NCBI GenBank assembly: GCA_963711565.1
Contig: CAVQEQ010000004.1
Span: 1,248,001 to 1,312,000, forward strand
DNA length: 64,000 bases
Origin: an uncultured delta proteobacterium
GTDB taxonomy: Bacteria > Desulfobacterota > Binatia > Binatales > Binataceae
Reading direction: 5' to 3'
Part shown: piece after piece, positions 1 through 64,000 of the stretch
Position numbering within the stretch: position 1 is the stretch's first letter
Layout of the letters: each line of letters opens with the position of its first letter
Notes under the pieces: generated by a model
Databases searched by the model: none
Seen by the model: the letters and a program-made list of their open reading frames with translations, nothing else
Told to the model about the DNA's origin: nothing
Made by a program: the position numbers and the translations under genes

Positions 1-312
1 ATCGATATGCTGCTGGCGACCGCGCACTTTTATCATCACGAATCGTGCGGGCAATGCACGCCGTGCCGTGAAGGATGCGGCTGGATCGAAAAGATCATGA
101 CCGAGATGGAGGCAGGGCAGGGCAAGATAGAGCAGCTCGAGCTGCTCAACAACATCTCCGACAACATGGTCGGCAATACGATCTGCGTGCTCGCCGACAG
201 TATCGCGATGCCGGTCAAAAGCTACGTCACCAAGTTTCGCGACGAGTTTGAAGAGCACATCAGGCTCGGGCGCTGTCCGTTCAAAACTGCGTCCGCACAG
301 CAGGCTGCCTGA
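1..312 (+). CDS. nuoF: NADH-quinone oxidoreductase subunit F, C-terminal part (5' truncated by window)
   Basis: FYHHESCGQCTPCREG and GNTICVLAD N3 [4Fe-4S] motifs; directly upstream of nuoG. Confidence 0.95.
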   Translation: MDMLLATAHFYHHESCGQCTPCREGCGWIEKIMTEMEAGQGKIEQLELLNNISDNMVGNTICVLADSIAMPVKSYVTKFRDEFEEHIRLGRCPFKTASAQQAA

Positions 313-313
313 C

Positions 314-1900
314 ATGCCCAAGCTCACCATTGACGGCAAGGAAGTTGACGCTGACGCCAACTTGAATGTGATCCAGGCGGCCGAACTCGCTGGCATCGAG
401 ATTCCACACTATTGCTACCATCCCGGATTGTCGATCCCCGGCAACTGCCGCATGTGCCTGGTTGAAGTCGAGAAAGCACCCAAGCTGCAAATAGCGTGCA
501 ACACGCGCGTCGCCGAAGGGATGGTTGTTCACACCGAAAGCGCCAAGGCCAAGACCGCGCAAAAGGCGGTGCTCGAATTCCTGCTGATCAACCATCCGAT
601 CGATTGTCCGGTTTGCGATCAGGCCGGCGAGTGCAAGCTGCAAGACTACTACATGGATTACGATCAGCAGCCGTCGCGCTTTCCGCTGCCCGAGAAAAAT
701 CACAAGGGCAAGGCGATCGACATCGGCTCGGGAGTGATGCTCGATCAGGAGCGATGCATCCTGTGCGCGCGATGCACGCGCTTCTTCGACGAAGTGACGA
801 AGACTTCGGAGCTCGCGATTTTTGGGCGCGGCGATCACAACGTCATCGACATCAATCCCGGCCAGCCGGTCAACAACAAGTACGCCGGCAACGTCGTCAA
901 CATCTGCCCGGTGGGCGCGCTCACCGAAAAAGAATTCCGCTTCCGCATGCGCGTCTGGTACCTGCATCGCACGGCGTCGGTGTGCGGCGGATGCGAGCGC
1001 GGCTGCACGATCGACATCCATCACCATCGCGGCCGCATCTACCGCTTCAAGCCGCGCTACAATCCAGGCGTCAACAGCTACTGGATGTGCGACGAGGGCC
1101 GTCACAGTTTTCCCGCGCTGCAAAACGAGACGCGGCTCACGTCGCCGCTCGTGCAGGCCAAGGATCAGCTCGTGGTCCAGCCGTGGGGCGAAGGCGTCAG
1201 GCGGGCAGCGTCGATAATCGCGGATTACAAGCGCAGCTACGGCCCCAACTCGATTGCGGCGGTCGTCGATGCAACGTCCACCAACGAGGAAGCCTTCGCG
1301 CTCAAGCAGTTCATGAAGACCGCGATCGGCTCCGACCGAATCGCGACACTCAGCTGGTCGCCGCCGGGCGTCAGCGGCGACGACGAGTTGCTGATCCGCG
1401 CCAACAAGAATCCCAACACGCGCGGACTCGCGGCGCTCGGGCTCTCCGCCGACGGACTCGACGGCCTCGCGACTGCGGTGGCGTCGGGTGAACTCAAGAT
1501 GCTGATCGCGTTTCGCGCCGACCCGGTTCATGCGCTCGGCGAAGAGGAATTCGTCAGGCGCTTCGGCGCGCTCGACTACATGCTGGTGCTATCGACCGAC
1601 GCCAACGAGACTTGCCAGATGGCCAACCAGGTGTGGCCGATCGCGGCGTATCCCGAAATCGACGGCAGCTTTACGAACTTCCAGGGCCGCGTGCAGCGAA
1701 TCAACGCGGCGTTCCCGCCGCCGGGTAACTCAATCGCGGGCGTCGAGGCAATTGCTCGGCTCGGTCACGCGCTCGACGGCGTCGATCGTCCGCATACGGC
1801 CGACGCGATCTTCGCCGCGATGGCATCCGCGGAGCCCGCCTTCAAGGGTCTCAGCCTCGCGACGCTTGGCGAGCACGGCGCCGATCTCGCATCGACCTGA
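314..1900 (+). CDS. nuoG: NADH-quinone oxidoreductase subunit G (short form)
   Basis: ATG at 314 right after the nuoF stop; PHYCYHP-GNCRMCLVE, HPIDCPVCDQAGECKLQ, RCILCARC, CGGCERGC motifs. Confidence 0.93.
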   Translation: MPKLTIDGKEVDADANLNVIQAAELAGIEIPHYCYHPGLSIPGNCRMCLVEVEKAPKLQIACNTRVAEGMVVHTESAKAKTAQKAVLEFLLINHPIDCPVCDQAGECKLQDYYMDYDQQPSRFPLPEKNHKGKAIDIGSGVMLDQERCILCARCTRFFDEVTKTSELAIFGRGDHNVIDINPGQPVNNKYAGNVVNICPVGALTEKEFRFRMRVWYLHRTASVCGGCERGCTIDIHHHRGRIYRFKPRYNPGVNSYWMCDEGRHSFPALQNETRLTSPLVQAKDQLVVQPWGEGVRRAASIIADYKRSYGPNSIAAVVDATSTNEEAFALKQFMKTAIGSDRIATLSWSPPGVSGDDELLIRANKNPNTRGLAALGLSADGLDGLATAVASGELKMLIAFRADPVHALGEEEFVRRFGALDYMLVLSTDANETCQMANQVWPIAAYPEIDGSFTNFQGRVQRINAAFPPPGNSIAGVEAIARLGHALDGVDRPHTADAIFAAMASAEPAFKGLSLATLGEHGADLAST

Positions 1901-1913
1901 AACCACATTTGCG

Positions 1914-2801
1914 ATGCCGATGAAGACGCTGCGCATCGAGACACGCAACGGGGTCGGCGCGATCACTCTCACCCGCGCCTCCGAGTACAACACGATCACG
2001 CCCGAATTGCGCGACGAGCTGGCCGCCGCAATCGACCACGCCGACGCGGACCGCGACGTTCGCGTGATCCTGCTGCGCGCCGAGGGCCCGGCGTTTTGCG
2101 CAGGCTACGCACTCGCTGGATCGACACGCGCGCAAGCCGGTGAAGGTTCGCGCAAGCGCGTGTGGGACTCGGTCGCCGACTACGGGATGATCTCGCAGTA
2201 CGTCAACGTGTACATGAAGCTCTGGTACGCGAAGAAACCGACGATCGCAGCAGTCCACGGATGGTGTATCGGCGGCGGCACCGACATGGTGCTATGCGCC
2301 GACTTGATAATCGCGGCCGAGTCCGCGTCGTTCGGCTATCCGCCGTCGCGCGTGTGGGGCACGCCGACCACCGCGATGTGGGTCTATCGGATGGGCCTCG
2401 AACGGGCCAAGCGTTACCTGCTGACGGGCGACGAAATTCCCGCCGTCGAGGCCGCACGCATCGGACTTATCCTCGAGACGGTCCCCGACTCCGAACTCGA
2501 GGCGCGCGCGACCGCGCTGGCCGAGCGGATGGCTCAGGTCCCGACGAATCAACTCCAGATGCTCAAACTGCTCTGCAATCACACGGCCGAGAACATGGGG
2601 TTGGCGACGTCGCGGCTGGTGGGCTCGCTGTTCGACGGCATCGCGCGGCATACGCAGGAAGGTCTCGATTTCGTCGCGCGCGCGCAAGCGGCAGGCTTTC
2701 GGCAAGCAGTCCGCGAGCGCGACGATCCATTCGGCGACTACGGCTCCGGCCCGCGCTCGAAGAATCGCGCCGCGAAAAAAGCGGGGAAGAAGAAAACTTG
2801 A
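1914..2801 (+). CDS. Crotonase/enoyl-CoA hydratase family protein
   Basis: AFCAGYAL, KPTIAAVHGWCIGGG, LLTGDEI motifs; start at ATG 1914 or 1920 inside the longer ORF 1530..2801. Confidence 0.9.
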   Translation: MPMKTLRIETRNGVGAITLTRASEYNTITPELRDELAAAIDHADADRDVRVILLRAEGPAFCAGYALAGSTRAQAGEGSRKRVWDSVADYGMISQYVNVYMKLWYAKKPTIAAVHGWCIGGGTDMVLCADLIIAAESASFGYPPSRVWGTPTTAMWVYRMGLERAKRYLLTGDEIPAVEAARIGLILETVPDSELEARATALAERMAQVPTNQLQMLKLLCNHTAENMGLATSRLVGSLFDGIARHTQEGLDFVARAQAAGFRQAVRERDDPFGDYGSGPRSKNRAAKKAGKKKT

Positions 2802-2808
2802 TTTAAAC

Positions 2809-2861
2809 TGAAACCCGCGGTGGGTTTCACGCTTCCTTCGGCAGGGGTGACCCCCGCACCC
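2809..2861 (+). repeat. Palindromic repeat family B, copy 1 (TGAAACCC-N-GGGTTTCA plus GCAGGGGTGACCCC-GC)
   Basis: Near-identical reverse-complement copy at 31527..31579; two hairpins. Confidence 0.85.
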
Positions 2862-2914
2862 GGTATCAATCGCAAAGTTGCAAGCAGCGCGCTACTTTGC
2901 TCTCGGTCAGCATA

Positions 2915-2959
2915 AATCCGGTTCCCCTTCCCTCGAGGGAAGGGGTTAGGGGTTAGGTT
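2915..2959 (+). repeat. REP-like repeat family A, copy 1 (CCCCTTCCC-N4-GGGAAGGGG-TTAGGGGTTAGGTT)
   Basis: Four copies in the window: 2915, 5953, 21735, 35616. Confidence 0.9.
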
Positions 2960-3032
2960 CTTCGGGCGTGCGCGCGATCAGATCGCCCTCAACCCTTTCG
3001 TCAGATCTATCGCTCAGATAATAGTCAGCGCT

Positions 3033-3638
3033 ATGGCAAAGCCGCTCACCTCACAGGATGTTGCCGCGCGGATTCCGCCGGGACAAATCCTGACTGACAA
3101 ATTCCCCGTTCTCACTTATGGACCGACGCCGCGCTTCGATCCAAAGACGTGGGATTTCAAAGTCGTCGGCCTGGTCGAGAAGCAGCTTCGATTTTCCTAC
3201 GAGGAATTCCGCGCGTTGCCGCAATCGCGCGAGGTCGCCGACTTCCATTGCGTGACGACGTGGTCGCGGCTCGATAACGCGTGGGAAGGCGTTCGAGTTG
3301 CGGACCTGATGAAGCTGGTGAAGCTTAGTCCCGAGGTGCGCCACGTGATCGTCCATTGCGACGGCGATTACACCAGTAACCTGCCGCTGAGCGAGTTTAT
3401 TGACGACGATGTGATACTGGCGCATCGCCATGATGGGCGCGACCTCGAGCCGGATCACGGATTTCCGCTGCGGCTGATCGTGCCGAAGCTCTACGGATGG
3501 AAGAGCGCGAAGTGGGTGCGCGCGATCGAGTTTGCCGATATCGACCGGCGCGGATTCTGGGAAGTGCGTGGCTATCACAACCATGCCGACCCGTGGACCG
3601 AGGAGCGCTACTCGTTCCAGGAAGATCCCGAAGACTGA
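3033..3638 (+). CDS. Sulfite oxidase-like molybdopterin oxidoreductase (YuiH-like)
   Basis: DFHCVTTWS, HGFPLRLIVPKLYGWKSAKW, GFWE-RGYH motifs. Confidence 0.9.
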   Translation: MAKPLTSQDVAARIPPGQILTDKFPVLTYGPTPRFDPKTWDFKVVGLVEKQLRFSYEEFRALPQSREVADFHCVTTWSRLDNAWEGVRVADLMKLVKLSPEVRHVIVHCDGDYTSNLPLSEFIDDDVILAHRHDGRDLEPDHGFPLRLIVPKLYGWKSAKWVRAIEFADIDRRGFWEVRGYHNHADPWTEERYSFQEDPED

Positions 3639-3650
3639 CGGTCGGATGCG

Positions 3651-5276
3651 TTGGCCTCGACTCTGAATCGTCAAAAGAGTCTCGCGCGATTTCGCGACGA
3701 GGAATTCGATCTCGCGGTAATCGGCGCGGGTATTAACGGCGCGGCGGTCGCGCGCGACGCGTCGATGCGGAGCTTAAAGGTCGCGCTGATTGACCGCGGC
3801 GATTTCGCGGGCGCTACGTCGTCGCGATCCTCGAAGCTGATTCACGGCGGCTTCCGCTATCTCCCGCAAGGGCAGTTCAAGCTCGTGTACGAAGCATTGC
3901 GCGAGCGCGAGCGCTTGCGGCATCGCACGGCGCCGCATCTGGTGCATCCGATTCAATTTCTGTTCCCCGTCTATCGACGGCGCGGCTTCAATCGTTTCAC
4001 GATGGCGATGGGGCTGACGCTCTATGACCTGTTCGCGCGGATGCCGTTCAAAGAGTGGCATTCGAGTCTGAATGCGTCAGAAGTGCGCGAGACTGAACCG
4101 GCGCTCAGCCGCGAGCGGCTGACGGGCGGCGCGATGTACTTCGACGCATGGGCTGACGACGCGCGCGTCACGTTCGAGAATGTGCTCGACGCGGATCTGC
4201 ACGGCGCAGCGGTAGCGAATTACACGGCGGTCGAGAACTTCGGAATCGCTGACGGCAAGATCGCATCTGTCAGCGTGCGCGATTTGCTCGGCGGCATTCC
4301 CTGCGAAGTTCGCGCGAAGAAATTTCTGAATGCGGCCGGCCCGTGGGTTGACGACATTCGGCGGATGGACGATCCGGCGTCGAAGCCGTGCGTCCGATTG
4401 ACCAAGGGCGTGCATCTGGTGTTCGCGCGGACGGTGTTGCCGGTGCGCGAATCGTTGGTGCTCGCCGACGAGCGCGGGCGAATCGTGTTCGTCATGCCGC
4501 ATGACCGCTACGTACTGGTGGGCACGACAGACACCGACTTCACCGGCGATCCGGCGAGTGTCAGAACGGACATCGGCGACCTCGAATATCTGCTTGCGGT
4601 GCTGGCCGAGAGTCTGCCGGGAATCAAGCTCACGAGTGCCGACGTGGCGACCAGCTTTGCGGGCCTGCGTGCGCTGATTCGGGAAGAGAAAGCGGCGCCG
4701 TCGTCGGTGCCGCGCGAGGAAGTGATACTCGAGAGCGCCTCGGGACTGATCACGGTGGCCGGCGGCAAGTTCACGACACATCGCGAGATTGCGCAAAAGC
4801 TCGTCAACCTCGTGATGAAGCGGCTGGGGCGGTCGCCGGGAATTTGCCCGACGCTTACGACTCCGTTTCCGGGAGCGCGGCCGCTGGAAGCGGGGGACGA
4901 ATCGGGGAGCGGCGGCGCGATGCGAACTATCCCGGGCACGGCGGCGGAAATTCTCAAGGCGCGTTACGGGACGCGCGCGCCGATTGTCGCGCTGATCGCG
5001 GCACGGCGGCCGGAGCTGGCGGAGCCGCTGTCGCGCGGATGTCCTGCGATTGGCGCGGAGGTCGTCAACGCGGTCAGCAACGAGATGGCGCATTCGGTCG
5101 GCGACTTCCTGATTCGGCGCACATCGTTGTCGTGGCGATCGCCGGTCGAGGCGGAAGCGGCGGCGGCTGCCGTCGCGCGAATCATGGCGGCCGAGCTCGG
5201 ATGGGACCGCGCGCGCGAGGACGCCGAGGCCGCAAGCTTCACGCATGAGCAGCAGAGCCGGCGCGTCGTCGCGTGA
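3651..5276 (+). CDS. glpD: FAD-dependent glycerol-3-phosphate dehydrogenase
   Basis: GAGING, DFAGATSSRSSKLIHGGFRYL, TKGVHLV, GTTD, GGKFTT motifs. Confidence 0.92.
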   Translation: MASTLNRQKSLARFRDEEFDLAVIGAGINGAAVARDASMRSLKVALIDRGDFAGATSSRSSKLIHGGFRYLPQGQFKLVYEALRERERLRHRTAPHLVHPIQFLFPVYRRRGFNRFTMAMGLTLYDLFARMPFKEWHSSLNASEVRETEPALSRERLTGGAMYFDAWADDARVTFENVLDADLHGAAVANYTAVENFGIADGKIASVSVRDLLGGIPCEVRAKKFLNAAGPWVDDIRRMDDPASKPCVRLTKGVHLVFARTVLPVRESLVLADERGRIVFVMPHDRYVLVGTTDTDFTGDPASVRTDIGDLEYLLAVLAESLPGIKLTSADVATSFAGLRALIREEKAAPSSVPREEVILESASGLITVAGGKFTTHREIAQKLVNLVMKRLGRSPGICPTLTTPFPGARPLEAGDESGSGGAMRTIPGTAAEILKARYGTRAPIVALIAARRPELAEPLSRGCPAIGAEVVNAVSNEMAHSVGDFLIRRTSLSWRSPVEAEAAAAAVARIMAAELGWDRAREDAEAASFTHEQQSRRVVA

Positions 5277-5282
5277 ACTGTC

Positions 5283-5966
5283 ATGGTGGCGCGCGAATCG
5301 ACCGCGGAGGTGAAGAAGCGCGCGGGTAGAGTCTCGCGCGCGCTCGCGAAGCTGTACCCGACGGCGCGCATCAGCCTTGATTTCGAAACGCCGTGGCAAT
5401 GTCTGGCGGCGACGATTCTCTCAGCGCAATCCACCGACGCTGGAGTCAATCGCGTGACGCCGCAACTGTTCAAGGAGTATCCGGACGCGCGCGCGATGGC
5501 GGCGGCGGATCCTCGGCACGTCGAAGAGCTAATCGTAAAGACCGGATTCTTCCGGCAGAAAACGCGCTCGCTGATGGGCGCGGCGAAGAAGATCGTCGAG
5601 GACTACGGCGGCGAGGTTCCCTCCTTGATGGAAGACCTCGTGAAAATCCCGGGCGTCGGGCGCAAGACCGCGAACGTGATTCTCGGGCATATCTTCGGCA
5701 AGCCCGGCTTTGTCGTGGACACGCACGTGCGGCGGCTGACGTATCGACTGGGGTTCACGAAGAACACCGATCCCGCGAAGATTGAGATCGACATGCAGAA
5801 GATTCTGGCGGCGGAGGATTGGACGCCATTCTCGATGCGGCTGATTCTACACGGCCGACAGATTTGTATCGCGAGGAAGCCGCAGTGCGAGATTTGCGCA
5901 ATCGCGAACGATTGCCCGAGAATTGGCGTCGGGAAGTCGGTGCGTCGCAAGGAACCTAACCCCTAA
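5283..5966 (+). CDS. nth: Endonuclease III
   Basis: LSAQSTD, HhH PGVGRKTANV, VDTHV and CIARKPQCEICAIANDC [4Fe-4S] motif. Confidence 0.95.
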   Translation: MVARESTAEVKKRAGRVSRALAKLYPTARISLDFETPWQCLAATILSAQSTDAGVNRVTPQLFKEYPDARAMAAADPRHVEELIVKTGFFRQKTRSLMGAAKKIVEDYGGEVPSLMEDLVKIPGVGRKTANVILGHIFGKPGFVVDTHVRRLTYRLGFTKNTDPAKIEIDMQKILAAEDWTPFSMRLILHGRQICIARKPQCEICAIANDCPRIGVGKSVRRKEPNP

Positions 5967-5997
5967 CCCCTTCCCGCGCGGGAAGGGGAACCGGATT
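5953..5997 (-). repeat. REP-like repeat family A, copy 2 (overlaps nth stop)
   Basis: Reverse complement of copy 1; encodes the last nth codons PNP and TAA; lies between convergent genes. Confidence 0.9.
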
Positions 5998-6008
5998 TTT
6001 GGAGTAGG

Positions 6009-7265
6009 TCAGTCAGTAGAACTCAGCGTGTTCGCGCGGGCGATGTCCCCGAGCCATTTTGCGCTAGGCTTAGTGGTTCGCGCCTGCGTAGCGCGATCGA
6101 CCGCGACCAAACCGAAGGTTGGGCGGTAGCCGGAGTTCCATTCGAAGTTGTCGAGCAGCGACCAGTAGCAATAACCGCGGACGTCGATACCGTCGCGGAT
6201 GCATCGCGCGACGCCGTTCAGCGCGCGGCGCACGTACTCGATGCGGCGATCGTCCTTGTCGGTGCCGATGCCGTTTTCGGTCACGATCACCGGCACCTTG
6301 GCGATTGCGCTGGCTTGCCGGATTGTTGCTTCGAGCGCTTCGGGCCAGAACTCGTAGCGCATCATCGTGGTCTCGACGCCGGGCTCCGGGGGAAGCGTGC
6401 CGTCGGCGCTGATGCGGTTGCGCGTGTAGGTCTGGACGCCGATGAAGTCGTCGCCGCGCGCCGCTTCGTAGAAGATGTCCTGGCATTCGGCCTTGATATG
6501 ATCGCGACGAGCCTCGCCGCCCGGCACGGCCTGGAGGTCGCCTAGCGCGAGGCAGATGCCGACAGGAAATTTGCCGCGCGATGATTTCAACGCGACGGCG
6601 GCGAGTCGATGCGCCTCGAGCATCACGTCCCGCGCCTTCATCTGATCGCACATCAGGAAGGGTGCGAACCGATTCGGATCGGCGCCGATACGGCGCGCCG
6701 CGTCGGTGAGCCACGGCAAGCGCGACGGGTCGAGCTTCAGCGGCAGCGAACCGACTAGATACTGGTAGGCGCCGAGGTTGGCCTCGTTGAGAGTGCATGC
6801 GACGCCAATGAGGTCGCCGAGATGCGCGGCCGTCCGCTCGCAGTATCGCGCGAAGCGCTCGGCGGTCTTTTGATTTTCCCATCCGCCGTCGCCCGCAACC
6901 CATCGCGGGGACGTGAAATGATGAAAGGTTACGACCGGCGTTATCTTGTGCTCGTGACAGCATGCGAGCACGCGGCGGTAATGGTCGAGTGCGGCGCGCG
7001 AGAACTCGCCGGGCTCGGGCTCGACGCGCGCCCATTCGATCGAGAAGCGGTAGGCGTTGAAGCCGAGCCGCGCGAGCATCGCGATGTCGTCGGCGTACCG
7101 ATGGTACTGGTCGCAGGCGTCGCCCGACGGCTCGACGAACGGCGAACCGGGCGTGTGCTCGAGCACCCAGTAGTCGCAGTTGACGTTGCCGCCCTCAACC
7201 TGGTGCGCGGCAGTGGCGGTACCCCAAAGAAAGTTGGCGGGAAAAGTGAAACGCTCAGTGGCCAT
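6009..7265 (-). CDS. Glycoside hydrolase family 1 (beta-glucosidase-like)
   Basis: FPANFLWGTATAAHQVEG, YRFSIEWAR, TLNEA, VTENG, WSLLDNFEW motifs. Confidence 0.93.
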   Translation of the reverse strand: MATERFTFPANFLWGTATAAHQVEGGNVNCDYWVLEHTPGSPFVEPSGDACDQYHRYADDIAMLARLGFNAYRFSIEWARVEPEPGEFSRAALDHYRRVLACCHEHKITPVVTFHHFTSPRWVAGDGGWENQKTAERFARYCERTAAHLGDLIGVACTLNEANLGAYQYLVGSLPLKLDPSRLPWLTDAARRIGADPNRFAPFLMCDQMKARDVMLEAHRLAAVALKSSRGKFPVGICLALGDLQAVPGGEARRDHIKAECQDIFYEAARGDDFIGVQTYTRNRISADGTLPPEPGVETTMMRYEFWPEALEATIRQASAIAKVPVIVTENGIGTDKDDRRIEYVRRALNGVARCIRDGIDVRGYCYWSLLDNFEWNSGYRPTFGLVAVDRATQARTTKPSAKWLGDIARANTLSSTD

Positions 7266-7418
7266 CGCGGACCTACCTCAAGGACGAAAGATTTCCGACG
7301 CTACAGCGAAAGCGGCTGGTGCGCCAACCGGGATATTTGAACATCGCGCGCGAAATGCAATAATTCTCGTTCCACTAATCCCGTCCAGGGCGCTGCGTGA
7401 GCCCGTGAAAATTGAAAG

Positions 7419-7952
7419 GTGAAAATCCGAATCGAGGACATAACGGCGGACGCCAAAGAGCTGGTGTTTGCCGAGCCGGAGAATGAAATCAACCGTATCC
7501 TGGGTGAGGGACCGATCCGCGAATATCATTTGGAAGGGCCGGTCGAGGTGTCGGTGTCGTTCTATCGGGCGGGAACGGAACTGTTTTTCGCGGGCAAGCT
7601 GAAGACGCGGACCGGCGCGTTGTGCGCGCGATGCGCCGAGGATTTCGATGCGGCCGGCGACCGGCCGTTTCGCTTTGTGCTGTCGCCGAAGTCGATCGGC
7701 TACGACGACGACAACCTGCGCGCGGAGGATTTGGAATTTTCGCTGTACGAGGGCGACGAGGTGGACTTGAGCCCGCTGATTCGAGAGCAAGTCCTGCTCG
7801 CGCTGCCGACGCGCCCGCTATGCCAGGAGGACTGCCGCGGCCTGTGTCCGCATTGCGGATTGAATCTAAATCGCAGCACCTGCGAATGCCGCGTGGAAAC
7901 GGTCGATCCGCGACTTGAGGCGCTGCGGTCGCTTAAACTGCCGCGCACCTGA
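7419..7952 (+). CDS. yceD: YceD/DUF177 family protein
   Basis: CARC and LCQEDCRGLCPHCG motifs, DPRL end; upstream of rpmF. Confidence 0.9.
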   Translation: MKIRIEDITADAKELVFAEPENEINRILGEGPIREYHLEGPVEVSVSFYRAGTELFFAGKLKTRTGALCARCAEDFDAAGDRPFRFVLSPKSIGYDDDNLRAEDLEFSLYEGDEVDLSPLIREQVLLALPTRPLCQEDCRGLCPHCGLNLNRSTCECRVETVDPRLEALRSLKLPRT

Positions 7953-7986
7953 TAAACTCAACCTCAACATTAGGAAGTGATTCGTC

Positions 7987-8166
7987 ATGCAAGCACCCAA
8001 ACGCCGAAGTTCGCACTCGAAAAAGAACATGCGCCGCGCACATGATGCGCTGCGCGCCGTCAACCCCGGCTCGTGTGCCTCGTGCGGCGAGCCTGTGATG
8101 CCACATCGCATCTGCCGCCATTGTGGATCCTACCGCGGCCGCCAACTGGCCGAGATCAAGGAATAG
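7987..8166 (+). CDS. rpmF: 50S ribosomal protein L32 (absent from the ORF track)
   Basis: Translated by hand: MQAPKRRSSHSKKNMRRAH...CASCGEPVMPHRICRHCGSYRGR; between yceD and plsX. Confidence 0.95.
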   Translation: MQAPKRRSSHSKKNMRRAHDALRAVNPGSCASCGEPVMPHRICRHCGSYRGRQLAEIKE

Positions 8167-8184
8167 GCGCGGCGGAGTACGACC

Positions 8185-9597
8185 GTGAAAATCGCGCTCG
8201 ACGCGATGGGAGGCGATCTCGCTCCCAAGGCGACTGTTGAGGGCGCCGTCCTCGCAGCCCGCGACTTCGGTATCGAGGTCGTGATGGTCGGTGACGGCGA
8301 GATCCTTGCGCGCGAACTCGCCGACCACGACGCCGCCAACCTGCCGATCCGGATCGAGCATGCGCCCGAAGTCGTGCTGATGGACGACTCGCCGCTCGAA
8401 TCCGTCCTGTCCAAGCCGCGCTCGTCGATTCACGTTGGGTTGGATCTTGTGAAGCGCGGCGACGCCAGCGCATTTGTCAGTGCCGGAAATTCCGGCGCGG
8501 TGATGACGGCGTCGATGATGATTTTGGGTAATCTCACGCACGTCGATCGGCCGGCGATCGCGTCGCTGGTGCCGACCAGCGAGGGATTCAGCCTGCTGAT
8601 CGACGCGGGTGCGAATACCGAGGTGAAACCGATTAACCTCGTGCAGTTCGCCGTGATGGGAAGCGTGTACTGGCGGCACGTGCGCAACGTATCGCGCCCG
8701 CGCGTCGGGATTCTCTCGAATGGCGAAGAGGCCTCGAAAGGCAACGACAACACGCGCGCGGCCGCGGCAATGCTAGAGCAGATGCCGACCTACGTGCATT
8801 ACATCGGGTACGTCGAGGGCCGCGATATCAACCGCGCCAAGGCAGATATCGTCGTTACCGACGGATTCACCGGCAACGTCGCGCTCAAGACGATGGAAGG
8901 GTTCTCGTCGTTCCTGCTCGGCAGCCTGCGCGGCGTGTTCGGCGGGAACTGGCGCACGCGGCTGGCGTATCTGCTGGTGCGGAAGAATCTCACCGCGATG
9001 CGCGAGCGGCTGGATCCGTCGGAATACGGCGGTGCGCCGCTGCTCGGCGTCAGCGGCGTGTCGATAATCGCGCACGGTTCGTCGAATCCCAAGGCGATAC
9101 GCAACGCGATTCGCGCGGCGGCAAACGAGCAACTCGTGCATCACGTTAACGCCGAGATCCTGGAAATCCTTGCAAAGATTCAACCGGTTGGAACGATCAA
9201 GCCTCCGGCCGGCAAGGGGATCCGGGCACTGTTCGGCAAAATGCGCGAGCGGCTGCACCGCCGCGAGAAGGAAGCTGAGGCGGCCAAGCAGGAAGAGTCG
9301 CAGCCTGCGCCTGAAGCAGCGACGACGCACGAGCCGCCGCCGGAGCACGCCGCGGAGAATCATGTCGATCCCAAAATCGAGCGGGCCAACTACGAATCGA
9401 CGCACTCGCGGGCGCGCGGCAGCGGTTCGCTTAAGAATGAAGCGCGGATCGAGACTGCGGACGTAGCCGCGGCGCCGGCGTCAACCAACGGCACGGCGGC
9501 GAGCGCCGACAAGTCGCACAAGTCGGGCGAGCTGCATACGCAGAATGAACCGGAAGCGGACGCGCATTTGCCCGAGCGTCCAAAGAGCGATTCTTGA
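8185..9597 (+). CDS. plsX: Phosphate acyltransferase PlsX with long C-terminal extension
   Basis: IALDAMGGD, SAGNSGA, DRPAI, DGFTGNVALKTMEG, YGGAPLLG, HGSS motifs. Confidence 0.95.
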   Translation: MKIALDAMGGDLAPKATVEGAVLAARDFGIEVVMVGDGEILARELADHDAANLPIRIEHAPEVVLMDDSPLESVLSKPRSSIHVGLDLVKRGDASAFVSAGNSGAVMTASMMILGNLTHVDRPAIASLVPTSEGFSLLIDAGANTEVKPINLVQFAVMGSVYWRHVRNVSRPRVGILSNGEEASKGNDNTRAAAAMLEQMPTYVHYIGYVEGRDINRAKADIVVTDGFTGNVALKTMEGFSSFLLGSLRGVFGGNWRTRLAYLLVRKNLTAMRERLDPSEYGGAPLLGVSGVSIIAHGSSNPKAIRNAIRAAANEQLVHHVNAEILEILAKIQPVGTIKPPAGKGIRALFGKMRERLHRREKEAEAAKQEESQPAPEAATTHEPPPEHAAENHVDPKIERANYESTHSRARGSGSLKNEARIETADVAAAPASTNGTAASADKSHKSGELHTQNEPEADAHLPERPKSDS

Positions 9598-9611
9598 GGC
9601 GCAGGCGTTAG

Positions 9612-10559
9612 ATGAAGCTGGCGTTTCTTTTTCCCGGGCAGGGATCGCAGCGGGTCGGGATGGGCAAGGAGCTTGCGGATAACTTTCCGGCCGCGCGCGA
9701 CACCTTCGAAGAAGCCGACGATGCACTGGGGTTCTCGCTGTCGAAACTATGCTTCGAAGGGCCGGAAGATGAGCTGCGGCTGACGGCCAACACTCAACCG
9801 GCGATGGTGACGGCGTCGATAGCGGCGCTGCGCGTCTATCGCAAGGAAATCGGCGGCGAGCCGGAAATCGCGGCGGGTCACAGCCTTGGCGAATACAGCG
9901 CTCTGGTCGCTGCCGGCGCGATCGAGTTTCCCGACGCGGTCCGCGCAGTGCGCGAGCGCGGGCGCCTGATGCAGGAAGCCGTGCCGCCGGGGCAGGGCGC
10001 GATGGCGGCGCTGATAGGCCTCGAGCTGCAACAAGTGCAGGAAATCTGCGCGGAGGTCACGCGCGACGGCAAGATCGCGGTGCCCGCCAATCTAAATGCG
10101 CCCGGCCAGGTCGCAATCGCCGGACATGCGGCGCCGGTGCGCAAAGCGCTGGAGATTGCCAAGGAGCGGGGCGCGTCGATGTCGGTGGAATTGAAGGTCA
10201 GCGCACCGTTTCACTGTCCGCTGATGCAACCGGCGCGCGACGGAATGGAGCCGGTGCTGCGGGCGCTGAAGGTCGGCGCATTCAAGTTTGGCGTGATCGC
10301 GAACGTCACCGCGGAAGTGAATCGCGATCCTGCCCGCGTGGTGCCGTTGCTACTTGAGCAGATTACGGCGCCGGTGAGATGGGAGGAATCGATGGGCGTG
10401 GTCGCGCGCAGCGGCGTCACCGACGCGATCGAATTCGGTTGCGGCCGGGTGCTGATGGGCCTGATGCGACGGACGTACCGGACGATTCGCGTCCGCCCGC
10501 TCGAGGATCTCGCGTCGTTGAAGGCGGTCGCGGAGCCGGCAACCGCCGCCAAGACCTGA
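9612..10559 (+). CDS. fabD: Malonyl-CoA:ACP transacylase
   Basis: FPGQGSQ, GHSLGEY, VSAPFH motifs. Confidence 0.95.
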   Translation: MKLAFLFPGQGSQRVGMGKELADNFPAARDTFEEADDALGFSLSKLCFEGPEDELRLTANTQPAMVTASIAALRVYRKEIGGEPEIAAGHSLGEYSALVAAGAIEFPDAVRAVRERGRLMQEAVPPGQGAMAALIGLELQQVQEICAEVTRDGKIAVPANLNAPGQVAIAGHAAPVRKALEIAKERGASMSVELKVSAPFHCPLMQPARDGMEPVLRALKVGAFKFGVIANVTAEVNRDPARVVPLLLEQITAPVRWEESMGVVARSGVTDAIEFGCGRVLMGLMRRTYRTIRVRPLEDLASLKAVAEPATAAKT

Positions 10560-10717
10560 CCGGCACCTTGCGTCCGCGCCTTTCAGTCCTTATGCTCCCC
10601 TGATAATTTAATCCCGACCCCTCGCCCGTTACCTCTGGTCTTCGCGGCAGTGGGATAGTGTTAGAATATTGATTAGCGGCCTAACGACGGCTCGCTGCCA
10701 GGAGGAACGACAGCACG

Positions 10718-10957
10718 ATGGCTCAAGACATCGAAACCAAGGTTCGCGAGAAGATAAGCGAGCAACTGGGCGTGGCCGCGGACGAAGTAACTCCGGAGGC
10801 CTCGTTTATCGAGGACCTGGGCGCCGACTCACTCGACATCGTCGAGCTGGTGATGGCGCTGGAAGAGGAGTTCAACATCGAAATCTCCGACGAGGACGCC
10901 GAGAAGATTCGCACCGTCAAGGACGTCGTCACCTATATCGAGGCTCACAAGAGCTGA
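10718..10957 (+). CDS. acpP: Acyl carrier protein
   Basis: [20 protein letters not shown] motif; GGAGGA RBS upstream. Confidence 0.97.
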
Positions 10958-11034
10958 AGCCACGCGCCGCAAAACTCGCTCGTTACAAGTCGCCGGCCCC
11001 TCGGCGACGCGCCGGAAGGATCCGGAGCTAGGTC

Positions 11035-11544
11035 ATGCGGTGCCCATTCTGCCGCAATCGGAAGAACCGTGTGGTCGATTCGCGGATGTCGAACGACGGC
11101 ATGATGATACGGCGCCGTCGCTCGTGCGGGGCATGCAAGCGGCGCTTCACTACTTACGAACGGGTCGAAGAAGCGGCGCCGATGGTCGTCAAGAAGGACG
11201 GTCGCCGCGAACCGTTCGACCGCGCGAAGATAATCGCCGGCCTCACGCGCGCGTGCGAGAAGCGGCCGGTCTCGATGGAAACGATCGAGCAGATCGCCGG
11301 CAGCATCGAGACCACGATGGCGGAGCAGGGCGATCGCGAGGTTGCAAGCAACGCGATCGGAGCAGCGGTGATGAACGAGCTGCACAAGATCGACCAGGTC
11401 GCGTACGTGCGCTTCGCGTCGGTGTATCGCTCATTCAAGGATATCGACGAGTTCATGCACGAGCTCGAAGACCTCATCAATCAACGCAAGCATGCGCCCG
11501 CATCGCGCGCCGCCGGTGAAAAGAAAGGCAGCGGTTCCTCCTGA
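11035..11544 (+). CDS. nrdR: Transcriptional repressor NrdR
   Basis: MRCPFC, IRRRRSC, RFTTYE, ATP cone, [10 protein letters not shown]. Confidence 0.97.
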
Positions 11545-12658
11545 TTCGGCCAAGATTCGGGACGCGCGCTTCATGCGCGAGGCGCTCGCGCTGGCGCAGG
11601 ACCGGCTCGGGCTCACCACTCCCAATCCCGCGGTAGGATGCGTGATCGTGCGCGGCGACAAGGTCGTCGGGCGCGGCGTCACCGGTATTGGCGGGCGTCC
11701 GCACGGCGAGACGCAGGCGCTCGCCGTCGCGGGCGCGCTCGCGCGCGGCGCGACGGCGTACGTCTCATTCGAGCCGTGCGCGCATTTCGGGCAGACGCCA
11801 CCATGCGCGAACGGGCTGGTGGCGGCGGGCGTCAAGCGCGTCGTCATCGGGTGCGGCGATCCCGACCCGCGCGTCAGCGGGCGCGGGATCGCAATCCTCA
11901 AGCGGGCGAGGATCAAGGTCACTGCTGGAGTGCTCGAAGACGAAGCGCGGCGGCTGAACGAAGGGTTCATCACGCGGCTGAGGCTTGGGCGGCCGCTGGG
12001 GATACTGAAGCTGGCGATGTCGATAGACGGGCGAATCGCCGCGGCGAGCGGCGATTCGCGCTGGATCAGTTCGCGCGAATCGCGCGAACTGGTGCATCGA
12101 TGGCGGCGCGAATGCGACGCCGTGATGGTCGGCGCGGGCACTGTGATTGCGGACAATCCGCGGCTGACCTGCAGAATCGCGGGCGGGCGCGATCCGGTGC
12201 GCGTCATCGTCAACGCGCGGCTACGCACGTCGCCGACGGCGCGCGTGTATCGGCAGCGGTCGAGCGCGGCCACCGTACTGGTGACCACGCCTGCGAACCT
12301 CGCTCGCGCGCGAGACAAGTATGAGAGCAGCCGCGTTGAAGTGCTCGCGGTGGCGGCATCCGACGGCACGATCGAGCTGGATCGGCTGATGTTTGAATTT
12401 GGGCATCGCGGATGGTGTCGCGTGTTGATCGAAGGGGGCGCCAATCTCGCCGGTTCGGCGCTGAGCGCGGGCATCGTGGATCGAGTGGCATTCTTTGTGG
12501 CGCCGAAAATCATCGGCGCGGGTTTGTCCGCGATCGGTGGAATGAAGGCGCGCGAGGTCCGCGATTCCGTGCAGCTTGAAAATCTGTCGGCGCGCGCGGT
12601 CGGCGACGATTGGCTGCTAGAGGGCCGCATCATCGCCCGAAAGGGCCGCACTGGTTAG
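11492..12658 (+). CDS. ribD: Bifunctional diaminohydroxyphosphoribosylaminopyrimidine deaminase/reductase
   Basis: [33 protein letters not shown] motifs; start uncertain (GTG at 11516 possible). Confidence 0.93.
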
Positions 12659-12702
12659 GTCGTCTGGCCGGTGATAATATCGCCATCGTTGAACTGAATC
12701 AG

Positions 12703-13914
12703 ATGGCATCGGCTTCTTTAGAAGAAATTTTCTCCACCCTGCGCGACGGAAAGATGGTCGTGATGGTTGCGGAGGAGCGCGAGGACGCTGAGGGCGACCT
12801 CGTGATGGCGGCCGAAAAAATCACGCCCGACGACATCAATTTCATGGCGCGCGAAGCCCGCGGCGTGATCTCCGTCGCGATTCCCGAGAAGCGCTTCCGC
12901 GCGCTGGGGATCCCGCTCCAGCCTTCAACCGACAACGGCGATTCCAACGAGCAGGCCGGCGTGCTGATTGACGCGCGCGAAGGCGCGACAACCGGCATTT
13001 CGGCCGGCGACCGCGCGCGCGTGATTTCGGTGGTCGCGTTCGAGGAATCGCGCCACGACGACATCGTCATGCCCGGACACATCCTGCCGTTGATGGCACT
13101 GAGCGGGGGCGTGATGGTGCGAATCGGGCGCGCAGAGGGCGCGGTCGATCTGATGCGCTCGGCGGGGATGGGCCCGGTCGCCGCGCTATGCACGATATTG
13201 CGGGAAGACGGCGAGGCGGCGCGGCTCGGGGAACTGCGCGAGTTCGCGGCGCGGCATTCGATTCCGATAGTTTACGTCAAGGAACTCGTTTCGCACCGCT
13301 TGACGAATGAAGTTCTGGTTAAGCGCGTTTCCGAGGAGCCGTTTCCAATCGAGGGCGGTATGCTGAATGCCGTCGTGTTCCGTAACGTCGTCAACGGCCG
13401 CGAGCATCTTGCGCTGATCAAGGGGCATGTCGGCGGCGGACGCACGGCACTGGTGCGGCTTCATTCGGAGTGCCTGACCGGCGACGTGTTTGCGTCGGCG
13501 CGATGCGACTGCGGCGAGCAGTTGCAGGAGGCGCTCGAGCGCATCATGGCGGCCGAGCGCGGCGTCGTGATTTATCTGCATCAAGAGGGGCGCGGAATCG
13601 GGCTCGGGAACAAGATTCGTGCGTACGCCCTGCAGGACAACGGGATGGACACGGTCGAAGCGAACCTGCATCTCGGCTTCGACGAGGACCTGCGCGATTA
13701 CGGCATCGGCGCGCAAATACTGCGCGATCTCGGCGTCGGCGAGGTGCAGTTGCTGACCAACAATCCGCACAAGATCGAAAGCCTGCGCCGTTACGGGGTG
13801 AACGTTTCGCGCGTGCCGATCGAAGTCACGCCGCATGCGGGAAATATCGGATACCTGAAAACCAAGAAGGAAAAACTCGGCCACCTGTTTTCTGAGCTGA
13901 AGCTGATCACTTGA
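12703..13914 (+). CDS. ribBA: RibBA-type fusion: degenerate DHBP synthase domain plus intact GTP cyclohydrolase II
   Basis: C-terminal [30 protein letters not shown] intact; N-terminal RibB fold recognisable but catalytic motifs altered. Confidence 0.9.
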
Positions 13915-13960
13915 GAGAGCAAGCCGGCGCGTCTGCGCCGTCCGCGACTGTGGAATTGCA

Positions 13961-14407
13961 ATGGGACTAAGACATCAGGGGCGCGAGCTTGCGCTCAAGG
14001 CCCTGTACCGGATCGATATCTGCGGCGGCGCCAGCAGCGACGACCTGACCGCGCTGTTCGAGAGTTTCCCGGTCGAGGATGACGCGCGCAGGTTTGCCGT
14101 CCAATTGATGGAAGGGGTGCGGCGCGAGCAGCCGGCGCTCGACAAGCATCTGGCGGACGCGCTGGAACATTGGTCGGTCAAGCGGCTGTCGCGCGTCGAT
14201 CATAACGTGATGCGAATCGCGCTCTACGAATTGATCAGGATGGAGGACATTCCGGCGCGCGTGACGATCGACGAAGCGATCGAGCTGGCGAAGTGCTACG
14301 GCGACATCGAGTCGGGCCGCTTCGTCAACGGTGTGCTGGACGAAATTGCGGGACGGTTGGGGCTCAAGCAGAAGGGCGAGGATGTCACGCTACCCAAGGC
14401 CGAGTAG
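13961..14407 (+). CDS. nusB: Transcription antitermination factor NusB
   Basis: RELALKALY, IDEAIELAK, FVNGVLD motifs. Confidence 0.95.
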   Translation: MGLRHQGRELALKALYRIDICGGASSDDLTALFESFPVEDDARRFAVQLMEGVRREQPALDKHLADALEHWSVKRLSRVDHNVMRIALYELIRMEDIPARVTIDEAIELAKCYGDIESGRFVNGVLDEIAGRLGLKQKGEDVTLPKAE

Positions 14408-14987
14408 GCTGCTCGGCTTCGCGATTGCCGCCGGGCTCTTTTTGTCCGGGTGCGGCTATCACTTCGCGGCTTCCGGCGATGTGCTGCCGAAAAACGCCCA
14501 GACGATTTACGTCGCGAGATTCGGTAATGGCACGCGCATAACCGGAGTCAACGACGAGTTGATGCGGTATATTAAAGACGAAATTGCATCCCATGACCGG
14601 CTAACGATCGTGGACAGTCGGGACGCGGCCGACTTGCAGCTGTCGGGTGAAGTCAGGGTCAGCATCGATGCGCCGATAAACTTCAACACGGCGCTCGAGC
14701 CGACGAGTTACCGCAACAGCCTGATAGTCTCGGCGACACTCAAAGATCTGCATGCGGGAAAAGTGATCTGGAGCAGCCGCAGTATCACCAGCTCGCAACA
14801 TGCTTCGGCCGTCGCGCAAACGATCGTGAGCACCACGCCGACTTTTCTGCAGCAGAACCTGCGCGGCGGCGACCTCTCGCAGATGTCCGATCTCCAGGTG
14901 GCGCAATCGCAGACCGCGTTCGCGCGCGACCAGATGATGCAGAGGCTCGCGGCGAACCTCTACACCGAGATGGCGGAAGGCTTCTAG
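14382..14987 (+). CDS. lptE: LptE-like lipoprotein
   Basis: Lipobox LSGC followed by GYHF; immediately upstream of holA. Confidence 0.75.
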   Translation: MSRYPRPSRLLGFAIAAGLFLSGCGYHFAASGDVLPKNAQTIYVARFGNGTRITGVNDELMRYIKDEIASHDRLTIVDSRDAADLQLSGEVRVSIDAPINFNTALEPTSYRNSLIVSATLKDLHAGKVIWSSRSITSSQHASAVAQTIVSTTPTFLQQNLRGGDLSQMSDLQVAQSQTAFARDQMMQRLAANLYTEMAEGF

Positions 14988-15017
14988 CCGGGGCGCGCGC
15001 TGAGGATCTTTTGCCGT

Positions 15018-16091
15018 ATGCCGCTTGAAACCGCGCTCGCGTACATTCGAGCAGCGGGCGGGGAGCAGCAAAAGCGAATCCCGCCGGTGGTGGTGATTTT
15101 CGGCCCGCACGCATTTCTGCGCGAATACGTTCTCGATTCGATTGTTCGCAAGCTCGTCGGCGACGGATGCCAGTATCGCAGCTTTCAGATCGGTGCCGGT
15201 GATGACTACGGCGCGGCGCTGAACGAGCTGAGCGCGCCCGATTTGTTCGCACCCCGGCGCGCGATCGCATGCCGAATTCTGAAATCGCGCCGGGACAAGG
15301 CGGAGACTGCGGGCGATGTTGACGCCGGCGACACGCGCGCGTCGGGCAGCTCAGGGTCTGAGGCAGCCCTGGTGGCGGCAATCGAGTCGGCGCGCGGCCC
15401 GGGCAGCCTCATCCTGCTCTACGAAAAGGACAATGCGCCGGCCAAGGTGCGGCGCGCAGCGGAAAAGTCGGCGCTGCTCGTGAATTGCATGCGTCCGTTC
15501 GACAACCAGATCGAGCAATACGTCAACGCGTTCGCGAATTCGCTGGGATTGAAACTGTCGCCGGCTGCGATCGACCTGGTTATTTCACGGCATGGCGGAG
15601 ATTTGGCGGCTGTCGCCAATACGCTCGGCAAAGTGACGATCTTCGCCGAACCGGGCAAGGCAGTGCAGCCGGGCGATCTCGATGAGGGCGCGCGGCGGAT
15701 GCCGGAAGCATTCGAGTTGGCGGAGAGCGTCGCGCGCGGCCGGGCCACGGCAGCGCTGGCGCAGTTGGGGCGCGCGCTTGCGCTCGGGCGCGAGGTGTTC
15801 GAGATCCTGGCAGTCGAGATAATCCCGATGATGCGCCGGATGACGATCGCGGCCTCGATGATGTCGTCGCGAAGGAGTCCGGGTGACGTGGCCGTGGCGC
15901 TGGGATTGCCGCCGCAAAGCGGGTTGGCGACGCGCGCAATCGAAGGGGCGCGGCGCTTCGGGCCGGCGCGGCTGGAACGCGCCTACTGGCGCGCGTGCGC
16001 GATGGATGCGGGATTCAAGGACGGTACGATCAAGGAGCGCGAGGAAGCGCTTGCGGGATTGATCCTCGATCTGATGGGCGCGCCCGACTAG
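15018..16091 (+). CDS. holA: DNA polymerase III subunit delta
   Basis: Conserved lptE-holA-rpsT context; N-terminal VVVIFGP-FL and C-terminal DAGFKDG pattern. Confidence 0.8.
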   Translation: MPLETALAYIRAAGGEQQKRIPPVVVIFGPHAFLREYVLDSIVRKLVGDGCQYRSFQIGAGDDYGAALNELSAPDLFAPRRAIACRILKSRRDKAETAGDVDAGDTRASGSSGSEAALVAAIESARGPGSLILLYEKDNAPAKVRRAAEKSALLVNCMRPFDNQIEQYVNAFANSLGLKLSPAAIDLVISRHGGDLAAVANTLGKVTIFAEPGKAVQPGDLDEGARRMPEAFELAESVARGRATAALAQLGRALALGREVFEILAVEIIPMMRRMTIAASMMSSRRSPGDVAVALGLPPQSGLATRAIEGARRFGPARLERAYWRACAMDAGFKDGTIKEREEALAGLILDLMGAPD

Positions 16092-16093
16092 AA

Positions 16094-16111
16094 ACCGCTC
16101 GCTCGAGCGGT
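16094..16111. terminator. Short hairpin between convergent holA and rpsT
   Basis: ACCGCTC-GCTC-GAGCGGT inverted repeat; no strong U tract. Confidence 0.35.
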
Positions 16112-16115
16112 CACC

Positions 16116-16403
16116 CTACGCTTTCTTGCCGAACTTGCGATGCAGGCTGGCGGACAGCCGCGCGACTTTGCGGCGCACCGTATTGCGATGCATCGTGCCG
16201 CTGCTGATCGCCTTGTACAGCACCTTGGTGGCCTGCTTGAGCGCTTCATTCGCCTTCGCCTGGTCGGTGCTCGTCGCGATAGTTTCCGCGGCGGTCTTGG
16301 CCAGCGTGCGGGCACGTGTGCGGACGACGCGGTTGCGCTCGGCGCGTTTAAGACTTTGCCGATGACGCTTCTCGGCCGATGGATGAATGGGAATATGAGG
16401 CAT
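16116..16403 (-). CDS. rpsT: 30S ribosomal protein S20
   Basis: SAEKRHRQ...RN and MHRNTVRRKVARL motifs; convergent with holA. Confidence 0.93.
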   Translation of the reverse strand: MPHIPIHPSAEKRHRQSLKRAERNRVVRTRARTLAKTAAETIATSTDQAKANEALKQATKVLYKAISSGTMHRNTVRRKVARLSASLHRKFGKKA

Positions 16404-16473
16404 AACCAGTCACTTGTAACAGTGAGCGAGGGCGGGGGCAATACACGATCGAGTTATACCGGCATCAGAGCCG

Positions 16474-16746
16474 CTATTCCCGATTCTTCTTGAGGGCGTC
16501 CAGAATGAGATCGCGCCGCCGCATATCCGGTTCGTCCTTAAGACTGGACAGCGCCAATTCGTTTCTTTCGGCGGCAGGCAGGTTCAAGCACGGACGGCAC
16601 ACGCCATGGACGAGCAACGCTTGATTGGGGTCTATCCCGAAGTGTCGGCGGAGCATTTCCCGCGCCTCGGCGCTAAGCGGAAACTGATCGATCTTGGCTT
16701 CTCGCAACGTCCTGCCGCACAGCACGCATGTCATAAAACCTTCCAT
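16474..16746 (-). CDS. Small hypothetical protein with two CxxC pairs
   Basis: CVLC and CRPC; fills the rpsT-mazG gap. Confidence 0.5.
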   Translation of the reverse strand: MEGFMTCVLCGRTLREAKIDQFPLSAEAREMLRRHFGIDPNQALLVHGVCRPCLNLPAAERNELALSSLKDEPDMRRRDLILDALKKNRE

Positions 16747-16884
16747 GACCCGAGAAGATCACGCCATCTCTCAGTCCACGCTACCGTATCCGTCATGTCC
16801 GCCTCGACTGCAGGCGGGTGCCTGCAATTACCAAACCGGTCGTAATTCAGATTGGTTGGGAGGGTTACGCCGCTGACGTTAGAT

Positions 16885-17697
16885 TCAAGTCCGGCCGGTC
16901 GCGCGCAAAGCGGCTTTCGCCTCGTTCCACAGCGCGTCGATTTCAGCCGGGGTCATCGCTTTGGGATCGAGGCCTCGCGCGGCCGCGATTCTTGCGACCT
17001 CGTCGAAGCGCACGACGAACTTGTCGCAGGCGGCGCGCAGCGTCTGCTCGGCATCCATCCCGATGAAGCGAGGCGCGTTGGCAATCGCGAGCATCAGGTC
17101 GCCGATCTCCTCGGCAATGTGAGCGGTGTCACCGCGGTCGAGCGCCTGCTCGACCTCGTCGAGCTCCTCGCGCGCCTGCGCGATCACCTCGCGGATGTTG
17201 GCCCAATCCATGCCGGCACGGCGGGCTTTCTCGCCGAGCTTCTCCGCGCGCATCATCGAGGGCAATCCGCGGCCTACATGAGCGAGGCTCTTGGCGCCGT
17301 CCGGATTCTTGCTCGCGCGCTCCCGCAGTTTCATTCGCTCCCAGATTTCCTGAACTTGCTCGATCGACTCGGCGCGTTCGTCTCCGTAAACATGCGGATT
17401 GCGCCGGATGAGTTTTTCGGCGCTGTAACGCATGATCGTCGCAATGTTGGACTTTGAGTGCTCGCCGAGAATCAAGCTCGTGAACAGGCATTGAATCATC
17501 ACGTCGCCGAGCTCCTCGGCCGCTTCGGAAAGGTTGCCGCGGGCGATCGCCTCAGCCACCTCATACGCTTCCTCGATCAGCCGGTGCGGGGTATCGGCGA
17601 GCTTCTGTGCTCGATCCCACGGATCGCGCACACGCAGTTCGGCAATGACCTCGAGCAGTCTGGAGAATGCTTGCGCAGCGGTGTTGTCCTCGCTCAT
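16885..17697 (-). CDS. mazG: Nucleoside triphosphate pyrophosphohydrolase MazG
   Basis: Tandem MazG domains: PWD, IEEAYE, EELGD, KLIRRNPHVY, EEIGDL. Confidence 0.92.
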   Translation of the reverse strand: MSEDNTAAQAFSRLLEVIAELRVRDPWDRAQKLADTPHRLIEEAYEVAEAIARGNLSEAAEELGDVMIQCLFTSLILGEHSKSNIATIMRYSAEKLIRRNPHVYGDERAESIEQVQEIWERMKLRERASKNPDGAKSLAHVGRGLPSMMRAEKLGEKARRAGMDWANIREVIAQAREELDEVEQALDRGDTAHIAEEIGDLMLAIANAPRFIGMDAEQTLRAACDKFVVRFDEVARIAAARGLDPKAMTPAEIDALWNEAKAALRATGRT

Positions 17698-17704
17698 GGC
17701 AGAG

Positions 17705-18367
17705 TTACGGTTTGACGATTGGGTCGAGGACCTTTTCGGTCAGGAAGTTCGACAGGTCTTGCAAGCCTTCGGCGGTTATCTCGTGGCCGCAATCGTACTC
17801 GCGATACGTGAGCGGCACCTTCAGCGCACGCAGCGATTCCACCGACGATCGCGCGCGTGTGATTTCGATCATCTCGTCAGCGCGGCCGTGCTGAACCAGC
17901 GTTGGCAGCGCTTCGAGAGCGGCTGGATCGTTGACCTGATCTTTCAGATCGGCTGGAAAGACCGTCGAGAGTGCGACCAGCGCCGCGAACTTCGACGGGT
18001 TTCGAATCGCGAGCCGGTAGGCCATCATGCCGCCCTGGCTGAAGCCGAGCACGACCAGCTTCTTTCGATCGACGGGGTATTTCTTCAGCGCCTCGTTGAG
18101 AAACTCGGTGACCATTTTGTTGGCGTCGTCGATTGCGGTGCGATCGGGCGACGCGCCCATCCGAATCGGAAACCATGCATAGCCGCGCGTCGGACCGATC
18201 GGCACTTCCATCGGACCCTGCGGGCAAATCACCATGAAGCGGCCGTCCGCGATGTACGGCGCGAGACCCAGCAGATCGAGCGCGCTGGCGCCGAACCCAT
18301 GCATCGCGATTAGCGTCGGATGCGGTCCCTCGCCGGCGGGCTCATAGACGGTATGGATCAGTCGCAT
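17705..18367 (-). CDS. Alpha/beta hydrolase (phospholipase/carboxylesterase family)
   Basis: MHGFG, GFSQGG, HG-ADE, GHEI catalytic triad pattern. Confidence 0.9.
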   Translation of the reverse strand: MRLIHTVYEPAGEGPHPTLIAMHGFGASALDLLGLAPYIADGRFMVICPQGPMEVPIGPTRGYAWFPIRMGASPDRTAIDDANKMVTEFLNEALKKYPVDRKKLVVLGFSQGGMMAYRLAIRNPSKFAALVALSTVFPADLKDQVNDPAALEALPTLVQHGRADEMIEITRARSSVESLRALKVPLTYREYDCGHEITAEGLQDLSNFLTEKVLDPIVKP

Positions 18368-18499
18368 CGAGGCGTTCTCCTTGGCGGCGTTGCCGCATAA
18401 TAGACTGTGCGCGAGCGCCGCCGCCAGCGACCTGCGAGGTGTTCATCGCAGCGCCAATAACCGCTATCTTTGACGGCGCGCGATGTGGGCATTAGCGAG

Positions 18500-21400
18500 A
18501 TGAGCGAGCGTCTGAAGGTCGCGGGGGACAGACCTCGGCGGGGGATTACGTGGGCGCGGTTCTCGCGATGGGGCGCTGCCGCCTTGGCGATATTTTCGAT
18601 CGCGGCCGCATCGGATCCAACTACATCTTCCGGAAAATTCGTCGGATTCATCGCCGCCGCGATTATGATCGCGACCGTCGGCTACGCGTTTTATGACTAC
18701 CTGCGCCCACTGAAGGAAGATCCCGACTGCGGTCTCTTTACCGCGCTGCTGGTGCTCGTAGCGATCGCAATCCTGAAGCTCGTGCTGATGCCGTACTTTC
18801 CCGGCTTCGGCGTGGACGTTGGCGACTACCAGGCATGGGCGAGCCAGATCGCGACGTTCGGTCCCGCGCATTTCTACCAGCCAGGATTCTTCTGCGACTA
18901 TCCGCCCGGCTATCTGTACGCGCTGTGGGTCGTGGGATTCCTCGCGCATGGCGTCGGCGCGACGGGAGATTTTTACCGAATCATAATTCAGAGCCCCGCG
19001 ATCGTCGCCGACTTCGCGCTGGCGCTCCTGGTCTACGCGTTCGTGCGGCGCGGCGGCCTGCCCGAGATGGCTTTCATCGCGATGCTGATGGTCGCGCTGA
19101 ATCCGGCGCTACTGTTCGACACCGTCGTCTGGGGCCAAAGCGATTCGGTGATGACGCTCCTTATGCTGCTCAGCATCGTGGCGATTCTTGGCGAGCAGTA
19201 CGAAATCGCGTGGGGAGTGGCGGCGATCGCGGTGCTGGTCAAGCCGCAGGGCCTAATGCTGCTGCCGGTGCTCGGTTTCTGGACGATGTTCGAGACTCCC
19301 TTCGCGACGTGGATCAGGTCGGGCGTCGCGCTGATCACGGTCGCGATCATCGGCATCGTGCCGTTCCAGATAGGACAGGAGTGGGACTGGATTTTCAAGC
19401 TTTACACTTCCACCGCTGCCTACTACCACGAGACTTCGGTCAACGCGTTCAACCTGATGGCGTTGCTCGGCGGACTGCGCCAGGCCGATTCGGGAACTCT
19501 GGCGGGCATCCCGTTCCTCTGGATCGGCATGAGCCTGTTGCTTCCGCTGTACGCCTTCGTCGCGTGGATCTTGTGGCGCGGCCGGACGCCGACGCGGCTG
19601 CTACTAGCGTCGTTCATCACGATTTTTGGATTCTTTATGGTCGCACCGCGAATGCACGAGCGGTACCTCTATCCCGCGATCGCGCTCGTCGTGCCGTTGG
19701 CTCTGGAAGCACCCGAGATGCTCGCCGTGTTTGTAATTGTCACGATCACCTGCTTTATCAACCTCATCTACGTTCTGCACACGCTCAACACCGTGGTGTT
19801 CCTCGACTCGCGCGACCTGCTGGCGATGGCGACCTCGGCGCTCAACGTGGTCGCGCTCGCGCTGGCCGTTTACTGGGGCGCGACAGGGCTGCGGGACGCG
19901 AGCACGGAGACCGACGCGGTCCGCGACTTCTTCGCGAAATTCGCGATGCCGCGGCCGATCGAGGAATACGTCGAAGAACCGGCGTGCGCGCCGCCGTGGA
20001 TCGCGATCGATACGATCGTCATCGCGCTTCTGCTGATCGCTGCCGCAATCACGCGCTTCTGGAATCTGGGGCATCCGGCGGAGATCGTTTTCGATGAGGT
20101 CCATTTCGTCGCGCAAGGCCGCCATTACCTGCACGGCGAGTCGTTCCTCGATCCTCATCCGCCGCTTGCCAAGCTTGTAATCTCGCTCGGCATCCTCCTC
20201 TTCGGCGACGTTCCGTTTGGATGGCGGGTCGGCAACGCGACGATAGGCACGGCGCTGGTGGGAATCACGTATCTGCTGGGGCGCCGGCTGACGGGCTCGC
20301 GGCTGGTTGGTGCGATCGCCGGCGCGTGCATTCTTTGCGACGGACTGTACCTGGTCGATTCGCACTACGCCGTGATCGATATCGTCTATCTAACCTGCGC
20401 GGCGGTCGCATACCTGCTGTTTTTCAAATTCGCGGAGACGCCTGATGCGAACGCGCGCCGTCGCATCCTACCGTGGATCGGCCTGGCGCTGGGCTTGTGC
20501 CTGGCGAGCAAACTTTACATCCCGGCGATCACTTTCTTGTTGGTGGTCGGCTTTATCGTTTATGTGATCGCGAGAGATCGCCCGCAGGCCGCACCGCCTC
20601 CGCCGCCGGCCGCCGTGCCAGTCGAGTCAAAGAAGCCGATCGACTCCAAGGCGAAGAAGACAAAAGCGCCCGCGCCACTCTCACCGCCCTCAATCGACCT
20701 TTTCGATCAGACCTCGGCTATCTTCGTTGCGCTGATCTGTATTGTCCTCGGATTGCTCTTGTTCCTGAGCGGCGCTGACGCTGGATACATTCTGTTGACC
20801 GTTCTCGCAGTTCTGGCATTTCGCCTGGCAGAGATTTTCTGGCGCCGCCGCTCGACGCCATCCGCCGTCCAATCGATCCCGACACGGTCGCTGTCCACCT
20901 TTCTCGATCCGATGACCGTCGGCGCAGTGGTGCTCGTTGGATCGGTCGCCTCGATTACGTATCTGGCGGTGTTCTTGCCGCATTACTGGCGCGTATGGGG
21001 AGGGGGCGGCATCTCCGATCTGTTCAAGTACTACAGCGACGTGATCTGGTACGAGAAGAGCGTCGCCTCCGCCACGCATCCGTACTCTTCGCGATGGTGG
21101 AGTTGGCCGCTGATGCTGCGTCCGATCGCGTACTGGCAAAACTTTCCCAAGACGGGCGACGTGCAGACAGTCTGGGGTGGCGGCAATCCGCTGCTATGGT
21201 GGGGCGCGCTGACCGCGATTACGATCACCGCCGTGCAGGCGCTCGAGCGCCCCAGCCTGACGCGCTCGTTCCTCGTCATCGGCTATCTCAGCTACCTGTT
21301 GATATGGGCGTGGATTGGCCGCACGCTGTTCCTCTACCATTACATGGCGTCGGTTTATTTCGGCTACCTGGCGTTGGCGATTTTGCTGGCCGAATGCTTC

Positions 21401-21697
21401 AAGGACCGCGCCGAGCCGTGGGAGCATCTCGCGCTGTTGCTGACGATGACGCCGGTGTTTTTTCTCGGATTGCCGCCGACGTGGGCGTGGCTCACGTTCA
21501 TCGCGGTCGTCGGTGCGTACGGCTTTCTTCTGCTGCGGACTCCGTATGCGGGCCGGTACGTCGCCGGCGTGTTCGTAGTTACCGCGCTGATTCTGTTCGT
21601 GTACTACTTCCCGATTTGGGTCGGCATGCCGATCAGCCGCGAGGGATACTACGCGCGAATGTGGCTGCAATCCGGCGGGGTGCGCAATTGGATTTGA
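18500..21697 (+). CDS. Large GT-C fusion: N-terminal mannosyltransferase-like GT-C domain plus protein O-mannosyltransferase (GT39/PMT) domain
   Basis: DYPPGYLY, WGQSD, KPQ, RMHERYLYP in domain 1; VFDEVHF, HPPLAK, GWR, HPYSSRWWSWP, RTLFLYHY in domain 2; many TM segments. Confidence 0.85.
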   Translation: MSERLKVAGDRPRRGITWARFSRWGAAALAIFSIAAASDPTTSSGKFVGFIAAAIMIATVGYAFYDYLRPLKEDPDCGLFTALLVLVAIAILKLVLMPYFPGFGVDVGDYQAWASQIATFGPAHFYQPGFFCDYPPGYLYALWVVGFLAHGVGATGDFYRIIIQSPAIVADFALALLVYAFVRRGGLPEMAFIAMLMVALNPALLFDTVVWGQSDSVMTLLMLLSIVAILGEQYEIAWGVAAIAVLVKPQGLMLLPVLGFWTMFETPFATWIRSGVALITVAIIGIVPFQIGQEWDWIFKLYTSTAAYYHETSVNAFNLMALLGGLRQADSGTLAGIPFLWIGMSLLLPLYAFVAWILWRGRTPTRLLLASFITIFGFFMVAPRMHERYLYPAIALVVPLALEAPEMLAVFVIVTITCFINLIYVLHTLNTVVFLDSRDLLAMATSALNVVALALAVYWGATGLRDASTETDAVRDFFAKFAMPRPIEEYVEEPACAPPWIAIDTIVIALLLIAAAITRFWNLGHPAEIVFDEVHFVAQGRHYLHGESFLDPHPPLAKLVISLGILLFGDVPFGWRVGNATIGTALVGITYLLGRRLTGSRLVGAIAGACILCDGLYLVDSHYAVIDIVYLTCAAVAYLLFFKFAETPDANARRRILPWIGLALGLCLASKLYIPAITFLLVVGFIVYVIARDRPQAAPPPPPAAVPVESKKPIDSKAKKTKAPAPLSPPSIDLFDQTSAIFVALICIVLGLLLFLSGADAGYILLTVLAVLAFRLAEIFWRRRSTPSAVQSIPTRSLSTFLDPMTVGAVVLVGSVASITYLAVFLPHYWRVWGGGGISDLFKYYSDVIWYEKSVASATHPYSSRWWSWPLMLRPIAYWQNFPKTGDVQTVWGGGNPLLWWGALTAITITAVQALERPSLTRSFLVIGYLSYLLIWAWIGRTLFLYHYMASVYFGYLALAILLAECFKDRAEPWEHLALLLTMTPVFFLGLPPTWAWLTFIAVVGAYGFLLLRTPYAGRYVAGVFVVTALILFVYYFPIWVGMPISREGYYARMWLQSGGVRNWI

Positions 21698-22512
21698 TCG
21701 CGCGCCCGCATTCGTATCGCGTCCTCGCGCGATTGTTCCCCTTCCCTCGAGGGAAGGGGTTAGGGGTTAGGTTGCTCTCCGCATTTTTTCTCTGCGCGAT
21801 GCTCGCCGTCATGTCCGCTCCTCGCCCGGCCGCCGCCGCCGATCAGAAAAACCTGCTGCTGAACGGCGACTTCGCCAAAGGCTCCGAGGATCAGCCGGAT
21901 TCGTGGCGCACCGAGGCCTGGATTAACAGTCCCGATGCGTTCCAGACTCATTGGCATCAGTACACCGACAGGCCCAGCGAGATGGAGGTCAACAACCTGC
22001 AGGCCAATGACGGGCGCTGGATGCAACCGCTGACCGTGCCGCCGGGATGGTATCAGCTCAGCGTCGATGTCCGCACCGAAAATGTCGGCGCCAAGGAATC
22101 CGGCGCGTCGATGTCGGTCATGGAAGACGGCATCATGTCCGCCGATATTCACGGCACCACCGACTGGCAGCGCGTGACGCTCTATCTGAAGGTCGGCGGG
22201 CACGGCGCCGACATCGACGTGGCGTTGCGAGTCGGCGGATTCGGCAGCCTGAACACGGGCAAGGCATTTTTCAGAAATGCGTCGATGGTCGCGATTGACG
22301 CGCCGCCGCCTAACGCGACTCCCACCTACGACTTGAACGCGATTCGGCAGCAGGGCGCGCCGGCGCCGATCGGCTCGCCAATCTCGCTGGTGGTCACCTT
22401 CCTGGCGCTGGCGGGAGTCGCATGGGCCGGCTGGCGCATCTACGGTGACGAAGACTTTCGCATCTTCAATACATTCCGTGCCGCCCTGTCGGGGCACCCG
22501 AACAAGCGATGA
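21694..22512 (+). CDS. Exported, C-terminally anchored carbohydrate-binding-module-like protein
   Basis: Signal-like hydrophobic stretch ending PAAA, NLLLNGDF beta-sandwich start, GTTDWQRV, C-terminal TM helix; start TTG 21694 (overlapping upstream stop) or ATG 21799. Confidence 0.7.
   Translation: MIARPHSYRVLARLFPFPRGKGLGVRLLSAFFLCAMLAVMSAPRPAAAADQKNLLLNGDFAKGSEDQPDSWRTEAWINSPDAFQTHWHQYTDRPSEMEVNNLQANDGRWMQPLTVPPGWYQLSVDVRTENVGAKESGASMSVMEDGIMSADIHGTTDWQRVTLYLKVGGHGADIDVALRVGGFGSLNTGKAFFRNASMVAIDAPPPNATPTYDLNAIRQQGAPAPIGSPISLVVTFLALAGVAWAGWRIYGDEDFRIFNTFRAALSGHPNKR
21735..21773 (+). repeat. REP-like repeat family A, copy 3
   Basis: GTTCCCCTTCCCTCGAGGGAAGGGGTTAGGGGTTAGGTT; reads in frame as FPFPRGKGLGVR. 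Confidence 0.9.
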
Positions 22513-24527
22513 CGTCGGGCGTGGCGAACTCCAGCCGCGCGATTGCGCCCGACGATCGCCACCGGCAACTCGAAGCCGCGGTCTTTCTGATCCCGTTCAT
22601 CACCTACGCCTACTTTTACCAGGGCGCTGACCAGAGCGTCGCGTGCCGCTTCGATCTGATGCGTTCGATCCTCGAGAAGGGCGCTCTATGGATCAACGAT
22701 TTCTGCGGCTTCAACACCGCCGACATCATCACGTTTCACGGCCACATCTACTCCGTGAAGGCGCCCGGCACATCCTACACCGCACTCGTCCCATGGTGGA
22801 TCTTCACACACCTGCTGAAGCCGATGATGGCGAATCACGAACCGCTCTACTGGGCGTTTGTAACCTACCTGACGACGGTGTTCACGACCGGCCTGCTGGT
22901 CGCGGTGATGTGCGTCGTCATGTTTCGCTTCGCGCGATTTCTCGGCGCGTCGGAGGGCCGCGCCGCCGGCATCGCACTGATTCTCGGTCTCGGGACGATC
23001 GCGTTTCCGTACGCGACCGAACTCACCGGCGAACCGGTCGCCGCAGTATGCGTTTTCACCGCGTTCTACTTGCTGGCGACGTTCGAGACGCGTCCGTCAT
23101 TGATGCGCGGGCTAGCCGCCGGCTTCCTGGCGGGATGGGCGGTGCTGAACGATTACCCGGTTTTTCTGGTCGCAGCGGCGATCGGCATCTACGCCTTGTT
23201 CAAGCTGCGCGACTGGAAACATTTGGGGGCGTTCTCCGTCGGCGCCGCGATCACCGTTGCGATCATGCTCGCCTACAACTGGGGCGCCTTCGGCCATCCA
23301 TTCTTTTTCAGCTACCAGGCGTTCAAGGCCGCGCCCGCCGAGAACCGTCAATTCCCGGAGCAAGCGGTCGGCTTCGTGGGCCTGACCTATCCGAAGATGC
23401 GGATTCTGTGGAACGTGCTGCTCGATCCGCAGCGCGGACTGCTCTTTTGCAACCCAGTCCTGTTGCTGTCAATCGTCGGCGTTTGTTATTTCGCGCGGCT
23501 GAAACAATGGCGCGCCGAGTTCGTCGTCACTGTTTATTCGTTCGTCGTGTTGATCCTGTTCAACGCCGCGTATGGCGAATCGATCGTATCGTGGGGAGGC
23601 GGCACCGCGACCGGTCCGCGTCAAATCGTTGCCTCGGTGCCGTTCATGGTCCTCGCGCTCGCGTTTCTCCCGGCCGCGTTCAACTGGCTGCTGGGCGCGA
23701 TCGGCGCGCTGTCGGTCGCAATCATGTTGATGGCGACCTCGACCAATCCGCACTTCCCCTATGAGTACGACAACCCGGTGCGCGACTTCGCCCTGCAGCA
23801 ATTCATGCGCGGCGAGTTCGCCGCCAACCGCGACGCCTTCTTTGGCGGCGGTGTGATCGTTCGCGATTCGGTCGCCTTCAACCTCGGCAAACTTGTAGGA
23901 CTGCCCGGCCCGTTTCAGCTATGGCCGCTCGCTGTGCTTTGGATCTTCGGCGCCTTCGATCTATCGGAAACGCTCGGCCTATGGGGCGAGGGCGCCTCGC
24001 GACGCTTGACGCAAATCGCCACGACCGTCGGAATCGCGGCGCTGTTCCTGCTTTCGATGAATCAACGAGTCATGCAGCGATTCGTACAGAGCGGCAAGCA
24101 TGGGCTGCTGGGCAGGTACTACGTCGGCGACCAATGCGGCGAGACCCCGCCGCATATCGTGCGCGTCGATCGGCAACTGGACTTCGATGAGATTTCCGAG
24201 ATGGGTGCGATGCCCTTTCCGTCGTGCGACATCTGGCGCGGCCAGCTAATCGCGCCAAAGACGGGAGACTACGAGTTCGCGATCGACGTTGACGACTCAG
24301 GATGGGTCACGGTGGACGGCACTCCGGTGATTCACGACCCGGGCCCGGTCAACAAGTCTCACGACGCCGGCACGATCCACCTTACCCAGGGCCCTCATCG
24401 CATCGAGGTAGGCGAGCGCAACCTCGGCGGCGGCTCATACCTGCACCTATACTGGAAACTACCTGACACGTCCGACCAGCAAATCATCCCCGCCGAAGCA
24501 CTAATCCCCGACCGCGCGGGTTCCTAA
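22509..24527 (+). CDS. Polytopic membrane protein (GT-C-like) with C-terminal PA14 domain
   Basis: About 12 TM segments, YSVKAPG, RGLLF, GPR; C-terminal GLLGRYY...WRGQLIAPKTGDYEF...DDSG...LYWK PA14 pattern. Confidence 0.75.
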   Translation: MTSGVANSSRAIAPDDRHRQLEAAVFLIPFITYAYFYQGADQSVACRFDLMRSILEKGALWINDFCGFNTADIITFHGHIYSVKAPGTSYTALVPWWIFTHLLKPMMANHEPLYWAFVTYLTTVFTTGLLVAVMCVVMFRFARFLGASEGRAAGIALILGLGTIAFPYATELTGEPVAAVCVFTAFYLLATFETRPSLMRGLAAGFLAGWAVLNDYPVFLVAAAIGIYALFKLRDWKHLGAFSVGAAITVAIMLAYNWGAFGHPFFFSYQAFKAAPAENRQFPEQAVGFVGLTYPKMRILWNVLLDPQRGLLFCNPVLLLSIVGVCYFARLKQWRAEFVVTVYSFVVLILFNAAYGESIVSWGGGTATGPRQIVASVPFMVLALAFLPAAFNWLLGAIGALSVAIMLMATSTNPHFPYEYDNPVRDFALQQFMRGEFAANRDAFFGGGVIVRDSVAFNLGKLVGLPGPFQLWPLAVLWIFGAFDLSETLGLWGEGASRRLTQIATTVGIAALFLLSMNQRVMQRFVQSGKHGLLGRYYVGDQCGETPPHIVRVDRQLDFDEISEMGAMPFPSCDIWRGQLIAPKTGDYEFAIDVDDSGWVTVDGTPVIHDPGPVNKSHDAGTIHLTQGPHRIEVGERNLGGGSYLHLYWKLPDTSDQQIIPAEALIPDRAGS

Positions 24528-24529
24528 CT

Positions 24530-25612
24530 CTAATCCCGCTCGGGCAACAGTCCTGCGCGCGTGACTTCGCGGCGTTCGCTTTTGTCCAGGGCTTCCGCGG
24601 CGCGCGAGAGTGGGAATGTTGCGTCGCACATTTCTAGGTAGGGCAGGCGGTCGATGTTTGCGGCGAGGAAGTCCAGTGATTTTTTCAGGTAGTGCGGCGG
24701 GTAGGTCGCCACGCCGATAATTTCCAGCGACTTGAACGTGATCACTGACGGCGGTAGCTGGACCGTCAATCCGCCCGAGATGTTGCCGACTTCGATGACG
24801 CGGCCGCCGACGCGCACCATCCGGAGCGCTTCGCTGAATGCCTCGGGCACGCCGGCTACCTCCAGCACCACGTCAGGCTGCCCGCCGCATAGCTCGCGCA
24901 CCCGCTTGTCGCGAGCTTCGGAGTCGGCGTGGTCGCGCATATCGACGGTCTCGTCGGCGCCGAATCGGCGCGCCTCGCGCAGCCTTAAATCGACGCCATC
25001 GACTGCGATCACGCGCGCGCCGCGAGCTTTGGCGATCGCCATCGCATGCAGGCCGAGGCCTCCGGCGCCGAGGATCACGATCGTTTCGCCGTACGACAGC
25101 CGCGCTCGATCGAGACTCCAGAAGACTTGCGACATCGCGCAATTCGCCGACGACGCCACCAGGTCGGGCACGTTGTCAGGGACGCGATAGAAGTGTTGGT
25201 CCGGCTTTACGACGTAGTGAGTCGCGAAGGTTGCTGTGAAGTGCGGGGGCTCATCAGGATGCCGCGCGCCGACGACCTTCGCCGTGCACGCCGCATGATT
25301 CCCGCTGACGCAATTCACGCATCGATTGCAGACGGTGTAGTAAACCGGAGCGATTCGATCGCCTTCCCTGACTGGCACTCCCGCCCAGTCCGCGCGCACG
25401 CCCGCGCCGAGCGCCGCGATGCGCCCGCTCATCTCATGCCCCGGCATCACGCCGCGCCGCCCGAACTCGCCCTTCCACATATGGACTTCGGAACCGCATA
25501 CGTTGGTCTGCGTGACCGCCGCGACCAGACCGCCGGCTGCGGGCGGCGGCACGTCGTATTCGTGGAATTCGATTTTGTGTGCGGTGGGGATGTAGGCGAC
25601 GCGACCTTTCAT
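24530..25612 (-). CDS. Zinc-dependent alcohol dehydrogenase (MDR family)
   Basis: CGSEVH, GHE, CNRCVNC-C, GAGGLG motifs. Confidence 0.9.
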   Translation of the reverse strand: MKGRVAYIPTAHKIEFHEYDVPPPAAGGLVAAVTQTNVCGSEVHMWKGEFGRRGVMPGHEMSGRIAALGAGVRADWAGVPVREGDRIAPVYYTVCNRCVNCVSGNHAACTAKVVGARHPDEPPHFTATFATHYVVKPDQHFYRVPDNVPDLVASSANCAMSQVFWSLDRARLSYGETIVILGAGGLGLHAMAIAKARGARVIAVDGVDLRLREARRFGADETVDMRDHADSEARDKRVRELCGGQPDVVLEVAGVPEAFSEALRMVRVGGRVIEVGNISGGLTVQLPPSVITFKSLEIIGVATYPPHYLKKSLDFLAANIDRLPYLEMCDATFPLSRAAEALDKSERREVTRAGLLPERD

Positions 25613-25699
25613 GGCATGGCCTCCAGAGCGCAACGAAAAGGGATGATGGCCCCGGTTTCATCCCGGACGGAAAAAATGTCAAGCCGCGCGAATCTCCCC

Positions 25700-26380
25700 C
25701 TACTGCGGAGGAGGCGCCGGCAGATTGAGGTTGCCGCCAAGCGAAAATCCGTGCAGCGAAGTCGGCGCTTCGCGTTGCGCTGACGTTTTGTCTATCGAGG
25801 TCGGCGGCCTGCGCGGCGGCGCCGACGATTGTGCGGTCACCGGCGCAGCTGGCACTGGCGTGTTGGCGGGCTTTGCGAATACCGGGCGATGGGTCTTCTT
25901 CGCTTCGACCAGCACCTCGCGCAGCAGATTCGATTCCTGGATTCCGTGCGATACGCAATCGACATCGGTGGCCGGATGCAACGGGACCTTGACCGACGAG
26001 TTGAAGGTCGCGCGCACCTCGACGAGAGTCGCCTCCGTGCCGCGCGGCCGCACCAGGAAGTTGTACACCGACGATGAATCCAGCTCCGGCTCGGCGGTGT
26101 AGGAGCCCGCGACACTCCTTACCTTTCCGCAATCGGCGTCGTGAAGCGTGAAGCGCGGACCGGCGGCTTCGATGATTCCGTTGGTCATGTCCTGCGCCTG
26201 CACGTGGAACGAATTTTCGGTAACGACCGCATTCACCGCGTCCCACGCCAGATCGTACGGCAGCGGAATCACAACTTCCTGCTTCTCGTCAGGCGGCGGC
26301 TGCGTAACAGGAGGATAGAGGCATCCAACGGCAATCAGCGCCGCAACCAGCCCCAAAATCGAAATTCTCACCCCACGCAT
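25700..26380 (-). CDS. Hypothetical lipoprotein
   Basis: Signal peptide with IAVGC lipobox; Pro-rich C-terminal tail. Confidence 0.7.
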
Positions 26381-26566
26381 TGCCTATTCACCGTCGCGTC
26401 GCGGCCGCATGATAGTAGAAGCGGACTGCGGCGCGTCCAAGTTTTCCATACTCGCCCGTGCGGATGCCATCGCCTTCGCGCCATTCCCCCTTGCACGAAA
26501 CTTTATGATAATCTCGGCGTCGTTCGGGACCCGCCCGCCAAGGTGGCCCCGCGGAAGGTATTTGCC

Positions 26567-27319
26567 ATGTCGGGTCATTCGAAATGGAGTTCGATCAAGC
26601 ACAAGAAGGCGATCACCGACTCCAAACGCGGCCGCGTCTTCACCAAGATGATCAAGGAAATCACGATCGCGGCGCGGCTCGGCGGCGGAGACATCAATTC
26701 CAACCCGCGCCTGCGCACGGCGGTGACCGTCGCCAAGAAGCAATCGATGCCCAACGATAATATCGATCGCGCGATCAAGAAGGGCACCGGCGAAATCGCG
26801 GGCGCGTCGCTCGAGGAGATCACCTACGAAGGCTACGGCCCCGGCGGTGTCGCGATAATGGTCGATGTGCTGTCGGACAATCGAAATCGCACTGTCGCGG
26901 AGTTGCGCTTCGTCTTCTCGCGGCGCGGCGGGAACCTGGGTGAAGTCGGATGCGTGGGCTGGATGTTCAAAAAGCGCGGCGTGATTGGAATCGAGAAATC
27001 CGCCATCGAGGAGGACAAGCTGCTCGAACTCGCGCTCGATGCCGGCGCCGACGACGTGACCAGCGACGGCGAGACTTTCCAGGTCCTCACTTCACCTGAC
27101 AAGCTCAACGCGGTGCGCGACGCGCTCGAAAAAGCAGGCCTCGCGATCGCGCATTCGGAACAGACGCGGATTCCTGAAAATACGGTGGCGGTTTCCGGCC
27201 ATGCGGCCGAGCAGGTGCTGAAGCTGATGGAAGAACTCGAGGATCACGACGACGTGCAGAACGTCGCCGCCAACTTCGATATCAGCGACGAAGAGATGGC
27301 GCAGTTCTCGGCGGCGTAA
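26567..27319 (+). CDS. yebC: YebC/PmpR family regulator
   Basis: [32 protein letters not shown] motifs. Confidence 0.96.
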
Positions 27320-27350
27320 CGTCGCGCGGGCACTGCCGCGGAGGTGGGGT

Positions 27351-27899
27351 ATGCGGATACTCGGGGTGGATCCCGGGAGTGCGGTATGCGGTTACGGCGT
27401 CGTCGAAGGCCCGGACGGCGGCGGACGCTACGTGACGGCGGGCACTATTCGATGCGCTTCGCTCGCGCCGGGGCCGATGCGCCTCCGGCGGATTCACGAA
27501 AATCTCCTCGCCATCATCGACGAGTTCTCGCCCACAGCACTGAGCCTCGAGCGTCACTTCGTCGCCGCCAACGTGCAGAGTGCGTTTCGCCTCGGCGAGG
27601 CGCGCGCGATGGCAATGCTGGCGGCGGCGGAGCGTGGCCTCGCGATGTACGAATATCCGCCGAACGAAGTTAAGCTCTGCGTCGCCGGCCACGGACACGC
27701 CGACAAGGCGCAGGTGAAATACATGGTGCGCAAGACCTTGAAACTCGATCCGGCGATCGAACTCGCCGACGACGCAGCGGACGCGCTCGCGATTGCGCTG
27801 TGCCATCTCGGCCGCGGCCGCATGCCCAACCTGGTCGAGGCGATCGAGCGCATTCGCCCCGCTGTGTCGCGCCGCAAGCCCCGGATGGTGCCGCAATGA
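27351..27899 (+). CDS. ruvC: Holliday junction resolvase RuvC
   Basis: ILGVDPG, GEARA, DDAADALAIA motifs. Confidence 0.95.
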   Translation: MRILGVDPGSAVCGYGVVEGPDGGGRYVTAGTIRCASLAPGPMRLRRIHENLLAIIDEFSPTALSLERHFVAANVQSAFRLGEARAMAMLAAAERGLAMYEYPPNEVKLCVAGHGHADKAQVKYMVRKTLKLDPAIELADDAADALAIALCHLGRGRMPNLVEAIERIRPAVSRRKPRMVPQ

Positions 27900-28537
27900 T
27901 CGCATCGCTGTCAGGGGCGCTGATTGTTCGCGACGCGGGGCGTATCGTCGTCGAGACGGGAGGCGTCGGCTACGAAGTGCTGATCCCGCTCAGCACCTAC
28001 TATCGATTGCCGCAACTCGGCGAGCGGGTAGCGCTCGAAATTCGGCAGGTCGTCCGCGAGGACGCGCTGATGCTTTACGGATTTTCCAGCGCGACCGAGA
28101 AACGCGCCTTCGACCTGCTGATGAGCGTGCAGCATGTCGGCCCGAAACTCGCGCTCGCGATCCTGTCGGTGCTCGCGCCCGAAGAGTTGGTCGCCGCAAT
28201 TGGGAAGGGCGACGTCGAGCGAATCGACGCAGTGCCCGGCGTCGGTCCCAAGGTCGCCGAGCGCGTCGTGCGCGAGCTGCGGGACAAAGTCGCCGACTTG
28301 AAGATGGCGGCGCCGTCAACCAGCGCGTCGAACGGTCATCTGCGCCCGGTGCCCGACGGCAACGGACGCCCCGCGGGTCCGGCCGACGAAGCAATTTCCG
28401 CGCTGGTGAATCTCGGCATGAAGCCGATCGAAGCGAAGCGCACGGTTGACGCGGTCATTGCGGCAGACGCGGGCGCCGCGGAAAATTCGGAAGTTCTGAT
28501 TCGCAAATCATTGGCGGTGCTGCTTGTTGAAAAGTAA
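27896..28537 (+). CDS. ruvA: Holliday junction branch migration protein RuvA
   Basis: MIASLSG, GVGYEV, VRED-LYGF, VGPKLA, PGVGPK motifs. Confidence 0.95.
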
Positions 28538-29582
28538 GCCTGGCGAGAATTCTTATCCCGATCCCGCTTCCGCCGACGAAGGCCGACTCGCTTCGCGCAT
28601 CGGGCACGAGGATGAGCGCAGGCTGGATCTCGCGCTGCGTCCGCGCAAGCTCGACGAGTTCATCGGCCAGGTGCGTAACAAGAAAATTCTTGCCATGTCG
28701 ATCGATGCGGCCCGCGGGCGCGCCGAAGTGCTGGATCACGTGCTGTTCTCGGGACCACCCGGACTCGGCAAGACCTCGCTCGCACACATCATCGCGCGCG
28801 AGCTCGGCGTCAACCTCCATATCACCTCTGGCCCGGCGATCGAGCGCGCCGCCGACCTCGCCGCAATTGTGAACCATCTCGAAGAGCACGACGTGCTGTT
28901 CATCGACGAAATTCATCGTCTGCAACGTGCAATCGAAGAACGGCTTTATTCCGCAATGGAAGACTTCGAGTTTCACATCGTGATGGGCGAGGGGATGGGC
29001 GCGCGCACGATGAAGCTGTCGGTTAAACCGTTTACTCTGGTCGGCGCGACGACGCGTTCGGGCCTGCTGAGCTCGCCGCTGCGCGACCGCTTCGGCCAGC
29101 ATTTCCATCTGGACTTTTACGATCACGCCGAACTGAGCGAGATAGTGCGCCGCTCGGCAGCGCTGCTAAACGTCGCGATCGACGAAACAGGTGCAATGGA
29201 ACTGGCGTCGCGGTCGCGCGGGACGCCACGAATCGCCAACCGCTTGCTACGCCGCGTGCGCGACTTCGCGCAGGTCAACGAAGCGTCCATCGTCACGCGC
29301 GAGATCGCGCTCGCCGCGTTGGAACTGCTCGAAATCGACACGGCCGGCTTCGACAAGATGGACCGCGCGATTCTCGGCGCGATCATCGACAAGTTCGACG
29401 GCGGACCGGTCGGGGTCGAGAGCCTGGCCGCGGCGGTGGGCGAGGAATCCGACACTATCGAGGAAGTTTACGAGCCGTATCTGTTGCAAGAAGGATTTCT
29501 CGCGCGCACCTCGCGCGGCCGCGTCGCCACGCAGCGCGCCTACACGCATCTCGGACGCACGCGCCGCGGCACTTTGCTTTAA
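28524..29582 (+). CDS. ruvB: Holliday junction helicase RuvB
   Basis: [35 protein letters not shown] motifs. Confidence 0.97.
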
Positions 29583-29593
29583 CGATTACTTCA

Positions 29594-30307
29594 ATGGCGA
29601 AGATTTACGTTTTGCAGCATCACCCGGTCGAGAGTCTCGGCACTATCGCCGACGCGCTCGAAGGCGCCGCGCTCGCATGGCAGTACGTGCACGTCAACGA
29701 CGGCCAGCCTGTGCCGGCGAGCATGAAGGGCGCGGGCGGATTGATCGTGATGGGCGGGCCGATGGGCGTCCATCAGACCGACCGCTATCCGTGGCTGCGC
29801 GACGAGATGCGACTGATAGAGGACGCGACGAAGCTGAATCTCCCGGTGCTGGGCGTATGCCTCGGCGCCCAGATTCTCGCGGCGGCGCTCGGCGCGAAGG
29901 TCGATCGTAATCCCAACGGCAAAGAAATCGGATGGCATCCGATCCGGTTGCACGATTCGTCCAAGGACGATCGCCTGATGCGTGATTTGCCGGCGACGAT
30001 GACGCCGTTCCACTGGCACGGCGATATCTTCAATCTGCCACCGGGCGCGGTTTCGCTCGCGTCGTCAGACAAGACTCCATGCCAGGCATTCCGCCACGGC
30101 GACAAGGTCTATGGCTTCCAGTTTCATTTCGAGGTGACGCGGGAGAGCGTATCGGCGATGGCCGAGGCATTCGCGAAAGAGTTAGTGCGCGAGAGAATTC
30201 CGGCAGATCGAATGATTGCTCAAGCTGCGGACTTCATCGCGCCACTCGCGAAGCTTTCAGACACAGTCTTCTCGCGCTGGGCGTCCCCAATCCAAGGCAT
30301 GTCCTAA
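29594..30307 (+). CDS. Type 1 glutamine amidotransferase (GMP synthase-like, stand-alone)
   Basis: MGGPM, LGVCLGAQ, WHGD, QFHFE motifs. Confidence 0.9.
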   Translation: MAKIYVLQHHPVESLGTIADALEGAALAWQYVHVNDGQPVPASMKGAGGLIVMGGPMGVHQTDRYPWLRDEMRLIEDATKLNLPVLGVCLGAQILAAALGAKVDRNPNGKEIGWHPIRLHDSSKDDRLMRDLPATMTPFHWHGDIFNLPPGAVSLASSDKTPCQAFRHGDKVYGFQFHFEVTRESVSAMAEAFAKELVRERIPADRMIAQAADFIAPLAKLSDTVFSRWASPIQGMS

Positions 30308-30894
30308 GTCAAACTTAGCGGCTTACCGCTGCGCTCCATCTCCAACAACTTGCGCTTGCGATCAAGCCCCCATCGGTAGCCGCCTAGATGACCGGACGCG
30401 CGAATCGCGCGATGACAGGGAATGATAATCGACACCGGATTGGCGCCGTTGGCGGTGCCGACGGCGCGGATGGCGCGCGGCCGTCCGATTCGTCGCGCGA
30501 TTTCGGAATACGAGCGCGTTTCGCCAGCGGGAATCGCGCGAAGTTGGTCCCATACCGCAAACTGAAAGGGAGTCCCGCGGATGTCCATCGGCGGCGTGGG
30601 CATCTTCGAGCGGCCTGCTACGTAGTCCGCGAGCGCGTCGGCCCAAAGGCCGACGCGCGAGTCCTCGCGACGCTTCGGGTCAGCGACCCGAATCGTCGCG
30701 CGCGGGTAGTCGCCGCGCAGCGCGGCGACCAGCGTCCGATCTGCTTCGCCCATCGCGGCGAAGCAGATTCCGCTACGGGTGCCCGCTACCAGCAGGCGCC
30801 CGAGCGTCGAGGCGACAATCGCGTACGCGATTGTCGCCCCGTCACCACCGGAGCCGTACGAACAATCTTTGGTACTGTAATTTCGGGTTTTCAT
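30304..30894 (-). CDS. Methylated-DNA--protein-cysteine methyltransferase (Ogt/AdaB-like)
   Basis: GTPFQ, IPAGETRSY, RAVG, IPCHR, YRWG motifs. Confidence 0.92.
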   Translation of the reverse strand: MKTRNYSTKDCSYGSGGDGATIAYAIVASTLGRLLVAGTRSGICFAAMGEADRTLVAALRGDYPRATIRVADPKRREDSRVGLWADALADYVAGRSKMPTPPMDIRGTPFQFAVWDQLRAIPAGETRSYSEIARRIGRPRAIRAVGTANGANPVSIIIPCHRAIRASGHLGGYRWGLDRKRKLLEMERSGKPLSLT

Positions 30895-30939
30895 CCGGCA
30901 TCCTCGGAACATACAACCCCGCGTCCCGGTTAATGTGAT

Positions 30940-31434
30940 ATGAAACCGAATATCAAGGCGCTCGGAATTTCTGCTTCGATCGTCGCCAGCTTGATTTTCG
31001 CTATCGCACTAGCGGCGGAGGTCTCAGGGCCGCCTGCTACTGACCTGAAACTGGCGCCGGATCTTTCCTTCACCGACGATTCGAGCCCGAATTTCCCCAT
31101 CGCGGGGAAGAATCTTTCCGACGCTTCGGTCGCCGCCGACCATGCGACCGTTATCTTCTTTGGCACCGCCAACTGCTGGAACACCGCGCGCGAGGCCGAA
31201 CGCCTGGTGCAGCTCTATCCGCGATATAAGGACAAGATTCGCTTCGTCGTCGTCGATTTGCGAAGTCCGTCGATCGCGCAGCGCGCTTTGATCGCACGCT
31301 ACTACCAGGGTTACATCCCGACGATTGCCGTGATCGACAGCACCGGCAAGGTCCTTTACGACCGCGCGGGCGAGACGGCAAGCGAGCGGGGTGACACGAG
31401 CAATCTGCAGAAGCTGCTCGATTCCGCGCACTAG
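30940..31434 (+). CDS. Exported thioredoxin-fold protein with CxxT motif
   Basis: Signal peptide; VIFFGTANCWNT, IRFVVVD, YIPT (cis-Pro position), IDSTGKV. Confidence 0.75.
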   Translation: MKPNIKALGISASIVASLIFAIALAAEVSGPPATDLKLAPDLSFTDDSSPNFPIAGKNLSDASVAADHATVIFFGTANCWNTAREAERLVQLYPRYKDKIRFVVVDLRSPSIAQRALIARYYQGYIPTIAVIDSTGKVLYDRAGETASERGDTSNLQKLLDSAH

Positions 31435-31472
31435 GAAGAATCCGGAATTCTTCGATTCGCTCTAGAATGACA
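31435..31472. repeat. Short palindrome GAAGAAT-N5-ATTCTTC followed by AGAATGACA (fragment of another extragenic palindrome type)
   Basis: Perfect 7-bp inverted repeat right after the thioredoxin-like gene stop; single copy in the window. Confidence 0.4.
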
Positions 31473-31526
31473 CAAGGAAGGAACTTGAGAGCGAAAGGTT
31501 GTCCTCAACATTTCGCGCTTATCATT

Positions 31527-31579
31527 GGGTGCAGGGGTCACCCCTGCCCAGGGAAGCGTGAAACCCACGGTGGGTTTCA
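31527..31579 (-). repeat. Palindromic repeat family B, copy 2
   Basis: Reverse complement of 2809..2861; lies between convergent genes. Confidence 0.85.
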
Positions 31580-31601
31580 CATGCGATGACGTTCTTCGGT
31601 T

Positions 31602-32816
31602 CTACCCCTTCGGCAGCTTGAGGACTCGTTCGCCGATGATATTGTGCTGAATTTCGCTCGAGCCCGCCGCGATCGTCAGTCCGCGCGCCGCGAGCGTGCG
31701 ATGCATCCAGCGGCCGCCTTCGACTGCGCCCGCGCTGCCGCCTTCGACGTTGGCGAACGAACCGAGCATCTCGTCGGCGAACATCGCAACTCGCAGGTTG
31801 AGCTCGGTGGCGAACAGCTTGCCGAATGAACTTTCAGCGCCCGGCACTTTGCCTCTGAGCTGCGCCGACAGCGAGCGATAGCGCGACAAGCGCAGGCATC
31901 GCGCCTCGACTGCGAACTGCGCGAGCTTCTGCCGCACGTACGGATGCTTCCACGCGGGCCCGCCCTGGAAATCGACTTTCTTCGCGAGGTCCAGCAACTC
32001 GCCGATCGTGCGTTCCACCGGATGCCGCGTGCCGCCCGAGACGCGCTCGTACATCAGCGTCGCGATCGACACCTGCCATCCCGCGTTCAGATCGCCGACG
32101 AGGTTTTCTTTCGGCACGCGCACGTTGTCGTAGAAGACCTCGTTGAATCCGGCGTCGCCGGTGATCTGAACGAGAGGCCGCACCGTAATTCCGGGGCTAT
32201 GCATATCGACGAGCAGGTACGAGATTCCCTTGTGCTTCGGCGCCGCGGGATCGGTGCGCACCAGCAGCACCTGCCAGTCCGCGCGATGCGCCAAACTGGT
32301 CCACACTTTCTGCCCGTTGATCACGAAGGTGTCGCCGTCGAGTACGGCGCGCGTCTGCAGGCCCGCGAGGTCGGAGCCCGCGCCGGGTTCGGAGTAACCC
32401 TGGCACCAGATTTCCTCACCGGTCAGCATCTTGAGCAGGTAGCGCCTTTTCTGCTGCTCGGTGCCGAGATGCATGATCGTCGGCCCGATTCGATCGATCG
32501 CGAGCTGGTTGGCGCCGTAGAGCGGCAGTCCGAGACGCAGCACTTCGTCCTGGTAGATAGACTGATCGATCATGTTCGCGCCGCCGCCGCCCCATTCCTT
32601 GGGCCAGTGCAGCGCAACGTAGCCGGCCTTGTAGAGCCGGCGATGGTAGTCGAGCAGTTGCGCCCAGCGGCCGTCGTCGCGCACGTCGAGCAGGCTCGCA
32701 GTCGAGCCGCCGAGACCCTCGCCCTTGCTCCCGAAAGCTGCGGCGGAGTTCTTCTGGAGCCATCCCGCAATCTCAGCGCGAAATTTTTCCTGTTCCGGCG
32801 TGTAGGTAAAATCCAT
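31602..32816 (-). CDS. Acyl-CoA dehydrogenase family protein
   Basis: WCQGYSEPGAGSDLA, NGQKVWTS, FNEVFYDNVRVP, GSSEIQ motifs. Confidence 0.93.
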   Translation of the reverse strand: MDFTYTPEQEKFRAEIAGWLQKNSAAAFGSKGEGLGGSTASLLDVRDDGRWAQLLDYHRRLYKAGYVALHWPKEWGGGGANMIDQSIYQDEVLRLGLPLYGANQLAIDRIGPTIMHLGTEQQKRRYLLKMLTGEEIWCQGYSEPGAGSDLAGLQTRAVLDGDTFVINGQKVWTSLAHRADWQVLLVRTDPAAPKHKGISYLLVDMHSPGITVRPLVQITGDAGFNEVFYDNVRVPKENLVGDLNAGWQVSIATLMYERVSGGTRHPVERTIGELLDLAKKVDFQGGPAWKHPYVRQKLAQFAVEARCLRLSRYRSLSAQLRGKVPGAESSFGKLFATELNLRVAMFADEMLGSFANVEGGSAGAVEGGRWMHRTLAARGLTIAAGSSEIQHNIIGERVLKLPKG

Positions 32817-32896
32817 CGGCTGCTCCGCGTGATTGCTCGCCGCGAGTATAGCGCGGTCGAAGCACAGGCGTTAACGGCGGAGCGAAGGTTGATCGT

Positions 32897-32919
32897 GAGA
32901 TATATCCGTGGTAGATACC
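32897..32919 (+). promoter_or_regulatory. Putative vapBC operator (GATATATC-CGTG-GTAGATAC)
   Basis: Two imperfect palindromic boxes just upstream of the antitoxin start; inference. Confidence 0.35.
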
Positions 32920-32923
32920 AATC

Positions 32924-33157
32924 ATGAAACGTGAGATCGCCAAAGTCTTTAAGACGGGCCGGAGCCAGGCGGTTCGGATTCCTAAGCGATTCAGGTTCGC
33001 CACAGACGAGGTTCTGATCGAGCGTGACGGGGAAAAGGTGATTCTCACACCCCGTCCTCGCTCATGGAAGGAATACTTCGCGACCGCGCCGCGGTTGCCC
33101 GCTGACTTCCCCAGACGTATCCGCGATCGCCGTCCCGAGAAAGTTGAGCCGCTCTAA
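32924..33157 (+). CDS. vapB: VapB antitoxin (AbrB/MazE-type)
   Basis: AKVFKTGRSQAVRIPKRFRF swapped-hairpin motif; adjacent PIN toxin. Confidence 0.92.
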   Translation: MKREIAKVFKTGRSQAVRIPKRFRFATDEVLIERDGEKVILTPRPRSWKEYFATAPRLPADFPRRIRDRRPEKVEPL

Positions 33158-33556
33158 TTGCCGCGAGTGATGCTCGACAGCGATGTGTGTATCGACGTGA
33201 TGCGCGGCCGGTCGCCTTCGATACGCGCGCGCCTCGAACGCATGAGTCCTGAAGAAGTTGCGGTTTCCTCCGTTGTCGCAGGCGAATTGTGGACCGGCGT
33301 GTCGAAATCAACGCAACCCGAGCGCTCGAGAAGTGCGATCAACGCATTTTTAGCGTATGTCTCAGTTCTCGATTGGCCAGCCGAGTTAGCCCCAAGCTAC
33401 GGTGAGCTCAGAGCGCAACTGGAGAGTTCCGGTCGGTCTATCGGTGCAATGGATCTGTTGATCGCCGCGCACGCGATCCACGAAAAGGCGATCTTCGTTA
33501 CGCGCAATCTGTCCGAATTCCGTCGAATCAGTAATCTAAAGATAGAGAGCTGGTGA
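33158..33556 (+). CDS. vapC: VapC toxin (PIN-domain RNase)
   Basis: MLDSD, GEL, IGAMDLLIAAHA, VTRN-EF motifs. Confidence 0.93.
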   Translation: MPRVMLDSDVCIDVMRGRSPSIRARLERMSPEEVAVSSVVAGELWTGVSKSTQPERSRSAINAFLAYVSVLDWPAELAPSYGELRAQLESSGRSIGAMDLLIAAHAIHEKAIFVTRNLSEFRRISNLKIESW

Positions 33557-33568
33557 TGCCATTCCTCA

Positions 33569-33600
33569 ATACTGGCATCACGAATCCTCTGGTATAGATT
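33569..33600 (+). promoter_or_regulatory. Direct repeat copy 1 containing a sigma70-like promoter (CTGGCA-N17-TAGATT)
   Basis: ATACTGGCATCACGAATCCT (33569..33588) is identical to 34262..34281. Confidence 0.7.
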
Positions 33601-33603
33601 GCT

Positions 33604-33625
33604 TGTAGTCACAATCTGAACTACA
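33604..33625 (+). promoter_or_regulatory. Putative antitoxin operator TGTAGT-N10-ACTACA
   Basis: Inverted repeat between the -10 box and the toxin start. Confidence 0.5.
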
Positions 33626-33634
33626 GTAGCTGCG

Positions 33635-33934
33635 TTGCCTAAGCGCGCCATCAAGCTTGGCCACGATGCGGTTCGTCAGTTTGCGGCGCTCAGTGCCGCC
33701 GAACGCTCGCGGCTGGCGGCGGCCATGCAGGCCGCGCTCGGCGAAGATGACGCCAACATTGAAAACAAGAACCGCTTTCGCTTGCGGCGGCCGTCTGGGC
33801 AGTTCGAATTTGAGTTCCGCGACGGCAACTTGCGTGTCTTCTATCGCGTCGGAGATCGGGAGGTGCTGGTTGATGCCATCGGACGTAAGCGGGGCAATCA
33901 GCTTTTCATCGGCGGCAGAAGGGTGACCCTATGA
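33635..33934 (+). CDS. RelE/ParE family toxin
   Basis: 99 aa basic protein, FEFRDGNLRVFYRV and AIGRK pattern; ATGA overlap with the antitoxin. Confidence 0.8.
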   Translation: MPKRAIKLGHDAVRQFAALSAAERSRLAAAMQAALGEDDANIENKNRFRLRRPSGQFEFEFRDGNLRVFYRVGDREVLVDAIGRKRGNQLFIGGRRVTL

Positions 33935-34251
33935 AGATTGAGAACATTCGCGAGGTCAAAACGCGGTTCAGCCGCTACGTCAAGGAGCTGCCCAAAAGCG
34001 GCTCGGTCCTGATCACGAAGAACGGGCGACCGTGCGCGGCGCTGGTGCCTGTTACCGAAGACACCGATCTTGAAGCGCTCGCGCTCTCTCAGAACAAGAG
34101 CTTCTGGAAGATAATCGACGACGCGATCGAGCGTGGGAGAAAAAAGGGCTTCGTCAGTTTAGCAAGTCTCCTGGACGCCGCGCCGCGACTGCCCGCCGAT
34201 TTTCCTAAACGGATTCGAGATCGAAGGCCTGAAAGAGTGAAGCCGCTCTGA
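33931..34251 (+). CDS. Phd/YefM family antitoxin with VapB-like C-terminal tail
   Basis: NIREVKTRFSRYV-VLITKNGRPCAALVP Phd motif; last 23 aa match the VapB tail. Confidence 0.88.
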   Translation: MKIENIREVKTRFSRYVKELPKSGSVLITKNGRPCAALVPVTEDTDLEALALSQNKSFWKIIDDAIERGRKKGFVSLASLLDAAPRLPADFPKRIRDRRPERVKPL

Positions 34252-34261
34252 CCGCGCGCCG

Positions 34262-34293
34262 ATACTGGCATCACGAATCCTTTGCTATATGAT
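34262..34293 (+). promoter_or_regulatory. Direct repeat copy 2, putative icd promoter (CTGGCA-N17-TATGAT)
   Basis: 17-bp spacing; 60 nt upstream of the icd ATG. Confidence 0.7.
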
Positions 34294-34353
34294 GTCGAGA
34301 TACTGCGCGCGCGGGCGCGCCATCATTAACACACGAGGCAAATTGCGACTCCG

Positions 34354-35601
34354 ATGGCATACGAGCACATCAAGGTTCCCAGCAACGGCGAGAAGATCAC
34401 TCTTGGCGCCAATCACACTCTGAAAGTTCCCGACCGCCCGATCATTCCGTTTATCGAAGGCGACGGCACCGGACCCGACATCTGGCGCGCGTCACAGTAC
34501 GTCTTCGACAATGCGGTCAAGAAAATTTACGGCGGCAAGCGCCAGATCGCCTGGATGGAAGTATTCGCGGGCGAGAAACCGTTCAACCAGTGGAAGAATT
34601 GGCTGCCCGACGAAACCGTCGAGGCGTTCCGCGAATTCCTCGTCGGCATCAAGGGGCCGCTGACGACGCCGATCGGCGGCGGCATCCGATCGCTCAACGT
34701 AGCGCTGCGCCAGATGCTCGATCTCTACGTATGCCTGCGGCCGGTGCGCTACTTCGCGGGCGTGCCGAGTCCGGTCAAGCATCCGGAGAAACTCGACGTC
34801 GTGATCTTCCGCGAGAACACCGAAGACATCTATGCGGGAATCGAATGGCCGGCGGAGTCGCCCGAGGCAAAGAAGCTGATCAAGTTCTTGCAAGACGAAA
34901 TGGGCGTCCAGAAAATCCGCTTTCCCAACACGTCGGGAATCGGTATCAAGCCGGTTTCGCGTGAAGGCAGCGAACGGCTCATCCGCGCCGCGCTCGACTA
35001 TGCGATTAAGCACAAGCGCAAGAGCGTGACCTTCGTGCACAAGGGCAATATCATGAAGTTCACCGAGGGCGCGTTCCGCGATTGGGGCTACGAACTCGTC
35101 CGCCGCGAGTACAAGGGCAAGGCCGTTGGATGGGACGATTGCAACGGCAAGCCGCCCGCCGGCGAGCTGCTGGTCAAGGATGCGATCGCGGATATCACTC
35201 TGCAGCAGGTGCTGACGCGGCCCGACGAATTCGACGTCGTCGCCACGATGAATCTCAACGGCGACTACATCTCGGACGCGCTGGCGGCGCAGGTCGGCGG
35301 CATCGGAATCGCTCCTGGAGCCAACATCAACTACCTTACAGGTCACGCGATCTTCGAGGCGACGCATGGCACCGCGCCCAAGTACGCCAACCAGGACAAG
35401 GTGAATCCGGGCTCGGTCATTTTGTCGGGCGTGCTGATGTTCGAGCACATGGGATGGCAGGAAGTTGCCGACGGCATTATCCGCGGCCTCGAAAAGACGA
35501 TCGGCAAGAAAGAAGTGACTTACGACTTCGAGCGGCTGATGACAGGGGCGAAGCTGCTGAAGTGCTCGGAGTTCGGCAAAGCGATCGTCGACAATATCTG
35601 A
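34354..35601 (+). CDS. icd: Isocitrate dehydrogenase (E. coli-type dimeric)
   Basis: [57 protein letters not shown] motifs. Confidence 0.97.
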
Positions 35602-35615
35602 GCCGCGATCCCTTT

Positions 35616-35661
35616 AATCCGGTTCCCCTTCCCGCGCGGGAAGGGGATTAGGGGTTAGGTT
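35616..35661 (+). repeat. REP-like repeat family A, copy 4 (overlaps stop of the oxidoreductase)
   Basis: Between convergent icd and the FAD oxidoreductase; on the minus strand encodes PNP and TAA. Confidence 0.9.
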
Positions 35662-36964
35662 GCAGGATGATCTGATCCGCGCACCACTGCCCGGTCTCGA
35701 TTGCCGACTCGAAATGCGGCAAGCCCATGTAGTCGCCCGCCAGCAGGACGCGCCGCGAGGACGGCCGCGACTTGCGGTATTCCGCGAGGTCGCGGCTGCG
35801 GCCTACCGGTGACTTGGGCAGCGCAATGGGCAATCGCATGATTTCCGCGAAGCGCTTCGTCGCCGTAGCGCCTGGGAAGAATCGCTCGATGTCCGGCAAC
35901 ACCTTTGCGACGATCTCGTCGTCCGATAGATCCATCAACGCGGCCGCTGCTCGGGTCTTGACGAACAGGTTCAGCATCTCACCGTCCGGCACGCGCGTTA
36001 TATCCTTGGCCGACTCGAGCGTAGCCGACGCGACCAATTGACGGTCTGGGCGCGGGACCAGAAATCCCCAAACATCCTTCAGCCCCGGTTCATCGCGCCA
36101 ATGGCGGCTGGTGGCGAGACCAATCTTGACCCCCTGTGCGTACTCGGTCGCCATCAGCCGGCGTTCAACCTCGTCGCCGCCGCGATACAGCCGCGCCGCA
36201 ATCGGCGCAGTTGCCGCGAGCACGACCTGATCCGCACGCAACTGCTCGCCCGATAGCTGAACGACAGCGCCGTCGTCGTGAACCTCGATAGATTGCACCG
36301 GCGATTCCAGCTTGACGTTGACCTTCGAGGCGAGAGTCTCCGGCAACGAACCCATCCCGCGCACGAGAGTCATCTCTTTGCTGCGGCCGTTGTCGGTGAG
36401 AGCCAGCGTTGCCAGCGTCGCCGCGCGCGACGTTTCTTCGATATCGCAGAGCAAGCCTCCCGAGACGAGCGGCTCGACCAGATAATCGGCGGCGCGGCCC
36501 ATCCGTGGCGCACACCACGTGGCCGTGTCCTCGTCGTCGTATTCGGCCCACGCCGCGTAGTTATCGACGGGCGGCCAGTGCAGTTTCGTCGTATGCCAGA
36601 TGAAGCGGGCGAGGTCGGGCAGGCTGACCAGTCCCGAGGTCAGCGCATATATCGGGAACATCGCGCCCGACGGCATCCGGCGCGGGCGGCCATCTTTGAC
36701 GATCGCCATCCACGGGCTCGTTGGCCTCAGCTCCGCCTCGAGCCCCAGCTCCTTCACGAGGCCGAGGGCGTTGCGATAAGTGCTGGTGATCAGCTGCGCG
36801 CCGCGCTCGATTTTGTAACCGTCGCGCGAGTCGGTGCCGACCCGGCCGCCGACGCGGTCGTTCGCTTCGAGCACCGTCACGTCAACTCCCGCCTTTCGCA
36901 GTCGATACGCGGCGGCGAGTCCGGCCATCCCCGCGCCAACGACGATTACCCTTTTGTTCGCCAT
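35648..36964 (-). CDS. FAD-dependent oxidoreductase (amine oxidase/protoporphyrinogen oxidase family)
   Basis: [33 protein letters not shown] motifs. Confidence 0.85.
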
Positions 36965-37022
36965 GTGAATCTCGCGGGCGAAGCTAGCAGAGGTTGTTGT
37001 CGAGGGCTAATCGAGCAGGCTC

Positions 37023-37875
37023 TCAAGATTCGCCGAAGTTGGTCGCGATGATAAGCGAGCAGAGTGCTTCTTCGACGAAGTCGATGACGGATATTCCGAA
37101 TCGGCCCCGCGGATTCGCCGCGAAGAAGTCTGCGACCGCCGGGTTGATGCGATCGGACACGAAGGTTATGTCGGGAAGCCCGCGCAAGCCGGGTTTGTAG
37201 CCGCTTGTGAAGTTCAGGTAGAGCGCATCATCGCGCGCGGCTGCGGCCTCCCGGTAGTGACGTTTAATCGCGGCAATCTTCGCCGACGTGTCCGGCACGA
37301 TGTAGTCGTCCTGGATTCTGAGGTTTGCTTCACCGTCTATCGTGAACGTCGCATTGACCGGCCAGTTTGTGGCGTCGATGCCTTTCGGGGAGTTTGTCGT
37401 CGGAAACTGCCGCAGCAGGACGATCTTTGCCGCGGCTTCCTTCAGGGTCGGAATCTTCCCACCCAGGTGCCACCTGTTAGGATCTTTCGCGACGTACCAG
37501 TCGAAGGTCTCTTCAAATAAGCGAGTGCTTCGCGCGGGCGCGGTTTCCTGCTTGACACTCATGATGATGCATTCGGTGGCGTTCTCGGACAGGAAGCTCG
37601 TGCAGGCTGTCAGGACGTTCCTCAAAGTTCAGCAGCTGAGAGACGCGTCCATGGTAGATCTTGAACAAGTTGTCAACGTTACGGCATCGGATGTCGAGGT
37701 AGCGGACTCCGATCGCGAGCTGTTCGGCAATCGCCAGGTTCTGGCACCTGGATGTTCCGCGCAACGGCTCGTGCAACGCACCCGAGTCGTGGGAGCCGGG
37801 AATCGACAACGCCGAGAGAAGCGTGCCGCCATCGAGCGCTCCCATCCAGCCGCGACCGGTATAGGAGGGCGCCAT
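37023..37875 (-). pseudogene. Phosphatidylinositol-specific phospholipase C, split by a +1 frameshift near 37617 (real or sequencing error)
   Basis: N-half WM-LSIPGSHDSGA-QL-GVRYLDIR-YHG; C-half FL-N-TECIIMSVKQE, IPTL-KIVLLR, IQD-Y, LYLNFTS; deleting one base joins them as FEDVL. Confidence 0.85.
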
Positions 37876-37891
37876 CCGGACGTCGGGAGCG

Positions 37892-38725
37892 CTAGTACGG
37901 CCTATCGCCGTTGATCGTTATCCGCTCCATCCGGCGGTTGGCCGTCTTGTTGTCGGCGACCACTCGATGCTGCGTGCAGCGGTTGTCCCACATCGCGACC
38001 GAGTTGGCGCGCCATCGGAAGCGGCAACTGAAATCCGGGGTCGTCATATGATGGTAGAGAAAAGAGAGCAGCGCCGTGCTCTCGGCCGGCTTCATGTCCT
38101 TGATGTGAGAGGTGAAGGTCGTGTTGACGAACAATCCCTTGCGGCCGGTCTCGGGATGCGTGCGGACCACGGGATGCTCCGCAGACATCACGGGCGGCGG
38201 CTGTCGTCCGGTGCCTGCGGTGTCGTAGCTTGGGCGTGAGAAGCTTCGAACAGTGTCGTGCACCGCGACGAGGTCCGAGAGCATCCGCTGCATCTTGTCT
38301 GACAGCGCATCGTAGGCCGCGTACATGCTCGCCCACATCGTGTCGCCGCCGAACTCGGGCGCCTCGACGCATCGCAGCACCGAGCCGAGCGGAGGTTCCT
38401 GCACGAACGTCACATCGCTGTGCCAGTTCTCCGCCAGGTACGGACTCTGCGCGTTGCTGTAGAGCAGGATGAACTCGGGATGTCCTTCATTCTTGAGCGG
38501 CTGGAGGAAGGGATGAATCTGCAGCGTGCCGAAGCGGCTTCCGAACGCCTTTTGCTGGTCGCGCGTGATCTCCTGGTCGCGGAAGAAGAGAACCTGGTGC
38601 TCGAGGAATGCAGCGCGCACTTCCTGGAACGCGTCTTCGTTGACGTCGCCGAGGTGAAAGTCGCTGACCTCTGCCCCGAGCGCGCCCGCAACCGGATTGA
38701 CAGTGATGTGCTTGAAACTCGTCAT
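37892..38725 (-). CDS. TauD/TfdA family alpha-ketoglutarate-dependent dioxygenase
   Basis: WHSDVTF, GGDT, HPVVRTHPETGRK, WDNRCTQH motifs. Confidence 0.93.
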   Translation of the reverse strand: MTSFKHITVNPVAGALGAEVSDFHLGDVNEDAFQEVRAAFLEHQVLFFRDQEITRDQQKAFGSRFGTLQIHPFLQPLKNEGHPEFILLYSNAQSPYLAENWHSDVTFVQEPPLGSVLRCVEAPEFGGDTMWASMYAAYDALSDKMQRMLSDLVAVHDTVRSFSRPSYDTAGTGRQPPPVMSAEHPVVRTHPETGRKGLFVNTTFTSHIKDMKPAESTALLSFLYHHMTTPDFSCRFRWRANSVAMWDNRCTQHRVVADNKTANRRMERITINGDRPY

Positions 38726-38840
38726 CGCAATATCTCCCCGGCCAACATATAAGACCGCGCCGACGCGGGCCACACCGCCCGGGAAGGTTATTGGCTGCGG
38801 TCCCCCCACGGCTTAGACTCTGATGCGGGGAGGAGCGGCA

Positions 38841-39590
38841 ATGTTCGTCCGAATTCCAGCGTTGACGCTTACGGCTGCGCTCGCGGTGGCACTGGCGCTA
38901 TCGGTGCCCGCTCGCGCGCAGGATATGAAAGGCATGGACATGAGCGGCCATGATATGTCGGACATGTCGATGTCGGGCGATTCGATGATGGATCACGACG
39001 TGCACATGGACAACGGCAATATGAAAAATATGGCGCTGCACATGGCGTTCACCGACCTGCGGCCCGCCAACGATGCCGACAAGGCGCGCGCCGCGGTGCT
39101 GGTGACCGATCTTCAGCATGCGCTGGCCAAGTACAAGGACTATCACGTCGCCGAGGCCGATGGCTTCAAACCCTTTCATCCTGAGCTTAAACAGCAGAAG
39201 GTCGTGCACTTCACCAAGAACTGGTACGGCCTCAAAGCCATGTTCACGTTCAACACGACCGAGCCAACGTCGCTGCTCTACGAGCGCACACCGGACGGCG
39301 GGTACAAATTGATCGGCGCGATGTACACCGATCGCAAGGACGCCACCCTGGATCAGCTGAACCAGCGAGTCCCACTGAGCGTCGCGCGATGGCATCGGCA
39401 CATCAACTTCTGTTTTCCGCCGAAAGGCGCCGACATGAAGACTGCCGATTGGACGAAGTTCGGCATGGGGTCGATCGCCACCAAGGAAGCCTGCGACGCT
39501 GTCGGCGGCCGCTTCTATCCGCAAATATTCGGCTGGATGGTTCACGTCTATCCGTGGGAGACCAACCCGCAACTCGTGTGGGCGCACTAA
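38841..39590 (+). CDS. Exported protein with Met/His-rich N-terminus
   Basis: GGAGGAG RBS; signal peptide ending ARA; MKGMDMSGHDMSDMSMSGDSMMDHDVHM; WHRH and WMVHV motifs. Confidence 0.8.
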   Translation: MFVRIPALTLTAALAVALALSVPARAQDMKGMDMSGHDMSDMSMSGDSMMDHDVHMDNGNMKNMALHMAFTDLRPANDADKARAAVLVTDLQHALAKYKDYHVAEADGFKPFHPELKQQKVVHFTKNWYGLKAMFTFNTTEPTSLLYERTPDGGYKLIGAMYTDRKDATLDQLNQRVPLSVARWHRHINFCFPPKGADMKTADWTKFGMGSIATKEACDAVGGRFYPQIFGWMVHVYPWETNPQLVWAH

Positions 39591-39596
39591 CAACTG

Positions 39597-40502
39597 GTGA
39601 CGCCGTCCGTCGAATTGCTCGAGGTCCGAAAATCGTACGGCGGCTACGCGGCCGTTGACGGCATCTCGTTCGCAATTCCGCCGGCGCATATATTCGGCCT
39701 GCTCGGACCTAACGGTGCGGGCAAGACCAGCACGATCCGCATGATGATCGGGATCACGTCGCCCGATTCCGGAATCGTGAGGCTGTTCGGCGAGCCGCTG
39801 CGCCGTCGCGCGCTGCGCCGGGTCGGCTATCTGCCGGAAGAGCGCGGCCTGTACCGTCGGATGACGGTCGGAGCCAACTTCGTTTTTCTCGGACAGCTCG
39901 CGGGTCTGTCGATCGCCACGGCGAAGGAACGGATCGACAGGTGGACGAGGCGGCTCGAGATTGCGGATTGGGTCGATCGGCGCGTCGAGGAGTTGTCGAA
40001 GGGGATGCAGCAGAAAATCCAGTTCATCGCGGCGCTGCTGCACGACCCCGACTTGATCGTGATGGACGAGCCGTTCGCCGGCCTCGATCCCGTCAACACG
40101 ATGCAGCTCAAGGACGTGCTGGTCGGCCTGCGCGCGGCGGGGAAATCGATCCTGTTTTCGACGCATCGGATGGACCAGGTGGAGAAGCTGTGCGACTCGA
40201 TCTGTCTGATCAATCGCGGCAAGGCGGTGCTGCAGGGGAGCTTGAGCGAAGTGAAAAACGGCAACGGCCGCCGCTTTGTGCAGATCGATTACGAAGGCGA
40301 CGGCGCGTGCCTGGCCGGCAATCCGCTGATCGATTCGTTGAATGACTACGGCAATCACGCCGAGCTGCGCCTGAAGCCGGGCGCCGACTCGCAGGTACTG
40401 CTGGAGACCGCGATGCGGCAGTTACGCGTGCTCCGCTTCCAGGTGATGGACCCGTCGCTCGAACAGATCTTTATCGAACGAGTCTCAGGCAAAGATGACT
40501 GA
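39597..40502 (+). CDS. ABC exporter ATP-binding protein (NatA/YhaQ-like)
   Basis: GPNGAGKT, YLPEERGLY, LSKGMQQK, MDEPFAGLDP motifs. Confidence 0.93.
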   Translation: MTPSVELLEVRKSYGGYAAVDGISFAIPPAHIFGLLGPNGAGKTSTIRMMIGITSPDSGIVRLFGEPLRRRALRRVGYLPEERGLYRRMTVGANFVFLGQLAGLSIATAKERIDRWTRRLEIADWVDRRVEELSKGMQQKIQFIAALLHDPDLIVMDEPFAGLDPVNTMQLKDVLVGLRAAGKSILFSTHRMDQVEKLCDSICLINRGKAVLQGSLSEVKNGNGRRFVQIDYEGDGACLAGNPLIDSLNDYGNHAELRLKPGADSQVLLETAMRQLRVLRFQVMDPSLEQIFIERVSGKDD

Positions 40503-41770
40503 CTTCTCGGTCAAAAAAGTCTGGATTATTGCGAAGCGTGAATACCTCGAGCGGGTGAGGACACGATCGTTCCTGCTCTCGACTTTCGTCACTCCGCTGC
40601 TGATGGGAGCGTTTCTGGTCCTGCCCACCGTGATCAGCGAATCCGCAGCCCGCAACATCATGCGCGACAGCGAGCGACCGGCGCGAGTCGTGATAGCGTC
40701 GGACAATCGCGCGTTGGCGGAATTGGTGAGCGGCGAATTAATCCGCCAGAAGGGCACGCGCTACGAGCCATCCGTCGTATCGCCAACGTCGACGGGCGAG
40801 CGCGAGCGGCTCGACAAGCAACTCAATGACAGCGACATCGAGGGCTATGTGTGGCTCGACGGCCCGGCGATCGCTTCGCGCCAGGTGGTTTTCTCGACGC
40901 GCCGGATAAGCGATTTCATTCTCCAGCACCGGCTCAGTGACGCCTTGTCGTACGCATTCGCCGCGCAGCGCATGGTGCAGCAGGGCAACAGCACCGGTGA
41001 CGTGGCCGCAACGCTGGAGCCTGTGACCCTGACCGCGGTTCGTGCGGGCAATACGTCGGCGATGTACAACGAGCTGCGCGGCGCCATAGTCGTGTTCATC
41101 CTGATGTTCGTGATGCTGTTCTCGCTGCTGTCGTACGGCGTGATGGTGATGCGTTCGGTCATGGAGGAAAAGAGCTCGCGCATCACCGAGGTACTGATGT
41201 GCGCAGCGAGCGCGCCGGAACTGATGTCCGGGAAGATTCTCGGCACCGGCAGCGTCGGCCTGACGCAGATCGGAGTATGGCTTTCGCTCGCGGGGTTCGG
41301 CGCGTCGCGCAGCCTGTTCCTGCGCACCACGATGGCAGCGCTCGAACGTCGGGCCGTCGCTGATAATTTATTTCGTCATCTTCTACACGCTGGGCTACCT
41401 GCTTTACAGCGCGATTTTCGCCGGCGTCGGCGCGATCTTCAATTCGATCGACGAAGCGCAGCAGTGGAACTTCGTGGTCATCCTGCCGTTGATCGCCGCG
41501 TCGGCGATGATTCTGCCGGTGGCGACCTCGTCGGATTCGATGCTCTCGGTGGCGGGTTCGCTGTTTCCGTTCTGCTCGCCGATCCTGATGTTCGAGCGGC
41601 TCGCGGTTCACAATCCGCCGCTATGGCAAATCGTGCTGTCGCTGATTCTGCTGCTGGCGACGATCGGCGGAACGATGTTCGTCAGCGCGCGAATCTACCG
41701 GACGGGAATTCTGATGTATGGCAAGCGTCCGACGATCCGCGAGGTCTCACGATGGATGCGGGCCGCGTGA
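40495..41770 (+). pseudogene. ABC-2 permease (NatB/YhaP-like), +1 frameshift near 41345 (real or sequencing error)
   Basis: AKREY and EEKSSRITEVL-GKILG in frame 1; continues in frame 2 as VGPSLIIYFVIFYTLGYLLYSAIFAGVGA...ARIYRTGILMYG. Confidence 0.85.
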
Positions 41771-41980
41771 GCGGCTTATGCACCGAAGGTCGCTCGCGGC
41801 ACCATCCGATTGCTTCACAAGTTCCGCAAACGCTGCTATCTATCCGACGTTTGCTTGCTTGGCCGCCGCGATGGTTGGAGCATTAGGCGCGACGACTCAC
41901 TTAAGTATTGCTCATTAACAGAGACGCGAATATAAGGTAGGCTTCAGGAAGAGGAACGACCGGAGGCAGGGAGCAAAAGC

Positions 41981-42922
41981 GTGGCTCGGAAGAAAATTGC
42001 GTTCATCGGGGCGGGTAATGTCGGCGCGACCTGCGCCCACCTGTTCTTCCTGCGCGGACTCGGCGACATCGTGCTCTACGATATTATCGAGGGCCTGCCA
42101 CAGGGCAAGGCGCTCGACATGCTCGAGTCGGCGCCGGTCCTCGGCATCAACGTCAACGTCACCGGCACCACCGACATCAAACAGATCGAGGGCGCCGATT
42201 GCTGCGTGGTCACGTCAGGATCGCCGCGCAAGCCCGGGATGTCGCGCGACGACCTGCTCAAGATTAATGCGAAGGTCATGACCAACGTCGGCAGCGCGAT
42301 CAAGAAGCACGCGCCCGGCGCGTTCGTGATCGCGGTCACCAATCCGCTCGACGCGATGGTTACACAGCTCAAGCGCGTGACCGGGTTTGCGAAAGGCCGC
42401 ATCGTCGGGCAGGCGGGCGTGCTGGACTCGGCGCGCTACCGGACGTTCCTGGCGGCGGAGCTTGGCGTCTCGACGGAGAGCGTCTCCGCGATGGTGCTCG
42501 GCGGGCATGGCGACGACATGGTGCCGATTCGCAGCTACACCACAGTCGGCGGGCAGCCGATCGAACGCCTGATCGCAGCGAAGCGGCTCGAGGAAATCGA
42601 GAAGCGCACGCGCGGAGGCGGAGGCGAGATCGTCGAGCTGATGAAGACGTCGTCGTACTACGCGGCTGGAACCGCGGTTTACAAAATGGTCGAGGCGTAC
42701 ATGCTCGATCGCAAGTCGGTGCTGCCGTGCGCGGCGTACCTTGACGGCGAATATGGCGTGACGGGGTTGTTCGCGGGAGTGCCGGTCGTGATTGGCGCGG
42801 GCGGCGTCGAGCGCGTGGTGGAAATCCAGCTGACGCCCGCCGAGAAGACCGCCTTTGACAGTTCGGTCGGGCACGTGCGCGAACTGGTCGAGGCGATGGA
42901 CAAAGTAATCGCGGCCGGCTGA
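41981..42922 (+). CDS. mdh: Malate dehydrogenase (LDH-like)
   Basis: GAGNVG, PRKPGMSRDDL, NPLD, LDSAR, GGHGD motifs. Confidence 0.96.
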   Translation: MARKKIAFIGAGNVGATCAHLFFLRGLGDIVLYDIIEGLPQGKALDMLESAPVLGINVNVTGTTDIKQIEGADCCVVTSGSPRKPGMSRDDLLKINAKVMTNVGSAIKKHAPGAFVIAVTNPLDAMVTQLKRVTGFAKGRIVGQAGVLDSARYRTFLAAELGVSTESVSAMVLGGHGDDMVPIRSYTTVGGQPIERLIAAKRLEEIEKRTRGGGGEIVELMKTSSYYAAGTAVYKMVEAYMLDRKSVLPCAAYLDGEYGVTGLFAGVPVVIGAGGVERVVEIQLTPAEKTAFDSSVGHVRELVEAMDKVIAAG

Positions 42923-42949
42923 CCGGCGCACGCGATTCGGGAAAGTCTT

Positions 42950-43612
42950 ATGGCTGAAGCAGAAGCGGTGGCGGCGCCTGCGATTGCGTCCGGGATGACG
43001 GCGGACGAGCGGCACTGGCTGCTGCGCAGATTGCACTCGCTGTCGGGAATCATTCCGATCGGCGGATTCCTGTTTTTCCACCTGTTCGAAAACGCCTTCG
43101 TGCTGAAAGGCGGCGGGACGTGGTGGAAGGAGACTGAGTTTACCCGCAACATTCCGTTTCAGATCGCGGTCGAAGCGCTGGTGTTGTGGATTCCGATCCT
43201 CTACCACGCGATTTACGGCATCGTCATCACGGCCACCGCGCAGCCCAACGACTACCCGTACGAGCGTAACTACCAGTACACCTTGCAGCGCATCACGGGG
43301 ATTCTAGCGTTCCTGTTTATCGGCTTTCACGTCTTCTCGACGCGCGCGTACTTCTACGCCACCGGAGTCGAGACCGATTACATGCGGATGCACAACTTCA
43401 TGATGAATCCGCTGATTCTCACCACTTACCTGGTCGGGACGATTGCGTGCGTCTATCATCTGACCAACGGCATTTTCACATTCACGATCACCTGGGGAAT
43501 CGCGGTCGGCGCACGGGCGCAAACGCTGGTGAACCGCGCATGCGTCGCGCTGTTCGTCGTGCTGACTATTGTCAGCGTCTCGATCCTGATCGCATTTCGC
43601 GCACCCGCCTGA
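42950..43612 (+). CDS. sdhC: Succinate dehydrogenase cytochrome b558 subunit (Bacillus-type)
   Basis: RRLHSLSGIIP, five TM segments with His ligands, QRITG, HLTNG. Confidence 0.92.
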   Translation: MAEAEAVAAPAIASGMTADERHWLLRRLHSLSGIIPIGGFLFFHLFENAFVLKGGGTWWKETEFTRNIPFQIAVEALVLWIPILYHAIYGIVITATAQPNDYPYERNYQYTLQRITGILAFLFIGFHVFSTRAYFYATGVETDYMRMHNFMMNPLILTTYLVGTIACVYHLTNGIFTFTITWGIAVGARAQTLVNRACVALFVVLTIVSVSILIAFRAPA

Positions 43613-43624
43613 GGAGAACAACCA

Positions 43625-45382
43625 ATGCCAGGGCATCACATCATAGTAGGCGGCGGGCTGGCTGGGTTGACGGCGGCAATGAAGCTCGCGGAGCAGGGCG
43701 AGCAAATCGATCTGTTCTCGATCGTGCCGGTCAAGCGTTCGCATTCGGTGTGCGCGCAAGGCGGAATCAACGGCGCGGTCAATACGAAAGGCGAGGGCGA
43801 CTCGCCGATGATTCATTTCGACGACACGATTTACGGCGGCGATTTTCTCGCGCATCAGCCGCCCGTCAAGGCGATGTGCGAGGCGGCGCCGTCGATCATC
43901 TACCTGTTCGATCGGATGGGCGTGATGTTCAATCGCACGCCTGAGGGCCTGCTCGACTTCCGGCGCTTCGGCGGCACCAAGCATCATCGGACGGCGTTCG
44001 CGGGCGCGACCACCGGCCAGCAGCTGCTGTACGCTCTGGACGAGCAGGTGCGCCGCTACGAGGCGGCCGGCCTCGTGCGCAAGTTCGAGGGCTGGGAAAT
44101 GTTGAGCCTCGTGCAGGACGAGTCGGGCGATTGCCGCGGGATCGTCGCGATCGACACGCGCTCGCTCGAAATGCGCGCGTTTCCCGCCGACACGACGCTG
44201 ATTGCGACCGGCGGACCGGGCCTCGTCTTCGGCCGATCGACTCAATCGCTGGTGAACACGGGATCGGCGGCCAGCGCGTGTTACCAGGCGGGCGCGACGT
44301 ACGCCAACGGCGAGTTCATCCAGGTGCATCCGACCGCGATGCAGGGTGAGGACAAGTTTCGCCTCATCTCGGAGTCGATTCGCGGCGAGGGCGGCCGCGT
44401 GTGGACCTATCGCGACAGCAAGCCGTGGTACTTCCTCGAAGAGATGTACCCGGCGTACGGGAACCTGGTGCCGCGCGACATCGCGACCCGCGCGATTCAC
44501 AAGGTCGTGTTCGAGATGAAGCTCGGCGTTGACGGCAACCCGATCGTTTATCTCGACGTGAGCCATCTCGATCCCGAAGAGCTCAATCGCAAGGTCGCGG
44601 GCGTGCTCGAAATCTACGAGAAGTTCGCCGGCCAGGATCCGCGCAAAGTGCCGATGAAAATTTTCCCCGCGATGCACTATTCGATGGGCGGGCTGTGGGT
44701 CGATTACCATCAGCAGACCAACGTGCCGGGGCTGTTCGCGGCGGGCGAGTGCGAGTTCCAGTATCACGGCGCGAATCGGCTCGGCGCCAACTCGCTGCTG
44801 TCGTGCATGCACGGCGGAAATATCGCGGAGCCGGCGATGATTGGATACGCGAAGTCGAAGAAGAGCGCGGTCAGCTCGACGATTTTCGATCAGGAGCTGA
44901 GCTTGCAGCGCGAATCGTTCGACAAGATCTTCAAACTGAACGGCCCCGAGAACGCATTTGCGCTGTGGCGCGAGCTCGGCGACATCATGACCGAGAACGT
45001 CACGGTCGTGCGCCACAACGACAAGCTCAAGCTGACTGACGCCAAGCTGCTGGAGTTCAAAGAGCGATGGGGCAAAATCGGCCTCAACGACAAGGGCAAG
45101 TGGGCGAACCAGGAAGTGCTGTTCGTTCGGCAGTTGTGGAACATGCTCGAACTCGCGCGGCCGATCACGCTCGGCGCGCTCAATCGCAACGAATCGCGCG
45201 GGGCGCACTACAAGCCGGAGTTCCCCGAGCGCGACGACGAGAAATTCATGAAGACCACGATGGCGGCATGGTCGTCCGACGGTCCGCGCTTCAGTTGGGA
45301 GCCGGTTGACGTGAGCCTCATCAAGCCGCGGCCGCGGCGCTACAACGTCGAGAAATCCGCCGGCGAGCCGAAAGCGGCGTAG
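43625..45382 (+). CDS. sdhA: Succinate dehydrogenase flavoprotein
   Basis: RSHSVCAQGG, QVHPT, HYSMGG, HGANRLGANSL, ESRGAH motifs. Confidence 0.96.
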   Translation: MPGHHIIVGGGLAGLTAAMKLAEQGEQIDLFSIVPVKRSHSVCAQGGINGAVNTKGEGDSPMIHFDDTIYGGDFLAHQPPVKAMCEAAPSIIYLFDRMGVMFNRTPEGLLDFRRFGGTKHHRTAFAGATTGQQLLYALDEQVRRYEAAGLVRKFEGWEMLSLVQDESGDCRGIVAIDTRSLEMRAFPADTTLIATGGPGLVFGRSTQSLVNTGSAASACYQAGATYANGEFIQVHPTAMQGEDKFRLISESIRGEGGRVWTYRDSKPWYFLEEMYPAYGNLVPRDIATRAIHKVVFEMKLGVDGNPIVYLDVSHLDPEELNRKVAGVLEIYEKFAGQDPRKVPMKIFPAMHYSMGGLWVDYHQQTNVPGLFAAGECEFQYHGANRLGANSLLSCMHGGNIAEPAMIGYAKSKKSAVSSTIFDQELSLQRESFDKIFKLNGPENAFALWRELGDIMTENVTVVRHNDKLKLTDAKLLEFKERWGKIGLNDKGKWANQEVLFVRQLWNMLELARPITLGALNRNESRGAHYKPEFPERDDEKFMKTTMAAWSSDGPRFSWEPVDVSLIKPRPRRYNVEKSAGEPKAA

Positions 45383-45401
45383 GTCGAGCAGGAGCATCGC
45401 A

Positions 45402-46151
45402 GTGCCAGAAAAGACGCAAGTCTTGAGAATCAAGCGCCAGGAGTCGCCGAACTCCGAGCCGTACTACGAAGAGTTCGAGATTCCGTTTTTGGGGAATCAC
45501 AACATCATCTCGATGCTGATGGAGATTCGGCGCAACCCGGTGACGCGGCAAGGCAAGCGCGTGGCGCCGGTGGTGTTCGATGCCAACTGTCTCGAGGAAG
45601 TCTGCGGCTCGTGCACGATGGTGATCAACGGGCGCGTGCGCCAGGGATGCTCGCAGCTGGCCGACGATCTCGACGGCCCGGTGACGGTCGAGCCGATGTC
45701 GAAATTCCCGGTGATTCGCGACTTATGGGTCGATCGATCGAAGATGTTCGAGGCGCTGAAGAAAGCGCACGCGTGGATTCCGATCGACGGCACCTACGAC
45801 CTCGGCCCCGGTCCGCGAATGGCGCCGAGCGTGCAGGAGTTCGCGTACTTGTTCTCGCGATGCATGACGTGCGGATGCTGCCTCGAGGCGTGTCCGCAGG
45901 TTAACGCGCACTCGAAGTTCATGGGCGCCGCGGTGATCGGGCAGGTGTACCTGATGAGCCAGCATCAGACCGGCAAGATGAATCACGAGGAGCGGATCGA
46001 GGCGATGATGTCGGAAGGCGGCGTCGCGGATTGCGGCAACGCGCAAAACTGTGTCGAGGTCTGCCCCAAGGAAATCCCGCTGACGACGGCAATCGGCGCA
46101 GTCGGCAGGCAGACGTTGATCAAATGGCTCCGCGACCTATTTATGAAATGA
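45402..46151 (+). CDS. sdhB: Succinate dehydrogenase iron-sulfur subunit
   Basis: CLEEVCGSC, CMTCGCCLEACP, CGNAQNCVEVCP motifs. Confidence 0.96.
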   Translation: MPEKTQVLRIKRQESPNSEPYYEEFEIPFLGNHNIISMLMEIRRNPVTRQGKRVAPVVFDANCLEEVCGSCTMVINGRVRQGCSQLADDLDGPVTVEPMSKFPVIRDLWVDRSKMFEALKKAHAWIPIDGTYDLGPGPRMAPSVQEFAYLFSRCMTCGCCLEACPQVNAHSKFMGAAVIGQVYLMSQHQTGKMNHEERIEAMMSEGGVADCGNAQNCVEVCPKEIPLTTAIGAVGRQTLIKWLRDLFMK

Positions 46152-46170
46152 GCGCTGCGCAGGTAACTGA

Positions 46171-47334
46171 ATGAACATCCACGAATATCAAGCCAAGCAG
46201 ATTCTCGGACGCTTCGGCGTTCCTGTTCCCAAAGGGCAATTCGCGACGACGCCCGATGAAGCAGCGGGCGCATTCACCGCGCTCGGTCAGCCGAAGGCTG
46301 TAGTCAAGGCGCAAATCCATGCGGGCGGGCGCGGTAAGGCGGGCGGCGTCAAGCTGCTGACGGGCGCGTCCGACGTGCGCGACTTCGCGGCTAAGCTGCT
46401 CGGCAAGCCGCTGGTGACGCATCAGACAGGCCCCGAGGGCCGCGTCGTGCGTCGCGTTTATATAGAGGAGGCGAGCGACGTCGCGCGCGAGCTGTACCTC
46501 GGGATGCTCGTCGATAGGAAAGCAGGGACCGTTTCCGTGATCGCGAGCACCGAAGGCGGGATGGATATCGAGGAAGTCGCCAACAAGACGCCGGAAAAAA
46601 TTCTAACCGAGCAAATCAGTCCGCTGCTCGGCGTATCAGGTTTCCAGGCGCGCAAAATCGCTTTTTCACTGGGGCTTAAAGACAAGCAAGTCGGCCAGTT
46701 CGTTGCGCTGCTCACGGCGCTCTACCGGGCGTTCATCGAAACCGACGCGTCGCTAATCGAGATCAATCCGCTCGTCGTGACGAAGGACAACCGCGTCATC
46801 TGCCTCGACGCGAAAATGTCGTTCGACGACAATGCGCTGCTCCGCCATCCGGATATTCGCGAGCTGCGCGATCCCAACGAAGAAGATCCCGCCGAGACCG
46901 AGGCGGCGAAATTCGACCTCAGCTACGTGCATCTCGACGGCAACATCGGATGCATGGTGAACGGCGCCGGCCTCGCGATGGCGACGATGGACATCGTAAA
47001 GCTCTACGGCGCGGAGCCTGCCAACTTCCTCAACGTCGGCGGCGGCGCGAGCACCGAGAAGGTCGCCGCGGCGTTTCGCATCCTGCTCGCGGACAAGCGT
47101 GTCAAAGGCGTGCTCATCAACATTTTCGGCGGCATCATGCGATGCGACGTGCTGGCGCAAGGCGTGGTCGAGGCGGCGAAGCAGGTGAAGCTCAGCGTGC
47201 CGCTGGTCGTCAGGATGGAAGGCACCAACGTCGTCGAGGGCAAGAAGATTCTCGCCGACTCGGGCATCAAGGTGATCGCCGCCAGTGACATGGCAGACGC
47301 CGCCAAGCGCATCGTGCAAGCAATCGCAGCTTAG
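46171..47334 (+). CDS. sucC: Succinyl-CoA synthetase beta subunit
   Basis: [41 protein letters not shown] motifs. Confidence 0.97.
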
Positions 47335-47343
47335 GATTTTCAG

Positions 47344-48222
47344 ATGAGCATTTTAGTCGATAAGAACACGCGCGTGCTGACGCAGGGAATCACCGGCGCG
47401 GTGGGACAGCTCCACACGCGCGCGTGCAAGGAATACGGCACCAAGATGGTCGGCGGCGTGGTGCCGGGCAAGGGCGGCACCGACTTCGAGGGCATCCCGA
47501 TTTTCGACAGCGTCGAGCAGGCGCGCAAAGCGACCGGCTGCAACGCGACGGTGATCTACGTGCCGCCGGCGTTCGCTGCCGACGCGATGCTCGAAGCTAT
47601 CGCCGCGGGAATCGAGCTCGTCATCTGCATCACGGAGAACGTGCCGGTGCTCGACATGGTCAAGGTGAAGGCGTACATGGCGGGCGGCAAGTCGCGCCTG
47701 ATCGGGCCCAACTGCCCGGGAATCATCACGCCGGGCGAGTGCAAAATCGGCATCATGCCGGGATACATTCACAAGCCGGGCGACATCGGCGTCGTGTCGC
47801 GCTCGGGCACGCTGACCTACGAGGCGGTGTATCAGTTGACGCAACTCGGAATCGGGCAATCGAGCTGCATCGGAATCGGCGGCGACCCGATCGTCGGCAC
47901 GACGCATATCGATGCACTGAGGTTGTTTAACGAGGATCCGAAGAGCCGCGCCGTTATCATGATCGGCGAAATCGGCGGGACCGCCGAAGAAGAGGCGGCG
48001 GAATACATAAAGCAATACTTTAAGAAACCCGTGGTCGCGTTTATTGCCGGTCAGACCGCGCCGAAGGGACGGCGGATGGGCCACGCGGGCGCGATAATCT
48101 CGGGCGGACGCGGCACCGCGGCGGACAAGGTCGCGGCGCTCAAGGCGGCGGGCATCACGGTGGCGTCGAGCCCGGCGGACCTCGGCTCGACGATGAAAGC
48201 CGTGCTCGAAGGCAAGAAGTAA
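47344..48222 (+). CDS. sucD: Succinyl-CoA synthetase alpha subunit
   Basis: [22 protein letters not shown] motifs. Confidence 0.97.
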
Positions 48223-48226
48223 TTCG

Positions 48227-48643
48227 ATGGAACGAACTTTCGCAATCGTCAAACCCGACGCGGTGCGGCGCGGGCTCACCGGCGACATACTCAAGCGGAT
48301 CGAAGCGTCGGGGCTGACGATCGTCGCGCTGCGCAAGACTCAGCTGTCGCGCGCCGACGCCGAGAAATTTTACGACGTGCACAAAGCGCGGCCGTTCTTC
48401 GACGGGCTCTGTAAGTACATGACTTCCGGGCCGGTGGTCGTGCTCGTGCTGCAAGGCGAGGGCGCAATCGGCAAGTGGCGTCAGTTGATGGGCGCGACCG
48501 ATCCGAAAAAAGCCAACGCCGGCACGATTCGCAAGGACTTTGGCATCAACGTCGAGCAGAACGCCACGCACGGCTCCGACGCGCCCGAGACCGCGGCACA
48601 GGAGATCTCGTTCTTTTTCCCCGCGCGCGAGATTTTGGCGTAG
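48227..48643 (+). CDS. ndk: Nucleoside diphosphate kinase
   Basis: [21 protein letters not shown] motifs. Confidence 0.97.
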
Positions 48644-48692
48644 AACCGCCGTCCTGCTTTCACGGCTGCGTTTCGATTAGAATAGTCGGGCC

Positions 48693-49766
48693 GTGAACGA
48701 GAACCGCCAGACATCGGCTGAGCCAACGCCGACCAGTAGCGATTTCCGCGACCTGACGCTCGATGAAGTCGAGCAACTCGTCGCGAACGCGGGTGATCGC
48801 TCGTATCGCGCGCGCCAGATTCTGCACTGGGTACATGCTCGCGGGGCGGAGTCGTTCGACGAGATGCGCGAGCTACCGACTTCGCTGCGCAACTATCTGA
48901 AGCAGAACTTCACGATCGGGCATCCGGTGTCGTCGTTTGTCTCGCGCTCGTCGGACGGCACGCGGAAACTGCTCATCCGTCTCGACGACGGTGAGGAAAT
49001 TGAATCGGTAATAATCCCCACGGAAAAGCGCGTGACGCTTTGCATGTCGAGCCAGGTCGGATGCGCGATGGCCTGCGAATTCTGCGCGACGGCGCGCATG
49101 GGATTGCATCGCAACCTCACCAGCTCGGAGATGCTGGCGCAAATATTCGCGGCGCGCCGCGAACTGGCCGCGGGCGAGGAACTCACGAACTTTGTTTTCA
49201 TGGGGATGGGCGAGCCGCTGGCCAATTATCCGCGACTCGTGCGGACGCTCGCGATCATGACGTCAGAGTGGGGGCTGGGCATCTCGCCGCGTCGGATTAC
49301 CGTTTCTACCGTTGGCCTGGTACCGATGATGGAGCGGCTGCTGAACGACACGCCGGTTAATCTTGCCGTGTCGTTGCACGCGACGACCAACGAGGTTCGC
49401 GATCGGCTCGCGCCGATCAACAAACGCTATCCGCTGGAAGTGCTGCTCGACGCCTGCCGCAATCTGCCAATCAAGCGTCGCAGCCGTATTACCTTCGAAT
49501 ACGTGATGCTCGCCGGGGTGAACGATTCCCTCGCCGACGCGCGGCGTCTGTTGAAGTTGCTCGCGCCTTTGCGTGGCAAGGTGAATTTGATCTTTTACAA
49601 TCCGATGGAGGGATCGCCGCTGCGGAGCAGCTCGCGCGCCGCGGTGGAGGCCTTTCAAGCGATCCTCAAGAACGGTAATTTGACCGCTACGATCCGCGAA
49701 AGCCGGGGACTCGACATTGCGGCGGCATGCGGTCAGCTTTACGCCGAACAGCATACCCCGGCCTGA
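48693..49766 (+). CDS. rlmN: Dual-specificity RNA methyltransferase RlmN
   Basis: SSQVGCAMACEFC, MGMGEP, SLHA, AACGQL motifs. Confidence 0.96.
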   Translation: MNENRQTSAEPTPTSSDFRDLTLDEVEQLVANAGDRSYRARQILHWVHARGAESFDEMRELPTSLRNYLKQNFTIGHPVSSFVSRSSDGTRKLLIRLDDGEEIESVIIPTEKRVTLCMSSQVGCAMACEFCATARMGLHRNLTSSEMLAQIFAARRELAAGEELTNFVFMGMGEPLANYPRLVRTLAIMTSEWGLGISPRRITVSTVGLVPMMERLLNDTPVNLAVSLHATTNEVRDRLAPINKRYPLEVLLDACRNLPIKRRSRITFEYVMLAGVNDSLADARRLLKLLAPLRGKVNLIFYNPMEGSPLRSSSRAAVEAFQAILKNGNLTATIRESRGLDIAAACGQLYAEQHTPA

Positions 49767-49781
49767 AACGTCAGAAGAAAA

Positions 49782-50645
49782 ATGTCACAAAACGTACTCG
49801 GAGTGATCGGCGGCAGCGGCTTCTATCAGTTGAAGGGGCTGGACAAGGTCGAGCTGATGGAGCTCGAAACGCCGTTCGGCCGGCCGTCCGATCCGTTCTA
49901 CCAGGGACGCATCGGCAACGTCGAAGTTGTATTTCTATCGCGCCACGGCCGCGGGCATCGAATATTGCCGTCCGAAATAAACTTTCGCGCCAATGTTTTC
50001 GGGATGAAGCAGCTCGGCGTCACACATCTGGTTTCCGTCTCGACGGCGGGCAGCCTGAAAGAGGAAATCCATCCCGGCGAGTTGGTGGTGCCAAATCAGT
50101 TTATCGATCGTACATTCAAGCGCCCCGAGACATTTTTCGGCGATGGTCTCGTAGTGCATGTTTCGCTGGCGGATCCTGTATGTGCAAATCTCGCGAACGA
50201 CCTGGCCGCTGCGACACGAGCCGGCGGTGCAGTGGTTCATGACGGCGGCACTTACCTTTGCATGGAAGGTCCGCAGTTCTCGACGCACGCGGAGTCGAAT
50301 CTTTATCGCAGCTGGGGCGCGAGCCTCATCAGCATGACGGCGATGCAGGAAGCGCGGCTCGCCCGCGAGGCGGAGATGTGCTACGCGGCGCTGGTGCTGG
50401 TGACCGATTACGATTGCTGGCATGAGTCGGTGGCCGCAGTGGATATCGGCGAGATCCTCCGCGTGATGAAACTCAACGTGGACAAGGCGCAGAGTGCGGT
50501 CTCGGCGCTGGCGCATACGCTTGGCGATCGTCCGCGGACCTGCATGTGCCAGGACGCGCTGAAGAACACGATCATTACCGATCGCGCCGCAATCCCGCAG
50601 CGCTTGATCGACGATTTGCGACCGCTCGTAGGCAAATATCTTTAG
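49782..50645 (+). CDS. mtnP: S-methyl-5'-thioadenosine phosphorylase
   Basis: GVIGGSG, TPFG, RHGRGH, EGPQFST, VTDYDCW motifs. Confidence 0.93.
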   Translation: MSQNVLGVIGGSGFYQLKGLDKVELMELETPFGRPSDPFYQGRIGNVEVVFLSRHGRGHRILPSEINFRANVFGMKQLGVTHLVSVSTAGSLKEEIHPGELVVPNQFIDRTFKRPETFFGDGLVVHVSLADPVCANLANDLAAATRAGGAVVHDGGTYLCMEGPQFSTHAESNLYRSWGASLISMTAMQEARLAREAEMCYAALVLVTDYDCWHESVAAVDIGEILRVMKLNVDKAQSAVSALAHTLGDRPRTCMCQDALKNTIITDRAAIPQRLIDDLRPLVGKYL

Positions 50646-50684
50646 GACCAACCAAAAGCTCTCGGCGCTGAAGGTGCAATATAG

Positions 50685-51608
50685 ATGAGTATCGTTGTGG
50701 TGGGGTTTCTTGCGTATGACACCGTCGAAACGCCCGGTAGCAAAGTCGAGGAAGTCCTGGGTGGCGGCGCCAGTTACTTCGCGATTGCGGCCCGATTCTT
50801 TTCGCCGGTCAGCATCGTCGCGGTGGTCGGTTCGGATTTCAAGGCTGAAGATATGCGGCTGTTCACGGAACGGAATATCGACGTGCGCGGTGTCGCCAAG
50901 CGCGAGGGTAAGACCACGCGATGGCATGGGCGCTATCACGAAGATATGAACGTGCGCGATACCGTCGCGCTCTCGCTCAATGTCCTCGAGAACTTCACGC
51001 CGCAATTGCTGCCTGACCAGTGCCGCGCCGACTACTTATACTTGGCGCCAAACGATCCTGCGCTGCAGGAACACGTGCTGGACCAGGTGCTCAGTCCCAA
51101 AGTGGTAGTGGCCGATCTCTACGACTATTGGATCGAGAACACGCGTCCGGGCCTGGCCAAAGTGCTCGAACGGATTCAGATCCTGCTTTGCAGCGACAGC
51201 GAGGCGCGCACGCTTACCGGCGAGCACAACCTGGTGAAGGCGGGACGCGCGATTCTGAAGATGGGTCCCTCGACCGTTCTGATCAAGCGCGGCGAGTATG
51301 GTGTGCTGCAATTCAGCGACGAAGGAATGTTCGCGGTGCCGGCGTATCCGTTGGAAGAGGTCGTCGATCCTACCGGCGCGGGCGATACGTTTGCGGGCGC
51401 AATGATGGGATTCCTGGCGCGGCACGGGCGCGTAACAGAATCCTCGCTGCGCACCGCGGTCGTCTACGGCAGCGTGCTCGCGTCGTTCGTGGTCGAGCGT
51501 TTCTCGCTCGAGCGGCTGTTGGATTTGACCTGGGAAGAAATAGACAATCGCTATCGGGAGTTTATCAATCTAATAGACTCTCATCATTCGAAATGGACTA
51601 CTCAGTAG
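50685..51608 (+). CDS. PfkB/ribokinase family kinase
   Basis: LGGGASY, KRGEYG, DPTGAGDTFAG motifs. Confidence 0.9.
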   Translation: MSIVVVGFLAYDTVETPGSKVEEVLGGGASYFAIAARFFSPVSIVAVVGSDFKAEDMRLFTERNIDVRGVAKREGKTTRWHGRYHEDMNVRDTVALSLNVLENFTPQLLPDQCRADYLYLAPNDPALQEHVLDQVLSPKVVVADLYDYWIENTRPGLAKVLERIQILLCSDSEARTLTGEHNLVKAGRAILKMGPSTVLIKRGEYGVLQFSDEGMFAVPAYPLEEVVDPTGAGDTFAGAMMGFLARHGRVTESSLRTAVVYGSVLASFVVERFSLERLLDLTWEEIDNRYREFINLIDSHHSKWTTQ

Positions 51609-52531
51609 TCATTCCGCTCTACAACGAGCGGGATAATCTCGCCCCGCTGCACGCCGAGTTAAGCCGCGTGATGCAGGGTCTCGGGCGCGCCTACGAACTG
51701 ATATTCGTGGACGACGGCAGCGTCAACGGGAGCCTCGACGCGCTGCGGCAGATCAAGTCCGCGGACCAGAATGTGCGAGTGATTGCGCTCGCGCGCAATT
51801 CGGGACAGACGGCTGCGCTGGCGTGCGGCTTCTCGCACGCGAACGGCGCCGTGATAATCGCGATGGACGGCGACGGGCAAAACGATCCTGCCGACATCCC
51901 GCGGCTGCTGGCCAAGCTCGACGAGGGCTACGATCTGGCCAGCGGCTGGCGTACGGAGCGATGGCAGGAGGAACGCTTCACGCGCAGATTGCCCTCAATG
52001 GCGGCAAATTCGCTGATCTCCGCGATGACCGGGGTCAAGCTTCACGACTACGGCTGTACCTTCAAGGCGTACCGCCGCGACCTCGCGCGCAGTCTTCAGC
52101 TCTACGGCGAGATGCATCGATTTGTCCCGGCGATTGCGGCGGAGCAGGGCGCGCGAATCGCGGAAGTCGAAATCGGATTTCGACCGCGTCGCGCAGGCAT
52201 CTCGAAATATGGACTGTGGCGGATCGTGCGCACATTGCTCGACCTTATCACCGTTAAATTTCTATCCGGTTACTCCACTGCGCCGATACAAGTGTTCGGT
52301 TTGATCGGAATCATCCTCGGCGGCCTTGGCAGCTTGTGGACCTTCATCCTGGTGGTCGAGAAAGTAGTATTAGGACGCGAACTGGGTAATCGGCCCGCGC
52401 TGTTGTTGGCAGTGTTGTTAGTAGTAGTCGGAGTACAGTTTGTGAGTATAGGCCTGCTGGGCGAGATGCTCGCGCGGACCTATCACGAATCGCAAGGAAA
52501 GCCGATCTACGTAATCCGGGAAGAATTCTAG
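51593..52531 (+). CDS. GT2 polyprenol-phosphate glycosyltransferase (ArnC/GtrB/Dpm1-like)
   Basis: SVVIPLYNE, VDDGS, RNSGQTAA, MDGDGQNDP, two C-terminal TM helices. Confidence 0.9.
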   Translation: MDYSVVIPLYNERDNLAPLHAELSRVMQGLGRAYELIFVDDGSVNGSLDALRQIKSADQNVRVIALARNSGQTAALACGFSHANGAVIIAMDGDGQNDPADIPRLLAKLDEGYDLASGWRTERWQEERFTRRLPSMAANSLISAMTGVKLHDYGCTFKAYRRDLARSLQLYGEMHRFVPAIAAEQGARIAEVEIGFRPRRAGISKYGLWRIVRTLLDLITVKFLSGYSTAPIQVFGLIGIILGGLGSLWTFILVVEKVVLGRELGNRPALLLAVLLVVVGVQFVSIGLLGEMLARTYHESQGKPIYVIREEF

Positions 52532-52540
52532 AGGCCACCG

Positions 52541-53848
52541 ATGAACATCGCAGTTGTGGGGAGCGGATATGTCGGACTGGTGAGTGGCACCTGCTATGCC
52601 GAAAGCGGCAACGAAGTATTCTGTGTCGACATCGACAAGCAGCGCATCGCCCAGTTGACCGAGGGCAAGATTCCAATTTACGAGCCGGGACTCGAAGAAC
52701 TGGTGCGCCGTAATCTGAAGGAAGGCCGCCTTCATTTCACCACCGACATTAACGAAGCGATCAAGCAATCGATGGTCTCCTACATTGCCGTCGGCACTCC
52801 TATGAGCGCATCGGGTGCGGCCGACTTAACCGCAATCTTCAAAGCTGCCGAGGACATCGCCAAAGCGATCACCGGCTATCATATCGTGGCGGTCAAAAGC
52901 ACGGTGCCGGTTGGCACCAACGATCGCGTGCGCGAGATCGTCGGGAAAGTCGCCAAGCATCGCGCCGATGTGTGCTCGGTGCCGGAGTTTCTCAAGGAAG
53001 GCTCAGCGATCGAAGATTTCATGCGGCCTGACCGGGTCGTGATCGGCAGCCTGAGCGAGCAGGCGACGGCTATTCTCAAGGAGATTCACAACCCTTTTGT
53101 GCGTACCGACAATCCGATCCTCGTGATGGATCCACGCTCGGCGGAGCTGACCAAATACGCGTCGAACGCGATGCTTGCGATGCGCATCTCGTTCATCAAC
53201 GAGATGGCGACGCTGTGCGACGCCGTCGGCGCCGACATCAACGCCGTCCGCCGCGGTCTCGGTACCGACAAGCGCATCGGCTCGTCGTTCCTGTTTCCGG
53301 GGGTCGGTTACGGCGGTTCATGCTTCCCGAAGGACGTGCAGGCGATGATTCATACGGCGAGCGAGCACAATCTCGACTTCGCGCTTTTGCGCGCGGCGGA
53401 GGCGGTGAACTCGCGGCAGAAGCGGCTGATTCCCGCGCGTGTGAAGCAGCATTTCGGGCAAAACCTGACCGGCCGCACCTTCGCGATTTGGGGACTTGCC
53501 TTCAAGCCGCGAACCGACGACATGCGTGAAGCGCCGGCGCTGGTCGTGATCGAGGAACTCCTGCAGGCCGGCGCCAAGTGCCAGGTCCATGATCCCGAGG
53601 CGCTCGAGAATGCGCGCAAGATTTTTGGCGATCGCGTGACTTACCACAAAACCAATTACGAGGCCCTCAAGGGCGCCGACGCGCTGCTGATTCTGACCGA
53701 GTGGAACGAATTCCGGCATCCCAACTTCCAGCGCATCAAGGCCGAGCTGAAAGAGCCGGTGATATTCGACGGCAGGAACCTGTATGATCCTGATCTGATG
53801 AAGGCGCTCGAACTCCGGTATTACTCAGTCGGGCGCCACCCGGTTTAG
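52541..53848 (+). CDS. ugd: UDP-glucose 6-dehydrogenase
   Basis: GSGYVG, KSTVP, PEFLKEG, GYGGSCFPKD, FKPRTDDMRE motifs. Confidence 0.95.
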   Translation: MNIAVVGSGYVGLVSGTCYAESGNEVFCVDIDKQRIAQLTEGKIPIYEPGLEELVRRNLKEGRLHFTTDINEAIKQSMVSYIAVGTPMSASGAADLTAIFKAAEDIAKAITGYHIVAVKSTVPVGTNDRVREIVGKVAKHRADVCSVPEFLKEGSAIEDFMRPDRVVIGSLSEQATAILKEIHNPFVRTDNPILVMDPRSAELTKYASNAMLAMRISFINEMATLCDAVGADINAVRRGLGTDKRIGSSFLFPGVGYGGSCFPKDVQAMIHTASEHNLDFALLRAAEAVNSRQKRLIPARVKQHFGQNLTGRTFAIWGLAFKPRTDDMREAPALVVIEELLQAGAKCQVHDPEALENARKIFGDRVTYHKTNYEALKGADALLILTEWNEFRHPNFQRIKAELKEPVIFDGRNLYDPDLMKALELRYYSVGRHPV

Positions 53849-53863
53849 GACAAGGACAATGCG

Positions 53864-54805
53864 ATGAGAATTCTGGTGACCGGCGGCGCCGGCTTTATCG
53901 GCTCGCACACGGTGGATGCGCTGGTCGCGTCCGGCGCCGGCGAAGTTTCGGTGCTGGACAATTTTTCGACCGGCAAGCGGCACCAGGTGAACCCGAAGGC
54001 GACGCTCTACCAGACCGATCTGCGCGACGCCGCCGCGGTTGGGTCGGTCGTCGAGAAGGCGCGGCCCGAGATTATTTTCCATCTCGCGGCGCAGATGGAC
54101 GTGCGGCGTTCGGTCGCGGATCCCGCGTTCGACGCGCAAGTGAACGTGGTCGGCTTTCTCAATTTGATCGAATCGGCGCGCAAACAGGGCCTCAAGCGCG
54201 TCGTCTTTTCTTCGACCGGCGGCGCGATTTACGGCGAGCAGGACGAGTTCCCGTGCACCGAGGAGCATCCGAAACGGCCGGTTAGTCCCTACGGCGTCGC
54301 CAAGCTCGCGACCGAGGCTTACCTGTTTTTTTACAAGATCGAATACGGAATCGACTATCTCGCGCTGAGATTCGGCAACGTGTACGGCCCGCGCCAGGAT
54401 CCTCATGGCGAAGCGGGCGTGATCTCGATTTTCTGTGGGAAAATACTCGACGCCCAACCCGTGACGATTTATGGCGACGGCACGCAGACGCGCGACTACG
54501 TTTACGTCGGCGACGTGGTGCGGGCCGTGGTCGCGGCGTCGAAGTCCAACGCGTCGGGAATCGCGATCAACATCGGCACCGGCATCGAGACCAACGTGAA
54601 CGATCTCTATTCGACGCTCGCGGGCATTGCCGATTTCCCGACCAAGGCCGAGCATGCAGCCGCGCGCCCTGGCGAGCAAAAGCGCTCGGTTATCTCGCCG
54701 GCGCGCGCCGAAAAGGAGCTTGGATGGCGGCCCGAAAAGAAGCTCGCCGACGGGCTCGAAGAGACGTTCAAGTATTTCAAGCAGCAGCGCGACCGTCCAA
54801 GTTGA
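53864..54805 (+). CDS. NAD-dependent epimerase/dehydratase (UDP-glucose 4-epimerase-like)
   Basis: [30 protein letters not shown] motifs. Confidence 0.9.
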
Positions 54806-54806
54806 A

Positions 54807-56609
54807 ATGACCGACCCCGCTTCGATTCGTAACTTTTCGATCATCGCGCATATCGATCACGGCAAATCCACGCTCGCCGATCGAATCCTCGAGCGCACCG
54901 GTGCGCTCACGATGCGCGAATCGAAGGACCAGTTTCTCGACTCGATGGACCTCGAACGCGAGCGCGGAATTACGATCAAGGCGCGCTCGGTACGCCTCAA
55001 CTACACGGCCAAAGACGGCAAGGGCTACGTCCTCAACCTCATCGATACTCCGGGCCACGTCGATTTCGCCTATGAAGTTTCGCGCAGCCTGGCCGCGTGC
55101 GAGGGCGCGCTGCTGGTGGTCGATGCGAGCCAGGGCGTCGAGGCGCAGACGCTCGCCAACGTCTATCTCGCGCTCGATCACGGCCTCGAAATTATTCCGG
55201 TAATCAACAAGATCGATCTTCCCGGCGCGGATATCGAGCGGACCAGGCAGCAAATCGAGGAAATTATCGGGCTCGACGCCTCCGACGCGATCCTCACCAG
55301 CGCCAAGGAGGGCGTCGGCATCGACGACGTGCTCGAAGCGATCGTCGCGCGCATCCCGGCGCCCAAGCCGACCAACGAATCCGCCGTCCGCGCGCTCATC
55401 TTCGACAGTTGGTATGACGTGTACGAAGGCGTGATCGGCCTGGTCCGCGTATTCGGCGGTGAACTCCGCGTCGGCATGAAAGTTCGGCTGATGGGCACCG
55501 ATAAGCTCGGCGAGGTGATGCGCCTAGGGCATTTCACGCCGCACGAGCGTCGCGCAGACGCGCTCGGCCCCGGCGAGGTCGGCTTCGTCGTGGCGAATAT
55601 CAAGACCGTCGCGGACATGCGCGTGGGCGACACGATTACCGACGCGGACAATCCCGCGGTCGCGCCGCTGCCGGGCTTCAAGGAGTTGAAGCCGATGGTC
55701 TTCGCGGGGCTGTATCCGACCGAGGCGAATCAGTACGGTGCGCTGCGCGACGCAATCGAGAAACTACGTCTGAACGACGCGAGTCTTATCTGCGAGCCCG
55801 AGACTTCGCAGGCATTGGGCTTCGGCTTTCGCGCCGGCTTTCTGGGCTTGCTGCACATGGAAATCGCGCAGGAGCGGCTCGAGCGCGAGTTCGGTATCAG
55901 CCTGATCGTAACCGCGCCGACCGTCGCCTACCAGGTGCGCACCGTGTCGGGCGCGCTGATGACGGTGGACAATCCCGCACATCTGCCCGACGAGAACACC
56001 ATCGAGGCGATCGAAGAGCCGTTTATCCTCACGTCTATCCACATGCCCGAGGAGTACCTCGGCGCCGTGATGAAGCTGTGCGAGGATCGCCGCGGCCTCC
56101 AACGCGACCTGCGCTTCCTCGGCGAGAAGCGCGTTATTCTGCACTACGAACTGCCGCTGGCCGAAATCGTCTTCGATTTCTACGATCGCCTGAAATCCGT
56201 AAGCCGCGGTTACGCGTCGCTGGACTATGAGTTTCTGGACTTCCGGGCCGGGCCTCTGGTTAAATTGGACATACGGATCAACGGCGAGGTGGTGGACGCG
56301 CTTTCGATAATCGTGCATCGCGACAAGGCTTACGAACGGGGCCGGGCGTTGTGCGAAAAGATGCGCGAGCTGATACCGCGCCAGATGTTCGAAGTCGCGA
56401 TTCAAGCCGGCATCGGCGCCAAGATTATCGCGCGCGAATCCGTAAAGGCGCTGCGCAAGAACGTCACCGCCAAATGTTACGGCGGCGACATCACGCGAAA
56501 GCGGAAGCTGCTCGAGAAGCAAAAGGAAGGCAAGAAGCGGATGAAACAGGTCGGGCGCGTCGAGATTCCGCAAGAGGCTTTCCTGGCCCTGCTCAAGGTC
56601 GGGGAGTAG
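54807..56609 (+). CDS. lepA: Elongation factor 4
   Basis: [42 protein letters not shown] motifs. Confidence 0.98.
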
Positions 56610-56616
56610 GGCAGTC

Positions 56617-57357
56617 GTGGCCGAACCAGCTCGCAAAGTACAGCCGCTCAACGCCCGCGAAGCAGATCGCACGTCCGCGCAGAAGTCTGTCGCGCGCGAA
56701 TACGGCGAGGCGATGTTCATCGCGCTTCTGCTCGCGATCTTCATCCGCACATTTTTCGTCCAGGCGTACAAAATTCCGTCAGGATCGATGGAACCGACGC
56801 TGCTCATCGGCGATCACATACTCGTCAACAAGATCATTTTCGGACTGCGAATTCCTGACTCGATCTTCGGCCTCGAGATTCCCGGCCTCCCTTTGGGTAA
56901 GTACGTCTTCCATCTTGAACCCGTCCATCGCGGCGACGTCGTTGTGTTCGTCTTTCCACCCGATCGCACCAAGGATTTTATCAAGCGCGTAATTGGCATT
57001 GCCGGCGATACTGTCGCTGTGAAGAACGGAGTCGTGTGGCTCAACGGTTCGCCGATGGACGATCCGCATGCACATCGCGAGGTCGCAGACAACGACCGCT
57101 CGCCCGTCTCGCCGCGTGACAACTTCGGACCTGTGACTGTGCCGCCGGACAAGCTGTTCATGATGGGCGACAATCGCGATCGCAGCTACGATAGCCGTTT
57201 CTGGGGTTTCGTCGATCTCAACAACGTCGAAGGTCGCGCGACGATCATCTATTTGCCGTGGAATGAGGAGAAAGCGGACAGCGCCTCGACCCTGAGCGAC
57301 CTGCTGTTGTGGTTCGAGTACATCAGGTGGGATCGGCTCGGGATGATCGTGCATTAA
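56617..57357 (+). CDS. lepB: Signal peptidase I
   Basis: IPSGSMEPTL, FIKRVIG, MGDNRDRSYDSRFWG motifs. Confidence 0.96.
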   Translation: MAEPARKVQPLNAREADRTSAQKSVAREYGEAMFIALLLAIFIRTFFVQAYKIPSGSMEPTLLIGDHILVNKIIFGLRIPDSIFGLEIPGLPLGKYVFHLEPVHRGDVVVFVFPPDRTKDFIKRVIGIAGDTVAVKNGVVWLNGSPMDDPHAHREVADNDRSPVSPRDNFGPVTVPPDKLFMMGDNRDRSYDSRFWGFVDLNNVEGRATIIYLPWNEEKADSASTLSDLLLWFEYIRWDRLGMIVH

Positions 57358-57375
57358 CCAAAGAGGAACCATCAG

Positions 57376-57975
57376 GTGGCGGACGAAGCGGTGAACAGGA
57401 TTGGCGCGATCCTCGAGGAGCTGGGCGCACGGTTCGATCTCGTGGTCGAGGCCGTTTCGGGTTTCGGCGGACGCATGGATACGCTGCGCGACGAGATCTT
57501 CGGGCAGTTCGCGGAAGTCGGCGGCCAGATTCGATTCCTGTCCGAGCAGATTGCCGAGAATCGCAGGGGTATCGTCGCGACGCGCGACGATCTCGGCGCC
57601 GAGATGATCCGGCTGGGCGAGGCGCTCGGCAAGGCCCGCATTGAGTTCCGCGACGAACTGGTTGCGGCGCAGACGGGGCTTCGAGGCGAATTTGCCGCGC
57701 GCGCCGTCGAGTTCCGCGAAGAGGCCGCGCGCGCGCTCGCATCCACCGGCCAGCAGGCGGTAGCCACGGGCGGCGAGACGACGAAGATTCTCAAGCGCGA
57801 AATCGCGGCATCAGCCGAAACGGCGGCAAAAAAACTCGGTGCGGAGTTGAAGCAGACGAGCAAATCGCTCGCGAACCTCGCTCGCAAGTTCGACCGCTTC
57901 GACGATCGGATTACAGTTCAAACGCGCGACCAGGATCAACGCCTACGAAAGCTCGAGCGCAAGCGCGGCGCGTAA
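57376..57975 (+). CDS. Hypothetical all-helical/coiled-coil protein
   Basis: AGAGGA RBS, GTG start; amphipathic helical periodicity; no recognisable motif. Confidence 0.65.
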   Translation: MADEAVNRIGAILEELGARFDLVVEAVSGFGGRMDTLRDEIFGQFAEVGGQIRFLSEQIAENRRGIVATRDDLGAEMIRLGEALGKARIEFRDELVAAQTGLRGEFAARAVEFREEAARALASTGQQAVATGGETTKILKREIAASAETAAKKLGAELKQTSKSLANLARKFDRFDDRITVQTRDQDQRLRKLERKRGA

Positions 57976-58165
57976 CTCTCGTCGCTCTCCTTATTGGATG
58001 TGCACCAAACGTCGGTGCGCGAACTCGAATTAACCGTTTGGTGTTCCTCCGGTAACGCGTCGCTTGTAGGCTCTCACTGGAGGCAGTGTCAGGTTCGGGG
58101 CTCTAAGCGGAGGACTATGTCCAACAATATTCGACGCCCGCGTCGTTTGAGCGCGAGGAGTTCCG

Positions 58166-59491
58166 GTGGCATCTACCGCGCCCGCTGACGTGCGGTCCGC
58201 TGTCAACGTCGCAGGAGCTTCGCGCGGGCCTGCTGAGCAGGAGGGCGCGCCGAACAGTCGCCAGCTGGCGTTCTCGATCGCCCGTGTGCTCGCCTTCAAC
58301 GGATTCGCGATGTCGATCAACGGCATCGGCGCACCTTGGATCTCGAAGAGTTTTCACCTTGGCGAGTCGGGAATCGCGGGCCTGTTCGCATGGATTTCGC
58401 TGTCGGCGATCGGCGCGCTGGGACTCTCGCGCATGATCGATCGGATCGGGCGCCGCCGGATGCTGCTAGGCTGCACCGCCGGCACCTCGGTCAGCGCGCT
58501 CACTGCCGCATTCGCTACCAACATCGCGGCGTTCGCCGTGTGCGAGATAGCGCTCTACGCCTTCATCGGCGCGACGGTCGCCGGCGGCATTGTAATCCTG
58601 GCCGAGGAACTCCCGATCGAGGAACGCGCGCGAGGGCAAAGCTGGGGCGGGCTGGGAATCGCCCTCGGCGGCGGGCTCTGTCTGATCGTGATGCCAATGG
58701 TGACGAGTCGTTACTCGTGGCGATGGATGCTGGTGGCGGCGTCGGTGATGGGAGTCGGCGCGCTACGGAGGGCGGCCTTAGTCGTGCCGGAGAGCGGACG
58801 CTGGCAACGCGCCGCCGCGAGCGGCACGACCTCGAGCAGCAGCTTCTTCGATGCGTTCGGGCACCTGTACCGGCGTCGCGCGATAACGATTCTGTTCTGC
58901 TCGTTGCTGGGCAACATCGCAGGGGTGGCGGCCAGCAGTTGGGCGTACTTCCACCTGGTTTCGGTCCTGAAACTGGCGCCGGGAACCGCCAGTGCCATGA
59001 TGCTGATCGGCGGCGGCGCCGGGGTGCTCGGGTTTCCGCTAGGCGCACGAGGATGTGAGCGTTACGGCCGCATCCCGACGATCTTCGTCGCCGGCCTACT
59101 GACCAGTCTCGGCGCGGTCGCTTTCTATTGGGGTCCCCCGGCGAATTTGCCTCTTCACTGGCTATGGATCGAGCTTACGTATTGTTGTTTCACCGCCGGC
59201 CTGAGTGCGGGGCAGGTGGGCGGCAATTCGCTGGGGACCGAACTTTTTCCAACCGCAATCCGAGGCGCAATGATGGGCTGGTTCGCGTTGATTGGTGCGG
59301 TCGCGGCCGTCGCCGCTCACACTCTGATCGCGGTCTTCGCCGCGCGTCTCGGCGGGCTGTCGATCGTGGTCGGCTACCTGAGCATGCTCGCGATACCCAA
59401 CGCAATCATCGTCGCACTCATGCTCCCGGAAACGCGCGGCCTCTCGTTGGAAGCCGCCGCGATGGAAGAAGAATTCGAGAAGTCGCAGTAG
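58166..59491 (+). CDS. MFS transporter
   Basis: DRIGRRR motif A, EELP-RARG, ERYGR, ELFPTAIRG, LPETRG; AGGAG RBS before the GTG. Confidence 0.9.
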   Translation: MASTAPADVRSAVNVAGASRGPAEQEGAPNSRQLAFSIARVLAFNGFAMSINGIGAPWISKSFHLGESGIAGLFAWISLSAIGALGLSRMIDRIGRRRMLLGCTAGTSVSALTAAFATNIAAFAVCEIALYAFIGATVAGGIVILAEELPIEERARGQSWGGLGIALGGGLCLIVMPMVTSRYSWRWMLVAASVMGVGALRRAALVVPESGRWQRAAASGTTSSSSFFDAFGHLYRRRAITILFCSLLGNIAGVAASSWAYFHLVSVLKLAPGTASAMMLIGGGAGVLGFPLGARGCERYGRIPTIFVAGLLTSLGAVAFYWGPPANLPLHWLWIELTYCCFTAGLSAGQVGGNSLGTELFPTAIRGAMMGWFALIGAVAAVAAHTLIAVFAARLGGLSIVVGYLSMLAIPNAIIVALMLPETRGLSLEAAAMEEEFEKSQ

Positions 59492-59535
59492 AGCGGTAGC
59501 GCAACGCGCAACTTGCGATCGCGGGCGCGCAGATC

Positions 59536-60771
59536 ATGAAACTTTACGAAACCGAACGACACGAACGCTTAATCGAAACCGAGTGGAACGAAGACCGCGC
59601 GCGCGACGCCATCGATAGAATCGTCACCGACACAAATCGAAGCTTCAGCTCGGAACACCTGTGGCCAATCCATCCAGTCGATCGGTCCGCTGAACGGCCG
59701 ACGGATTCCCTCAAGTACCTGTACCACGGCGCGGCAGGAGTGATCTGGGCGCTCGGCTATCTGAATGAGACCGGCGCCGCGGCCGTCAAGCGCGACTATC
59801 TCCCCACGGTGCGCCAGTTGATTGCGCGAGTTCGCGTGGACTTGGAAAAGTACCCGGTAGTGCGAAAGTACATGGGTGCCGAGGTCGCGTCTTACATGCT
59901 GGGCGAGGCCGGGATTCTTCTCCTGCAGTGGAAGCTGGCGCCGTCAGATGACGTCGCCCAGCAACTCTATAGCCATTGCGAGGCGACGATCGGAGATCAA
60001 CGCGGTTTAGCCTGGGGTAGTGCAGGCACGATGCTCGCCGCGCTTTTCATGTACGAGCGGATCGATGACGCGCGCTGGAGGGAGCTGTTCCTTCGAAGTT
60101 TCCAGCCGCTGTGGGATCAATGGAAATACAGTGACGAAGCGCGCTGCCATCTTTGGACGTCGAGTCTGTACGGCGTTACCGAAATGCGCATGGGAGCAAT
60201 TCATGGGTTCGCGGCCAACGCGTATGTGATGATTCGTGGACGTCATTGGTTCGAGCCGAATCTTGCGGACGAAATGTTGAGGCGAATCCACGAGACGGTT
60301 CACGCAACTGCTTTGATCGAAGGATCGCGCGCAAACTGGCCGAACAACGTCGGACTCACGACGAGGCCGGCACCGCTGGCGATTGTCGTGCAACACTGCA
60401 ATGGCGCTCCCGGGATTGTCAATTGTCTGGCGGAGTTTCCGAATGATGCGCGCTGGCCCATCGACACGTTGCTGCTGCGGGCAGACGATCTGATCTGGGA
60501 GGCTGGGCCGCCAGTCAAATTTCCCAGCCTATGCCACGGCGCTGCTGGCAGCGGCTACGCCTTCCTGAAGCTCTACGTGCGCACAGGCGACGGCCGATGG
60601 CTGGACCGGGCAAGAAGATTTGCCATGCACGCTATCGACCAGTGCGACAGCGCTGTCAAAAAATACGGCCAGCGGAAGTTTTCGCTATGGACCGGAGACC
60701 TGGGCCTCGCGATCTATCTGTGGGACTGCATCGGAGGGACCGCGAAATTCCCGACGCTCGATGTTTTCTGA
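59536..60771 (+). CDS. Stand-alone lanthionine synthetase C-like (LanC-like) protein
   Basis: Repeated GxxG motifs, GAIHG, QHCNGAPG, LCHGAAG, LWTGDLG. Confidence 0.85.
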   Translation: MKLYETERHERLIETEWNEDRARDAIDRIVTDTNRSFSSEHLWPIHPVDRSAERPTDSLKYLYHGAAGVIWALGYLNETGAAAVKRDYLPTVRQLIARVRVDLEKYPVVRKYMGAEVASYMLGEAGILLLQWKLAPSDDVAQQLYSHCEATIGDQRGLAWGSAGTMLAALFMYERIDDARWRELFLRSFQPLWDQWKYSDEARCHLWTSSLYGVTEMRMGAIHGFAANAYVMIRGRHWFEPNLADEMLRRIHETVHATALIEGSRANWPNNVGLTTRPAPLAIVVQHCNGAPGIVNCLAEFPNDARWPIDTLLLRADDLIWEAGPPVKFPSLCHGAAGSGYAFLKLYVRTGDGRWLDRARRFAMHAIDQCDSAVKKYGQRKFSLWTGDLGLAIYLWDCIGGTAKFPTLDVF

Positions 60772-60794
60772 TCGCAGCTGTGATGTGATCGGGG

Positions 60795-60823
60795 TTGACG
60801 CACATCCATTGCGATCATAGATT
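60795..60823 (+). promoter_or_regulatory. sigma70 promoter of the pyr operon (TTGACG-N17-TAGATT)
   Basis: Near-consensus boxes with 17-bp spacing, just upstream of the attenuator. Confidence 0.75.
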
Positions 60824-60830
60824 CTGATCA

Positions 60831-60861
60831 CCTTTAATCCGCTACTGAGATAGCGAAAAGG
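60831..60861 (+). promoter_or_regulatory. PyrR-binding-loop-like RNA element
   Basis: CCUUUAA...CGCUA-CUGAGA-UAGCG...AAAAGG; CnGnGA hexaloop; upstream of pyrR. Confidence 0.75.
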
Positions 60862-60889
60862 AATGACAATGAAAGTGTATACTTTCGGA

Positions 60890-60920
60890 CCCGGCTGTTT
60901 TTGCAGCCGGGATTTTTTTT
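60890..60920 (+). terminator. Intrinsic terminator of the pyr leader (attenuator)
   Basis: CCCGGCTG-N6-CAGCCGGG then A and T8, 10 nt before the pyrR ATG. Confidence 0.85.
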
Positions 60921-60930
60921 GGGCCGCACG

Positions 60931-61479
60931 ATGACCGCCGCGCCCAACGTCGCGCTCGACGCCGCGCAGGTCGGGCGTTCCGTCAAGCGGATCGCGATGG
61001 AAATCGCCGAGCGCAACGGCGGGGCCGACAACGTCGTGCTGGTCGGGATCGTTCGCCGCGGCGCCACGCTGGCCGAGCGTATCGCGGTCGAGCTGCGCGC
61101 CAACGGCAAACGTGAGATTCCCGTCGGCACGCTCGACATCTCATCCTATCGCGACGACGGCAAAGGTTTTCCCGGCGACCCGCGGCTGATAGGCCGCGAG
61201 ATTCCGTTTTCGCTCGACGCGAAGCGCGTGGTGCTCGTCGATGACGTGCTGTATACCGGGCGAACCGTACGCGCCGCGCTCGACGCGATTTCCGATCTGG
61301 GCCGCGCGGAATCGGTTCAACTCGCGGTACTGGTCGATCGCGGAGAGCGTGAGCTTCCGATTCGCGCCGACTACGTCGGCAAGAATATCCAGGCCCCGCG
61401 GGGGCAACGTGTTTACGTGCGGCTTACTGAAATCGACGGCGCGGACGCGGTCGTGATCGGCAATGCTAATGGAAAATGA
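60931..61479 (+). CDS. pyrR: Pyrimidine attenuation regulator/uracil phosphoribosyltransferase PyrR
   Basis: RIAMEIAERN, GTLDISSYRDD, VLVDDVLYTGRT, DRG-RELPIRADYVGKN motifs. Confidence 0.95.
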   Translation: MTAAPNVALDAAQVGRSVKRIAMEIAERNGGADNVVLVGIVRRGATLAERIAVELRANGKREIPVGTLDISSYRDDGKGFPGDPRLIGREIPFSLDAKRVVLVDDVLYTGRTVRAALDAISDLGRAESVQLAVLVDRGERELPIRADYVGKNIQAPRGQRVYVRLTEIDGADAVVIGNANGK

Positions 61480-61526
61480 GGTTGAACTCCTGCGCTCGAC
61501 GCGCGACGAACACTGAAGTGTCACGC

Positions 61527-63464
61527 TTGGCTAAATTTGACGTCGTTTCGATCGAGGACCTCGAAACCTCGGACATCGAACGCGTATTTGCGCTCGCCGA
61601 CGGCTTTGCTGAACAGCTCGATCGTGGCAAACAGGTCACAACCGCCGCCGGACTGATCATGGCTACGCTATTCTACGAACCCTCGACGCGAACGCGCCTC
61701 AGCTTCGAGTCCGCGATGCATCGCCTCGGCGGCGCCGTGATCAGCTCGGCCGACATGCAGGCGAGCTCGGCCGCCAAGGGCGAGAGCTTGGCCGACACGG
61801 TGCGCGTCGTCGCCGGTTACGCTGACCTGATCGTGCTGCGCCATCCACATGACGGCGCGGCGCGCGTCGCCGCGGAGTACGCGCCATGCCCGGTGCTGAA
61901 CGCGGGCGACGGCAGCCGCGAGCATCCGACGCAAACGCTGTGCGATCTGTTCATCCTGCGCAAAAAGAAGGGCCATCTGAAGGGGCTGACCGTCGCGCTG
62001 TGCGGCGATCTGAAATTCGGTCGTACCGTCCATTCGCTGATCTACGCGCTCGCGCGTTTCGGCGCGAACATCGTCGCCGTGCCGAACAGCGGCATGAATG
62101 TTCCCGACTACGTGCTCGAGCGGCTCGCCGCCGAACGCAATTACAGCTTCTCGACTGTAACGATGGAGGAGCTGAAGTCGTTGGCCGGCGGTCTCGACGC
62201 GCTCTACCTCACGCCCAGCTCGCCGCATCAGATGGCGCTATTCACCGGCGACGACGCCTTGCGAACGATCCCCGCGGCCGAACCTCCCGCCGCGCTCGAC
62301 GCGTTCTACGTCACGCGCCTGCAGAAAGAGCGCATGTCGGGGAAAGAAGCGGGTGCTGCCGATTACGTACGCTTCGACGCGCGCGCGCTTCGCACCAGTC
62401 GCACGAATGAAGCCGTCGTGATGCATCCGCTGCCGCGCACCAGCGAGCTGGCGTACCAGCTCGACGCCGATCCACGTGCGGTTTATTTCGAGCAAGCCGC
62501 AGCTGGCGTGCCAGTCAGGATGGCTTTGATCGCATGGCTGATGGAAAAAGCCGACCACGCCTCGATCGCGCCGCGTCCGACCGTGGAGCCGATTCGTTTC
62601 AAGGCCGAGCCCCAGCCGCGATGCGCCAATCTGAACTGCATCACGCGTTTCGAGGGAGCACACCTGGCGCCACGCTTCACGCTCGGCCGGAGCGTCGATA
62701 GGACCGTGCTCGCGCTGAAGTGCGGCTTCTGCGAACGCGAGCTGAAAATTGAGTACGTCGGTCATGCGCGCTCGCATCGCTACTATCGCTTCGACGAAAA
62801 CCTGCAAGGCTACGTCCGACAATGGATCGAAGAAGGATCGCTGGCAGTGTTCGACAGCGTGAAGCAGGCTGAGGAAGGCGGCTACGAACCTTACAAGCGC
62901 GGCCCTCAGCGCGAGGTCATGAACGAAGAGGAAGTCGTCAGCGCGGTCGAATCGCTTGCCGAGCAGGTGGTCGCGGACGTGCACGATATGGCGAGCGTCT
63001 CGATTGTCGGGGTAGTCAGTCGCGGCGCGATGCTCGCGCTTCGCCTGCGCGATCTCATCGGATCGAAGACGGGCGTTCTTCCTCCGTGCGCCGCGCTCAA
63101 CGTCTACAAACCAGCCGACGCGATGCATCCGATCGATGGCACCGAGAACTTTGTCGTCGAAGAGCGCACCATCGTGCTCGTTGATGACGTGATTAACAGC
63201 GGCTGGACCGTGCAACGCGCGATGGCGACGATCTGGCAGCGCGGGCGTCCAGCGGCGGTCAAGCTGGCGGTGCTGATCGATCGCGGGCATCGCGCCGTCC
63301 CGATTCGGCCGAATTATGTCGGCAAGAACATCCCGACCTCGCGCACCGAGCGCGTGCAAGTGCGCCTCGCCACGGCTGGAAGCGATCCGAAGGCTAAATC
63401 GCACGACCGGGTCATGATCTATTCAATCGTCGAACCGATGAAAGAACCCGAGGCGGCGCATTGA
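61527..63464 (+). CDS. pyrB: Aspartate carbamoyltransferase fused to a PyrI-type zinc domain, an Ada-like domain and a PyrR-like domain
   Basis: FYEPSTRTRLSFE, KGESLADT, HPTQ, RLQKER, MHPLPR; then CANLNC...CGFC; then a PRTase domain; start may be GTG 61518 or TTG 61527. Confidence 0.9.
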   Translation: MAKFDVVSIEDLETSDIERVFALADGFAEQLDRGKQVTTAAGLIMATLFYEPSTRTRLSFESAMHRLGGAVISSADMQASSAAKGESLADTVRVVAGYADLIVLRHPHDGAARVAAEYAPCPVLNAGDGSREHPTQTLCDLFILRKKKGHLKGLTVALCGDLKFGRTVHSLIYALARFGANIVAVPNSGMNVPDYVLERLAAERNYSFSTVTMEELKSLAGGLDALYLTPSSPHQMALFTGDDALRTIPAAEPPAALDAFYVTRLQKERMSGKEAGAADYVRFDARALRTSRTNEAVVMHPLPRTSELAYQLDADPRAVYFEQAAAGVPVRMALIAWLMEKADHASIAPRPTVEPIRFKAEPQPRCANLNCITRFEGAHLAPRFTLGRSVDRTVLALKCGFCERELKIEYVGHARSHRYYRFDENLQGYVRQWIEEGSLAVFDSVKQAEEGGYEPYKRGPQREVMNEEEVVSAVESLAEQVVADVHDMASVSIVGVVSRGAMLALRLRDLIGSKTGVLPPCAALNVYKPADAMHPIDGTENFVVEERTIVLVDDVINSGWTVQRAMATIWQRGRPAAVKLAVLIDRGHRAVPIRPNYVGKNIPTSRTERVQVRLATAGSDPKAKSHDRVMIYSIVEPMKEPEAAH

Positions 63465-64000
63465 ACTCGATCGTGCTCAGAGGAGGCCGCGTGATCGATC
63501 CGGCGAGCGCACTCGACGGCGACTATGACGTGTTGGTGCGCGATGGCCGGATCGCAGCGGTCGAACGCGCCGGTGCTCTGAAGAGTATCCCGGATGCGGA
63601 GGTGGTCGATACGAGTGGATGCTGGATCGTACCGGGCCTGATAGATCCGCACGCGCATCTGCGCGACCCCGGCTTCCCGGAAAAGGAAACGATTTCCACT
63701 GGCCTGCGAGCCGCGGCTGCCGGTGGCTTCACAACCGTTGCGGCGATGGCAAATACGTCGCCGGTCAATGACAGTCCCGCGACGACGCGCTACATGCTCG
63801 ACCGCGCGAGGGATGCTCACGCGGCGCGACTGGCGCCGGTGTCGGCGGTCACAAAAGGTCTCCGCGGGATCGAGCTGGTGGATTTCGCCGCGATGCTTGA
63901 AGCAGGCGCGCGGTTGTTTTCTGACGACGGTATTCCGATCGACGATGCGATGGTTCTGTCACGCGCATTGGATGAAGCCGGGCGGCTCGGATACGCGGTG
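63461..64000 (+). CDS. pyrC: Dihydroorotase (type I), 3' truncated by window
   Basis: Translated by hand from TTG 63461: GGRVIDP, PGLIDPHAHLRDPG, KETI, AAAGGFTTV, MANTSPV, FSDDG. Confidence 0.93.
   Translation, partial: MNSIVLRGGRVIDPASALDGDYDVLVRDGRIAAVERAGALKSIPDAEVVDTSGCWIVPGLIDPHAHLRDPGFPEKETISTGLRAAAAGGFTTVAAMANTSPVNDSPATTRYMLDRARDAHAARLAPVSAVTKGLRGIELVDFAAMLEAGARLFSDDGIPIDDAMVLSRALDEAGRLGYAV

Follow-up and report, generated by a model that had tools for sequence, protein, structure and literature searches.

A VapB-type tail on a Phd antitoxin, a recurrent and selected feature of a variable toxin-antitoxin slot

In the 64,000-nucleotide stretch of DNA analysed here (the window), a Phd/YefM antitoxin ends with a copy of the C-terminal coil of VapB, an antitoxin of another family encoded upstream of it. 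The comparisons presented below show this tail to be real, recurrent and under selection, a variant of the orphan-antitoxin theme; the bispecificity of Phd is plausible. The explanation that we favour, and to which we give an even chance, is that the tail is the coil of a VapB from the same family as the neighbouring one, a relic of an allele deleted for vapC, fused in frame to phd and kept as an immunity against VapC. Its function would likely be an immunity to the vapBC allele of the acd-icd slot rather than a wiring to this particular neighbour. This explanation is supported by the location of the tails beside acd in all of the 23 genomes (out of 47) that carry one, by the presence of the cognate VapC only at this slot and by the low omega of the orphan tails. 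The absence of the Trp48 helix from the graft, an omega higher in orphan than in intact alleles, the behaviour of one junction type (102 aa), the existence of broken alleles and the absence of the toxin from viral contigs count against it. The same slot harbours truncated VapBs (mini-VapBs), which probably still neutralise VapC and for which the case is stronger than for the Phd graft.

Table 1. Genes and elements of the tandem array and of its flanks (positions in the window).
Feature	Position	Strand	Remarks
acd, acyl-CoA dehydrogenase	31602..32816	-	borders the variable slot on the left; Pfam Acyl-CoA_dh N/M/C exceed their cut-off
vapB, AbrB/MazE-type antitoxin, 77 aa	32924..33157	+	PF04014, 42.1 bits (cut-off 24.7)
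Trp48 helix of VapB	~33059-33085	+	within vapB
VapB C-terminal coil (tail), residues 55-77	33086..33154	+	spans the part aligned to R. felis VapB2 residues 59-78, second toxin-binding site
vapC, PIN-domain toxin, 132 aa	33158..33556	+	PF01850, 61.6 bits (cut-off 23.6)
28-bp icd promoter-like repeat, copy 1	33569..33596	+	joint of vapBC allele and relE-phd cassette; 93% identity to copy 2
RelE/ParE-like toxin gene, 99 aa	33635..33934	+	PF05016, E 0.005, 17.7 bits, under the cut-off of 23; lies ahead of phd in most related loci
Phd/YefM antitoxin core, residues 1-80	33931..34170	+	PF02604, 38.7 bits (cut-off 29.8); homologues mostly end here (80-81 aa)
Fusion junction, four codons replacing the stop and 3' flank of untailed phd	34171..34182	+	basis: untailed phd genes of the genus (L197, L202, L070)
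VapB tail grafted onto Phd (residues 84-106), with the stop	34180..34251	+	20 of 23 residues as in the VapB tail
Repeat copy 2, sigma70-like site upstream of icd	34262..34293	+	
icd, isocitrate dehydrogenase	34354..35601	+	right flank of the slot; PF00180, E 4.5e-90

The first pair of the array belongs to the VapBC class, an AbrB/MazE-domain vapB lying directly upstream of a PIN toxin gene with both profiles above their cut-offs (Table 1). Residues D7, E43 and D99 of VapC are invariant in the 9 aligned VapCs of the genus, and the cut-offs of the Leptospira-type tRNA(fMet) VapBC equivalogs are not reached (132.1 for 140 with NF047863, 77 for 100 with NF047862). Phd, encoded with its tail by positions 33931-34251, also exceeds the TIGR01552 cut-off (25.7 for 20.8), and the RelE/ParE-like protein has no PDB match at E values up to 1. 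A 28-bp direct repeat at 33569 and 34262, overlooked by the sequence-only reading, overlaps a promoter-like site upstream of icd, and its motif is also found before icd in relatives; this repeat marks the array as two alleles in tandem. Copy 1 continues into the leader of the relE cassette (33569-33634), so that a hybrid promoter may serve relE-phd. An assembly artefact was ruled out as the origin of the array by a short-read contig from run X5, which covers 32600-34700 unbroken at a depth of 170 with 35 differing letters; a contig from run X1, which may be the source sample, covers 33273-34634. The RNA run X19 yielded nothing over the phd region, a blank that has no bearing on expression. Many of the 35 differences of the conspecific X5 contig lie in the 5' half of vapC (33210-33328) and only 2 in 33880-34360, a clustering which suggests recombination inside vapC.

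Over their final 23 residues, VapB and Phd agree at 20 positions, and different codons are used at 14 of these; a recount returned these same figures, initially given by the sequence-only reading. At the DNA level, 51 of the 69 positions are identical, that is 20, 21 and 10 of 23 at the three codon positions. The poor agreement at third positions excludes a recent DNA duplication as the source of the Phd tail, as that reading had concluded. The absence of a second vapC after phd, also mentioned there, is confirmed. Other proteins of the genome ending in this motif, for which the same reading suggested a search, did not turn up: tblastn places the tail at the vapB and phd sites only and, among 42,565 stop-to-stop frames of at least 60 aa from the whole genome, the runner-up C-terminal match to the VapB tail reaches 9 of 23. 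The tail is rich in Arg and Lys in this genus and acidic in most family-level VapBs, and only Asp61, Pro63 and Asp68 are invariant among 19 family-level VapB tails.

Searching the 47 genomes of the genus with the VapB C-domain gave matches in 23 of them, at 24 places, every one beside acd. The slot itself was inspected in 30 loci and 10 regions, short of all 47 genomes, and the tallies include two unpublished genomes (G018 and G023), with neither tail nor cognate VapC, which weigh on the denominator alone. The slot holds vapBC in 11 genomes (split over two contigs in one of them), a mini-VapB in nine and Phd+tail in three, one of these being broken; an empty acd-icd gap or tail-less stubs (G008 and G005) are seen in other genomes. 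Broken alleles are also found in G025 and in G019, where vapB is present and most of vapC is deleted. Mini-VapBs consist of the start of VapB fused in frame to its C-domain, without the AbrB DNA-binding domain and without vapC. Seven of them are 49 aa long, another extends this form by a 17-aa read-through and one has 57 aa; eight share one 29-codon deletion length. These ORFs of 49-66 aa (L011, L012, L013, L015, L016, L033, L034, L036 and L037) have their own upstream motif and start, and the one compared with Pfam matched no family. Phd+tail is carried by this genome, by G021 (relE-phd+tail without vapBC) and by G025 (frameshifted), and in the metagenome locus L041 (2917-3451), phd+tail is the sole occupant of the acd-icd interval, from which both relE and vapC are absent. 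Only this genome among the 47 associates vapBC with Phd+tail; it has the cognate vapC, so its Phd+tail is not toxin-less in a genome-wide sense.

A VapC with at least 65% identity is encoded by 11 of the 47 genomes, always at the acd-icd slot. In the 12 genomes (75-97% complete) with a tail and without intact vapC, among them the 9 mini-VapB genomes, G021 and G025, no full-length VapC above 35% identity to that of the window was found. A separate and widespread VapC (33-35% identity) is paired with a Phd-type antitoxin (L167-L169, from G001, G033 and G021). It was rejected as the target of the tail, its own Phd-type antitoxin being encoded upstream in the three genomes examined and the toxin being present with and without the tail. 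PIN genes occur in all 47 genomes, which makes another target within the genome possible.

Various rearrangements were observed at the slot. On the acd side of L027 and L032 (G002 and G061), an intact vapBC comes after a short remnant of another vapB start, and about 700 extra bases separate the two in G061. The slot of G063 contains a mini-VapB and then relE. In G025 (L008), the start of a mini-VapB, the last helix of Phd and the tail form a hybrid whose frameshift is possibly a homopolymer sequencing error. Most of the icd tree lacks resolution (8 of its 33 forks are starred) and the slot states are interspersed on it, a pattern that would fit an exchange of alleles as well as their differential loss from tandem arrays. 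On the tail tree, intact alleles are intermingled with orphan ones, and the alleles have a mosaic look.

The tail is not restricted to this genome. At least 17 tail-bearing Phd clusters are found among the 120 listed of 435 homologues, most of the others stopping at 80 aa, and roughly a dozen additional clusters of mini-VapBs exist. When 1.84 billion representatives were searched with a profile containing one row from the unpublished G188, 30 hits were obtained, three of which (P0195, P0208 and P0218) are repetitive and were dropped as chance matches. P0210 is a 65-aa in-frame hybrid made of a mini-VapB start, the last Phd helix and the tail, without the Phd DNA-binding domain. P0197, P0199, P0200 and P0202, known as protein records without genomic context, are short AbrB-less proteins of related VapB subfamilies. 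Outside the genus, the 24 family-level loci inspected are mostly ordinary vapBC pairs, a few of them broken. G071, from another genus, has at a different site, between two unrelated genes, a 47-aa ORF corresponding to the VapB C-domain only (L144:1474-1617, minus strand). Relatives of the cognate VapC were not found in a collection of viral contigs, and the best match among plasmids has 43% identity; both collections hold little from this lineage. Without a viral or plasmid source for VapC, the threat is visible only as a chromosomal allele.

Concerning the origin of the fusion, tail DNA is absent after phd in 79 of 80 metagenome loci (76 with at least 100 nt downstream) and in 11 of the 13 genus loci examined. 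A GC-rich run resembling the vapB Ala-Pro-Arg codons directly follows the phd stop in 23 of 69 untailed loci. In untailed phd genes of the genus (L197, L202 and L070), the stop is followed by three codons of similar GC-rich sequence, in the same register as the junction. A 9-base GC-rich motif of the junction kind is common, with 871 copies in the genome. Phd+tail junctions have three in-frame lengths. In the 106-aa type (this genome and P0001), four codons take the place of the stop and three codons of the untailed genes; in the 104-aa type, the old stop survives in G021, out of frame by one base; the 102-aa type is a direct join. These lengths would be compatible with crossovers at GC-rich microhomology combined with stop loss. 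In the small sample of four DNA loci where phd lies beside tail DNA, all four are in frame at the junction and none keeps a stop ahead of the tail. A contig from X8 ending with the stop kept was rejected as an unfused intermediate, its end matching the ordinary flank of untailed phd elsewhere. Orphan alleles end alike, with a few bases resembling the vapC start and then the sequence that follows the vapC stop in intact alleles, which points to a vapC deletion. The favoured explanation would thus run as follows: a vapB allele loses vapC and leaves an orphan tail; a relE-phd cassette recombines there at GC-rich microhomology between its own 3' flank and the vapB Ala-Pro-Arg codons; the phd stop is lost by more than one route; and the tail peptide would then confer immunity whenever a vapBC allele comes into the slot, is lost from it or shares it, sharing being the case of this genome. 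In that event, Phd would combine the anti-RelE region of its own with a second module, an incomplete and probably weaker coil against VapC that is devoid of the Trp anchor.

Selection was estimated with GY models in IQ-TREE, by region, with a likelihood ratio test (LRT) against omega 1; samples are small (21-32 codons, 4-13 sequences). The C-domain of the mini-VapBs has an omega of 0.14 (8 sequences and 32 codons, G011 left out; LRT 53.7) and their linker one of 0.81 (10 codons; LRT 0.2), which may be inflated by a mixture of two junction registers. Omega is 0.10 for the Phd tails (4 sequences; LRT 24.8) and 0.125 for all 13 orphan tails (LRT 66.7), while intact alleles give 0.055 for the tail (10 sequences, without G024 and G019) and 0.035 for the C-domain (11 sequences); orphan values are thus 2-4 times those of intact VapBs. 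Among four minis that share a linker type and lack vapC, pN/pS is 0.14. Glu75 is present in 10 of 10 intact and in none of 13 orphan alleles of the genomes, and is kept in four mini proteins. The correlations of a per-position table of the tails were set aside, as it filed two Phd+tail proteins with the minis and left 58 rows, mostly untailed Phd, unanchored. Codon 75 likely doubles as the vapC ribosome-binding site, and the loss of Glu75 from the orphans indicates that the constraint linked to vapC lapsed while the remaining tail stays conserved. An antisense ORF was rejected as the selected product: all 13 orphan tails leave one reverse frame open but the tail codons cannot yield a stop there, and the spacer to its start varies (12, 19 or 20 nt), which changes the frame from one allele to another.

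Phd cores and tails were also compared within each junction type, which presumes their joint descent whereas the alleles look mosaic; moreover, tail differences between types may predate the fusions. Between the window and P0001, both of the 106-aa type, 0 of 21 tail positions and 7 of 79 core positions (9%) differ (neutral simulation, P ~1e-4), and over five sequences of this type divergence is 0.056 in the core and 0.019 in the tail. The 104-aa type (11 sequences) gives 0.106 for the core and 0.172 for the tail, for a neutral expectation of about 0.5-0.6. In the 102-aa type (14 sequences), the values are 0.040 and 0.150; the tail evolves about 4 times faster, against a rough neutral value of 0.28 with a wide spread. 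After fusion, the tail is therefore clearly constrained in the 106-aa type and more loosely so in the 104-aa type, while for the 102-aa type constraint is unproven.

The best PDB match for both VapB and VapC is Rickettsia felis VapBC2 (3ZVK; VapB2 chain 3zvk_E, E 5e-13), and the second one for VapC is Shigella flexneri VapBC (3TND). In R. felis VapB2, the Trp46 helix is described as playing "a dominant role" in the first binding site and the coil (residues 59-78) as blocking both active sites of the toxin dimer (PMC3326315, seen in part); Shigella VapB acts in a similar manner, according to the available part of PMC3384007. The Phd graft corresponds to the coil (site 2) only and lacks the Trp48 helix (site 1), the counterpart of Trp46, so that Phd does not carry a complete second-toxin binding module, while mini-VapBs retain the helix and the coil, hence both sites. 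The canonical active-site Arg located at Phe+4 is replaced by Ile or Leu in the Phd tail, as it is in intact VapBs. Phd is dimeric. This dimerisation could offset a weaker binding of VapC by the graft. The AlphaFold model of Phd+tail has a mean pLDDT of 48.7 and is unusable. Taken with the preceding results, the absence of the Trp anchor helix weakens the proposal of the sequence-only reading that Phd is wired to the neighbouring VapC: G021 and L041 carry the tail without vapBC at the site, and no VapC exceeds 33% identity in G021, which is 95% complete. The uniqueness of the tail to this genome, which would have counted against that reading, is contradicted by the 17 tail-bearing clusters, and the tail is under purifying selection by omega and by the core-tail comparison. 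The in-frame fusion of a vapB relic, cited there as an alternative, is the origin supported by the data.

The tail could also be a functionless relic, whose conservation would date from the intact vapB, recent and repeated vapC losses and recombination having scattered it and the fusions being tolerated by-products of a hotspot. We regard this as unlikely, although it deserves serious attention: omega is raised in orphan tails, the 102-aa type is close to neutral, four genomes have decayed alleles, intact and orphan alleles are mixed on the tail tree, protein searches can detect fused forms only, and chromosomal TA systems commonly erode and lose their toxins, as far as the available part of PMC13617665 goes. 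However, the eight minis with a single deletion length have a linker that drifted to neutrality and a C-domain that did not, Glu75 was relaxed, the 106-aa tail is unchanged across a 9% core divergence, and the phd-stop-tail arrangement, sought in four loci, is absent.

It is improbable that the tail serves Phd itself, as a degron, a stabiliser or an extra basic contact with DNA or RelE, VapC binding being lost and only the mini-VapBs being antitoxins. The lack of the Trp anchor, the basic character of the tail and its retention in G021 and L041, with no vapC at the slot, would fit such a role. Yet an untailed Phd is the norm in both the metagenome and genus loci, L041 keeps the tail without relE, and P0210 has it on a hybrid of mini-VapB and Phd without the Phd DNA-binding domain. 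Quite improbable as well is a local cross-wiring, the central proposal of the sequence-only reading, in which selection in tandem arrays would have favoured a Phd+tail coupling two neighbouring systems, toxin-less carriers deriving from them by differential loss. Tandems do recur, in this genome and in G063, and the hybrids P0210 and G025 imply an earlier tandem of a mini and relE-phd+tail; two more vapB arrays are suggested by P0006/P0133 and P0007/P0164, whose longest contigs are equal in size (31197 and 4575), an indication drawn from equal sizes only. But vapC and an orphan tail are found together in only one of 47 genomes, and purifying selection persists among related species that all lack vapC. 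Immunity to the vapBC allele of the slot is the preferred reading.

A wider reading, which we hold only tentatively and consider rather doubtful as a whole, would make the acd-icd slot the site of a conflict between toxin and antidote alleles, with the tail restored more than once by fusion to Phd into a two-headed antitoxin. An addictive vapBC allele would be opposed to antidote-only alleles reduced to the neutralising peptide; a second TA cassette would sever this peptide from its start codon and selection would restore it through the Phd fusion, producing a natural antitoxin against both the RelE-type toxin and VapC. If this were true, neutralising peptides would pass between antitoxin families as modules, one antitoxin would have two specificities and an active-site coil would function without the Trp anchor. 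Even if Phd+tail is inactive, mini-VapBs would constitute an overlooked class of orphans. The debate on orphan antitoxins, seen either as debris or as a means of immunity, is not closed according to the available part of PMC7354431, and this slot provides a natural series (full VapB, 49-aa mini, 65-aa hybrid, Phd+tail of three lengths and untailed Phd) in which the sequences testify to selection and include a neutral internal control.

In the literature searched, which leaves out most subscription papers and supplements, neither a natural Phd-VapB chimera nor a selected mini-VapB was found, and the term "chimeric antitoxin" is absent from the 20 papers listed of 93; PMC7472061, seen in part, cites a title on a minimal VapB4 binding module. 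The strings "orphan", "chimer" and "microhomolog" are absent from the main text of PMC13617665, as available.

The VapBCs of R. felis (3ZVK; PMC3326315) and S. flexneri (3TND; PMC3384007), as described in the parts available, resemble the present one by their AbrB-type VapB, Trp helix, C-terminal coil and PIN toxin. Here, in contrast, the coil is also encountered detached from the AbrB domain and vapC, and on a Phd without the Trp helix, the Arg at Phe+4 not being kept. The chromosomal CcdA of E. chrysanthemi, an antitoxin without its own toxin, was proposed to neutralise an incoming homologue, although a common anti-addiction use of orphan antitoxins is still to be demonstrated (PMC7354431, available part). 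The idea of an antitoxin retained without its own toxin is the same (PMC7354431). Unlike CcdA-type orphans, what is kept here is the neutralising domain only, or this domain grafted onto another antitoxin family; purifying selection was measured, and the cognate toxin is found only as a rival allele in the same chromosomal slot. In Photorhabdus, TA modules lie in small high-turnover spots, with toxin loss and TA-only islets, and eroded systems are read as relaxed selection (PMC13617665, available part). The acd-icd slot is comparable to these hotspots in clustering, turnover and toxin loss (PMC13617665), except that here the leftover piece stays constrained. Panacea-domain antitoxins form one domain family that neutralises different toxins. 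In the same way, phage Dmd acts against both RnlA and LsoA (PMC7354431, available part). Compared with Dmd and Panacea, two modules from unrelated antitoxin families would here share one chain.

Follow-up and report, generated by a model that had tools for sequence, protein, structure and literature searches.

A PyrR-derived domain fused to aspartate carbamoyltransferase in Binatia is a candidate nucleotide sensor

RESULTS

A fusion gene in the pyrB slot of a pyr operon

The window analyzed here is a stretch of 64,000 nucleotides from an uncultured delta proteobacterium (GCA_963711565.1, CAVQEQ010000004.1:1248001-1312000), and all features described below lie on its plus strand. A sigma-70-like promoter, TTGACG-17-TAGATT, was found at positions 60795 to 60823 (one match versus 0.2 expected in shuffled sequences); TTGAC sites of a similar kind are seen upstream of the leaders of relatives. 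Downstream lies a pyr attenuator (60827 to 60920) composed of a PyrR-binding hairpin and an intrinsic terminator (60890 to 60911), which scores 38.6 bits against RF00515, under the Rfam gathering score of 54 (E value of 0.0052), and folds with a z score of -2.18. By pattern, the leader PyrR site and start codon were recognized in 70 of 74 loci of family f1 and in 12 of 16 loci of families that lack the fusion. The leader contains an open reading frame (ORF) of 23 codons (60863 to 60934), whose ribosome-binding site sits within the 3' arm of the hairpin and whose stop codon overlaps the start of pyrR (ATGA). The pyrR gene (60931 to 61479) encodes a free PyrR protein, here referred to as PyrR1 (NF003549, 210.5 bits; cut-off, 138). 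The fusion gene occupies the pyrB slot of the operon, and its stop codon overlaps the start of pyrC, encoding dihydroorotase (63461 to 64000), with carA and carB following pyrC past the window end. In family f3 (0 of 16 loci) and family f16 (0 of 3 loci), pyrC does not adjoin the fusion.

The initial annotation described a single unbroken ORF of about 645 codons at 61527 to 63464, encoding an aspartate carbamoyltransferase (ATCase) followed by a PyrI zinc domain, an Ada-like domain, and a second PyrR. The 645-residue translation is indeed free of internal stops, and OTCace_N (residues 5 to 145), OTCace, PyrI_C (365 to 409), and Pribosyltran (466 to 600) were all found with Pfam, every match being above its own cut-off. 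The domain positions also agree: the cysteine motif of the zinc domain, placed at about 62620 to 62740, was found at 62622 to 62738; the small domain, placed at about 62750 to 62900, was found at about 62751 to 62897; and the full-length PyrR-like domain, placed at about 62910 to 63440, was found at about 62907 to 63428. What did not hold was the start codon. Most relatives have CTG in place of the TTG at 61527, and three codons upstream, at position 61518, 46 of 48 distinct start regions of relatives show ATG or GTG; the start at TTG 61527 was hence dropped in favor of GTG 61518. The fusion protein probably has 648 amino acids when read from this GTG, or 662 when read from ATG 61476, an alternative start that overlaps the pyrR stop.

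The fusion is the sole ATCase match in its own genome (tblastn; 4.84 Mb, 94.9% complete); besides it, tblastn gave one distant carbamoyltransferase at 27% and the adjoining pyrR and no second ATCase. As had been noted initially, the N-terminal allosteric domain of PyrI is missing: PF01948 was not found in the protein (Pfam), in its own genome (94.9% complete), or in any of 151 genomes of the class in a search that detected this domain in 7 of 14 controls, with Thermotoga among the matches. Likewise, no separate pyrI gene was found in the genome or among the 151 class genomes.

A class B-type catalytic chain with an insertion

The catalytic chain (61518 to 62561) is of the class B, archaeal/E. 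coli type (TIGR00670, 291.7 bits; cut-off, 236.95). It contains the motifs FxExSTR, RxQxER, and HPLP, which the available text of a 2015 review names as ATCase catalytic motifs (PMC4581275), and all 38 aligned fusions agree at residues S53 to T56, K84, R105, H133, Q136, R166, R264, and Q266. Judged from its sequence, the ATCase active site is intact. The best PDB matches are the Pyrococcus, Methanocaldococcus, and E. coli PyrB proteins (1ml4, 2rgw, and the E. coli structure), the named full-length stand-alone proteins closest to it come mostly from archaea, and in a phylogenetic tree the fusion chain is nested among archaeal-type stand-alone PyrB proteins, far from other Binatia PyrB proteins.

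An insertion of about 28 amino acids in the aspartate domain (residues 229 to 256; 62211 to 62294), which the initial annotation had overlooked, lies just before the 240s-loop motif. It repeats the strand preceding RxQxER and measures about 28 to 40 residues in all aligned family members. In E. coli, the loop after RxQxER carries inter-trimer contacts of the T state. This loop is variable in the fusions and has the insertion ahead of it, and because of this, the T/R switching of E. coli may not be a valid model for them.

Zinc domain and small Ada/sunset-like domain

The zinc domain (62607 to 62750), with C366, C371, C399, and C402, corresponds to the C-terminal domain of PyrI (PyrI_C, 28.1 bits; cut-off, 23.4). 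PyrI_C was matched in 29 of 29 members, the four cysteines are invariant (38 of 38), and a profile of the domain aligns with residues 108 to 150 of E. coli PyrI (E value of 0.0002). It is followed by a small domain (62751 to 62897; residues 409 to 457) with a beta-beta-alpha-beta-alpha order, no metal-binding cysteines, and indeed no conserved cysteine at all, which is still highly conserved, with a dN/dS of 0.032 over 19 same-genus pairs. Ada_Zn_binding (Pfam) was matched below its cut-off in 2 of 29 members (best E value, 0.025), and a sunset profile gave E values of 0.0033 and 0.074 in 2 of 4, both under the cut-off. A VIA structural search, which is weak for this model in that even the PyrI zinc domain reached only Z 2.3, returned the Ada N-terminal domain 1u8b as a weak top match (Z 3.5; root mean square deviation [rmsd], 3.4; 57 residues aligned) and also 1eyf (Z 3.4; rmsd, 4.3; 71 aligned). 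Foldseek gave an E value of 1.5 against Ada, and searching the ESM Atlas with the small domain gave no usable match. The label "Ada-like" thus survives in a reduced form: four methods agree weakly, but the profile matches are below the cut-offs and the zinc-binding cysteines are absent, and the domain is, with weak preference, best named Ada/sunset-like.

Reciprocal retention of PyrR features

The C-terminal domain (62898 to 63464), here referred to as PyrR2, is a PyrR-derived domain of the phosphoribosyltransferase (PRTase) fold that keeps the phosphate loop, DRGHR, and KNIPT and has lost the RNA helix and the YRDD loop. Its best score against a PyrR model is 128.2 bits, short of the cut-off of 138 (NCBIfam). 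The basic N-terminal helix of PyrR reportedly binds RNA, catalysis is said to depend on a flexible loop, and PyrR is likewise said to bind UMP and GMP and to form a tetramer favored by GMP.

Features were counted in 127 fused domains, 123 PyrR1 proteins from fusion-bearing loci, and 16 PyrR proteins from non-fusion families, all deduplicated, with one unassigned locus and two paralogues dropped; these counts are weighted to family f1 (83 of 127 fused domains and 74 of 123 PyrR1 proteins), and kin are not independent. The arginine pair of helix 1 is present in none of the 127 PyrR2 domains, in all 123 PyrR1 proteins, and in all 16 non-fusion proteins, and the YRDD loop has a similar distribution (0 of 127 in Binatia, 122 of 123, and 16 of 16). 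Three other features show the reverse. The phosphate loop, DD..[TS]G.T, is kept in 127 of 127 PyrR2 domains versus 100 of 123 PyrR1 proteins (16 of 16 non-fusion proteins), the DRGHR histidine is kept in 126 of 127 versus 3 of 123 (16 of 16), and P[T/S] at residues 603 and 604 (KNIPT) is kept in 125 of 127 versus 1 of 123 (16 of 16). In a larger non-fusion set, the histidine and P[T/S] are both retained in 41 of 41 distinct motif strings, and 61 of 71 unrelated stand-alone PyrR proteins have the histidine. Taken at the level of sequence, the conserved features are divided between the two copies, and we refer to this as reciprocal retention.

Across PyrR1, eight different residues stand in for the DRGHR histidine, a pattern that looks like relaxed selection, and the phosphate loop has Thr-to-Arg or other changes in 23 of 123 proteins; the pocket residues DD, R, and G are kept in nearly all copies. 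In line with this, the operon PyrR proteins of non-fusion families score 223 to 257 bits in the PyrR hidden Markov model search and those of fusion bearers at most 213. PyrR2, in turn, has a variable K-T-R pyrophosphate loop that is no longer conserved, and its helix 1 is acidic in every copy, with a net charge of -1 to -6 (mean, -3.6) versus +1.0 in PyrR1. The PyrR2 core has a dN/dS of 0.031, compared with 0.064 for the catalytic chain (19 same-genus pairs).

From their positions, the DRGHR histidine and P[T/S] would line the base pocket. An unrelated PyrR paralogue found in catabolic gene clusters likewise lacks both, and because of this their loss may be a mere mark of lost uracil turnover. 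The second PyrR of the initial annotation is therefore a PRTase-fold domain with the PyrR signature, as proposed, and a degenerate rather than a full one, since the RNA helix, the YRDD loop, and the conserved pyrophosphate loop are gone. Because the RNA-binding helix and the catalytic loop are lost, PyrR2 probably does not act as an attenuator, nor is it likely to be an efficient uracil phosphoribosyltransferase (UPRTase); a role as an RNA-binding attenuator was rejected on account of the missing helix-1 residues.

Distribution and integrity of the fusion

The module of zinc and small domains was found in 77 of 251 genomes of the class Binatia, counting the genome studied here. Within the class it was found in five families, with 39 of 39 genomes in f1, 17 of 20 in f3, 1 of 1 in f5, 16 of 16 in f10, and 3 of 3 in f16 (76 of 79 altogether), and in none of 171 genomes from fifteen other Binatia families. 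These tallies, like those for PF01948, upp, and the PyrR model scores, include the unpublished genomes G018, G023, G226, and G231; no conclusion depends solely on these, and without them the f1 count is 36 of 36. Named relatives are Candidatus Binatus and Binataceae.

A single frame without stops encodes all three parts in 102 of 115 loci, a partly redundant set, 4 of these 102 being shortened by a break within the catalytic part. Of the other 13, 9 had been picked from families without the fusion, contig ends truncate 2, and frameshifts interrupt 2. In contigs from four public runs, no indels were seen across the fusion stretch. On these grounds, an assembly artefact was dismissed as a candidate.

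The 9 loci of non-fusion families have an ordinary unfused PyrB gene after pyrR, with pyrC present in 8 of them. As the non-fusion Binatia PyrB proteins are far off in the tree, the fusion would seem to have displaced a native pyrB in place. Family f14 had been considered as a counterexample with a low-scoring PyrR and no fusion, and it was set aside since the PyrR found there is a different paralogue: one fully read locus is a catabolic gene cluster, none of 6 loci has a pyrB or pyrC match, and an ATCase-level match is missing from 4 of 5 genomes.

Unplaced deep long forms include P0133, at 38% identity, and a clade of P0154 and P0292 to P0296, at 30% identity. The YRDD loop is retained in both deep clades, and the second clade has kept YRDD and lost DRGHR. 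In a search for the deep-clade forms among 401 genomes of the phylum, the 1 match outside the class was a short form.

A short form without PyrR

Short forms have the insertion and the zinc domain and lack PyrR. Two examples are P0423 (473 amino acids) and a 452-amino-acid protein of genome G283 encoded on the minus strand of L187 (3773 to 5131); in this genome (84% complete), no PyrR was found. By hhalign, the L187 protein matches the small domain of the fusion with 98.8% over the whole domain and ends at its last motif, and P0423 aligns only with the first part. The three best Atlas clusters (467 to 486 amino acids) contain OTCace and PyrI_C only, a domain set common to 26 of 30 matches, and their commonest phyla are Planctomycetota, Chloroflexota, and Pseudomonadota. 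A phmmer search of the PDB with the short-form tail gave no match.

The L187 protein is the first branch within the clade defined by the insertion (SH-aLRT of 98, next node 86). The occurrence of a sensor-less short form in other phyla and its position as the first branch point to a probable order of events in which the PyrI sensor was lost first and PyrR was added afterwards. The earlier suggestion that PyrR replaces the allosteric domain of PyrI hence describes the end state well, but a direct swap does not fit the early branching of the short form. The existence of this form also indicates that the ATCase of this lineage can do without a PyrR domain. A single origin of the PyrR addition was not rejected (P = 0.37). 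A recent duplication of the adjoining pyrR was weighed as the source of PyrR2. In the PyrR tree, the fused domains form their own clade with deep forms unlike those of Binatia (SH-aLRT of 94), but a clade uniting PyrR1 and PyrR2 of Binatia was not rejected in an AU test (P = 0.26).

Structure predictions

For the full chain, AlphaFold2 gave a pLDDT of 80.8 and a pTM of 0.71, the insertion and linkers being uncertain. Residues 361 to 635 were predicted to form a homodimer with a score of 0.55, a mark that 20 of 30 solved one-chain pairs attained, as opposed to 1 of 23 single chains, and the best of three controls scored 0.00. Across runs, contact agreement was at least 83% and pLDDT at least 76. 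The predicted interface (residues 551, 560 to 570, 576 to 580, and 590 to 596) lies wholly in PyrR2, and since PyrR dimers have been solved, the score may reflect likeness to these complexes. Within this limit, the prediction agrees with the proposal that the PyrR domain dimerizes. Interface positions are remodeled in all five families, with W or F at 570 and with R563, D567, and D596 lost, which suggests a PyrR2 dimer specific to itself.

DISCUSSION

ATCase catalyzes the first step of pyrimidine synthesis and is a textbook allosteric enzyme. To our knowledge, the known forms of its control are few, comprising PyrI dimers, dihydroorotase partners, CAD, and UMP binding in plants. The ATCase described here lacks the nucleotide-binding domain of PyrI and ends in a PyrR-derived domain. 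With moderate confidence, we propose that PyrR2 is a noncatalytic nucleoside monophosphate sensor that dimerizes and exerts the feedback control for which the PyrI domain is missing. This is the best reading because the phosphate loop is invariant while the catalytic and RNA-binding features are gone. Counting against it are the short form, which manages without PyrR2, the variable inter-trimer loop, the deep clade that has lost DRGHR, and the unrelated paralogue that lacks the histidine and P[T/S]. The initial annotation saw in PyrR2 a sensor of UMP, PRPP, and purine nucleotides; a conserved phosphate loop under strong purifying selection agrees with nucleotide sensing, but sensing of PRPP, like catalysis, is unlikely because the RNA helix, YRDD, and the conserved pyrophosphate loop are lost. 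A monophosphate site is therefore a better guess than a PRPP site. PyrR is described in a published account as responding to UMP (PMC13328217).

A mechanism along these lines can be outlined. The catalytic domains would trimerize, and each zinc domain would, by analogy with E. coli, dock on one catalytic chain. PyrR2 domains are predicted to pair by means of the strand at 590 to 596 and the helix that follows the phosphate loop, and this pairing would unite two trimers in a hexamer whose equator holds three PyrR2 dimers. UMP, and perhaps also GMP, would bind in the retained phosphate and base pocket, and the bound nucleotide may act by way of these domains' neighbors, the Ada-like domain and the zinc domain, to shift the assembly. 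The free PyrR1 encoded upstream keeps the RNA-binding helix and the catalytic loop, together with the RNA site of the leader. In E. coli, according to the available text of the review, nucleotide control requires three regulatory dimers that link two trimers (PMC4581275).

Other readings have to be weighed against a monophosphate sensor. PyrR2 might be a structural bridge only, joining two trimers for stability or cooperativity in the manner of the dihydroorotase dimers of Aquifex-type ATCase, without responding to any nucleotide, and we consider this rather unlikely. The confinement of the predicted interface to PyrR2 and its remodeling in all five families would suit such a role, as would the fact that PyrC is dispensable as a neighbor, being absent beside the fusion in f3 and f16. 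However, the phosphate loop, the histidine, and P[T/S] lie outside the named interface and yet are better kept than in PyrR1, and a pure scaffold is disfavored because a structural domain would not need them. It is very improbable that PyrR2 is an active UPRTase that has replaced PyrR1 in salvage, which would make the fusion bifunctional rather than allosteric. No upp gene was found in the genome itself or in any sampled fusion-bearing family, and DD, [TS]GxT, and DRGHR are kept; but YRDD is missing in 127 of 127 domains, the K-T-R pyrophosphate loop is variable, and upp was not found in most non-fusion families either, occurring in 12 of 151 genomes, all of one genus. That the gene is a passive read-through fusion or a functionless assembly artefact we can hardly credit: the frameshifts seen in the gene in a few assemblies would agree with it, but several of the broken assemblies have a broken pyrC as well, the four public runs are indel-free, the fusion recurs in five families and, at 30 to 38% identity, in deep clades, and purifying selection is strong.

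The reciprocal retention of features raises a further set of ideas in which the two PyrR copies act together. One PyrR may have been split in two, with the sensor residing on the ATCase and PyrR1 being the RNA-binding half, so that the ATCase would be a regulator of its own genes; we regard this as a speculative and improbable view. Under such a division, the enzyme-bound sensor would control both catalysis and transcription by catching and releasing PyrR1 on its acidic face, to which we attach equally little weight. Put as a two-PyrR system, in which the fused domain senses a nucleotide and binds or releases PyrR1 so that the enzyme also controls attenuation of the operon, the idea appears decidedly unlikely. 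It draws on the reciprocal retention itself, on the altered phosphate loop in 23 of 123 PyrR1 proteins alongside a leader RNA site that is still conserved, and on the acidic helix 1 of PyrR2, as would be expected of an RNA mimic. On the other hand, the remodeled dimer face of PyrR2 suggests insulation from PyrR1, PyrR1 may still sense nucleotides with its retained DD, R, and G, and the acidic helix may merely pack on the Ada-like domain.

If PyrR2 is a monophosphate sensor, the pairing of one zinc adaptor with a second sensor fold would illustrate how modular ATCase allostery is. A natural series for comparison runs from stand-alone PyrB through the sensor-less short form to the long form that carries PyrR. 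The reciprocal decay of PyrR1 and PyrR2 points to residues that divide nucleotide sensing from RNA binding, and with it comes the possibility of a physical link between enzyme feedback and attenuation. Among the genomes sampled from five families of Binatia, a common soil lineage, the fusion is the only type of ATCase found. The architecture had not been recognized as described in the initial annotation, and the literature searched, in which classical papers are thinly covered and a mention in a supplement is possible, contained no account of a PyrR-fused ATCase. The 2015 review distinguishes three types of prokaryotic ATCase assembly, and the word PyrR does not occur in its available text (PMC4581275). 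A PyrR-fused ATCase is thus apparently an unstudied way of controlling a classic allosteric enzyme.

Compared with the class B ATCases of E. coli and archaea, which consist of two PyrB trimers and three PyrI dimers, the fusion shares the type of catalytic chain and the four-cysteine docking domain, including the pattern of Asn, Glu, Phe, and aromatic-Cys-acid residues within PyrI residues 108 to 150, and by analogy it probably has the same trimer-plus-dimer geometry. It differs in being a single chain without the PyrI allosteric domain, in its insertion of about 28 amino acids before the 240s loop, and in the Ada-like and PyrR-derived domains that follow the zinc domain. Fused PyrBI proteins are known (Chen et al. 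1998). Those of Thermotoga and Treponema (PRK13376) similarly have catalytic and regulatory parts in one polypeptide, but they carry PF01948, as seen in a 511-amino-acid Atlas cluster and in the Thermotoga match, whereas the Binatia fusion does not, and it scores only 84.7 bits against PRK13376 (cut-off, 800). With the Bacillus PyrR attenuator/UPRTase (PDB entries 1non and 1a3c), PyrR2 shares the PRTase fold, DD-x-x-x-[TS]G-x-T, DRGHR, KNIPT, and the predicted dimer; it differs in being fused to an enzyme and in the absence of the helix-1 basic residues and the YRDD loop. Another counterpart is the undescribed short PyrB-PyrI_C-Ada-like ATCase of Chloroflexota, Planctomycetota, and other phyla (452 to 486 amino acids), which shares the insertion, the zinc domain, and the small domain and falls in the same catalytic clade (SH-aLRT of 98), but stops at the end of the small domain, where the fusion continues into PyrR2. 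Finally, in the ATCase-dihydroorotase dodecamer of Aquifex and in CAD, a second dimeric fold bridges two ATCase trimers, as stated in the available text of the review (PMC4581275). In the fusion, by contrast, the bridge would be a PRTase fold that is reached via a PyrI zinc domain, and pyrC is a separate gene, which is missing from the operon in f3 and f16.

Results and discussion

A short form of the ATCase, in which the PyrB, zinc and Ada-like domains occur without the sensor domain, is encoded in genome G283 (L187:3773-5131, minus strand), and protein P0423 provides a second example. In G283, pyrC comes after the short-form gene, and PyrR was not found in this genome, which is 84% complete. 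An insertion of ~28 residues in the aspartate domain (window 62211-62294), with a repeated β-strand and a conserved P-x-x-P-H-Q pattern, precedes the 240s-loop motif in every long or short form that was aligned.

In the fusion-bearing families f3 and f16, pyrC is absent beside the fusion (L021, L024, L025, L144-L146, L155-L167; L116-L129), and carA directly follows the fusion in the metagenome loci read. The top match to the PyrC of the window's operon reached only 28-30% identity in five genomes; the two matches that were classified are both allantoinase/dihydroorotase-like proteins. An ATCase-level match was missing in four of the five near-complete genomes of family f14 that were searched (G095, G064, G103 and G117), which suggests that these four are pyrimidine auxotrophs. 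Another f14 genome, G110, has a separate PyrB adjoining a dihydroorotate dehydrogenase-like gene (L235). The uracil phosphoribosyltransferase gene upp was present in just 12 of 151 Binatia genomes searched, all from a single genus.

Families f3 and f14 also carry a third PyrR paralogue, with the motif DRGGRELP (L142:1724-2275, minus strand; L143:1862-2524, plus strand; L218-L223). It adjoins an amidohydrolase gene in the loci read and is followed by ABC-transporter genes in L218; it is possibly a regulator of nucleobase catabolism.

Elsewhere in the window, a stand-alone LanC-like protein (PF05147; 59536-60771) is encoded directly upstream of the pyr promoter and downstream of an MFS transporter, and a helical, repeat-like 199-amino-acid protein (57376-57975), with just weak, apolipoprotein-type Pfam matches, lies 3′ of lepA-lepB.

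The pyr leader (window 60827-60934) contains a PyrR hairpin and a 23-codon open reading frame, whose ribosome-binding site is masked within the hairpin and which extends across the terminator as far as an overlap with the start of pyrR. A pattern search of leaders found this site-plus-start pattern in most loci, fusion and non-fusion alike. This leader arrangement suggests that pyr attenuation would operate by translational coupling rather than by an antiterminator.
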